Origin: Lepidodermella squamata
Taxonomy: Eukaryota; Animalia; Gastrotricha
NCBI GenBank assembly: GCA_047495785.1
Contig: JBLDXI010000054.1
Span: 3,162,001 to 3,226,000, forward strand
Direction of reading: 5' to 3'
Length of the DNA: 64,000 nucleotides
This document shows, piece after piece, positions 1 through 64,000 of this stretch (position 1 is the stretch's first letter; each line of letters starts with the position of its first letter). A model generated the notes under the pieces. It searched no databases, was not told where the DNA came from, and saw only the letters and a list, made by a program, of their open reading frames with translations. The position numbers and the translations under genes were made by a program.

Positions 1-492
1 GTCGCAGCTGTGATTTGCGTATTTGTCGCCGTTTGGAGCTTCGAAGCTTATGTTTGCTGGTTCCTTTCTGTACTATTTCTAGCAATAGTTTCGAACATAT
101 TTTGGCTAATCGTTTTCGTGATACACCACCTTAACGCTGAGGACCGCCTTATTGTCTGGCGATGGAACATCGGCGTATGTTTGAGTTGAACTTTAGGTCA
201 TTCTAATCATGTTTTTTGCTAGTTCTTCCTGTGGAATATATTCATTGTCCTGCTGTTTCTCAGCTGCGTCATAGTCGTTTTCGCGCTGGGAAACTGGCAC
301 AATCTACTCATTGTGGCTGCCGTAAGTCGATCATTAAGAGTGAGCTCCTTGCATTTGTTGTTTTTCTAGGCCTTCGCCTGCTTTCTGAGTCTGTTGTACA
401 GCATCTCAGCAATCCTAACCGTTCGCGAGGCATGCGATGAATGGTATACAGTTGAAAAGGCCATCTACCTATGCTGCCGGTGCTGTGCTTAG
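1..492 (+). CDS. MARVEL-domain-like (plasmolipin/CMTM-like) multi-pass membrane protein, 5' partial
   Basis: Frame 1 reads VAAVICVFVAVWSFEAYVCWFLSVLFLAIVSNIFWLIVFVIHHLNAEDRLIVWRWNIG. Phase-0 GT-AG introns at ~175-222 and ~322-369 then give FFLWNIFIVLLFLSCVIVVFALGNWHNLLIVAA and AFACFLSLLYSISAILTVREACDEWYTVEKAIYLCCRCCA*. Hydrophobic helix spacing resembles MARVEL proteins. Not in the ORF track. Confidence 0.6.
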
Positions 493-700
493 CGTTGAGA
501 AAGAATGAGAGCCGCGTATCAAACCCGTGAAAAAACGATAAAGATGAAAGTTGAAACTATCTACCTCTAGAACTCTAGATTTCAAGTCATTATAAACATC
601 ACTCAACAACACTTCAGCACACATTGATGCATAATTTACTATGAAAGAATAAAAAAAGCCGCAAGTTTCCGATGAGGCATTTCAACAATAGAGATGAATA

Positions 701-1504
701 TCACCTCGGACTTTCTTTTCTTTACGCTTGCACACAACAACTATTGCCGCAATGTTGATGCCCAGTAATGCCACTGATGTCGCCTGTTAATACTACAAAT
801 AGCAACTTTTTTGTAAATTGCAGTCAGATCTTACCACGGTAGCTGTGACAAATATCAATGCAAGTAAAGACGTGCATTGATTTGAGAGCGTATAATAAAG
901 CACTGCCCCTCCGCAGCCAGAGAAATAGAGAGCGTTAAAGATGAATTCCTTAAATAAAAATTGGCCCTTCATTTGGGACATAAACTAGACCCTGAAATCG
1001 ACTTACCACATAAACGCAACGGCTAAACCGCATCTTACATGAGAGATGCACGAAGGTTATTAACGCAATGATTGCATGCAGTGGAAGGCAGAGACAAAGG
1101 ATTAGACTGTTAAGGCAGCGGCTCGATAGGATAGGTGTTGACAGTAGTGAGACCAGTATCATCTGAACAGCAACTAGAATCTGATGATAGGAAGTCGTTG
1201 ATGATTAGCACTTCATGGAACTAAATCAAATACAAACCAGTTGACTGAATCTAAGGCGACCCAATTTTGTCTTCAGCCGCCTTTGAAATCTTCCTAGAAG
1301 ATTCTCGGCAGAGAGTGCAGCAATCACATCGGCGTCGATGGTGGTACTCGAAGACTCACTGGTACTTCGGCTGTTCGACTGAGTTCGGCTTCTATTGGAG
1401 CCATGTGCGTTTATAGGCGCTGGCTTTAAATATCGGCTGACGTAGTGCTGGGCTGGGAAGAGAGGGCGCTTTTCCTCTGACAATTCGCTGCTAGAAAAGG
1501 ACAT
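701..1504 (-). CDS. MARVEL-domain-like 4-TM protein (4 exons)
   Basis: Spliced product: Ser-rich N-terminus ...LGRLRFSQL/ILVAVQMILVSLL...CVYV/EFIFNALYFSGCGGAVLYY...ATV/ATSVALLGINIAAIVVVCKRKKKSPR*. Three short phase-0 GT-AG introns and four hydrophobic segments. Confidence 0.55.
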
Positions 1505-1727
1505 GACGAAGGTATACTACAGATCGTGAACAACACGTTTTTTATATATAGCGGCCACGTGCGCGGAGGACGGAGGTGTCCAGTAAAGATAAGAAGATGC
1601 ACTATGAAGTGCAAAAAAACTGGCGACACGTCAAATCGGGGTTGTAAAACAGACAAGGCGGGTAATATCCGTGTTTTTTTATTCACGTTCAAAGTTCAGA
1701 TGCACGCATGATTATTTTGGTTTCTTA

Positions 1728-3128
1728 TTATTCATCATCGAGATCAAGCTCAAGGCTGCTAGGCCTTTGCGGTTTGAGAAGTGATGAAATTGGACGAGGA
1801 ACGGAAGCTTTCGCTGTTGAAGTTGACTCGGAAATATCAGCAGATTTTCTGCGACCGGAATTAGCCTGCTTGGCGTCAGTGCGCAGGGAAATATCAACAC
1901 AGGGATTAGGTATTCTGAGTCTTTCACAGAGCTGCTGAGTTTGAGGATTCAAGTAATACCACAGCGGGTTTTCGAAATCAGCAGCGTCTCTGGCGCGTTT
2001 GTCTTGGAAAGGAGGCGCTGTCTGGAAAAAATTGTCGGGGACGGAGAATTCTCCCTGGAAATCTTCACAGATCTCGCGAACTTGGTCGATAGTTGGGCGA
2101 AAATGCTGAATGGCTCTAGGATGAGTAGGCAACTTTGTTCTACCGAACTTCGAAGAACTCCAAAGTGATGATGTCTGCTTCAAGATGCATAGCCACTCAG
2201 GATCCAGCTGCAATTTCAATTCTGTCGCGCTGTTGTATTTTGCTGGGTCAGGAATATCAATCACCTCCAGATACCGTCGGCCAGGCAGAGTTTTGTCAAG
2301 AGCCAAGAACTTTGTCGTACGTTCATTTCCCAAAAACTCATCTGGCGATGCGGGCCCATGACGAACCTCAGCGGTAAATCTGCAATGCATGTGACCAGCA
2401 AAGTAGTAGCGAGGTCTTAAGAAGTGTAAAAGCTCTTCGCCAGGTGCGGAACCAAGACTTCCGTTACTGATGTCAGGCTGAAAATGAGGCTTCCGCTTCA
2501 ACAGATTGTCAACATCCCCATGCCTCCAGATACCTCGCGGCCAGTCGTGGCTCATGAAAATATCAATTGGTTCGCTGCAGGAATCTAGAAGCTTTAGTCG
2601 GAAAACTTCTACATTTCTTAAATGGTAAATGCTCCGCTTCTCATTGCCATTAAATGGCATGGTCTCGTGGTATCCTTTGCCGTAATCAGAGGCATCGTAA
2701 ATTCCAGAGTACCCAGCTATTCTCAAAAAGCCGTATCTTATTACCCCAGCGTAGCCGAGGAAGTAGATATTCGGGGCGACCCAACCTCCGAAAGGTAGCT
2801 CTTGCAGATAACCGGAAGCCTCGTGATTTCCTCCAACAAAAATTGTCATCACTGGCGCCAATTTTTCACCGGAATAGTATCTTAAACATGTAAATAAATT
2901 TTAGAGTTCGATCTTAAATGAGGTAACTTACTTATAGAAATCGCCTCGCTTTCTGTATTTCAGCGGCACGCTCATGCCGTCCAAATCTTGATTATTTCTG
3001 ACACTCTGGAAATCGCCGCATATGAGAAGTAAATTGATCTCATAACCTTGGCGAGCCTCGATCGCCGCTATGTCGTCATAAATTTGGTCTAAATGGCCGT
3101 GACAACAGCCAACAACCGCAATTTTCAT
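1728..3128 (-). CDS. DBR1: RNA lariat debranching enzyme
   Basis: MKIAVVGCCHGHL, LLICGDFQSVRN, GGNHEAS, GGWVAPNIYFLG, SHDWP, GHMH and TKFLALDK motifs; one ~50-nt intron near 2882-2931. Confidence 0.96.
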
Positions 3129-3652
3129 GTTTTCTTTTAGTAGTAAAATCGCCAGTAGCGCTTAATAATTTGAAATCTATTTAGTTATGAAAAGGCCTTA
3201 TAATATATATAGTGAATCATACGCATGAATAATCAGCTGATGAAATGTTGTTTTTGAAGAGTTGCCCCAGGAAAACCCTGGGCATCGTATAAATTTTGTA
3301 GCTGTAGTACATATGTTGACAGCGTATATCAAGCAGTTCGGCTCTCACTTATTCGATTGATCAGGTATGAAACCGCAAATGGCGGCGTTTCAGTGTTGCC
3401 GCAGTGAATGAGGAAATGATTAATAAAACTGTCAGTAATAACATCACATGTTGGGTTGTTCAATATTTTTTATTACTAAGTTACGAGAACATACAACATC
3501 GTGATGGCTATGCTAGGGTTGACTGCGAGCAAATCGATAATACGATAATATTGTTGAATACTATAGCCCCTGGCTTATTTATGCACAGCATTTTACTACC
3601 TAAGAAGTGAGAGGTTTCTAATTCTGACGGCAAAGTGATTGCTCTTTCGGAT

Positions 3653-6076
3653 TTATTCCGCTGACCTTGAAGTGTTTAGAGATGTCAAATGTTGGTTGAT
3701 AAGATAATCCAAAGTGAATCCAGGAACCATCAGAGGAACTACCACCATGAACCCCAGTGTATTCGCAAGATGAATTCCAGTGAACAAGTAGAACATAATA
3801 GTATCCATTGCCATATAGACGGCGACCCATTCTCTCGCGATGTACCGAGCTTGTAAAATGCGCTCAACTCCCGCTCGTATATCCTCAGCCGCTTTCTCCA
3901 CCTCTTTCCGAATTGCTTTGGTTTTCAATCCAGAGAGCAAGTCTTTGTCGTCAATTTTTTCCGCCTTATTCTCAAGGAGCTTGAGTTTAGGAGTTGACGG
4001 AAGCTGTTGAACAAGTGGCTCCTGAATTAACTGAATTTTTGACGCCTCGCATGACGGTTGCCAAATAACCTCTGTAGTGCTAGTGCGCGGTAGCTTCGGC
4101 TTGATAGGTGGCGTGCAGTCATATCCCTCGCCTACCGATCCAGTGAAACTCAGATGATTAGTTGAACTCCCTTTCCAGCTTCGCTTCGCGTATTTCGAAA
4201 GCCCTTTCTTATGCTCGCAATCGTTGAAAACAGATTCTTTGTGGGGAAATAGGTCCAAATCCATCATACTGACATTGTTGGAGTGGAAAATACTATCAGC
4301 TACATTCGGAGTAAGGCGGCAAAATGGGGAGTGCGTTTTGCCCAACAAGTTGAAGTCATCGCGAATCTGGAATTCAAAGACAGCTGGTTGTTTCCGGATG
4401 AACACGGCTTTTCTCAGGCGAGGAAGTCGCTCGCGATTGCAGCATGCCCGGATCATCGCTTTTCTCCGTTTCCCTGGAGTAAATACGTCTGTGCTTTTAA
4501 TCAGCTCCAGTGGAATCAGTTTGAAAAATGCTAAGCTTTTCAGCAAGGCCTGAGGCGGACACTTTCCTGTCACACGACCGGACTCCTAAAACACGAAATA
4601 AAATTATCCATGCAGTTTTAAAAAATGTCTAACATCACCTTGACTGACACTACCATGATGGAAGAAAAGACAGTTAAAGATGTCGTAAGTATAACGACAG
4701 TGAAGTAGATGCTAATGTAGGCGAGAAATTCTGAGGTTTTAGGCATAGATTCGGCCGTAGTTAGCTGGAAAACGGTGTAAGCGAGTAACACCGTTAGGCC
4801 CAATGTCACTTTTTCACTGCATTCGGTAGGCAAACAAAATGTGAACATGGCCACCGATGACATGATGATGCAAGGGGCTAAAACAGAGAATACTACAACA
4901 AAACTGATTATAATGTTCTCTTAATCAGAATGGTAAACTTGCCATAGTAGAGAAGTCGACGGCGAAAGTGGAAGTAGAAAAATATCTCTGGGAATGGTTC
5001 AGGGCAGCAAGGATAAAATTTGATGTTTTTTACCGCTCGAGTTCCGATCAACTCCCATTCCCCATTTCCCATATGGTTGCTGATATCGATACCTTCCCCT
5101 CGAATGTCGATGTCCAGAACATCTCCCGTGTGTGCCCACGAACCCAGCTTCAACCAGCAAAACTGATAGTCGAATGGGAAGAATGTAATGTCAAGTCTAA
5201 GCAACATAAATTAGCAGGGTTTAAAAAGTTCTTCTGCATGTCACGAATACCTGCAAAAGCTATGATAAAGAACCACTGGTGCCAAAAATACCGTGCCATC
5301 AGCGCTAATTCTGGCCATATTTTCGATCGGTGTCTCTTTTTCTTGCTCTTGACCGACACTAAAAATGGAATGGACTGGGTATTCAACATTCGATAGAAAA
5401 TATAATGTTTTAAACCTGTTGTACAAAACTATGTCTGGCACCCAAACTTTGTGATATGGGACGTGTAGTCGCTCCAAACCGTAAAAGGCATCTAAAAACA
5501 GACATATACACAAATTACTCGCCTTGAACTGTGCTAACAACTTGCAATACCTGGTTGCCAGCTTAATCTGTGGTCGACCCATTCCTTCGAAAAACAGAAT
5601 TTAGCAGATGGATATCAGTGACATGATGGAAAATTGACCTGATCACACCAGAACATCGCAACCATTTTTTGATGCCTCATATCTATATCCGATATCTGGG
5701 CCAGCGTCATTCCTACGCTAACCGTAACTATGGAACCGAAGTCGCCAACAGGTCGAACGGCTTTATTGTAGCGTCGAAATAGATGGTGAAATAATATTTG
5801 TTCTTGAGTCATCTCCGATCTCAAACTCTCGAACGCCTGCGATTGAAAAGGAAATCGAAAAGCGCTCAACGGCATATTGGCCTGATCTGCGCCGGGAAAC
5901 GACATTGAGGGGTGAGGTTGGGTAGCATTTTCTCCTCCAGATTCCCACAACATCCAAAGCAACTGTTGGAGAGCTCCTCGTCCTCGGTCAACGCTCGGCT
6001 GACTTGCGCCACTGCTGCCATCGAAACAGCTTAACAGAACCAAAAATCGCAAAACGCTGAAAACGTTTTTAGTCAT
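3653..6076 (-). CDS. Nicotinic acetylcholine receptor alpha subunit (alpha9/10-like M2), multi-exon
   Basis: Signal peptide MTKNVFSVLRFLVLLSC; YNKAVRPV; WVPDIVLYN; Cys-loop CRLDITFFPFDYQFC; GSW; vicinal-Cys loop C YPCCPEPF; M2 EKVTLGLTVLLAYTVFQL; M4 after AREWVAV. An alternative upstream ATG lies at 6139. Confidence 0.93.
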
Positions 6077-7138
6077 GGCTATAGGCTTACTCAAACAGAA
6101 TATATTACGAGAGAGTAAAGAATTGAGCGACCGACTCATCGCTTCTTGAGAATGCGAAAACCGGAAATGTCTTGGCGTAACTAGATTTGCATGCCGGTCA
6201 GAACTCAGGATTGAAGCCTAATTTAATTGGAGATGATGGATGGTATAAGACTGATACACCGACTCTATCACTCAACTATTATCGTCAGGCTAATGACTAA
6301 TGATTATTTTCAACCGATGAAATCAATATGGAGGTAAAACTGGTCGCGAACCGGATGCCCATCAAGTTCAAAAAAAGATCACAAAAAAAGTGCTCATCTC
6401 TAGTAATTCAATGCTACATCCTTTATTTGTAATTAATTAACAAACTATCAATTTTAACATTTCAAACAACAATATTACTAAGAATCATTCTGTTTTATAT
6501 GACCTTGAAGTTGAGTTTGCCGGGAATTTTTTCCAAAAAGCTGATCCAAGTCGTTTTGTTTTTCTGCGGCGCGTATTTTCGGTGCATCCATGTTAAGTTG
6601 TTTTTTTCTGTTTAGCTAGTTTCTATGTTGTTGAACGTTGTATCTTATCCTCTTCTCACTCTATAGGCGAATTGCCCTGTTTTGTTGAGATGCATGATTT
6701 GTCTATTAGCTCATCTTCCCTTATCTTTAGGTTGCGAAACTTGAACAACTTGAAGTATCCTCAAGAAAAGCATCAACGGCAAATTATCGCATTAAATAGT
6801 TAACTAGGGCTAAATGTACTTGAGCATGACCTCTGAAGAACCTGCCCTGCTCTTAACTCTTTCCGCTTACTTAACGATTCCGCCAAAAGAAAAATGGCTC
6901 GAGTTGAGATAGACTGATCCATTGTAAGAAACGACAGGAAGTACTCCCATCCTCTGCCGGTTTTTTCAGCCAATGGCTAATTCTTAAATTTGAGTGATAT
7001 ATTTTTAAATACTGACCAGTTAATAACCAGCTTTACCCGAATAAGTACTTGTTTTATAAATGCTCTGTGATATTTCTTCATAATTTATATTACTTCATTG
7101 TGTGATATAGCGGATGTTATTTAGTCAGATGCTCCGAA

Positions 7139-9007
7139 ATGAAGAATGAGGACTCGGACTTCTGCTACAACTTATTCGACTTGAAATGGGATTCACCAGC
7201 AGCCGAACAGGATGGTGAATCTACGGATGGAGGATCTTTTCGCATTACATTAATGTGCAAGGCCTCATCGAGAAACCACGATGGCAACTTCACACCGAAG
7301 TTGCGCACTGTTTTTTATGAATACCCTGCTTCAACTTCTCCATTTCAAACTGGCATTCATTCCCCTGTAATTGAGTCTCCCGGTGAATTAGATGACGTAT
7401 ATGGTAGGTAGTAATGTGAATAGCTTTTCGTTGATCTCATTGTTTGCCGATTTTCGCAGAGTATGATCGGTACCGGTTTCACTCGAATAGCTCAACAAGG
7501 CCATTTATTGCGGAGGCTCGCTTCGAGTGCGATATGATCGCTTCTTCTATATACATTGAAGGCAACTCCAAGGGCGTTCAGTTGCTTGCTTTAAGTGCCG
7601 GAGACTATGCATGCATGATCACTAACATCGACCCAGATCCTAATTTCTTTGTTGAAACTTGGTCGCTCATGATCGACTCCAACTCACTTCGATCTTTCGA
7701 TCAACTGCCCACAGTTCCATTCCGGTGCTTACAGTTCAAATGCTACGCAATGAGTTATGCCGATCCTGTCTTTACGCTGATCGAGTTGCGAAATGAACAC
7801 TCGAAGGCAGAAAAGCAAGTGGATGAAACCATTCCATCTAATAATGCATCAACACTGGCTAGACTGGATTCGCTCCCTGTGGAAATTCTCATTCAAATTT
7901 TTTACTATATTGAAAATAATCTTCGAATTAAGGTAGTTTTAAACATAATTTGTATAGCTGAGGTGGATGAATCTGTTTATTACAGTCTTTGTTGGCGCTG
8001 TCGGGAACCTGTCACTATTTGCGAGCATGTTTGCGTGATCCTATATTTTACCTAACGGTAGACCTGCGCCCATTTGCTGCTCGACCGTTCAGCGATACTG
8101 TTATTCAATTTTTGTGCGCGCGAATGTTCGATACTCGCCAGCTGAGAATGTCACGCCTACCGAACAACGACGACTTGCACCGTGAAATTCTTTCAAATAT
8201 GCTAGCTGCGCCTCGATTGACCAGCTTTGTTGCAGCCGGGTGTCGTATTGTTGACGACGGGCTACTATCGATTCTTGTTTCAAGTCAGCGCTCAACTCTT
8301 CAAGACTTGGATATTTCATCTTGTCAGGTAATATTGTGAGTAAATATTCAAGATTTCACCCTAAAGTTTATTCTTATTCATAGGCCGTGACAAGACGAGG
8401 GTTCGCATGTATCGCATCGTTGAGTAACTTACGGCGAATTTCGCTGGCTTTTACGAATGTCGAAGAGCCCGAGCTGCAGCAAATCGTAAGCTCGTGTAAG
8501 CAGCTAGAGTGTGTCAACTTATTGTCAGTTCGAGTAAACTCGAAAATCTGCGAGAAGCTGTGTGCTCTGGGCCACCAGATCAAAGCGATTCGAATGCGGT
8601 CTCGGTGGGTTTCCGGTGTCGTGTTAATGCGAGCTCTCGTTCAACCCGGATCTTCGTTCCCCGAGTTGGAGGAACTACACGTCCCAACGACCAGTTCTTG
8701 TGGAGTTGGAAATCAGCCGTTGGATGAACCATTTTTCCGTGATTTAGCACGAGGTGCGCCCAAACTGCGATCGTTAGTTGTTGGTGGCATCTCAAAAGCA
8801 GATGCTGAAACATTTTCGGTGTATTTACCCGCCTTGGAGCTTCTGGCGATATCTTTCTCGCCATCTCTTGACATTGCAACTGTTCGCCGTTTATTAGCCC
8901 AGTGTAAGCAGCTGAAGTACATCGGTCTTTCTGGAGCTGCTGTTATAAATCGGAACGATCTGAACCAACTACGATATGATTTTCCAAATTGCCGAATTGA
9001 GACCTAA
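7139..9007 (+). CDS. F-box/leucine-rich-repeat protein (4 exons; start uncertain)
   Basis: F-box LDSLPVEILIQIFYYI...K/SLLALSGTC spans an intron, followed by cysteine-containing LRRs (LQDLDISSCQ, LEELHV, LKYIGLSG). Confidence 0.8.
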
Positions 9008-9306
9008 TTCTCGAGCTGTTAGGCTTGAAAAGCATAAATAACATTTGTATAATATTTTTCCTTTGTTTCGTTTTATGTGGATTAATAGCTGTTGTAATCG
9101 TCGACATTTTCGAGCAGTATAATTTTAAGGTGCTATAATTGCCTTTTAGGGACATGTATTTTTTTTGAAAAATTGTCCTGTTTGAAACTTTTTCTTCCAA
9201 AAATTGACGCGCGATAAAGAGATTGGTTATCAATTTTATACATTTTTAGAGTTTTTATTTTTGTTTGGGTTTGTAATGATATTTGCTGGCGGCGCAATTG
9301 AGCACC

Positions 9307-11088
9307 ATGGTTGAATCTGACTCAGGAAGTATAGTTCGTCTTCGGTTGCTACTCAAGCAAAAAACGTCATGGCTATCTTCTTCCCTTGTTGCGTCTCTGA
9401 TGGTCGAGTGCCGAGTTCCATCGGACTATCATACAGTACCTTTTGTAAAAACAACAATTGTTGATGTTTACGAGCCGCCAACTCAACCGTGTGATGAATT
9501 CATATCGGATACGAGTAAAAAGTCTGTCGAACATCTGAAATCTGCAAATTGTTTGGCTTTTGTTTTCCTGGAACCGCCTGTTTCTTTTGTTGGAGTTGAA
9601 ATCGAAGCTGCCCGGCCTGATCAAGTTCGCTGTATACAACTCGGCCGTTCGCGTTCTTTCGGCGATATCGGTTTCGAATACTGCGGCCGTGATCGAAAAT
9701 GGAAAACTTTCTCGTCTACTGTTATCAACTCGCCAAGGCAAAATGTCGACTTGGACTCAATCGAGCGAAATACTTGCAACGTGCTACAACTTGGCCTCCG
9801 AATTTTCGCCCCGACTCAGAACATGTTTTTTGTCGAAAAGTTGAAACAACTGAGCCCGTTTATTGACCACATTAAACCGGTTTTTGTCGAGCAGAACCAC
9901 GGCTTGGATCAACTTTCACCTGAAAGTGAGTTGGCGTTTTTTGTAATTTTAAGGTGGACCTTTGATTTATTTTCCTCTAGTTTTATGCCACGTCATCAAG
10001 CACATTCCGAGCGAATTTAAGCTTAAATCGCTGTTAGCCCTGTCTGGAACATGCCGAAGGTTGCGATCTGTGTTATCGCATCAATTTTTCTATCGAAGTC
10101 TCGACCTTCACCTTCTGGATCTGAATTTTGAGCAGCGTTCGTTTCTGACGGACAGAAGCAGTCAGTTGGCGAAGTTGCGATTATCTCACTGCTCATCGCT
10201 TGATGCGCAACATTTTTTGCTGTCAAATCTAAGTCGCTGCACTTGGTCTAGCCTAACTACGCTGTTTGTTAGCGGTTGCAAATTTTTTGACGACAAATTT
10301 CTGGAAGTTTTGGTTAATAATTGTGCGGACTCTTTGACCAGTTTGGATGTCTCTTACTGCCAGTCGATTTCACAACACGGCTTTTGGCACCTGCTACGGC
10401 TGCGAGATTTGACGTCGCTGAGAATAGGAGCTACTCGAATTGACCGCGATACCCTTGTTACAGTGTTGAAGCAAAATAGCTCTACTCTGGAAACGCTGAG
10501 TGCATTTTCTCTTAGCACCTTGTCGCAACTTAGCGATGGCATTGACCAAATCTGCGTTGAACTTGGACCAAAAGTTCGATATCTCGATCTGAGCTGTTCT
10601 GATCGGTTAACCCTTGACGGTGTTCGTGCTATTGCCAGCCGATGCCCCGAGCTTGAGTACATAAATTTGAGGCGTTGCGGTAATCGAAATATCTTTCTAT
10701 CGTGCGATTTGGCGTCTAGCGGTCAGATTCTGTCTAGCTGCTGTCAGAAGCTGAAAATTCTCGGACTGCCGATTTTCGTTTCCGTTCAAGATATTCGTGC
10801 CCTGGCTCAAATCGGAGAGTCTTTACGCGAAGTTTACATTCACGAGGTTGCTGATGCCTCAAGTTACGAAGTGGTTAGTTTTAGTTTTCATTGTTTGAGT
10901 ATTTTTGTAAGACGTTTGCTATTTTATTTGTACAGCGCGATGCGTTGTGGCATTTGGTCAAAGCTGCGCCGAAATTGAACCTCATTACGATTCGGCGACA
11001 TTCGGCAGTCGACGACGCCATCGACGAGGAGTTCTGTGCCCGGCTATCTCATCAATCCTCAGTAACAGTGACACCTTTGCAATGGTGA
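9307..11088 (+). CDS. F-box/leucine-rich-repeat protein, tandem paralog (3 exons)
   Basis: F-box LDQLSPE/ILCHVIKHI...KSLLALSGTCRRLR; LRRs LTSLDVSYCQ, VRYLDLSCSDRLT, LEYINLRRC; introns near 9926-9980 and 10874-10935. Confidence 0.85.
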
Positions 11089-14000
11089 CCAATTTTACCT
11101 CGCTTGCGCTAGTCACGGTTTCTTTCACAGCCTTGAAGATATATTTTAACCGACTCATCTACCTCTGCAAATCTGCGTAGATTGCCAATACTTACCTCTC
11201 TCTTTTCTTGTTTTGATTTGACACTTTTAATATTAATTGAATGGCCGATTCTTTGAAAGTAGTAACATACTACCGCGTCAACAAAGTCACTAAGTTGTAA
11301 CGAATCACAGTTTTAGTTTTGTTGCAATTATATCAGTGAGAGAGAAGAGTTGTATTTTCTAGAGTGAAGCAAGCTTCTGAAACAGCTTCTGGCGCCTTAT
11401 TTTACCAGCGATGATGATTGGTGCGATCATGACTAAACTTGAATCTATTCTTAAATTTCAGGCTATTTTCGGTCCGTATTTTTCTCCGAATTTTATCAAC
11501 TGTTTTATAGGACAGAATTCTTGTTATTTTATGCTCTGATATTCGAATTGAAATAAAACTCGCCAGTATGAGAAAGATTGACGGGGATTTTTCCCCTTTT
11601 TGAAAAATACGTAGCTTGGATATTCTTCGAGCATCAGCTGATACGCGCAACAGCGCCATTAAACTGAGTAGGCGACAGTTTCAGTTAATAATGAAGTATA
11701 AGCTTGAATTAATGTTCCGGCATTTCTACTACTGAGAAGTTCTTATGAAAATTTTTGCAGGTGGGTAATGTGCGAAGGGCTCTATGCGGTGAGATAGAAA
11801 ATCGGCAAAATGGTGCTTTAGCTGTGAATTCTGTCGTCTTAAACTGGCATGGCTTGCATTTAACAGACCTAGTCAATAGAGAATCAAAAGCTTAACTATA
11901 ACGTCTATTGTCGAAAAACTTTGACGGAACCCGTAAAACAGCGGATACAAATTATGGAAGAGCACAATCATTTTGCACAATTCCAATCGGATCGAATGAG
12001 GTCGTTAAATGCTTAATTTTTAATGTTGCGGCCTCAGTCATGCGTCCAATTCGGACGTTACTAGGTAACAAATGATTTCCCCGTCATGCAATGCATTACT
12101 TCTCGATTTTTCACGAAAGCTGACGGAAATGAAAATTGATCAAAATTTGCGAATTTTGCGAAAACCGCCACCGTTGACAGCCAGAGGCTGTCGATGAAAC
12201 CATAGTATGCACAGCAATATAACCTATCAGTTGATTGACAAGATGAGCCATTCAACAGAATAAAAAAGTGAGAAAGAATCAAGAAGGTCACTGATTCCAG
12301 ATCGCTGACTCGGACGCCACTGCCTAAAAAATCCAAAATCCAAAAACGCGTGAAAAACTGCGGCAAAACCTACGCATATTTTCATCTTAAATAATTAAAT
12401 ATTTACAATAAACATTTGTTACCAACAAATTTGTTGATGTTTTATAATACCCATAATAAATATTGACTTTGAAGTCGTTGCCGGGAATCGGCAAAATTTT
12501 GCGGTTTTTCGCGAAGGCTGAGGGTTATATTAGAGCTGGGATTTGTTAGCTGGATGTTTTCGATACTGTACGGCGAATTGCCGGCTAACTGTCATTTATC
12601 GTCTTTATAAGCTCTTCATAGTTTACGCTGTGAAGTTTCAATCACAAGTCATATCCATTATCCAGCTTTTTCCAGTTTCTAGCTACTCGGATGCCGTCGA
12701 AGATCAAAGGTCTTGAGGGGAGGATTTTCTTAGAAATCCTTTCAATATTACATATTAGAGATTGTTTTATTTTCCTGCAAGCAAGGATTTCCCAAGTAAT
12801 TTTTTTGCGTATTTCGGATGCAGCAGCTAGCCGCGACTCGCGATTTGGTACTCAGACCGTCGTTTTATATGTTGTATGTTTACCATTGAACACAGCGCCC
12901 TGGTCAACAATTTACTGCGTACTCTCATTTGCCTCGCCAAATGTATTAAATGCTAGTTATCTTGCTTCGCAATCCAGTGGATTAGTCCGGCAAAAAGCAT
13001 GGCGTGACTAATATCCAGTTCATTCAACTTTCTTCTGTTTACACGCGAAGTTTTTCGAAGGCGACTTGAAGCTGATATTGTCATTAAATTGAAAGTTGTT
13101 ACCGTATACTGTATACCAGACGTCGATAAGAGATATAAGTAGTTGCCATTCAAGTATTGTCAGCTGTGTTCTATCAGTTCAAAATGCATGATTTCGTTCA
13201 TGTTTTTCTGGGTGGAAGACGAAATAAGTATAGAACAAATTCCGTGAATGAGACATGAATCTCTAGTCACCATTCACTTCACTCCAAAATGGTCCGCGGC
13301 CTGCTATTGTAAATAGTTTTGCAGCGATGCCGTCGATATTGACGAGATAATCGATTGATTTGGACCGAGTAAAGTCCACCGTAATTCGGTATGTCTCTGT
13401 TTTGCAGAGAAGTACTGGCTATAGTTTATCGACGCCATAATATCAAAATTTTCGCTACTACAATGAAGCAATGGCGCCCCAAGTGCTAACCCAGGATGGG
13501 TTTAATATCTCCGCCAAAGAAGAACAAAATTGCTCGAACTCGCAGGAAAACCCAAACACCTCCATAGCGAAATTAGCATTTCAAGAGTCATGAGTCATGG
13601 TCATTGAGGTAACGGTGAGAAATGATCTTATTATGCATCTTACCTGTGCTATATTCATGACCAACGCATACGACCTTTATTCGATTGCATAATCTTAGTG
13701 AACCTTCGGCTTTTTTGAGCGTTGCACGGCAAAAATAGCTATTTATTTTAAGTTGACCAGCTTTATGTTAGACTCGACTAGTTCGCGCTTACGTTATCTG
13801 AATATCACTCCCCACACTAATTGTTACGGCTTGACATATGATCTGGGAACGTTTAATCTGTCTGTAATTGTCTTTACCTTGTTATGAATGATTTTAATGT
13901 CACAAACAATTTTTAAGTTTTCCCATCACCATTCTGTGGTGAGCTTTTTCTTTGTGTTTTTGTTCGATCGCTATTAAAATTAATGGTTAATATTTGTACA

Positions 14001-15699
14001 AGTTGACCAGCTTTTCTACCCACTTAATCTATTAAACCACGAGTTGGTGGAACTAGAACTTGGGCTCATAATCTGCCGATTTTCACGATTGCTTGATAAA
14101 TCGCTTCGTATCTGATCTCGTTTAATCGCGAGATGTGTGATTGCAATTTCTCTAAACGTATCTGAAGTTGGCGGGACATCATAAAACGGGCCATTTTTTT
14201 ATTCCGGCCCCTAACCCTAAACATAACCCATCATATTAACCTTAGCTCGCTCGAAAGTATTCAAATTGCTCTTATTCAAAATGAATGGCCCGCTAGCTTA
14301 AATTTCGTTTTCTCTATCGCTTCCTTATTCCACCAGTTTTTCTATTTATGCGGAGAAGAATGCAAGCCACAAAAAATATATATCATGGATATCTTTTTTC
14401 ATTGATAATTCATCTCTTGCTATCGATGTCCTTGAGTTTAGCCCTTGACGCTCTGGGAGAACGAATATGCGCCGCATATCATTTGTATGATTGTTTCCGA
14501 ATATAAAGCCAATCTGGATCCGCGGCTTCGCGAACTGCTGAAGGCAATATCGATCCTCTCCCAATTTTTATTCATCTTTTCAGTACCGCAATAAAATATA
14601 AGGCCCAAGATGTGGCTGTGGACCACTGCGCATCGAATTAGAAATTCAGGCAACCAATCATGCATAATATTGCAGACAAGTGCCTGTTTAATATGAAAAC
14701 GCTACGGTCGTAAGTTTTTGGCGCCGAGGAACCCGCGCATCGCTGCGCCCAGCTTAATTGCTCTTCATCGTCATTTACATAATTGTTTTGCTGCGGAGAA
14801 CGTCGCGAAATTTATATATATATTTATATATATGTTGACCCAGCATTGATTCTTCGTTTGTTGTTTGAACGGTGCGTGGGAATCGTATATGTATTTATAT
14901 TTGCTAGCCGTCAGTCATTACACCAAGCCACTTGCACTAGTAGGTAGCAGTTATCGCAGTCTCTGGATTAACTCCTTGTGTGACCTTGACGGGGTTATTA
15001 TCGTCCGGCTTTACACACCTTGATGGTAGCTGGTACTCGTCCAGTTTTATCAATGAAAAGCAGACATCGAGTTGGATGGACGCGAATCGCCATGTGGACT
15101 CTTCTCGGTGTTATTATTATTATCACTTTCGGTTGTAGTTTCGATTCTATTCACATATAGAGCGGCGAATCGTGTAATAATAGCGAGATTGGGAGAGGTT
15201 GAACAAGGCGTTTCCATTTTACCTTTGTTATGACTGCGTTCGCAGGGTTTTACCCGTTTGCTCCACATATATATGAGTGTTGGATGTGGTGTGGCGGCGG
15301 CGGTCTGACTCCCTAGCAGTATGAATGATGCTTTGTCTTCTTGCCTTTCATTGTGAGAGAAGGGGAAGAGGCGGGGCAGGCAGGCAGGCATTTGCCCAAA
15401 CAAATCATCATTCGGCGTTGTAACTCGCGCATGCGATGTCTATTCACGTGTGCGCGGCGTGTATGTATGTTTCTGTGCGCGGAAGTGGGGAGATGATTGC
15501 TGCGCACAATGGTGTCTGCCTGGTATTCTAACCCGGCCAAGCCCCATCTCTGTGTTGCTAATCATAAAAACCGCCCGAATAACGCGCCAGCCTTGCCATG
15601 CGTCGATCCTCTCACTGATATGTTGTTCTTCTGCGCCGAGTAGCTATCGCCGGATTTTATCTGTTCAATACCGGCATACGTAGCTTATTACCTGTTTTA

Positions 15700-17800
15700 T
15701 AGTAATGATAGTAGTTGTAAGCTACCGATCGAACGCTACTCGCGAGACATCGAAACATTCGCCGGGTTATTATTGCTGTAATCATTATTACCAAGCTTTC
15801 TGCTGCTGCTGCTCGACTCAGCCACCAAATGTATCTTATGCTTTTCATCATAAACTCGCCCACCTTATGGCATATGGTTTTTCGCCAGGTGGGGTTAAAA
15901 ATCGCTAAAAACTCATTTTTGTTGTTGTTGTTATCATTATTTTGCAATCTTATCGCAGACATTCGCCATTTTTCACAGTTCGACCCTGTATGCTACTTGT
16001 CAGCCATTTTAGCGGCTGCATTTAAGTATTTTTTCGCCATTGTAAATTCACCACTAATACTTTTTATAGCGGGTAATAAAAAACTGGGCGAATAAAGTTC
16101 TCGGGCGAAGAACCGAGGAGTACTGTCATTTTTTATTGCCATCATTTTTAGATTTATCATCATCAAAATGATCGCGATTTATTATTGTATCGGGAAGTTT
16201 TTGCCCATCTCTTCATGTCGCCGTGCCATTACTTTAATGTGTGGAAACTTTCGACGACGGCGACGACGACGTATTATTTTTTAGATTGGCGAGCATATTA
16301 TCGCGTTTTAATAATATGATAATATTTTTCCTAGTGTAATAGCCGCGCCTATTTATTCATATGTTCTCGCTTCGCTGGTCGCTCGCCGTGGCTTTTTGGC
16401 GGCGGTTTCATGTTTTCCGCCTTTCCGCCTCCCCTTCGCCATTTTGTGTCAAATATTTTTTATAATATGCATTTTCTTTTTTATACCAAAAATAAACGAT
16501 TTTTATAGGCTTGCCCCTCGTTGTCGATGACGTCGCCGGCGCCAGTGCATACATTTTGTAGTAATTTTCAGTTTTATAATGTAAATTCTTTTTATTATTG
16601 GCAAAGTAAATCGTTGGTTATTTTTATTACAGTAAGTATTATTACACGCTAGCGACTAACGTGCTGCGCTTCTTTTTTTGCGTGCGCTGCATTTTGCGAG
16701 CGCCTATTCTCAACTGTCCGGCTTTAGCGAACTACTACTATACGACTGCGACTACTACTACTACTATCGCTATGTGTGCGGTTTGGTTGATTGATTTTTG
16801 TTCCGCGCTGCCGTCATCCCTGCTTCAACATCGCCATCATCATCAGCACAGCCGCCGCCCGCCCCGCCCCGCGCCAGCCACCGTGATAAGTTTTTTGTCA
16901 AACGCGCCACAGCCTCGAATCCGCTTTTGCATGATTTTAACGATGACGGCTATATTATAATAGTCTACCCTCCTTCAGTCGTCGCAGTCGATGTTGTTAC
17001 TATACGAACGCTGTCACTCAACACGATCTCGATCATAGTATATATTCTACTACAGCGACGACGACTACTACTACATAATATTATTTTGACGGCGCGACGA
17101 CGACGACGGCGACGATGAAGAAATTTCGGTTTGCCGGTCTCGTCGTCGACTCTTTTTGTATACAGGCATATTATTTTACTACTAGAACTACTACGACTGC
17201 GGCTACTACAATTTTATTTGCGTGTAGTCGCGTATATTTGCGGCTAGGCGAAGGCGCGCAGCACACACGCGAAGGCCTATCGATCGAACATCGCGGCGAT
17301 ATATATCGCCTGTCTCTTTTTGTACTGCATTTATTTTGCCTCGCCAGCGTCGCTCGGCGCTGCTGCTGCTGCTGCTACACAGCTAAATGGGCACTATAAT
17401 ATATTGCCATCATATATGGATTTTCGCCATCATCGTCATGCTTTTATTATAATATATATATTGCGAGTTGCCTTGTTTTCTACTGCTGCCGCTGTACTAT
17501 GACTGTGTATGCCCACCCAGTGGCGTGTCTCTCTGTGTGTTTTGCGACACACGACATGCTGTTGTACGTGAACTGTGAAGGGCTTTTCCATCCCGCCAAT
17601 CGCCAATCTTCTATGGGAATACATGCGCGTTGTTGTCTTGCATACCACTACTACTGTGCCACTTTTCGGCGCCGTACTCGGTTAGATAGCAGCAGCAGCA
17701 GCAGCGGCCGTTTTTCTCGCCGTCTTTCTTATAACCAAGCGACTATTTTTCCCCCATTTTGTCCCGTTTGGTAGTAGCAGGCCTATTACGCCAATAAAGT
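15700..17800. repeat. Low-complexity region rich in trinucleotide microsatellites (ACT, CGA, GCT, CAT), probably PMCA 5' non-coding/intronic sequence
   Basis: Runs such as actactactactact (~16751), cgacgacgacga (~17095), gctgctgctgctgctgct (~17360) and agcagcagcagcagcagc (~17690); no credible coding frame. Confidence 0.6.
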
Positions 17801-18641
17801 AATCCGTCGATATTTGTTCTCTTCAGAAACAGCGGCATCAAAAAGAATTCATTTTTGTTGAATGATTTCGCAGCCGCTTCAATAGGCACCTTTTCACAGC
17901 CATTGGCGACACATTAAGGTGGCTATTTTTCGATTGAGTGACATTAAAAAGTGTTGAACAAACATTTGCTTATCACTGTCTTGCTTTGTCGTGAGAGAGG
18001 CGGTTTTATTAGGTATAACCCCACGCAGGTAAAGAAATTTCCCTACGCTCAAGATATCTTTCTTTCTTTTTTACGGCGCTTATTTACATACACACGCATA
18101 GTCATCATGTGCTTACGCAAGTGGCACCGTACTGCGACACTCACATCGTATTTGCCGGCTATTATGTCACAGCTTAGCTAACATTTTTGTATTAGTACTT
18201 ATCTTGCCCGGTGAAAAATGTTTTTACTGACTGGGTTTTTTTATAGCATTTTACTCTCTAGTAACCTTCGTACCTGGAGATGCGTTTTACTTCTCGCTCT
18301 CTTTTTTCCCGCGCATTTATCAATGTTTATTTTTATAATGTAATACCAGCAATTTATTCACCGCCATTTTTTTGTCTCTAAATATAGGGCCGTTATTACA
18401 AGAATGTTATTGTGAAAAATCAAATTGCTAGGCTACACAGAAGCAGCAGACGGATTCCTCACCTTGTTTTCAAGTATCGCAACCGCGTGTCCGACTTAGA
18501 TTTAGTCGCAACATCAGGACATCGCTACGACACAATTAGTCTCTGCAAATTTCCCGTACTTTCGTTCTTTATGTGTAAATAATCGTTGTCAAGCCATTCG
18601 ATCTACGACATCATCATACAAATTGATTAAAAACAAGCGAA

Positions 18642-21600
18642 ATGACAGCTCCGGTTTCGAATGACAAGAACAACGCGGCGAATCCTTTCGGATGTTCGGT
18701 TAAGGAGCTGCGAGAGCTCATGGAGTATCGCGGCCGCGAGGCGCTCGAGAAGATCCAGCGCGACTACGGTCCAGGAGGCGTGGCCGAGATAGCGAAGCGC
18801 CTTCAGTCTCACCCGGAAAACGGCCTGCCAGACAGCCAAGCGGATTTAGACCGGCGGGGCAACGTCTTTGGCAAAAATTACATCCCTCCAAAGCCGCCGA
18901 AATCTTTCTTCGCGCTCATGTTCGAGGCCGTCCAGGACATGACCCTTCTCATCCTGATCGGCGCGGCTGTCGTGTCCTTAGCGCTTTCTTTCTACCCAGT
19001 TCCACCCGAAGAAGGACGTAAGTAACGCGTTTTTTTCTCGATAAAATTCTATATTATCACCCCTAATTAATTATCTTCAATAAATTTCCCCGCTTAATTT
19101 CTGTTGTTATGTTCTTGCTTATTTTATTGAATAAATATATCCCTTTGCACGGACGCTTCTAGGTGAAGTAATTTACGACATCGTAGAAGATGTTATTCGA
19201 ATTCAAAAAGGTCTACAGCATTATTATTTACCGGAGATATGTAGAAATTGAGCAAATGTCTTGTGCCATTTTTTATGCACCTAATTTTGAGAGAAAGTAC
19301 CGCACAAGAGAGATTCGTACATCACTATGTTACTATTTACACGTTTTTTGGAAAATATTGTGATTAATATTGCTAGAACAGAAACGTTTTTCGCCGTGAA
19401 AATTTATTGCGATTTTTTCGCATGTTGTTCCAATTTTTTAAGGCAGAATTTTTAATTATTTAATTTTGTGTTTTCTTCGGAATTGTAGAGGTTGCCGATG
19501 AGACGGAAGGTCACGCGAACTGGATCGAAGGTGTCGCTATTTTGATAGCCGTGTGTGTGGTCGTATTCGTAACTTCGTTCAATGATTGGAAAAAGGAACG
19601 GCAGTTCCGCGGCCTTCAGGCGAAAATTGAAGGCGAGCATAAATTCTCTGTGATACGCGGCGGCAAGGTAATACAGATCCCTGTCTGCGATATCGTCGTC
19701 GGCGACATTTGTCAAGTGAAGTACGGTGATTTGCTGCCTGCTGATGGCGTCATTATTCAAAGCAACGACTTGAAGATCGATGAAAGTTCACTCACCGGAG
19801 AGTCTGACCAAATCAAAAAGAGCGAGGACAAGGACCCGATGCTGTTGTCCGGCACGCACGTCATGGAGGGCAGCGGTCGAATGGTTGTGACTGCCGTTGG
19901 CCTCAACTCGCAAACGGGTATCATCTTCTCGCTGCTTGGTGCTGCCGAAGAGAAAAAGGAGAAGAAGAAGGAAGGCGCCGAGGGCGGTGAGGCCGAACAA
20001 CCTCGTGAGTTCACCATTTCAATTGCTAGATAACATACGATTAACTATTTTCAATTTCTTTTTAGTTCTTGGCCCTGACGGCAAACCAATCGGTAAGCTC
20101 GGCTATCCATCTTAAAATTTAGGTCATATAGGGATTCCAATGCTTATTAACTTTTTATAATGCGAAATTCAATTAATTCGGCTGAAAAAACACGTTTACT
20201 AGGCGTTCTTCGTTCCGCCACTGCTTCTCCGCAGCATCGCTATCACGCGGATATAGGTCCTCCCCCGGCGTCGCCGGGTGGTACGAACCTATGCCGTCTA
20301 GACGAGGGTGTGTAAAGAAATGAAAACGCTCGATGATTTGTGGTTTTTGCAGTAGTTAATATCTCTACAAGAAAACTAATCAGATTTCTTATTTTGAATG
20401 AATCTAATGAAAAGAGAGTACTAAGCATGCGGCATGAGTTTGGATTTATGCAGTAGATTCAAATTATATTTTCTGGTTTTGAAAATGGTTGTTTCTTCTT
20501 TCAGATGATAAGCTACAAAGCAACGTCCAAAAAGCCGAGGTTGCTAAGGAAAAGACTGCCGGTACTAAGGAACGCTCCGTACTGCAAGCTAAGCTCACTC
20601 GGTTGGCTATTCAAATCGGCTATATCGGTTTGTTTGGCAAATTTAAGGTGGATTTTTTATTTTATCATTTAATTTTATGATTTTAGGAACTGGCGTTGCT
20701 ATTGCCACCATCTTGGTTTTACTCGGTCGATTCTGCGTCGAGGAATTTCTTATCAAGAAGAAGGGCTGGAGCATGCGTTACATCCAACACTTCGTTAATT
20801 TCGTCATTCTCGGCGTTACCGTGCTTGTCGTCGCCGTTCCGGAGGGTCTGCCGCTCGCCGTCACCCTGGCGCTGGCCTACTCGGTCCGCAAAATGATGTT
20901 CGACAACAACTTGGTTCGCCACTTGGACGCGTGCGAAACCATGGGCAATGCGACGGCGATTTGCTCGGATAAAACCGGAACCCTGACAACTAACCGCATG
21001 ACAGTTGTCCAGGCGTACGTCTGCGGCGTTCACCACAAGACCCTGCCGCGGTTGAAGGACGTCCCCGAGACGATTCGCGACGTGCTGCAGGCCGCGATTT
21101 GCATCAACAGCTCGTACACATCGCGAGTTTTGTTCCAGCCGGACGGTAGCCTGCCGAAACAGGTCGGCAACAAGACCGAGTGCGCATTGTTAGGCTTCAT
21201 CCTGGAACTTAACGATCAAATGAAGTCGAAGCCGGACGAGAATACGGCGATTGAGAAGATCCGCAATGAATTCCCCGAGGCCAAGATGCATAAGGTTTAC
21301 ACGTTTAACTCGGTTCGCAAGTCGATGTCTACCGTCATCCCGACGCCGTTTGGCTACCGCGTTTTCTCGAAAGGCGCGTCTGAAATTATGCTGAAGCGTT
21401 GCCCGTACATTTACCAGTCGGGCGGGAAAATCGAGAAATTCGATGCCGCCTCGCAGGATCGCATGGTGCGTGAAGTTATCGAGCCAATGGCATCGGATGG
21501 CCTTCGAACAATTGGCGTCGCTTACAAGGATTACGTGCGCGAAACCGGCGGGCGAAAGGCGAAGGAGAACGAGGTTGGATTCGTGGATGAGAAGGACATT

Positions 21601-24600
21601 GACTGGGACGACGAGGACCGCATCGTTACCGGCTTGACTGCCATTTGTATCGTCGGTATCGAGGACCCTGTCCGGCCTGAAGTGCCGGAGGCCATTCGCA
21701 AGTGCCAACGGGCCGGTATTACGGTTCGCATGGTTACTGGTGACAACTTGAACACTGCCCGTTCAATTGCTACAAAGTGCGGCATTGTCAACGCCGGCAA
21801 TGATGACTACCTCATTCTCGAAGGCAAGGAGTTCAACCAACGCATTCGGGACCCGGTCACCGAACAGGTGGTCCAAGCTAAGCTCGACGCGATTTGGCCG
21901 CGTCTCCGAGTTTTAGCCCGTTCGTCACCTCAGGACAAGTACGTGCTGGTGAAAGGCATCATCGAGTCTCGCCTTTCTCAGAACCGCGAGGTCGTCGCTG
22001 TAACCGGAGACGGTACCAACGACGGTCCTGCCCTGAAAAAAGCCGATGTCGGCTTTGCGATGGGTATCGCTGGTACTGATGTCGCGAAGGAAGCGTCTGA
22101 TATCATTTTGACCGACGACAACTTCACGAGTATCGTCAAGGCCGTGATGTGGGGCCGTAACGTTTACGACTCGATCGCGAAATTCTTGCAATTCCAGCTG
22201 ACCGTCAACGTTGTCGCCATTGTTTTGACGTTCTTGGGCGCGGCGGCTATTAAAGACTCGCCGCTCAAGGCTATTCAAATGCTTTGGGTCAATCTTATCA
22301 TGGACACGCTGGCTTCGTTGGCCTTGGCCACTGAACCGCCAACTGAGAGTTTGCTACTTCGCAAGCCTTACGGCCGAACAACCCCGCTCGTCTCGCCAAC
22401 TATGACGAAAAACATTATTGGACACTCGATTTACCAACTTATCATCGTGCTAACTCTTCTATTCTTCGGTAATTTTTTTGAGATTTTCTAAAGATTTACA
22501 ACACTAAAATCAAGGCTTCAGCACTAGAATTTCCCGGATTTTTTTCATCTGAAATGAGTCCTGGGATTTTTTTTTTACAATTTTCGGTACCTGGTACCCT
22601 CAGAAATTTTTTAAGATTTTCATTTTCATGTTTTTTATTTGGATGAATCCTCCTTAATAATTTTTGTAATTGCAGGAGAGCGGTTGTTTGACATTGAAAG
22701 CGGCCGCGGTCGCGAAATGGATCCTATGCCGAGTCAGCATTTCACGATTGTATTCAATACCTTCGTGATGATGACACTGTGCAATGAAATCAACGCGCGT
22801 AAGATCCATGACGAGCGAAATGTTTTCGAAAACATTCACCGCAGCACGTTATTTGTCGGCATCTGGTTCGCAACCGTCCTCCTTCAAGTAATTTCTGGCA
22901 GCAATTGGTGGATTTTTTTAAATGACATTTTTTTTAGGTTTTAATCATTCAATTCGGCGGCCTTTTCTTCAAAACCGCTCCGCTCACCATTGACCAATGG
23001 CTGTGGTGCGTCTTCTTCGGTTTCGGCGAGCTAATCTGGGGCCAGCTAATGGCTAGCATTCCAACGGAGAAGCTCAAATGCCTTTACCCGAAGCAGAAGC
23101 CAGACCAGCCGATTACTTACACTGCCGAGGGTAACCCTGAAGTTACGGTCATGGGCGGTAACGGAGATCAGGGCTATGACATGACCGGCGCCCTTGACAC
23201 GGCCACCCGGGGGCAAATTCTCTGGATCCGTGGTCTCAACAGGCTCCAACATCAGGTCGGTTTTTGACTTTCTCAGAAATTGCGGTGTTGATCTCTAAAA
23301 TAAATGGCCAAAGAAATGCAACTTAGCAAAACACTCATAGCGAAAATACTCTCAGTCCAAAAAAATCGCCTGATGTTTCAATTAAAATCATTACTCGTTA
23401 ATGATCGCAGAAAATTGATTTATTTACAATCGTTTAGTTGAGCATTGATTTTGTGTGTTTTCAGCGTGGTTTTTTGGTTTGCAAATTGCTTGATGAAAAA
23501 AACCAAGACCCTATAATTGGAATGCTATAATTTAAGTAATTAGTGGGTTGGGTGGTAATTGTTAGCCAGGACCAGCAATAATTAAGTTCTGCATTTTTTC
23601 TAATTATTCAGAGTTTGCCTCAAATTTAACCGCAGAAAGTGCAAGTCCGGGTGTTGTAATATCATCAATCTTTCTATGCTCCAACCACATCTATTGTGTA
23701 AATCTTGACTTTGAATGCATTTTTCTCTTCGGGGTTGAATTTTTTCACACAAAAAAGCATATTGCATCATCCGGTAATTTTTTTACTTTGAAAAATTAGA
23801 GAGATTTGATTTTTTTGGGATCAAAAGTAATATTCATTTCTAAAGTCCTAGCTAGTCATCTGCATCGTCAAACACATAACCAATATAACCTTGTCTCGTT
23901 AGCCCCTAGTAAAATATTTACATATATAAAAAACATAACCTCCTTAACAAAAAGCCTAGTCAGTCCTAACAATGAATGCCAAAAAATGGTGATGGGAATT
24001 TTTAATAACAAAATGAAAAATTGCTTTTTTTATTTTGTTGTTTATGTTTTTGTTTTTGTACCTTACCTATTTCTGTGTTTGCTCATTTTTTTGTTTGTCT
24101 TGTCTGCTGTTTGTCCTGCCGCTCGCTCGGACGTTTTCCTACCTTTCGACCGCGCACTTTCCCGGAATGCAGATACGTGTGGCTCGTGCCTTTAAGACTG
24201 TGCTTGAAGACCTTGAAGAGAAGCGGAGCGTACACAGCTTGCAGTCGCTCCGGTCGGTGACCCAGTCCGCGGCACGGTTGCGGGTGGTAACGGGCTCCAT
24301 GGCTTCATCGCAGGCGCCCGGCGGGGACGCCGCGGCCGCCGACTCGGGCACCATCCCCTTCGTCGACGGCTCCGGGGCGGTGACGGGCGACAATGTGCCC
24401 CTGGTGCAGGTGCACCACGGCCCGTCGACAACGCCCCTGCAACGCTTCCTGGAAGGCGCTGCCGCCGCTGCTCAGAAGCAATCGCCGCAAAGGCAGCAGT
24501 CGCAGACGAGCAACCACTAGCAGCAGCGTCGTCGTCTCAACTACCTATCTAACAACAACCGCCAACTATTTTTATCATCAGCACTGATTGTACATTACAA

Positions 24601-25937
24601 CTATACCTACTACTACATTTCATCTACATCTTGCACCTGATAGAGTATCTTCCAGATAAATCGGAAAAGAAACACGATGATAATGATGATGATGATGAAA
24701 GCCTGTGATCTACTTCTCTCGACTTGTACAATATTTCGGCACTACCCTCCGTCAGCAACAGCAACAGCAACACCCGACCGCGGAGTCGCTCAGCCATGAT
24801 TGGGTGGGTCATCATTGTTGCTGGGTGTTGATAGACGTAATAAAAATAACTTAGCCTAGCGAATAATGTCACGTGCTTTTTGCTGTTTCGTCGCATGTCT
24901 GTCCGCTTTTGTTCATGACAGAAACAAACAAAAAACCTCTCCCCGCGGTACCATCAGGTGCATGACTTGTCAACAATTTGATCTACATATTAACACAAAC
25001 TAATCATGTCCCTTTCATTTTTTGTTCCATTTCGTTTTTTTCGTGTGCTGTGTATTTTTCGCTTCCAAGCACCTCACTTATTTCTACGATACCTACTTGA
25101 CGATTGTGAAAAAATGGCAATTTTAGCTCGCGCTTTTGTTATATATAATATGAATTATATATTTAGCGTTATATATATATATGGTGACTATATATATAGC
25201 AAAAATTAACTGCTTCTGTTTGATAGAAAAGAAACGAGTAATGAACTAATTGAAGCGCGCTTTTTGGGGTGTTTCCTTGCAAAATGATAACAACAGAGGG
25301 CTCACAGAAAACACATACACACAAACACTCGCGATAGCACCCTTCAAGAATTATCATGGTAAAAAGATGATGATTGTTGTCAAATCTGATCTAAAAAAAA
25401 GAAAGAACCTGTGTATTATTAAAAAGCGCTGCCTGCATTTTTGCGCATGGTGGCGTAGCTTACACTCGCTTTGCGCACCACCACAGGCGTCAGTGTGTTT
25501 TGTTTTTTTCAAAATTCTAAATGATAGAGCACTCTTATTACAAACAAAGAATCGTCGGCTTGTTTATATATCTATGATGATGAAGATGCTGAAAAAAATC
25601 GTTAATAATAAAACCTAAATTTTTGAGGAAACAAATATTTACCTTTGTTTTTGTTTTTTTTTCCGCCTCGTTTTTCTCGTCGCAACAACAGATGCGAGTG
25701 GTCAATGCTTTCCAAGCGACCGTGCCCCCGCCTGGCGCCCGCATTTCCTCCTCCGTCACCAGCTTCGGTTCACTGCACAGCTTGAAACGTGACCGGTCGG
25801 CCTATATCGACGACACTCGGACGAACCTGGCGGCCGTGCTCGAAGGTGATTCAGCAGCGAAGAACAAGCAAGCGGAACAGCCGCACTCGCTGTCGCCGAT
25901 TGCGCACCTCAACCCCGGCGGCTCGCCCAGCCGGTGA
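18642..25937 (+). CDS. ATP2B: Plasma membrane Ca2+-transporting ATPase (P2B), alternatively spliced
   Basis: [39 protein letters not shown], phosphorylation motif [32 protein letters not shown], and calmodulin-binding [16 protein letters not shown]. Terminal exon is either 24173-24520 or 25692-25937. Confidence 0.98.
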
Positions 25938-28559
25938 ACCGCTGGTGCTTCTGCTGAGTCAACTTAATAATCAACAACTCCACCGCGTTTCCACTACTTA
26001 TCGTTATTTTACTCGCTGTTTCATGACACTTTAATAGCATCGCTATCTCCTTGACACCCCGAGATGATGGTTTTTACCTTATACTTACCTGTACCCGCGG
26101 AGAGTCGGAAATTTACATGACGCCTGTTATTCGTTCGTTCTGGTGCACCTGATTTCATTCCATGTATGGGTCATCGTAGAAGAACCGGGCAACGCGCACA
26201 CGATTTGATGAAAAAATCGTTAAAAAACTGTAAATAGTAGCGCAGGAAAACCCATCTCTGCGGCCGAATCTCAATCTTGCTTGATGAATTTTTTCAATGT
26301 TTCGAAATCCGTCTGTCGTGTAAAGAGATGATTTATGCAAGCGTGTACATAAAAGAAATACACAAATATTTATTTATAATGAAGAGCGCTTTTAATTACC
26401 ACTTGCATTATTCACGAATTGTTGATTATAATTTTAGCTGCTTTGTACAGAAAAAATCTGTCGATATTTATTTACTACAGCCATTCATTGTTGGTGGTGA
26501 CCGCTGTGTTTGATAGTCGCCTTTTGTCTGTTATCTCTCTTTCCATTTGCGCCAATTGACTTACGTTATTTCTTCCCGCAATACTTCCTGGTTAAATTGA
26601 CTACAAGCCGCTCGTTCTGTGTGAGAGAAAAATCAGCAGCAATCTATACAGAATCGACAGTTGATTCCCTGGAATGTACCTACTTAACATGTTTCGTTAT
26701 TCGACGCAAAAGAATGCAACCTGTTTTACGCAGCAGACTGATGCATCATTTCGAGGCGAATATCTGAATGTGACAATGATAGAAAACGCGCGAGTTGACC
26801 TGTTGCCTGCCTCTTTTTTCTCCTGTTTGTGTTCAACTATCAGTGTCATTTTGTGAGCTGCGTCATGATAATACATCTATATATACATATACTTGAATTT
26901 TGCCTGCTCGGTGCTGCACGTTTTTGTACAGCTTGTTTATTCTCGCGAGAAAATCGAAAAATCTCTGTAAATTTTGCTACGAAAGCTTTGTTTTATCCAA
27001 AAATGCATAATGCACAGTTAACATCGGGAGCCATAGCCGTAATGTTGACGCGTACTGTGCTTTAAACAACTTCAATGTTCTCCACTGGGCCATTTTACTG
27101 GCTAATTTGCGATACTGCCGTTCATGTCATGTCGATAAAAAAATATTTTATGGCAAATCATAGAAGTCTCGATGAAATTTGACGCCAGCATGATATAAGC
27201 AGCCAACTCGTCACATCGTTAAATAGAAGGATCTGATGTTTCTTTTCTTTATCTCTGTAAATACTGCAGACGATGAGTATGTCTGCGTGACTTTGTAAGC
27301 TGTGACTATGCTGTTCGTTTTCTCTGCCTGTTTTTGAACTGGTATGCGACTGCCTTCAGTTTCCACGGGATCTTCTCTACTTAAATTCTTGGCATATATT
27401 AATCATGCGGTGATCAATTCAGATGTCTACAAAAAAACATAACTGATTACACCGCAATTTTATTGCCTAGATTCTTTCTATTGGCTGCAAATTTCATGTT
27501 ATAGCTTTTCTGACAAAAATAGCGATGGCTGGAGACCGCGCTTCTACTACGTAAATGCATAAAGAAAATTTAATATCCGCGAGTGTATGATGAATCTATA
27601 AATATTAATATACATATTTATTACATAGAAAAATTTATGAAAGCTATATGTATACATAAACTCATATTCTATCTACGATAATGATGTTTTGTTCATCTTC
27701 AACGCAAGTAAAATGGTTTCTTGATGAAATGATCCGGCTTTTTTAGTCATTAATGGGATTCTATTACCCGACCAAATAGCAAGCAAATGTTACGTGAATG
27801 GACAAGGTCGAGAAAAGTCCTGTTAAATCAAGTTGACAATCGTCAACCGGGTATTACCAGGAACTTCAAGAAAGTTACACTCCATGCGTACTAATTTTCA
27901 AAAGTTACGTGGGATTACAGAAAACAGAAATGCGAGCTTGGAGGAATCCCAGAGACCAGGGAATCCAGGAATCCAGGAATCCCAGGTAGTAGGTACCATC
28001 AAAGTGGCCCTAAACACTTCGCTCGGAAGTATCCAACAATGCCTCGCCGACAAAAGCTTATTAAAAGCGGCTTATAGACCGTTGATCCAAAATCCAGTGT
28101 ATTGTCTGGCGACCTCGGGTACTTTCATCTACTTCTTTTTGGTGAATTAAAATCCTTTTGGCGCAATAGTTATAAGCTTTAAATTGGGAAGCATTACTTG
28201 TCTGCAGTCTGCAACTAGCGTGAGCGTTTCCTTACTAACTTCTTGGATAAACAATGCCTACCACGTCTACCGTCTAACTGTGTGAATTCTGATACGGATC
28301 CTTTTTCGATGAATCTTATTAGCCTAAGTTATCAAGTTGAAGAGCGCTGGATCGGAATCTTGAAGTGGAGGATCGGAGACCTGAGCGTCGGATCCTGAGC
28401 GCGAACAAAATTCGTTTTCAAAAAATGCATGCGCCTCAAAGTATATAAAATATTAAATGATAATGATAGCGATAATTATTTCATAATTGTTAGTACTAAA
28501 AAACACAAAATTGCATTTCACATTTAACCTTCACTTTTATTAAGCAGTTCTTCAAACCA

Positions 28560-29520
28560 AAAATCCGCACACCGACTTGAAGACTCGAACAATGATGTAC
28601 GACGGCATCATCGGGTCGAAGTTCAACTACTGCGACGCCGTCATCGATCAGGGCTGCAAGACCCAGCTGGATCGACTTCAACACGCGCAAAACAAAGCCG
28701 TTCGTGCCGTTCTCGACGTCAGTCCTGACGTGCCCGCCGATGAAGTTCTCGTGCGATTGCGATGGGTGAATCTGCAAGGCAAACGACTGGTCCACCTGGC
28801 TACAACCATGTGGAAGTGCAGCAGGGATCCTGAGACCCCCGAGGCACTCTCGTCGCTAGTCAAGCCGATGAACCAACAGCATGACCACAACACTCGAGGC
28901 GCCGCCACCGGGAAGTACGTCAAGCCATCGTGCAAGCTCGCCACAGGCCAGCGCTCGTTCCCAACCAAGGCCATCCAGTGGTGGAACCAGCTGCCAGCGA
29001 AGATCAGGCTGTCCGCTTCCACAAAGGCGTGCCGGCAAGCCACGCTCGAATTCCTACGCGAACAGGCCAAACACGACGCCATCATCAAGGCGAATAGCGA
29101 GCGAAAGAAAAAGGAACTCAACGCCTCTCTGCAGCCGCAGGTCGCGTTCAATCCGTACTCCAAAGCCGCCTTCGTCTACAACTACGTGCCGAACTAAATG
29201 AGTTTTCCAAATTTCTATTTATATTTTTCAAAGCCTATACTCAACCAAATGTAATATACTTTTATTTTCTTTATAGCTCCGTCATTAAATTATCTTATAT
29301 TTTGGCTCCGTGAATTACCTCTTGTAAATTATCTCTACTCTTGTAAATATTCCTCCAAACTAGTCTTTTGGTAGCTTTCTTGCTACGACGGCGTTTGTAG
29401 GCTTCGCTGAGTGAGTGGAAAAGCCACCTGGGCAGTAATGCCTGGGCCCTGGAGAAACAGTCAGCAATAACTGGAGTACCAGGGGTAGGGATTTCAATTA
29501 TGTAGTTATTAAACCAGTTC
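28560..29520 (+). mobile_element. 5'-truncated non-LTR retrotransposon (CR1/L2-like): RT C-terminal region plus 3' UTR
   Basis: ORF 28577-29197 has YCD, LDRLQHAQNKAVR, RLRW, HNTR, QRSF and WNQLPAKIR, typical of CR1/L2-group ORF2 C-termini. It is GC-richer than its flanks, and the 3' UTR has a CCTGG...CAGT...ACTG...CCAGG stem (~29441-29483). No RT catalytic core lies upstream. Confidence 0.8.
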
Positions 29521-29610
29521 AAACTTTCCTAGAGCGTAAGCTCGCGATTTTCTCACAAGCTCCGCCTTATGGTGAAAGCTTGAGTCCGTCAGGGCGAGGA
29601 GAAATCGTAA

Positions 29611-29662
29611 ATCCTGATCCTGATCCTGATCCTGATCCTGATCCTGATCCTGATCCTGATCC
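29611..29662 (+). repeat. (ATCCTG)n hexanucleotide tandem repeat, about 8.7 units
   Basis: Perfect repeat read directly. Confidence 0.97.
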
Positions 29663-30421
29663 GCGCGGCAAAAGCGATGTAGTAGACTAGGATGCCTCCG
29701 CTTGTGCGTCGAACGCGACAAACCCCTCAAGCCTCACAGATGTTGTTGCCGTCGTAATTATCGTGGGCTTTGAGCAAAGATCTGAGATGTAAATTTCTTC
29801 AGACAGGGAGGTTTTTCAGGCTGATTATGATCGGATTTTACCTCGGAATCTGAATTCACTGTTAGTTGATTTGCTAGCTACCTTTCATGTCTAGTTTCGA
29901 TCGCTACAATTATGGGCAAGCGTCACCTAATCATGAGTTATTACCAAGACGTCTGAATCATGGACCTTCTGTTCTTGAAACACTGCTTCCACTACTTGAG
30001 TTTCTGGTTCTAAGTGCTCAATCGTTCCCCTAGCCTAGGTACGTCGTAAATATTCTACATATTAGCAATCTACTCTTCATTCCCTACCTCTCGGGAGAGG
30101 AGTCTCGAGCTTCATTGGCTTTAGTTTGTCATCTATGTGTACTGACCTCAAATACATTTATTCACGTTGAGATTTCAAAACATGGACGCCGTTATGTTCC
30201 CCTATCTTCAATTTCGAATCAAGGTTTCTAGTTTTTCGTAGTTTTTTTGATAGATTTCCTGAGATACACCTCCCTGGGCATAACATTGAATTTTGATTCC
30301 AAGCTGGTCGATTTGATCTTGGGTTGTGAGAGTAATTAGTAATCATACATATCTGCAGATGTTCGTTCTTAGTTTAACAGTCATAAGTTATTCTCATTTT
30401 TATGTTTAGGTAAAATTTATA

Positions 30422-31111
30422 ATGTCTGAGGAGGGTGCTTCATCATCAACGGCAGGTTCTTCTTCCGCAAAGGAAGAGCGGCTCAAAAGATTGATGGAGT
30501 TGCGACTCAAGCGCAATGAAGCCCGTAAACTCAATCATCACGAGGTCGCCGAAGAAGAGCGCAAAGCCAATTTACCCCAGAGTCATGAATGGAGACGCCG
30601 GCGTGCCGAATGGGAAGAACTCGAAGATAAGCGAAAGCAGGAACTTGGTGCTGATTATGACAGAGTTCGCAATTTGGAACTAGGCGCTGATATTGCAGAA
30701 AAGTTAGATCAGAAGAAGCGTGCGAAGCATAATCCCGATCCTGGCCTTATTGATTACGACCAACTAGCTGCCCGGAAATATTCACGTGAAACCAAGCAAT
30801 TGAAAGTTGATCAACAGAAATATGAAGCTCAAAAAGCGGAGCTTGGCGAGGAACGCTTTTATCCCGGCGCGAATACCTTGGGCCTTCATGACCGAAAAGA
30901 TCCGGAGGAAGCCATTGATCGTTTAGTCGGCGATTTGGATAAACAAGCTCAACGGCGCTTGGCATTCCATCGCCGCCGTGGTTATGATCCCGACGCTGAC
31001 GTTGACTACATCAACGAGCGCAACAGGCGCTTCAATAAGAAGATCGACAAGTTTTACGGTGATTACACCTCGGAGATCAAACAAAACTTGGAGCGGGGTA
31101 CTGCTCTGTGA
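30422..31111 (+). CDS. SYF2: Pre-mRNA splicing factor SYF2
   Basis: RNEARKLNH, NPDPG, RRR.YDPDADVDYINERNRRFNKKIDKFYG and EIKQNLERGTA motifs; single coding exon. Confidence 0.97.
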   Translation: MSEEGASSSTAGSSSAKEERLKRLMELRLKRNEARKLNHHEVAEEERKANLPQSHEWRRRRAEWEELEDKRKQELGADYDRVRNLELGADIAEKLDQKKRAKHNPDPGLIDYDQLAARKYSRETKQLKVDQQKYEAQKAELGEERFYPGANTLGLHDRKDPEEAIDRLVGDLDKQAQRRLAFHRRRGYDPDADVDYINERNRRFNKKIDKFYGDYTSEIKQNLERGTAL

Positions 31112-31233
31112 TTTCCTGATCTTTTTGTTCGGTTTTTACGCTAATTATCGCCGTGTTTTCAAATAAAAGTGTTTTGATAACAAGTTATTTTGCGATTTTG
31201 TCTTATTTCTAGTTGTTTTATGTGTTTCATTGG

Positions 31234-37944
<6,711 letters not shown>

Positions 37945-38670
37945 TGACATTTTTTTAGCCGGTATCTCCTGGATTTTTATTGCTACACAAACACACACGG
38001 TTGTTGAACGCAGCGGTTTTTTACATGATAGCAATATTATTATTATTCTGTGGTAAAGACTGTCTATCAGTTTCGTTGTTTCATTTTATCTGTTGGCTCA
38101 ATAATTCCTATGATGACGATGATGGAAATAAAATGGAAGATGCTATTGTTTGTTATTGTTGTAATTTCTTCGATCAATCGCCAGTTTATAGCTTTGGAGG
38201 AGGTGTTTACGGCTGTAAGGCCTTGCCTTTGTGGTCTTTATAAACGCAGAGTATGCCGCCGGGGTCGTTTCTATCGCTCGGAACTGTTGAAAATAATAAA
38301 ATATCGTAAAATTTGGGACTTGATTGAAATAACCTTATTTGATCGTGAGCTGTCTAGAAAAACCGCCGAATCAAACTCAAAATTCGGCAATATGGCCACA
38401 GATGAATCAAATAGGAGAATCAGGACAACGATGAAAAAGGTCTCCATTTTATCAAGGTATAGTTATAAATTTCATCGGCATATTCGACCGGCTGGAGTTC
38501 GAGCTAATTTCCCCACACATCCTGTCGTAGAACCTTCCTGTATAACTTCTCATGCGTCACGAGTGGCAAATTTACAGCCTTAAGTATATTTTATGCGATG
38601 GCAAACTTTATTTCCTGAATGTGCGCTATGCAATTCATAGCTATAATTCATTGCGGAACGGTCCACAGTT

Positions 38671-38982
38671 TTATATTTGACGTAGTCGCTTTGATTGGTC
38701 AGCTATCAGAGGACTTTTTGGTAGCTGGTGCGATTTAGCCATTACAACCGTCTTGACCATGGGTTTGTATTTGCTTAGAAGTTTAGTCCAAACGGGGCCG
38801 GGTAGTGGCTGCGATTGGCGGGAATTGACGACTGCTGCGTTTAGGGCCGCGCGTAGCTGCTCACCGGGCCCCTTCAGCTTATTATGACCACTGCTCTTAC
38901 TGATGTTGTCTTTCATAAATGCCGATGTTTCATAAGTTAGCAGAGCTAGAGATAAAACAATTGTGCTGAATTTTGAGGCCAT
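38671..38982 (-). CDS. Small secreted basic protein, orphan (cluster gene A, 103 aa)
   Basis: Signal peptide MASKFSTIVLSLALLTYETSA; shares the WTK..KPM..VV..KS motif with gene B. Confidence 0.75.
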   Translation of the reverse strand: MASKFSTIVLSLALLTYETSAFMKDNISKSSGHNKLKGPGEQLRAALNAAVVNSRQSQPLPGPVWTKLLSKYKPMVKTVVMAKSHQLPKSPLIADQSKRLRQI

Positions 38983-39375
38983 GTTGAAGCGTTTTCAAAG
39001 TCGCAAATGCCCGGCATTTCGCTTACGCAGAATTGGGCGTAGAAACTCAGGAAGCGTAATGAACTGCGAAACCAAGACGGAACCGATTTTTAATTGCATT
39101 CTGTATATAGTATTTTTGGCTGTCGCGCAGAGTGGGCTGCGGCTCCACGCGCGAATTTTTCAACTCGAGTGCAATTTTATTCATGCTTCCTAAAATAAGC
39201 AGTAATGACATTACTTCTCTCCAATATTTGACACTAATCCAATAAATGACGCCTGAGGTTGAATCAAGGACCTTTTGGCTATTTTAGTATTCAATCCCAG
39301 AACTAAGATTCTTTGCCAACATTCTAAGGTTTATTTTATCCATCTATGACAAATTTAGAGGGATGTGCAAGAAAA

Positions 39376-39707
39376 TTATGTGCGTTTATTGTAGTCAAAA
39401 GAGGGTCGCCATTGCCTGCCCGCAAAGCGAGACTTCGAAAGCACGACAACTCTCTCCATCGGTTTGTGCCGTCTCTGAATTTTCGTCCAAATTGCATTAG
39501 AATGTTGCTGTAGGTATAATCAAAATTCCAAGCATGAGCAATTTTCGTAAAAAATGAAATAAAAACCCTGACCTCTGCGGCGTTTGGTGGTATATCCATG
39601 GATTTTTTCCAAACATGGCTGCTACTAACGTGATGGGAGTTGATAAATGCCGCGGAAACGGCTGTGAAACTAATCAAAAGTATCGCAATGGCAAAGCCAA
39701 ATTTCAT
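39376..39707 (-). CDS. Small secreted basic protein, orphan (cluster gene B, 88 aa, 2 exons)
   Basis: Signal peptide MKFGFAIAILLISFTAVSA. A GT-AG intron at 39572-39508 gives exon 2 QHSNAIWTKIQRRHKPMERVVVLSKSRFAGRQWRPSFDYNKRT*, which is similar to gene A. Confidence 0.78.
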
Positions 39708-40485
39708 TTTGAATCCGATCTATTTTCAAGTTTTCAAGTATAGTAAGAGCGAAAACGAACTTTGACCGCTTGCTACTTCTTTTGTGTCGTGAGTCTGCAT
39801 TAATTATTTTCTTCTCGGGATGGTCACTAGAGAATTGATAAAGGAAGAACTGACCGGAGAAGGCGGAAGTGAACTTTGATGGCTTTCTTTCATCATTTTA
39901 CGCGGGTCGGGCCGAGAGAGACCTGAGATCATACAACTCAAATAAAGGGCGCATTTTCGATGTTCAATTTACTGACCAAGTCTAATAGACCCGTTTCATC
40001 GTCGTGGGCGTCGCTGTCGTATTGGTCATCGTCGAAAAATTCCCTTAAAGGGGTGTGACCGAAGTCATTCCCATAATTTAATGACGCACGATTATAACAG
40101 ATTAAGTCTGGACCAGTCACGCCTCCGCCGTTTATGAATTATAAGTCACCTGATTCTGAGAATTAAAAAAATTAGGATTTAGGATAGGACAAAACTCACC
40201 TTGGATCACGAACTGACTTTAATCTCGCTCCGTATAAGACAATTACTTATAATAAAATGATTTGCAATGAATATTTCTTCAAAAATTCAAGTAAAAAACA
40301 AACAGAAAAAGACGAAAAATAATCAGTCACTAACTTTTTTATTTGCTGTAAAATCGAATCAATATCCTGCCTTCATTGAATTTATTTCAATGCAGTTTTT
40401 ACTGCATTACCTAAATAAAAATTGCAACCTGCGCGGTATAAAAGAGTAATTTAATGTCTCAGCAATTCTTGGGAGCCGCAGTAGC

Positions 40486-40794
40486 TTAGACCAAGAAATC
40501 TTCCCAATCATCGGCCCAATTTGCGCGCGATTGTGCGGCTGGCTTGTGAATGAAATTGCGAACAGCAGCTGATTTAGTTCCGACAACTGAATGGTGGGGC
40601 TGGACGTCATCCGAGTCGTAGGGCGACGCTTGATTTCGAGCTTGCCGTTTAAATAGTTCCTGATTAACTTGTTTCTGCAGTAGTTCATCCAGCAAATCGT
40701 CCATTTTCAAAACTTTCGCCGATTTCGTCTCAGCAGCGACGTAGTAGATCGAAAGTGAAGCGATGATAACGAATAAAATTGTAGTTGGATGCAT
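40486..40794 (-). CDS. Secreted prohormone-like precursor, orphan (cluster gene C, 102 aa)
   Basis: Signal peptide, acidic pro-region, KR followed by Q (FKR/QARN), and Trp/Asp-rich end NWADDWEDFLV; TATA-like GTATATAAAG ~70 bp upstream. Confidence 0.75.
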   Translation of the reverse strand: MHPTTILFVIIASLSIYYVAAETKSAKVLKMDDLLDELLQKQVNQELFKRQARNQASPYDSDDVQPHHSVVGTKSAAVRNFIHKPAAQSRANWADDWEDFLV

Positions 40795-41397
40795 TTTCGT
40801 GGTAGTAGAGTTTATCGAAAGCTCTACTTCTGATTTTGATGTAAAAAGCTAAAAATGCAAAGCTTTATATACAGGACAATGCCTAATATTTCTGGGAAAG
40901 ATTTCGTGGTACATCTGTCTGGAAATAAATGTGGGATGATTATAGGTATTCGGCGTCTATAAATGGATCCCAATTGACATTCCTGTCATAAGGGTTGAAA
41001 TCACGCAAATTTGATATTTCCAGTTACGCCAGGAAAATCGCGAAAGCCCACCCTTTCCTAGAAATTCTTGCCATTTTAAGCTTTTTCGTCCTCATAACCT
41101 AATCAAGCACACTTTGCATAGGACAGTTTCATTTCCCGCGAGTTATGAACTGGAAAAACCTAATTTATTTTGAAAAAAAACGACAGTCGCTCATACAGGT
41201 AATCAAAACTAATCAAAAATGATTCGGAAGAAATACATAAAATGGACTGCTTTAATAAAATCGATATTTTTTCTAGGCCTGCTAGTCAAATAATAATTGA
41301 TGGTTAGTGCCGCGTGACTTCCATAGTGATCCCGACGGGCGACAAATTCGCACCTGATTTACGCTTGATAAAAAAAAATCGCAATCAGCATTCTGTT

Positions 41398-41823
41398 TCA
41401 GCCGAAATGACGCATGGAAGCTCGCGGGGGCTTTGTTGTCGACTGCTTATTGTTCATTCGCAACATTCGACGCACGCGGTTACGCAGCTTCTGATAGTGC
41501 CGCAATTTAGCGATAATTGACAGGTCCGGATCCGTCAGCAGCAAGAGTTCGGGCGACAGGATTTTTACGTTCGGCTTGCCAATCGCCACCAACAGGCGCT
41601 GTTTGGCATTCGCTAGGTCGTCGATGTCGTTTTTTACGACAACAGGTCCAGCTGGGATGGCTCGCCCTGACGTCTGAAAATTTAAAAAACACATGCGTCA
41701 GAATTTAAAAGTATTAAGGCTGGTTTTACTCACTGATTTATTGAGTCGAATTCTTTCGACCGAAAGGTCACCAACTACAGCGACCACCAGCATCGATGAA
41801 ATAATTGTGACCTTGTAAACCAT
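41398..41823 (-). CDS. Secreted neuropeptide-like precursor ending in Gly (cluster gene D, 121 aa, 2 exons)
   Basis: Exon 1 MVYKVTIISSMLVVAVVGDLSVERIRLNKS, 60-nt intron 41733-41674 (gtgagt...tttcag), exon 2 ending ...KPPRASMRHFG*. Confidence 0.75.
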
Positions 41824-42324
41824 GAGGTCTCAAAATTGTCCAGAAAATATGATTTATGAATTGAAACAAAAGTCTAAATAATTCGAAGTCGCCTAAGTAA
41901 TTTTTATTCGGAAATAAAAGTAGAAAACGTAACGGAAACTAACCAAGTAGCAGTTTTCGAGTAGGCGGCTCGCTCTTTCACTGCTGGTGCGCGTCTTTTT
42001 ACTTTTGTTTCCTTATTATTGAATTTACTCGTGATCGTCATCGTGATTCTATGAATAGCACATGTAAAACCGCGCTTTTTAAGTTGGATTGCGTAGTAAT
42101 TCGGGTCCCCGTTGAATCTAATTCAACTGTTGCATTATTCACGCCGGCTTCTTCAAATCCCAATCATCAGCACTGCCTAGGGATTTTCATTTAGTCAAAA
42201 CAGGTTCAAGTGGTCTGCGGATTGGGAAAGTTCGACAATTTAAAAATGTCCCATAAGCAATCAATATCGAGAAATACGCCATGATGCCAATTTTATTGAT
42301 TTTATTTATTAAGACGGAAATTCA

Positions 42325-42624
42325 TTATCCAGCACGCATTCGGCTTGCCGATGACAGTGGTTTGGACTTCCTCGCCAGCATTTTCAGATTGTCTTCGCGA
42401 GAGTTGAAGAGCAACCCGATCATTCTTCCGATTTCGGCGACAACATTGCTGGCGCCATTCCGTCTTTTCACCATCACATGCTCCGGAATCAGATCGGTTT
42501 TCTCGAATCGCGATGTGCTTTCTGGTATTTGCTCATTCCTGCCGAGCTCTTTAGTCGATGCAACCAAATTTGCTGCGGAAATCAGAACGATTAAAGCAAG
42601 ATGAGACGAGTAAAAAATGTTCAT
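42325..42624 (-). CDS. Secreted neuropeptide-like precursor with amidation signal (cluster gene E, 99 aa)
   Basis: Signal peptide, spacer, KRR site, then a 43-aa peptide NGASNVVAEIGRMIGLLF...ASRMRA followed by G*. Confidence 0.8.
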   Translation of the reverse strand: MNIFYSSHLALIVLISAANLVASTKELGRNEQIPESTSRFEKTDLIPEHVMVKRRNGASNVVAEIGRMIGLLFNSREDNLKMLARKSKPLSSASRMRAG

Positions 42625-43279
42625 TGCGAAATAAAATCAGGATTAGGGGGCATTAAAATATAACTTATCAATAAGCCATCCCGATTCACCTATATCCTAT
42701 TTCGATCAAATGTCACTTCCTACGTCGATTTACTATTGCCAAAGCCAGGACTATTTGCTTTTTTTCTGCGAAATTACCAAGTTGACAGGCTGTTCAAATT
42801 GGACCGTAAGTTACAAACAAAAAATTATCGCAGGTATCAAGGATGCATTGATATAACACATATTTTAATTGTTTTCAATGTCACCCTTCAACGTCTGCGT
42901 CTGATTGAATAGGAAAATCAAGATAGCACCCGTGAGTATCGAAACCGGACTGCTGGCGCTCATTCAAAATGACCAATTAATAAAGACTATCTGCAATATT
43001 ATCTATACCTATGCAATATCTGCAATGAGCACTTTCCTTCCTTTTCAAGAATTAAGAATATTACGGAGGCTTCGTCAAAAACATCATAATCATAACTTTG
43101 ATCATAATTTGGATGGTTAATATGCATCTGCTAAGCAGTGTTATAGTTGTTGTTGGTACAAAATAGCAAGTTTATGCTGGCATAATTTACTACTACTTGG
43201 ACCTTGGACCGTTAAAAAACTGCTTCAACTCCGTCTTAATTGATCACACAAATTATAGCGCTATTATACTTAGTGCTAT

Positions 43280-44110
43280 TGTTACGACCCAAGTCCGAAA
43301 GCGACCACATCGCGGTCTGGTCGACCAGACCCCGACGGGGCATTACTCGTGTTCCACGTCGCGCTCTGGTCGACCAGGATGCGACGGGCCTGCAATCTCT
43401 CTTATCAAACACCTATGTCGGGCTTCGGCTCGAAGGTGTCGACCGAGGTACGGTGGGCTCCAAATCGAGAACAATGGACGCGCGCGCGCATTGTCCCGCC
43501 GTGCTCTGGCTCACACGCGCGCGCATGAGCCAGAGCCCGACCGCGCTTATTGACTGAATTGAACATTTTTTTAATTAAATATAAATTTACCAAAAAAATA
43601 GCAAAGTCGCAAGCTGTATGTCTCACGCACTGTAGTCAAATGATCTATTTTCAGCGCGCCTTAACTGACTCACGATTTTTTCCGCTTGTTTAATATTAAT
43701 AATCGAGCCTTTCTCAAATATTCCGTTATTTTTTTACTCAAGCTGTGAACGCTCAGGTGCTAATAGACGCTTAGAAATACACTGTTTCTACTTCGCTTCC
43801 ACTTGGATAAAAAATAGAATGACTAGTAAAAAGTAGAAATCAAACGCAGTCGGGCTCTGGCTCATGCGCGCGCGTGTGAGCCAGAGCACGGCGGGACAAT
43901 GCGCGCGCGCGTCCATTGTTCTCGATTTGGAGCCCACCGTACCTCGGTCGACACCTACAAGCCGAAGCCCGACAAAGGTGTTTGATAAGAGAGATTGCAG
44001 GCCCGTCGCATCCTGGTCGACCAGAGCGCGACGTGGAAATCGCCTATAGCCACGTCGGGGTCTGGTCGACCAAACCGCGATGTGGTCGCTTTCGGACTTG
44101 GGTCGTAACA
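43280..44110. mobile_element. Non-autonomous DNA transposon with ~265-bp TIRs, TGT...ACA ends and 4-bp TSD (Ginger-like)
   Basis: 43280-~43545 is the near-perfect reverse complement of ~43845-44110; termini are TGTTACG/CGTAACA; CTAT is duplicated at 43276-43279 and 44111-44114; the core is AT-rich and non-coding. Confidence 0.88.
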
Positions 44111-44503
44111 CTATCGCGAAATTGCGAACCTTATTTTTCGTCAATAATAACAGTTTGAATTTCTATAAAAATTTCGAAAAAGTAACCAGCGTATTCCTCG
44201 TGAACTCCTCTGTCTGGATCTATCAACCAAACCCGCGAAAAAATCGAAACCGCCGCAAAACCAATCTAACAACAAATCTAATGTTTATTTACTTTGTCTC
44301 CACGCTCTGATGAATCAGCTGACCACATGACGCCCATAGCGTAGCACCCTTTTCTCGTGAGTATAAGCTGTCTATTTATGTCTATGATGGCGAGTTATAT
44401 ACAAAGTGTTTGTGAAAGGTGGTACTGAATTCTCCTACAAGTCAGAAAGATGTCATTTCGCCAAAATTTCCACTTTCACTTGAGAAAAACTACGAGCAAC
44501 ATC

Positions 44504-44822
44504 ATGCAAGTAACTAATTACTCAATTGCAGGTAAGGGTCAGACATATTTATATTTGAATGATTGACTAATTCGCAATTTTCCAAGTTGCGTGTTTGGCC
44601 ATTCTGCTGTTATCCACAGAAATTTTCGTCAACGGGCATGAATCTTTCGCTGAAAATCTTCACAGGCACATGAACTTGCGGCGAGTGAGGCGCCAATTCG
44701 AGCTAGAACCGTGCTGCTTCAAGTATCCGCCAAGCGATCGCGACAGTGGAAGCGAGAAAGAAGTCTCATCAAATCCAGAAAGCGAGAACTCTGAGGAAAC
44801 CACTATTTCCACTCGACGGTGA
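44504..44822 (+). CDS. Secreted prohormone-like precursor, orphan (cluster gene F, 87 aa, 2 exons)
   Basis: MQVTNYSIA/VACLAILLLSTEIFVNG signal across intron 44532-44586; furin site RRVRR, then QFELEPCCFKYPP and an acidic tail. Confidence 0.72.
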
Positions 44823-45087
44823 AGTTGATGCAGTTTGGACGATGGGCAATCAGTTCATTTCGATTAATTAACAAATATTGTTGTTTGACTGATGTATTTG
44901 ACTATGTTTTATGCATAATGTGACTTCAGAGCCCGGGATAACTGGGATAATTTCGAATAAAATCATCTTAACGCAACGTAACACGCAAATGGTAGCATAA
45001 TATCTTAGATTCCAATGGTTACCAACAAGATATAGCCTAAACTAAGTACTCCATATGACTTGGTTTTCTATACATTCAGCCTCTAAA

Positions 45088-45477
45088 ATGACTCATCTCC
45101 GGCGATTTGGTAAGAAATACAAAGTTCCATGTCGCAGATTTCCCTCAGTCATGATATTTTTAGGTTGCTGTAGCGTCGCAGTCGCATTAATTTCGCTCAT
45201 CGCCGAATGCAGCACGGATTCTGAAGTTTTCCTATCTGGAAAGCGAACTTTAAGCAAGAGGCAGTACCAAAGTCCAAACGTTGGCCCTTTCAGTGCGTAC
45301 TACGGTAGCTGGGGATCGCCCTTGTACATAACCGGTGGCGGCCCGGAAAAAGATGATGCCATCGCTTTCAGATACGGTGAAATAAGCTCCGCTGGAACTC
45401 TTAAAGTGAATTTGTTCCTTTCCATGCTTGAATATGTTCTTGTTATTATTTTTGGCGTATTCCGTATTAAAAATTAA
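45088..45477 (+). CDS. Secreted prohormone-like precursor, orphan (cluster gene G; 3' end uncertain)
   Basis: MTHLRRF/GCCSVAVALISLIAECST across a 54-nt intron (45110-45163); GKR and KR sites, then QYQSPNVGPFSAYYGSWGSPLYITGGG...AFRYG. Confidence 0.6.
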   Translation: MTHLRRFGKKYKVPCRRFPSVMIFLGCCSVAVALISLIAECSTDSEVFLSGKRTLSKRQYQSPNVGPFSAYYGSWGSPLYITGGGPEKDDAIAFRYGEISSAGTLKVNLFLSMLEYVLVIIFGVFRIKN

Positions 45478-46589
45478 CGTTCGAAATTTGGTTTTGAAGC
45501 ATTGTTAATAAAATCGATGTGCCTTTGAAGAGCTATTTCAAATTCTCTCCCCGTTCTCTTAACTGCGTTCTTTTTATTGGCGCATTTACATAAGATTTTT
45601 CATTACGGTTTACCATCAGCTCAGAATAAAGTCATACACGCACACATACACACAGTTCTGGAAATAAACAATGGGCGCTGTTTCTTACAAACTGAGAGAT
45701 GAAATCGAAGAAATCGGCCTCTGCAATAGCGATCAGAACCTGCATTTTTCGCCCGGGGTAATCCAGCGAAGTATTGGAGGCTCGTTGTTCCTCAATTCCT
45801 CAAATTTCCACGATATTTGTTTGAAATCTGAGCTGATGTTGGCTTCCTTAAAGAAATTGAAAATTCAGCGAATTGCTCGAAAATCTCCAAGGTTGATTGG
45901 GCCAAGACCGAACGAAGCGAGGATCTAGGTGTTTTGCAATATGTGCTGGTCAAACAATCCTCTTTGTCAATCTGGAATATGATTCTTTCATGAACTATGC
46001 TGCCCCGTATGCCGTAGGTCACGCGGGTCGGTTCAAATTCAGTTCAAAATTTGAGATTACATGCGGCAACAATGTGGATCGTAATGCAATAATTTTCATA
46101 CATTTTTAATTTAAATACAAATATATGTATTTTGTGTTATATTTAGTAGTTATTTATAAAATGTTTTCGTTGATTACGAAGCTCAGTGTTGGGACTCTGT
46201 GAACTTTTTTGCGATCTTTGCCAGGTGACTAACGAGAACGAAATGTTAGATGTTATATGCTAGGAAGTTGGTTGCTGTAGAAGTTACGTTGATGGCTACT
46301 TCTTATCTTCTTTGGGGCAGTTACCTAAACCCTAAATCTGTTGACTTTTGAGGGAAGATGGAAACTAGAGCTTCAAAAATTAATGTATTGTGTGTTTTGT
46401 CCCCATAAAATTGTCATGATCTCATTGATCTCATTCACAGCATACAGCTTATCTATATTATTCCATCTGAGTAATTCTAGCCACTGGCCACGCTCCACGT
46501 ACTACCCCGACTAGTTTTCATGTGTAACACAGCGGAATTCTAATCTACTGGTGACTGGTGTATCAGCCTTAAAGTAACATATGAAGATC

Positions 46590-46755
46590 ACAACTACCGG
46601 AAGTTTGGTATCCTGATGTGGCTAGTGCAAAAGACATGGCGTTGCTCCGAGATCTCGCCAGCGACCGCAACGGATAGCGGCGACTGACTGCCCGAATTTG
46701 TGCCTCCGCGCTGAAGGCGGCGAAACCCTCGCAAAGGGTGTAAAGCCGTAATCAT
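46590..46755 (+). mobile_element. Degenerate 3' end of an RTE-like LINE
   Basis: Translates DMALLRDLASDRNG*RRLTARIC (TAG in place of TGG), matching the A.DR..WR motif at RTE ORF C-termini, followed by a short hairpin ACCCT-CGCAA-AGGGT. Confidence 0.5.
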
Positions 46756-46764
46756 CGGTGTACC

Positions 46765-47136
46765 CCGTGGCGTAGATAATCTCAATTTTTTAGCGTGCCA
46801 GGGGTTGCACGGTGGCGCCAAAAGCATCATTTAGGGTAGTGTCAATTTTGTTTTGGCGCCACATGCCATTTTGGGTAGTGTCAATTTCGAAGATTCAGCT
46901 ATTAATTTTGTAGTTTCTTCTTATGTTCTAAATGATCAGTCCTGATGAGAATCTTGAACATTACTAGGCTTCTAAGGGAATAAGTTTCTCAAGAAAAAAA
47001 AGAAAAATTGGCGCCACCTGGAAAAAGTGTAAGGCCCCCCCTGTGGGTCGCTTCGGCGCGGCGCCAATACCCATTTAGGGGGGTGAAGACTGGGGTTGAT
47101 CGATCAACCCTTCGCCACCCCTTATCTACGCCACTG
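46765..47136. mobile_element. MITE, hAT-like termini
   Basis: TIRs CCGTGGCGTAGATAA / TTATCTACGCCACTG (14/15 match); flanking direct repeat TCGGTGTACC / CCGGTGTACC; internal duplicated GGGTAGTGTCAATTT and several GGCGCC motifs. Confidence 0.78.
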
Positions 47137-47444
47137 CCGGTGTACCTATCAGTTTTCTGTAGAGGCTTGTTTAGGTTATTCTGCATTTCCACGATTGAAG
47201 CATTCAACAAAGCTTTAAAATTGCATTGTCGAATTTCGAATTCATTTGAAAATGGGAAATCACAGCCGAGGGCAATGTAGGTCTATTTCATTTATGTTAA
47301 TTCATGTGTAGCTAGTTCAGATACTTGACTTAACATGATAATATTGAAATCTGTTGCATTAGGTGCTCGTTTTCTATACTATTTTATATTATAAGTATTA
47401 GTCAGTGTTTGAATATATTTTGTTTGCTATTTAGATAATAGAAA

Positions 47445-49321
47445 ATGGCCGGTTTAAAAGAGCTGATGAAATTTATATTCAAACCGAATCGCTCAGATCC
47501 TTCACTGCTGGCACAATTTTACTATGCGGACGAAGAAGTTCAAACGATTGTGCATGATCTGGAACAGCTAGATCATAGAAACCGAACAGATCCTACCATT
47601 TCGAATCGTACGAATTTGTTAATTCAACAATATCGATTTTGGCAGGATGTTGTGCTTGCTCTCGTCTTTAAAATTATGGATGAAATCGTTCCAAACGGTC
47701 GCGCATCGAGAGACTACCGAGTAAAATTCCCCGATGACTTGATTCAGGAGGGCTTTAATGGCCAGGTATGGTTCGCCGCTGAATGTCTTGCCGCCGGCTC
47801 GAATATTGCAAACCACGAAGCCGAGGGAGAATTGATCAGGCCTTTGGCTCGAACCTTTGTGTCAAATCTCGATACCCTTCGAGGATTACTCCGCGATCAA
47901 GCGCTTTCCTCATCGAAAGAATATTCAGATAATATTAGGGATGCCTTGATAACTTTTGATCGAATATTCACAACTTTCGAGTTTGCTTATATAAGCTCAA
48001 TTATCAAGCTGAAAACTGCCAAGGAATTCGACCATCTCCAAGATCTTATAGTTTTATTCTCCGAATCTGTGCGAATTGCTGTAAATCGAGGCCTGATCAC
48101 GAATGACCAGATCGAGTGTTCAGATCCTATTGTAATGTTTGCCATTCCGAGATTGGCGATAGTGTACGGTTTGAATATGGTGTCTGACGGACCACTACAT
48201 AGGACAAATACCGACCAGCCGTACAACCTCTTTCGACCTTTCCGACAGCTGATTGGAAAAATCAAGTGAGAATATTGTATTTTAAGATGTATTGGTACTA
48301 TTACGTTGATGTTAATAGGGAGATATTGGTGATATTGACAGTGGAAGAATTGTCTGATTTAGAGCAAATGCTATGCAATAAAGCTGCTCCCGGTTCTTAT
48401 CAAAACACATGCTTCGAATTTTTGTCGGGCCGTGCAAATGCTGGAAGCCTCCCAGGGAATGAAGTATCTAGCAACAGTAATGGCTCAAACAGTGGCACAA
48501 GTAATGGCAACGCAAGCAGTTCGTCATCCGGTGGTCGGCATCACCACCACCATCGCAGCAAATCGAGTTCTAGGCGGAAGTCTAATCGAGCCGCCGCTGC
48601 GATGGTAACCGGTGTCTTAAGTGCCACTAACCCGCCGAATCTCGGAGACGCTATCGCTACTCCAGATGATTCAATTAACAAGAGTGCAAGTGCTACTGAT
48701 AGCTCGACTTCGCCTAGTGTCGTCACGCCTGTTCGAGATCGGTCTTCGTCGGCTGCGGATTCGGGCAGCAACTCGCATCATCAGCAAAAGATTCGCTCGA
48801 GATTCAGCAGTCGAGCTGACATGCTGCATCGCTTGTTTGTCTGCATCGCCGGTGTTTCGGATCAACTGCAGTCGAACTCGGCCGGCGAGATGCGATTTAT
48901 ATTGAAAACGGTCTTTCAGATGCACATGGGAATCGGCGCCTCGTCGCCAATTTCAATTCAGTCGACGCTGTCGTCTTTTTCAAGTGCCGTGCAAAGCCCT
49001 ACTTCCGAGGCTTCTGTCAGTTTATCAGCGTCGATCGAACCGCCGCCGAATTGGGTGCCCGATTCCGAATCGATGACCTGTTCAGCGTGTCAAGCGGCTT
49101 TCACATTTTTGCGTCGCAGGCATCATTGCCGCGCTTGCGGTCGAATTTTCTGTGCGACCTGCAGCAATAGGTCTCTAGCCCTGCCCCGACTCGGATTTAC
49201 CAGTGCTGTTCGGGTGTGTGACGCATGCTACTCGCGGTATGCCGTTCCTCCAGCTGCGATTGCAGCTGCTCAAAATCTTATGCCGGTGGGATCTTTACCA
49301 GCCGTACAGGCCAACCAGTAG
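47445..49321 (+). CDS. ZFYVE28: Lateral signaling target protein 2 homolog (FYVE zinc finger)
   Basis: KPNRSDPSLLAQFYYADEE, RDYRVKFPDD, GQVWFAAECLAAGS, LHRLFVCIAGVSDQLQ, and FYVE motif WVPD...RRRHHCRACGRIFC...RVCDAC; one intron at ~48266-48317. Confidence 0.95.
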
Positions 49322-49910
49322 TAGAACGATTTGATTTAACTCTATCCACTCTCTCCGATTGTCTCATTTCATTTCGCTTTTCTTCTCTATCATTTTTGTT
49401 ACCACATTTATTTCTTACTTATTTTGTTGATATAAAAAATGAAAAAATCTGCAATTTTTCGGCTTGCTTTTTCTATCTGCGGATGCGCGTATTGTGAAAT
49501 ATATGTTATTAAGGTGACTTGAGCGTGTAATAAATAAACTATGACGACGATACAGCGCGAATCGATTTGATACTGTGTAAACACGGAAATGCATTATGTA
49601 CGAAAAGACCGCCATAATACTTTTGTCATACGCACGAAAAATAAACTCTGAATGCACTTATAATCGGGCGATACTTCATAATATATATAAAATCTTGGCT
49701 GTATAATACGTAAAAATATATCTGAAGTTTTCATCGCTGAGACATTGTTTACGAAAATCTTTAATAAATATAATTATAAAAAATGCGTTCGATGGAGTAC
49801 AAATAATTACTGAAATAACCGGCGATAATTTTAGTGGATTATAATGAATCTATGGTTGCTAAAAATATCGATTTTTGTTTATTTATTTTTTAGACTGCCG
49901 TTATTTGATA

Positions 49911-51245
49911 ATGACTGAAGAAATCAAGGAACCAGGGTCACCGACCGCCGCAGATTCCGATGAGCAACCTACGCTAACGTTCAACGATCTCAAAGAAATG
50001 GTCGATGCCGAGGACAATTTGATGACAGCTGTTTTTGCCGGATCGGACGAGCGTAATTGCAGCTATCCGAAAGGCTATGTCAAACGCCAGGCCCTGTTTG
50101 CTTGCCGCGATTGCTCATACAAAAACAAAGATGCGACTTCGTCTTCCACATTATTCCCGGAGCCAGCCGGTAATTTTGCGAAATAAAATGAAAATTCCAC
50201 CTTAATTTTTTTATTTATTTCAGGTGTTTGTTTAGCGTGTGCTATCGCGTGTCATGCTGATCACGATTTGGTTGAGTTGTATACGAAGCGAAATTTTCGT
50301 TGCGATTGCGGGAATTCAAAACTGACCGAAGTTCCGTGTCGACTTTTCCCGAAAAAGGAAGCAGATAACCCGTCGAATACTTACAACCACAATTTTTCCG
50401 GGCTCTACTGCACGTGTAACAAGCCGTACCCGTGTGATCCGGATGATTCTGAAGTCGAAAAATTCGCCGATGAGGAAATGTTGCAGTGTATTGTGTGTGA
50501 AGACTGGTATCACACGTGTCATCTCGATATCGCGGCTGATGATGTGCCGTTGCTAGAGAAGGACGACGAAGAGTACGAACTTGTGTGTCCTAGCTGTTGC
50601 GCCCAACACGTCTTTCTCATCGACTACTATCGTCATTTCAAGAACCCGGCAAAGGGTGAGGTTAAAGTAGAATCGCCGAGCTGTTTCCTGGCAGCGATCA
50701 ACCAAACTAAAAGTGAAGACCAGCAGCAGCAGTCGTCATCTGGCTCAGACCCGAATTCGAGGGTGCTGTTGTTCCCGCCCAACTGGCGGGCCACTCTGTG
50801 CAAATGCGAGGCGTGTACGGAAATGTACACCCAGCAGAATATTGCTTTCATCACTGATCTTTCTGATACGTTGGCGGCGTATGAAGCGGCCGGGCGGGCG
50901 CGAACTGCCGATGCCGGCGGCCAGACGATGAGCGACCGCCTGGTTTCTGCGACTCTAGCCGGAATCCGCGACCGGGTTTCCGCCACGGAAATCGCCCATG
51001 GTTACGCTGAATTCAAGGCTCAGCTGACTGAATTCATCACCGATGCTAGTAAACGTAAACGCGTTATCACGGAGGATGATGTCAATGAATTTTTCGCGAC
51101 TTTGACGAAGCGTAAACGGGGCGATGATTGCGGCGGATCGGGCAGCGGGTCGGCGAGTAACAGCCGCGCGGCCGGTGGTGATGACGATGACAACGGATCT
51201 TCAAGCATCGGAACGCCGCCGACTAACTGCCATGGTAGCTGGTGA
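49911..51245 (+). CDS. UBR7: UBR-box/PHD E3 ubiquitin ligase UBR7
   Basis: CSYPKGYVKRQALFAC, CLACAIACHADHDLVELYTKRNFRCDCGN, YNHNFSGLYCTC, MLQCIVCEDWYH, WRATLCKC; one short intron at ~50170-50223. Confidence 0.95.
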
Positions 51246-51405
51246 TCTGACGTCCTCCTTAACGAGAAATAACACGTCTTTGTTCTTTCTTACTTGAAGT
51301 TTGCATGTTTGTTTGGCATTTTAATAAACATTCAATGGCATTGTTTTTTTCGCAATTTCACGTTTTTTCTGTATAATCTAGTAGAGGTGTTTTGATTTAA
51401 ACAAA

Positions 51406-54400
51406 ATGTCCGGCGATCCATTCAGCCGGCGAATTACTCACGACCCGCCTAGTTATGACCTGAATTCTGCTAAATTTGACGTCCAGGCCTATATGGACAA
51501 GGTGGTTCGAGAGAAAACGCTGTCGGGTATAGTCGAACTAGAGGCGACTATGGGTCAGGAGATGCGTCAGATGGACTCTGAAATGCAGACGCTGGTCTAT
51601 GAAAATTACAGCAAATTCATCACGGCAACGGATACAATTCGGCAGATGAAGTCGGATTTTCACCGCATGGAAGTCGAAATGTCGAAACTGAGCGAGCACA
51701 TGGGTGAGATAACGTCGGCTAGCGAGTCGATTTCGAATCGCTTGTCGGATAATCGCAAGAAAATGGCCAAGTGGATGGGCGTTCACAACTGCTTGAAAAA
51801 ACTCGATTTCCTGTTTCACCTTCCGGAAACTCTTGAAAGGTCAGTTTCGTTTTGAAATTAATCTCGAAAAATTTAGGAAAAATTGGAAATATCGATTTTT
51901 GATCATTTACCTAAATGCCGAATTTTAATTGATAAATTTATACCCTTACGAGGGGTAATATTGGACTGAACCCTGTTTTTCGAAGTTTATAACTATCCTT
52001 TGCTCAACAATTCCTGAAATTTGAACCTAAGGTTTGCATGTTGATTCCTGCAATGTCAGGGAATTTTCCTATTTTTGCATGTTTTTCGGAAATTTGATAC
52101 TTGTTTTGCTAACCTTGGACACCGGGCGGTTAGTCCATGAAGTTCATTTGCATATGGAAGGGCCTTGTGAGATTTGAGAATCGTCCGTGAAAATTTAGAT
52201 CAAATTTTGATAAACAGTTTGACTGTTTTTATAATGAATAATCTTAGTGGTGAATCTTAGTGGCATAATAATTTAATATAAATTGAAAATATAAAAATTA
52301 CCCTATTTTTCATATTCAATTGAGATTCCCTGCTCATAATTTTTACCTACGATTTCATGGAGAGAAGGCAACAGAACACTCATACCAATTATTTTTCGAC
52401 AATTTTTCACAATTACAAAGATGAGAAGGGGTCTTTCGATGACATTTTACCTGTTAGTATAGTTTTCGCTAGAGTCATCTTGATTTTTATTCCAAACGAA
52501 ATCTGATGTGACGGAATATTTAATGCAAAAAACCCAAGTTTTCAACTCGGATAGTTGAATAACTCTCCAAGCCCACAGTAATCAATCATGGTTTCCATGT
52601 CCACAATATTTAAGTATAAGAAATAATTTGAAAATAATTTATCTTTTAGGTGTATTCAATACGGGCAATATTCTGAGGCTGTCGACTATTATTTGGGCGT
52701 GAAGCGAGTTTTGGACAATTTCAGCGACAAGCCATCTTTTCAATCGATCCGCGCCGATTGCGAAACCGTCATCGAAAAATTGAAAGCCGCCTTAAAAGCA
52801 GAGTCTTTCCGATATGATAGCTCAACCGGGGCCGCTCCAGGCGGCAATAAGCGACGGGCTGAAAATATGGAACTGCTGCTAAAACTCGGTGAATCAGCCG
52901 AAAATCTATGTGAAGAATTCTTGACTAACGCGAACGAACGAATCGGGCGAGATCTAGATCAGCTAGATGAAGAGGTCAACAAAATGAAAGCTATGGAGGC
53001 AAAACGGCATTTGAGCATCGCCAGTGGTGGCTCAAGTGAGTCGACTACAACCAACAGCCGGCACAAAGGCTCGATTTCATCCGGCGATGGGGTGCCTAGC
53101 GATGTGTTATCCTTCGTTGATTTCGAGTCGAACAATTTTCTCGGCAGTTTGAGCCTGGTTATCAATGCGTACAACGCCATGTTCCTATCACGTGACCACG
53201 GTCAAGCCGAGTCGGATAATTCGATGCAACTGTATACGACTGCGATGAAAAAACTCGTTAGATTCGTCAATTTGACCATGCATCGGTACTTCAACGTTGT
53301 CGAGGAGCGGTTTAAACTCGAGCCTCAAGCGGCTGATACCGGCAATTTGGTGCGGGCGCTTGATAGATTCCACCGGCGGCTTCAAGCTATGACCCAGTTA
53401 CTCAATGACATTGATTTCAGTCAAACTGCTATGGAAGTTATTGCGAAAATTGCGCGGCAGGAATGCCAGAGGCGATTACAAGCTGCTCAGGCTCATTTCC
53501 ACGGCTGTCTTTCTGCGGTTAAACAGCGTTTATGCGACCCTAACGCGAGTAGCAATGATTTATCAACGACTCGCCCGGCTTCGCTTTCGATTACGAGTGC
53601 TAGTCAAGCGGCGAGCCAAGCGTCGTCTTCCTCGTCATCCGCAGCCACCTTGATGGTTCAGATGTTGGAATTTCTAAATACAACAGTGGTCAACCATCTT
53701 AAAGCAGCTCTGCTCAATTTGCAAGCTTTCCTCGCGACCGACATCACGTTTGCCGTCAAGCCGTACTTCCAGTCGACGTTTTGCGCTCAAGACGTTCGCG
53801 AGGGTTTCCTGGTCGCGTATTTCCGCTCGGTCGCTGAAACGTGCGAATCATTCGCCGCGCATCATCAGCTACCCGGGGTTAATATGGCTGGTGTACCTGG
53901 CCATAGCACTAATTCGGCCCATTCGCAACCACCCCCGGCGTCTTTTTTCCTGATTTTATCACGATTTTGCATTCAAATGGAGCAGTCGACAATCGGTTAT
54001 TTGCTCACCCTGGCCGATGAGCAGTTTTTGATTTCGCAATACTCGGCCCAGCAAAGTGGGAATTTCCATCTGCCAATGCCGCCCCTGACTGGTCGCACGC
54101 ATTTGTGTAACGAACAGAGGCGGGCCGCTGGGAAGCTACTGCAGCAATACGTGAGTGTAGCCGGGTCGTCGCTGTCGCAAATGGTGCGGAAATCGATCGA
54201 AGCTCGTGATTGGCTGTCAGGCTCCGAGCCTCGATCTGTCCGAACTGTTATGAAGCGAATCGTTGAGGAGATAACGGTAGCTGATCAACAGGTTGGGCAA
54301 ATGTTTGAGGAGGGCCAGCGGCGCGAGGATAGCGAGTCAAGTCGCCGCGGTGGCCTGGGAGGTTCTGCGTCTGTTCGCGGCTCCCAGCTACCGTGGCCGC

Positions 54401-54879
54401 GTTTCGGCGGGGCTATGCTGCACTCATCGCCCCATCGCAATCAACTGCACCCAAAACATTCGGTCAGCATTTCTGGTTCGACAAATGCGTTGGATTCGTC
54501 GAATTTGATTTCTCGACTTTTCACTGATAAAATTTCTATTTTCGGCCCGGTTGATTTCACGCAAGTCTCTATCATGACGGGAATCATCAAAATAGTTCTG
54601 AAGGCCCTCTTGGAATTCGTCCGCCTTAAAACATTCGACAAATTTGGCTACCAGCAAATTCAGGTATTTGCTCAATTTTTCATCGAATATATTATAATTA
54701 TGTTTTCTTTCAAGGTGGATTGTTACTATCTTCACCAGTATCTAACGCGATTTGTTTCGGATGAAAAAATTATTCAACAAATGTTGGAGGATGTGTTGAA
54801 TTCGGTGACATTCCGCTGCCTCGACGCTGTGCCTATGGATTGGCCTGTCGTTGCTCGCATTTGCGAACCAGCTTCGTGA
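51406..54879 (+). CDS. VPS51: GARP/EARP complex subunit VPS51
   Basis: DSEMQTLVYENYSKFITATDTIR, FLFHLP, VRALDRFHRRL, RKSIEARDWL, VRLKTF..FGYQQIQVD; introns at ~51840-52650 and an in-frame 51-nt intron at ~54664-54714. Confidence 0.95.
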
Positions 54880-56835
54880 AAACTTGCAATATTATTTATA
54901 TCATCAAGTTGTGAATTTTTCGAAAATAAATTCCTTGAATATATAAAAAATGCGGATATGCTATCTAAAAAATTGATCAAGTGCATTACTAATTTATTGT
55001 TGATTCAAACCGTTGTGCTGTTTAGCATGTGCTTCAAGAAAATAAAAGTTTGATGAAAATGAATCAAACGGCTTTTTATTCCTTGCATAATTTAATTGTA
55101 TTTAGGACTCGTTATATACGCCAGAATCGTTCGAAAGAAGAAAACGTACTGACGTTGCAGAAAAATAATTGATATATGATATACCTACTGCCTTAAAATG
55201 ATAAAAATGAAAGAAAAATGTCGGGGAAATCTAGAAAAAAAATTCCTTTGTCTACCTCAATCGCTCTAATAATGCGCTGCGTGAGCGCTTGACTGGGTAA
55301 AAGTTGAAAATTATGTGTTTTCAAGAATAATATCAAAACTGGTAAGTTACGTCACCAGAACTCAGTTGTGCACCAGGTAACAGCCGAGTTTTTAGGGCTG
55401 TTCGCATGCCGCCGAGGTAATAATTGAGTTTTATTGTCGTGTGACCCCTCTTGCGTGCTCGCGTGCCCTGTAATACATGACGGCGGCACATGGTGTTGGT
55501 GAAGAGTGGTAGTCTCTCGAACGCTGATGACGATGCTGATGAAGAACAGAAGGCCTGTTTATATTGGGTGACCGCTCTCTCTCTTGCAGGAGTCAATTTA
55601 AATTAACAGAGATAGCCGCGCGCGCGCCGGGGTCAGTGTTTTTATGGCGGCGCACAGGCGACTTCCGAGCCAAAGCACCTCATCATCGTCTTCTGCTGAC
55701 CCTCACACAGCTGCGAGTGACCGAAACGAACTGTCTTTCTTCAGCTGCTATCGCTCATTCGATCTGTAGCTAGAGCTACTCGGTACAGGGTGTCCTTATC
55801 AACACGGACAGTAGTCGACGAGCGGGCTAACGCTTACCGTGTTTCATTTACGCGCTATTAAATAAAGCCCGAAAGCACTCAATTTTCGTCGTAACCTATT
55901 TACAAAGAGCCACCACTCAACGTTATAGGTATCTCCTGTGTAATGATGTTTGTTAGTTAGCCATTCCTTTATAGGGAGGATTCGGAATTTATTGCGCAGG
56001 ATTTCACAATTGTGATGTTTGCGTCCACCTTAATTCGGCGCGACTCATCGCTCAGATTTGTTTTCTCAAGCAAAGTTTTTCATCGGTGCCGCGCCCACCG
56101 GTAAATCATCATCATCATCACCATCATCACCGGGCGGCATTTCGACAGACTTCGGTCATCAGGCGTAATATAAGGCTTCGCAAATATAGTTCGAACGCCG
56201 CGCGGCTACTGTGTTGCCCGCCTGCAATAGGCTCGTCTTTCGCTCGCTTGATCCTACGGTACGCCCGGTGGCCCGCTGACGCCACGAGTTATTCCGGCGT
56301 CATCATGATTTGCTCTTCTCTTGGCGCGCGCAGCATAATAAGAACCTAAACCGCTTTCTCTCTCTCCCTCTCAAACAAATCGTGTAATTTTAGCAATATA
56401 ATGTACACAGTGTGCCCGGCTAAATATGCGCCCTACAAACGCCACGATTTTGTGAGACAAATTGTTTGCTTTTCACAAGCGTTCTCACCGTCACCGTGTT
56501 CATCGTGAAGTTTGATTACGACGAGCTCACGTGCTCGCAATGTGACACCCTAAAAATTTTCGTTCAACCTCTGAAAAATTGTTTGCGCGTGCTAAATTTT
56601 AGCAACCACAACGCCACCTTAACAACCTACCCAACTCTGTTTTATCACACTGTAATATGTTTTGTTGATAGCTTCGTCTTATGTTATAAAAAAGATGAAG
56701 ATTTTTTTAACCTCTGCGTTATTATTATGTCTCCATTTAATACCATCCGTGTCAACGACTGCGCCTAATGACGTCGAAGGTGTGTTACTTCCGCTAAGTT
56801 TCAACGTGACCTAATTGTTTCATTTTCGAATTTAG

Positions 56836-59800
56836 ATCCTCAAGTCCCGGGCTATACTCGGTATCCGGGTAATTGCCGGGGGTTCGCTGTATCAGGGCCG
56901 CGGCCTGTTGCGAGGCCGAAACTGTGCGCCCAATTGTGCGACATGACTCCGGAATGCCGCGGATTTTCTTACTCGCCTTACCGCGGCGATTGTATCCTAA
57001 AATCACAGGCCTGCGACGACCCAGAGTCGTCCGGCCTTTACGTCTTCTTCGCTAAAATGACCGACAAAACCGCATCGCCAGATTTTGGTTAGCTTAATTT
57101 TGACATAAGCGAATATTGGAATGCCCGCCGATATATTACCGAATCAAGAATTAGACAATTTTTACCGATTTTAAGGTGGAATTTATCAAACACTTAAAAC
57201 GACCAGTGTCCTGTTTCAATTAACAGCATTGAATCTCTTGGTCTCCAAAGGAATTTTCTGATTTTTTTTTCACTTGATTTGGTTGCCAACATTGGCCTCG
57301 CCGCGCATGAATTAGAATAATGAACATGTAATTTTCTCATATTTCCTAACAGCTCGGCATTTAGCGCAAGATTTCGACCCAAATGATCCGATCGCCACAG
57401 ATAAAGGTGGCGAAGACCAAGCGGCAGCCGAGGGTAACAATGACGAAGGTGAAGAAACTATTGAGGAGGATGTGGACGGCGAGGACGATGCGCCAGCCGA
57501 CCAAGAAACCGCCGAGCAGCCACAAGCGCCGGTGCAACACGACTCTGAAGAAGTACCACGCGTTCAAATGCCACCCGTTGACGTGCCGGCTGGGTACGAA
57601 GCCATTGATGGCAACTGCCCTGGTCACACGATTCCGCCGACTGCCTCGAAGCCATTAGCTGAGTGCGCGGATCAGTGTACAAATACCGCGAACTGCGCCG
57701 GTTTCGCCCACTCACATTTCAGCAACGTTTGCTTGCTGAAATCAGCCACGTGCGATAAGGCCGTTCAAGGAACCGAGTACCGATTTTATAAAAGAAGTAA
57801 TTTTTCAAGTTTTGATGTGACGATTTTTTTATTAAATTACCCATTTTTTTAAGTTGCATTCCGAGCAAGTGATGACGAAGAAGATGTTGACAGCAAGCCG
57901 CCTGGTATTAGAGCCAAACTGGTTCAAAGGTTCCCGCTCATGACGTCGAACAAACCCGGCATGGCTGGTTTCACGCGAGCTGACGGTGATTGCGTGGACA
58001 CGTTCGATTTGAATGAAACTGATTTTTCGACAACGATGCCGACAACGACTGATCTAGTGCCGACTGATAACACGCAAATGCCGATTATTATGTACGACCA
58101 GATCATGTTTGGCCCGGTCAATATTCCGCTGAAAGACTGTGCTGAGCGGTGTAAGGCGAGCCGGCAATGCGCGGGCTTGTCTTTCCGGTTCCGTGACAAC
58201 ACCTGCTTACTACGCACCCGGCCATGCGATTCAGTCATGCCTAGCGAAGGGAGCAATTTCTACCTCAAAGGTAAATTTTTTGAAAACCTTCAATTCTGAA
58301 TTGAATTCATATTTTATAAAAATTTGTAATTTTACTAATTTTATTGTTTGAACAGAAACTGAACCTGGTTTGTTTTAGTTTTAATTTTGATTTTGGTGAA
58401 ATCACATGCATGGGATCTTGAAAATCACTCATTTAAATTATGGCAATTTTTAATAATTTTTCTTTCAATTTTAGCCGCCATGTCTTGTGCTCAAACCAAC
58501 GAGGGAAGCGAGTTTTTGGTTGCTTTCATGGCCAACCGGGCTGAACAACCGGCTCAGCGGCCGTTGGAGGTGTTCATCACTCACCCGCACGATCAGTCGG
58601 TCAACGTCACAGTTTCATCGTCTGATGGTCGGGCCAATTTGACCGCCGTTGTTGAACCCTACGGCGTGCAGCGCATCGAAATCCCTCATGACTTCCGCTT
58701 ATCCGATCTCGAGTAATTATTTTAAAATTATTTTAAAATTAAAGATTATTTAAAATTTGAAAATTCGTAATATTTTGAGTTATTAAATTATTTACTAAAT
58801 TTACAATTATAATTTCTGTTAAATCAATATCAAATATTGAATTGAATATTGGGGAGAGTTACGGAATTTTTAAAATTTAATATTTTTCCAGGCGTGGTGG
58901 TATTGTTGTGGAACGGAAATCCATTCTGATCTCATCTACCGGCCCAGTTGTTCTGTATGGTGTCAACAAGGAATATTTCACCACCGATGCATTCTTGGCC
59001 CTACCTCGCCGATCTGTCGGCCAGCGCTACTACATCGCCTGCCACTTCCCACCCACATTTTTCTGCCAGTTCGCAGTTGCGGCAACTCAAGATAGCACTG
59101 AAGTCACGATTACGCTACCGAAATTCGGCGCAACCAAGTCTTGGCAGGGTCGCCAGCCGTTGGTCGAGTGCGGTCTGACGCTGCCTGATGGTCGCCGGTA
59201 CTCGAACGGAGACACCTTCCGAGTCCGCCTCAACTTCTGGGACGCGTTGCAACTGCAGGACAAGTGCGACTTGACCGGTACTTTGATCGTTTCCGACAAG
59301 CCGATTTCAGTGTTTTCGGGCAACTTGCGAAGCTCGGTTGGCGAGGGTACAAGCACCCGTGATCACTTGGTCGAACAGCTGGTACCAGTCTCCGGATGGG
59401 GTACCGACTGCGCCGCGGTGCCAACCCCGAACCGGACTGTAGGCGACTTCTGGACAATCACTGCCGCGGAGCAATCGACCGATGTCAGCATCCAGCAGTC
59501 GTCGGGCCGTTTGGAGCTAGTCCGCCTCAATGCTGGCGAGACCTACCGGATGCGCGCCGATCCTCGCAGCCCTATGCATATCGCAGCTAACCACCCTATC
59601 ATGGTCGTTCAATACGTGCACAGTCAAACTGACCCGCGCGAACCTGCCGATCCGTCCATGCAGCTATGCGTACCATCCGAGCAATTCGGCTTCGGGTACA
59701 TTTTCGCCACTCCGATGGGCGTTGCTACCAGCTATGAGAACTACATCACCATCATCATTGGCCAGGGCATGGAGAAAGATTTGTTGATTGATGGCAAACA

Positions 59801-62800
59801 CCCTGTACTGCTGGATAACCACCATTGGGTTCCGATCCCTGGCATGGAACTCGTCACGTCGTACATGCGTGTCGATCCTGGTTCGCACAGAATCACCCAT
59901 CCGAATCCGACGACCAGCTTCGCGGCTTACATCTACGGCGCCGGTGACCGTGAGAGCTACGCCTTCCCGACCGGTACCTGCCTGCACGAGGTCACGTGCG
60001 AGCCGTCGTTCCAGGTGGTTGGCGATGGTAAAGATAACGACTGCGACGGTGTTTGGGACGAAGAAATTTGCGGAGATAGCCAAGATAACGACTTGGACGG
60101 CTTGATTGACGAAGATTGCTACGACACCAATCATGCGGAACTCATGGTACCGCCATGCGGTGAGTTAATTAAAATTTCCTATATAGCCCACCTTATTTAT
60201 GTTATTTTTTTACCAAGATCCTGGAAGAACTGAAGGTCGCCGCTTCGTCATCATGTTCCTGGAGAACAAAGCCGACCAGCCCGCGAATTTGGACCTCGAG
60301 CTGTATGTCACCCAAGGCCCGGATGTGACGGAAGACGCGCTCGTAACCGTGACGACCCCGCTTTTCGACGGTCACTTCAAGAAGGTGCAACACCTGAACC
60401 CACGCGAGATTGTCACGTTCACCCTTCCGGCTGGTATGAAGCACGAAGGAACCGGCAAATCGAACAAGGCCATCCTCGTCGAAGCTACGACTGATATTTT
60501 GCTATCTGGCGTTAACCGAGAGCGATTTTCGAGTGAAGCCTTCGCCGCGATTCCGATTGCTGAGCTTGGAACTGAGTATTTCGCGGTTTGCTGGTACCCG
60601 ACTACTGAGTCGTGCGTTGTCGGCATCGCCGCGGTTCATGATGGCACCCGGGTTGATATCACCCTGCCCCCGAAACGCGACTCGAAGCAGCCATTCGACA
60701 TCGACGGCGTCCAGCGACCTGATGGCAACATCGTCTTGAATCTCGACCAGTTCGAAACCTACCAAATCGCATCTCTCACCGACTTGACCGGGGCTAGGAT
60801 CAAATCTTCGAAGCCCATCGCGGTTTTCAGCGGTAACAGCCGGACATCAGTCGTGAACCAGGCCTCGCTGCAATCCACGAACCATTTGATTGAAATGCTG
60901 CCGCCAACTTCAGCCTGGGGTAACATGTTCTACACCGTCCCAACGCCGCTTCGAACCGGTGGCGATGTTTTCGTCATTGTGGCGTCGCAACGCGGCACCC
61001 GGGTGCAAATCAGCGGGCAACAACAGGAGCTGTACCTGGACGAACCCGGCGTTTTCCGCCAAATCGAACTGCCATCAGCCTTCTGCGGCCGTATTCAGAC
61101 AGATAAACCAGTTATGGTTGTTCATTTCGTCAAAAGTCAACGGTATCACGACGACCCTGAAATCGGTGTACCAGCCATGTCGATCCTACCATCGGTACAG
61201 AACTACGACGTGCGTTATACGTTCACTACGACAGATTTCGCCTCAGCGTCCGGCCCGGGCCCGGATACGGATTTCACCAACTACGTGTTGCTGGCGATTA
61301 AGGGCAGCCAATCGAGTGGGTTGCTGGTCGACGGTGATACGATCGATGTTTCGCGGTTCAAGAACGTCGAAGGGTCCGACTACGTCTGCGCCGTTGTTCC
61401 GGTTCGGTCACGAGTCAGCCACATGGTTCAACACACCCTGGTCAATGTCCCATTCCTGGCGTTGGCCTACTCCCACAGCGCCCATAGCGCCCACATGCTA
61501 CCCATCGGCTACAGGCTACGGCTCAGCACTGGCTGCGTGAAATGCAAGCAGGTCAAACCGTGCGATGGCGTGGATAACGACTGCGACGGCCAGGTTGAGG
61601 AAGAGTTCTGCGACGGCGTTGATAACGATAACGACGGTCTGATTGACGAAGATTGCTGCGGTGGCCCGCCGAAGTGCGGCCTCCAGACAAGCGAAGGTAC
61701 TGATTTCGTGCTCATGTTCATGGAAAACCGACCTGATCAGCCGAAATTCCTGCCGCTCGAGATCTACGTCGCCACCAACTTCGTCGATGGCCCGGTTGAA
61801 GTTGAACTATCCGCCCCGCGTTTCGACTCGTTCGCTCCGGTTGTTCGGAAGGTCATGCCTAATGATGTTACCCTGTTCACTGTGCCGAATGTACTCCGTA
61901 TGACCCGAACCAGTATTGAAAATATGGGAATCCGAGTCCGAGCTGTTAATCCCATCGTACCGCTTGTTGTTTACGGAATTAACAAGGAAGCGTATACAAA
62001 TGACGGATTCTTAGGCCTGCCAACCGCCGCTCTTGGTACGGATTATTTCGTCGTAGTGTGGAACCCAGCAACCATCGGTGGCCAGTTCGGTATCGCAGCG
62101 ACTGAAGGTAATAACACTAAATTCATCAAATTTTTCAATAACTTGATTTTTTCGATCAGATGATACTCAAATCGATATCCAGTTTTCGAATCCGATGGAG
62201 GAACTTCGCGTTGTTTTCAACGGCCGTGCCTATTCGAACAATGATTTGTTGAAGATCCGTCTCGACTCGTACCAGACGTTTTTGGCTATCAACGAAGTTC
62301 GCGAGTCTGATTTGACCGGAACTCGCATCAAGTCGAACAAGCCGATCGCTGTTTTCAGCGGCAACATTCGCACGTCGATTGAATTCACATCCGGCAACCC
62401 GTCTCGCGACCATTTAGTCGAGCAGATCCCGCCAACCAGCGTCTGGGGCAAGAGGTTCGTTTCTGTTAGCACGCCTGGCCGCACTGTGGGTGACTACTAC
62501 AAAATCGTGGCGAGCCTCTCGAACACTTTCGTCACCATCCGAACTGCTGAGAAGTCGGAGAGCTACTTACTGGCGAAAGCTGGTGATTTCAAGCAAGTCC
62601 GCATCAAGTCGTCGACCTGTGCTTATATCGAGTCTGACAACCCGGTTCTTGTCACTATGTTCGTGCTTAGCCAGGACGGCTCGGATAACCCGGAAAAGGC
62701 CGATCCTTCCATGATTATTATCCCACCCATCAACCAGTACCGTATTCGTTACACATTTTCGACGACAGATTACGCCGGTCTGACCCCGGGACAGGGTTAC

Positions 62801-64000
62801 ACCAACTACATCATGATGGCGGTACCGAGCCGAAAGGTCAACGGGTTGTTGTTAGACGAACGTTCCGTCAAGTTGTCGAACGTTTATAAGGTGGCTGATA
62901 CTGATTACTCATGCGGAACGATCACGGTGCAACCGGGTCGTCACACCCTGTTGCACGCCGATCAGGTCACGCCTTTCATGGGTATTTTATACGGCGCTGG
63001 TGACCGCGAGTCCTACGCATTCCCGATTGGTATGGAGTTGAAAACTCAGACTAAGTGCTACCCTTGCCCGCAAAAGGAGCCGTGTGATAACATTGATAAC
63101 GACTGCGATGGTAAAATTGAGGAGGAGATGTGTAACGGTAAGGACGATGACGGTGATGGCCTTATCGATGAGGATTGTTGCCAGCTGTCCACGCCGGCCT
63201 TCGCTAAGTGCTACGACACCAAGACTATTCAGGCTTGCTACGGTGAAACTGCGAATTTCTCGTGTAATGAGGGCCAGTTCGTCAAACTCATCACCGCCCA
63301 TTTCGGCCGCATTGGATTCGCCGGTGAGTTGAGTTGCCGCTCTCCGAACCCGCTCAACTGCCAGGGTCTGGAGCAGTTCTGCGGTTTCAACGATGTCTAC
63401 GGCGTTGTTGAGGCTAAATGCTTGGGCAGATCGAACTGCTCGATTCAGGTTAATCAGTACTCGATGGGCGACGCTTGCCGAGGTTCCCCGTGCCAACTCT
63501 GCCACCAATACCTGCACGCGATTTACACCTGTATCGATGAACAGGACATGTCCTGCTCGATTCTTGCCAGTCGTGCGAATGGACCTGGTGGCGATAGTGC
63601 GGTTTCGTCTCGCTTCAGTGCTTCAAGCACGTTGTCAGCCTCAGCAATGGCTACAGCTAATCCGACCTCGCAAGATGGTGTTTGCTCATCGGTCATCCCT
63701 CAAGCTGGTGAGAAATGCCAAGCGCCTGAATGCACAACCCAGCCAAAGCCAAGCCCTATGGACCTCCACATTCCGGCTGCTGCAAGGTATGGCGTGAAAT
63801 GATTCATGTAATTTTTCAAATTTTACAATTTTTCCCTTCAGATTCTCTGCATCAAGCGTGCATTCGTGGTGCCCATCTTTCTGCGACCGGAATAACTCAT
63901 TCCTTCAAATCGATCTCGGAGGCCATTATGAAGTGACAGGTTACCTGATGCAAGGTGCTCGCGCCCATGAGCAGTGGGTTAGCCGAGCTGGTTTCGCCTA
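56836..64000 (+). CDS. Large extracellular mosaic protein: 3x PAN/apple, 3x (IgGFc-binding domain + DNDCDG repeats), SUEL/Gal-lectin, F5/8 type C; both ends incomplete
   Basis: PAN motifs CAQLCDMTPECRGFSY, CADQCTNTANCAGF and CAERCKASRQCAGLSF. FCGBP-type EGxxF...FMxN, DLTGTxIxSxKPIxVFSGN, DHLVEQ and ESYAFP motifs. SUEL motif CYGE...AHFGR...KCLGRSNC...YLHAIYTC. The last exon (from 63842) reads RFSASS..WCP...FLQIDLGGHYEVTGYLMQG...QWV (discoidin). First exon not identified. Confidence 0.88.

Follow-up and report, generated by a model that had tools for sequence, protein, structure and literature searches.

The sister phylum of the gastrotrichs is known to have prohormone genes that are specific to its lineage and arranged in clusters (PMC2953531). 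There, the planarian genes spp-1 to 19 encode small, lineage-specific signal-peptide precursors with basic cleavage sites, and some of these genes are adjacent and divergently transcribed. The cluster that we describe here in Lepidodermella squamata is similar in all of these respects. However, the Planarins (spp-6/7/8/9/17) resemble one another, whereas among our genes only A and B do so, and mass spectrometry and in situ work have confirmed many of the planarian peptides, whereas those of the cluster are predictions. No sequence link between the cluster genes and the planarian spp genes was found. Two conserved families of neuropeptide precursors also bear on the locus. These are the spiralian NKY precursors, whose diagnostic core is FW[RQ]P[LM]G or WIWMP (PMC6425005), and the DH44/ELH/CRF precursors (PMC8557429 supplement; PMC6425005), to which we return below. 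In a full-text search of the literature, gastrotrich peptide signalling appeared essentially undescribed, and the cluster genes supply concrete peptide predictions for this phylum.

In the window that was analysed (a stretch of 64,000 nucleotides), eight small secreted-protein genes, Z and A to G, lie within 7.75 kb between BLM and LST2. The BLM flank matches the RecQ_Zn_bind, RQC and HRDC domains and the other flank matches FYVE, in agreement with the neighbours originally named; beyond the FYVE match, the second gene is presumably LST2 by its N-terminus. The features are as follows.

38143..38447, minus strand: gene Z, 84 aa with signal peptide, net charge +5, no Cys; exons 38447-38334 and 38283-38143, 50-nt phase-0 intron
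38671..38982, minus strand: gene A, 103 aa, single exon, +12, no Cys
39376..39707, minus strand: gene B, 88 aa spliced, +10; exons 39707-39573 and 39507-39376, 65-nt phase-0 intron with a GTCAGG donor
40336..40850, minus strand: gene C transcript, an RNA contig of run X1 with 0 mismatches and a loose 5' end
40794-40486, minus strand: gene C coding sequence, 102 aa
41209..41882, minus strand: gene D transcript, X1 RNA contig
41823-41734 and 41673-41398, minus strand: gene D coding sequence, 121 aa spliced, +14
42325..42624, minus strand: gene E, 99 aa, single exon
43280..44110, no strand assigned: 831-bp non-autonomous transposon with inverted repeats; it ends in TGT...ACA and is flanked by a CTAT target duplication
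44504..44822, plus strand: gene F, 87 aa spliced; exons 44504-44531 and 44587-44822, 55-nt phase-1 intron within the signal peptide
45088..45477, plus strand: gene G, 111 aa spliced ORF; exons 45088-45109 and 45164-45477, 54-nt phase-1 intron

The original prediction had described seven ORFs, A to E on the minus strand and F and G on the plus strand, each with a signal peptide. Their places and strands were right, and an eighth gene, Z, sits on the minus strand just beyond the start that had been given to the cluster. By a heuristic (hydrophobic core and small residues at −1 and −3), an N-terminal signal-peptide-like stretch is present in all eight proteins, including A to G as had been claimed. 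With a filter for signal-peptide loci that was composed after the genes had been seen, eight loci were counted in the 7.75 kb. The average over 60 Markov-simulated regions was 0.08, and the remaining 56 kb of the window gave three. Downstream of every stop codon there is an AATAAA or ATTAAA (for Z, an AATAAA at 161 nt). On a coding model, the frames of Z, A, C, D, F and the core of G were the best of six, that of E tied, and that of B did not rank top. The genes are real, with signal-like ORFs that are in part transcribed, and the initial observation is confirmed; the view of them as lineage-restricted genes for small secreted proteins is supported. Three other gene models were rejected, namely the unspliced form of B (on coding-model scoring), a plus-strand ORF at 38110-38583 (an antisense shadow of Z with a non-coding score) and an ORF at 42281-42604 (antisense to E).

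At the outset no family could be named with certainty, and the Pfam and protein searches described here gave none. Pfam assigned no family to any exon, and Rfam gave nothing. Of the eight genes, C, D (exon 2) and G (exon 2) were searched in large protein collections. For C, a word search of 5.8 billion proteins yielded no relatives, a blank whose meaning is restricted by the length window, and an exact look-up and a metagenome scan were blank as well. For E, there was no relative among PDB sequences.

We give about even chances to the reading that the eight secretory-pathway genes, each encoded separately in a compact spiralian genome, form a mixed cluster that evolves fast and in which some of the products are prepropeptides. 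C, E and F, together with G and the end of D, have prohormone layouts, and C, E, F and G are putative prepropeptides. In C, the signal peptide is followed by an acidic helical pro-region, KR and a 52-aa tail starting with Gln; in E, by an acidic pro-region, KRR and a 43-aa peptide that ends in Gly before the stop; and F carries RRVRR ahead of a Gln-initiated peptide with a vicinal CC and an acidic tail. G has a GKR site, then KR and a 38-aa Gln-initiated peptide ending in FRY-Gly (Gly codon at 45376-45378). After removal of the signal, a prohormone convertase or furin would cut C, E, F and G at KR, KRR or RVRR, and each would release one main peptide of 38-52 residues. The peptides of C, F and G would be capped by pyroglutamate, E, D and possibly G would be amidated, and the C, E, F and G products could act on GPCRs as neuroendocrine or gland-released signals, as has been suggested for the planarian prohormones. 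Z, A, B and the body of D would leave largely uncut as basic proteins of 65-100 residues that may bind anionic surfaces in a secretion.

How far do the processing marks exceed chance? Dibasic sites occur in seven of the eight proteins, where composition predicts 5.0 (P=0.11). Gln directly after a site was found three times against 0.30 expected (P=0.003), and an amidation Gly three times against 0.81 (P=0.03); these latter two marks were picked after being seen, and their enrichment appears modest. As for the marks that had been listed at the outset, C and G do have KR-Q, F has RVRR-Q, E has KRR, and both D and E have a Gly before the stop, whereas A and B carry none that convinces; in Z, A and B the marks do not exceed chance.

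These figures also bear on a rather unlikely alternative, in which a single extracellular product (such as cuticle, an adhesive, an egg coat or mucus) contains all eight proteins as structural or accessory components, with no signalling peptide among them and with basic sites that reflect furin-type trimming of pro-regions or chance. The chance-level dibasic sites fit this idea, as does the charge of the proteins, five of which are clearly cationic (Z, A, B, D and E, net charges +5 to +14). On the other hand, the enriched Gln after sites and terminal Gly speak against it, and the eight proteins are neither repetitive nor of low complexity and show no Cys frameworks and no Tyr/Gly/Ser bias. RNA support in run X1, which was compared with B to G, is very uneven (C and D are clearly covered, F weakly and E barely, B and G not at all), and no upstream motif common to the genes was found beyond TATA-like and AT-rich words. 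The co-expression that had been proposed is not borne out by these two results.

The same cationic members could be regarded as antimicrobial or cytolytic host-defence peptides, a role also considered originally. Their net charges, the basic helix predicted in D and a weak Pfam match of A to Ponericin (E=0.15) point in this direction. However, the Ponericin score is half of the cut-off, the proteins have no Cys pattern of the defensin type, and none of the 18-residue windows exceeds shuffled sequences in amphipathicity (P 0.12-0.75), so that we judge this role very unlikely.

Returning to the mixed cluster, the locally expanded prohormone battery first envisaged is not supported in that form: only A and B are significantly similar, and the dibasic sites are at the level expected from composition. 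Among 28 pairwise tests, only A-B was significant (z=9.35, P=0.0005), while C-E (P=0.01) and F-G (P=0.04) failed correction. A and B have in common the motif WTK-x5-KPM-x3-V...KS, which in B enters the coding sequence through splicing, and the cleavage sites on either side of it are not conserved. A and B are paralogues, the sole demonstrable pair among the eight, and the cluster is mixed, not one paralogous family. The common neighbourhood of the genes may have arisen by local duplication and rapid divergence; no single regulatory unit is demonstrated. A second allele lists 13 coding changes in E, F and G, six synonymous and seven non-synonymous, a ratio that gives no clear sign of purifying selection. 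These 13 changes spare the cleavage sites, the Gln, the terminal Gly and the splice dinucleotides, and create no stop.

Two of the genes invite comparison with the conserved families introduced above. As in spiralian NKY precursors (PMC8557429 supplement; PMC6425005), G has a dibasic site and a 38-aa peptide with an FRY-Gly end, GP[LF] near the start, [FW]GS and a Gly-rich middle. Its KR, 38 aa and Gly fall within the NKY layout of a dibasic site, 33-43 aa and an [FML]RY-Gly end, and 0.06% of shuffled sequences show a dibasic...xR[YW]G layout. The peptide equals that of Lineus NKY in length, with 10 of 39 identities in an ungapped alignment by eye (P5, G8, P9, I23, G25, E29 and FRYG). In contrast to NKY, G has a short pro-region and a Gln start, and in place of the core FW[RQ]P[LM]G[YG] or G[YF]WIWMPAQG it has QYQSPNVGPF and SWGSPLY. 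Furthermore, its Gly is not trailed in frame by Lys/Arg or a stop, as NKY amidation would demand; the in-frame residues are E-I-S, and a Lys codon and a stop follow in a frame shifted by one base. The coding-likeness stops exactly at FRYG; the ORF of G is present as originally described, but its final 32 codons resemble 3' UTR. Over 44159-45419, the contig of run X2 is shorter than the window by 5 nt, of which three deletions were listed. With G exon 2, the ESM Atlas gave one lead at 0.75, under the usable range, and a word search of proteins gave no candidate, where again the length window restricts the meaning of the blank.

D recalls the DH44/ELH/CRF precursors (PMC8557429 supplement; PMC6425005), with a DLS[VI] start that is present twice (once at the predicted mature start), an AN..QRLL..GK end, units of about 41-43 aa and a terminal amide Gly. 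It has an RVRR site and a C-terminus of RHF-Gly before the stop. The DH44/ELH-type N-end [DES]LS[VI] and C-end [RK]L[LM]..G[KR] are both there, and QRLL-x3-GK sits 43 residues past DLS[VI], a spacing slightly larger than in nemerteans; the motif pair was found in 1e-5 of shuffles. Unlike these precursors, D has no KR ahead of either unit, no GKR behind (GK-P stands instead), no SLxALxD helical core, and Pro/Gly in the middle of unit 1. Against Pfam, D and its pieces gave no CRF or ELH at E<=10 and a single unrelated weak match. Exon 2 found no match by phmmer in 1.84 billion proteins and no relative in the ESM Atlas or among PDB sequences, and Foldseek with a low-confidence AlphaFold model of D (pLDDT 61) gave no PDB match.

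It could be argued that both genes are highly diverged family members. G would be an NKY-type precursor whose C-terminus has lost the frame in the haplotype or assembly at hand, and D would be a DH44/ELH-type precursor with two units, now degenerate. We consider this improbable: the length, identities and layout of G, its UTR-like tail and out-of-frame Lys-stop, and the motif pair of D speak for it, but the two patterns were adjusted while looking at the query and with dozens of families to compare. In addition, G has neither the diagnostic core nor RNA support, and D lacks the KR flank, the helical core, GKR and any related database match. If G and D do derive from NKY and DH44/ELH, neuropeptide genes would be decaying or recycled inside a secretory cluster. 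A more elaborate version, to which we give little credence, would have degenerate copies of these ancient genes, once copied into the secretory cluster, reshaped into a non-neural secretion such as a pheromone or gland product, within a genome-wide expansion of gastrotrich secreted peptides numbering in the hundreds.

Transcripts and splice junctions, which had been called for as a check, were found in part. C and D are clearly expressed in adults and F weakly. Of the four genes for which spliced forms had been predicted, the X1 contig of D skips a 60-nt GT-AG intron with 0 mismatches, and the F junction is seen in one low-depth X1 contig with 27 nt on its short side and a strand switch nearby at equal depth, whereas B (zero coverage across 39420-39707) and G (zero coverage) have no X1 reads to draw on. 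Coverage of E in this run is patchy and low. The C mRNA undergoes spliced-leader trans-splicing: at its 5' end, a 23-nt non-genomic leader is joined at an acceptor AG (40850-40849), and a pattern search found no occurrence of this leader within the 64-kb window. In a literature search, we found no published report of spliced-leader trans-splicing in gastrotrichs; C adds a case in this phylum.

With respect to the neighbourhood, a metagenome scan with LST2 found nothing on BLM-LST2 synteny. On a contig of a relative, where SYF2 is 79% identical, the SYF2-BLM order is kept, and BLM is followed by a scaffold gap, beyond which GPCR genes and a telomere were found but none of the cluster genes. Within our own locus, the stretch had been said to hold only short ORFs, which is true of the small genes, but the 831-bp transposon also sits there, in the gap between the divergent groups (E on one side, F on the other) and outside the gene set. 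Its arms measure 279 nt and are 94% complementary, and in run X2 it is represented by an empty-site joint, by loose ends at 43280 and 44110, and by high depth.

The small genes for predicted secreted proteins lying between the following two flanks are real and partly expressed.

Left flank of the cluster: BLM
Right flank of the cluster: a FYVE protein, which we take to be LST2 by its recognised N-terminus

All seven ORFs of the original prediction, A-E on the minus strand and F and G on the plus strand, are present as described, and a blind scan for ORFs of 80-160 aa in one or two exons, with a signal-like start and a hydrophilic body, recovers them together with one further minus-strand gene, Z (38447-38143). 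The cluster thus holds 8 loci in 7.75 kb, compared with 0.08 per simulated region and with 3 matches to the same scan in the remaining 56 kb of the window. Two extra scan readings, an ORF antisense to Z and an unspliced B, were rejected as alternatives rather than loci. A coding model with three-base periodicity, trained on long ORFs of the window, favours the frame proposed for each of Z, A, C, D, F and the core of G, and gives a tie for E. It does not prefer the proposed frame of B; support for B as a gene comes from a motif common to A and B that appears only once B is spliced.

Two sequencing runs, X1 and X2, were compared over 39420-45419, with A and Z lying outside this stretch. X1 is RNA-derived at the locus, since it skips the intron of D; its contigs indicate presence and say nothing of absence or level. 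Mismatch-free X1 contigs cover C (40850-40336) and D (41882-41209, spliced across the 60-nt intron), the 55-nt intron junction of F is found in one contig at low depth, and coverage of E is low and patchy, while B and G have no X1 contig coverage. Of the spliced forms that had been proposed, RNA hence bears out that of D and, at low depth, that of F, but leaves those of B and G uncovered. The contig of C starts with 23 letters that are absent from the window and are joined at an acceptor AG preceded by T-rich sequence (40850, minus strand), the hallmark of spliced-leader trans-splicing; our literature search turned up no publication describing gastrotrich spliced leaders. The trans-spliced form may come from a longer precursor, a read-through from D being one possible candidate. 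With a TATA box approximately 23 nt ahead of the acceptor, C may additionally be transcribed from a start of its own. Between B and C, a possible decayed ninth gene (39938-40285, minus strand) is made up of pieces that are out of frame with each other: a signal-like stretch that lacks an ATG and is interrupted in frame by TAA, an intron-like segment of 44 nt, and an acidic ORF of 60 codons whose score is coding-like; no RNA was found for it, and the X2 sequence is identical there.

X2, a DNA run, carries a second allele across E, F and G. The listed coding changes (6 synonymous, 7 non-synonymous) introduce no stop and leave cleavage sites and splice dinucleotides unchanged, which is compatible with live genes without clearly signalling purifying selection.

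The genes had been proposed to be a locally expanded battery. A single family is not borne out when mature regions are aligned locally and tested against shuffles: only A and B are significantly similar (z=9.35), and no other pair is significant after 28 comparisons. Gene layout suggests two groups. Those on the minus strand either lack an intron or, in Z, B and D, have one in phase 0 downstream of the signal peptide. In F and G, a phase-1 intron interrupts the signal peptide, and their layout further includes a short pro-region, a basic site and Gln. That F and G share an ancestor (P=0.04) is plausible but unproven. The minus-strand group is parted from F and G by a transposon:

43280-44110: non-autonomous inverted-repeat element of 831 bp, with arms of ~270 nt, TGT...ACA ends and a 4-bp target duplication (CTAT)

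Its ends presumably fit Ginger-type DNA transposons; X2 contains an empty site for this multi-copy element. Upstream of F lies a second multi-copy repeat fragment (44204-44363), with an X2 depth in the thousands.

The processing marks were tested against composition-preserving shuffles of the eight proteins. Gln after a site (3 versus 0.30 expected, P=0.003) and amidation Gly (3 versus 0.81, P=0.03) exceed the shuffles, both marks having been picked after inspection, but KR/RR sites (7/8 versus 5.0, P=0.11), KR (3 versus 3.2) and RxRR/RxKR (2 versus 0.64, P=0.13) do not clearly do so. The marks lie in genes C to G. None of note is found in Z, A or B, and the RR of B sits within the motif conserved with A, which has no site there. 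The likeliest reading, to which we give an even chance, is that C, E, F, G and the C-terminus of D are prepropeptides for signalling peptides and that Z, A and B are largely uncut secreted basic proteins; secretion, cleavage, tissue and targets we infer. The former would be cut by convertase and modified by glutaminyl cyclase and PAM, each giving a single signalling peptide of 38-52 residues (21 or fewer for D), and Z, A and B would be secreted mostly whole. That the genes are instead parts of an extracellular material is rather unlikely. Host defence is the least probable of the alternatives, and the antimicrobial option originally raised is weakened, since amphipathic helices in the mature regions do not exceed chance.

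No nameable family had been recognised, and this holds: Pfam gave no match for any exon, and C, exon 2 of D and exon 2 of G found no relative in the sequence collections searched. Spliced genes were searched exon by exon, joined models entering local statistics only. Exon 2 of D is predicted at low confidence to fold into two helices, without a PDB match. That G and D are diverged genes of two spiralian neuropeptide families, NKY and DH44, is improbable, and overlaps the signalling-peptide reading. In G, KR is followed by 38 residues ending in FRY and then Gly; a nemertean NKY peptide, counted after KK, is equally long (PMC8557429, supplement), with 10/39 positions identical, ungapped and by eye, in a pattern tuned post hoc. 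We do not assign G to NKY, since the NKY core motifs (PMC6425005) are absent. After the Gly, 32 mostly hydrophobic residues follow in frame, the DNA of this tail being T-rich (GC 0.32 versus 0.51 in the core) with a score resembling that of a 3′ UTR; the segment with the best coding score ends at 45380, and one base out of frame the Gly codon is followed by a Lys codon and a stop. On this basis, G probably once ended, or still ends in another allele, as an RY-amide precursor. The first site of G (45181-45192, plus strand) reads SEVFLS-GKR, and SEVFLP-GKR in the X2 allele, which is near the SEFLP-GKR units found in EFLGamide/TRH precursors of nemerteans, a single-copy likeness that may be chance. 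The mature chain of D starts with DLSV, has QRLL-x3-GK 43 residues on, and then reads DLSII, with a stretch of 41 residues up to the Gly at its end. These motifs echo both ends of nemertean DH44/ELH, and the pair is rare in shuffles, though the pattern was tuned post hoc; D was not assigned to DH44/ELH because it has neither the KR flanks nor the SLxALxD centre nor a GKR that could be cleaved. Planarians are already known to have lineage-specific prohormone genes, some of them clustered (PMC2953531).

The window consists of animal DNA in which GT-AG introns are short (50-65 nt). For its SYF2, a metagenome assembly contains one close relative (79%), the next best matches being lophotrochozoan at ~55%. 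In this related animal (L001:300-8492), SYF2-BLM synteny is followed by a scaffold gap and, beyond it, by a pair of 7TM GPCR-like genes and a telomere of TTAGGG repeats, so the position of the cluster may not be conserved. The published Lepidodermella squamata assembly comprises 157 contigs and 122.8 Mb at 43.3% GC, with two quite different haplotypes (PMC11660948). Between G and LST2 lie an 85-codon ORF (45671-45928, plus strand) with no signal peptide or Pfam match and repeat-like GC-rich pieces (46590-47140). Elsewhere in the window, a long gene (58908-63802, plus strand) encodes repeated IgGFc-binding domains (Pfam match for the first ORF) and Cys/Asp-rich repeats, and an ORF at 28577-29197 (plus strand) resembles, by eye, the C-terminal region of a protein from a non-LTR retrotransposon.
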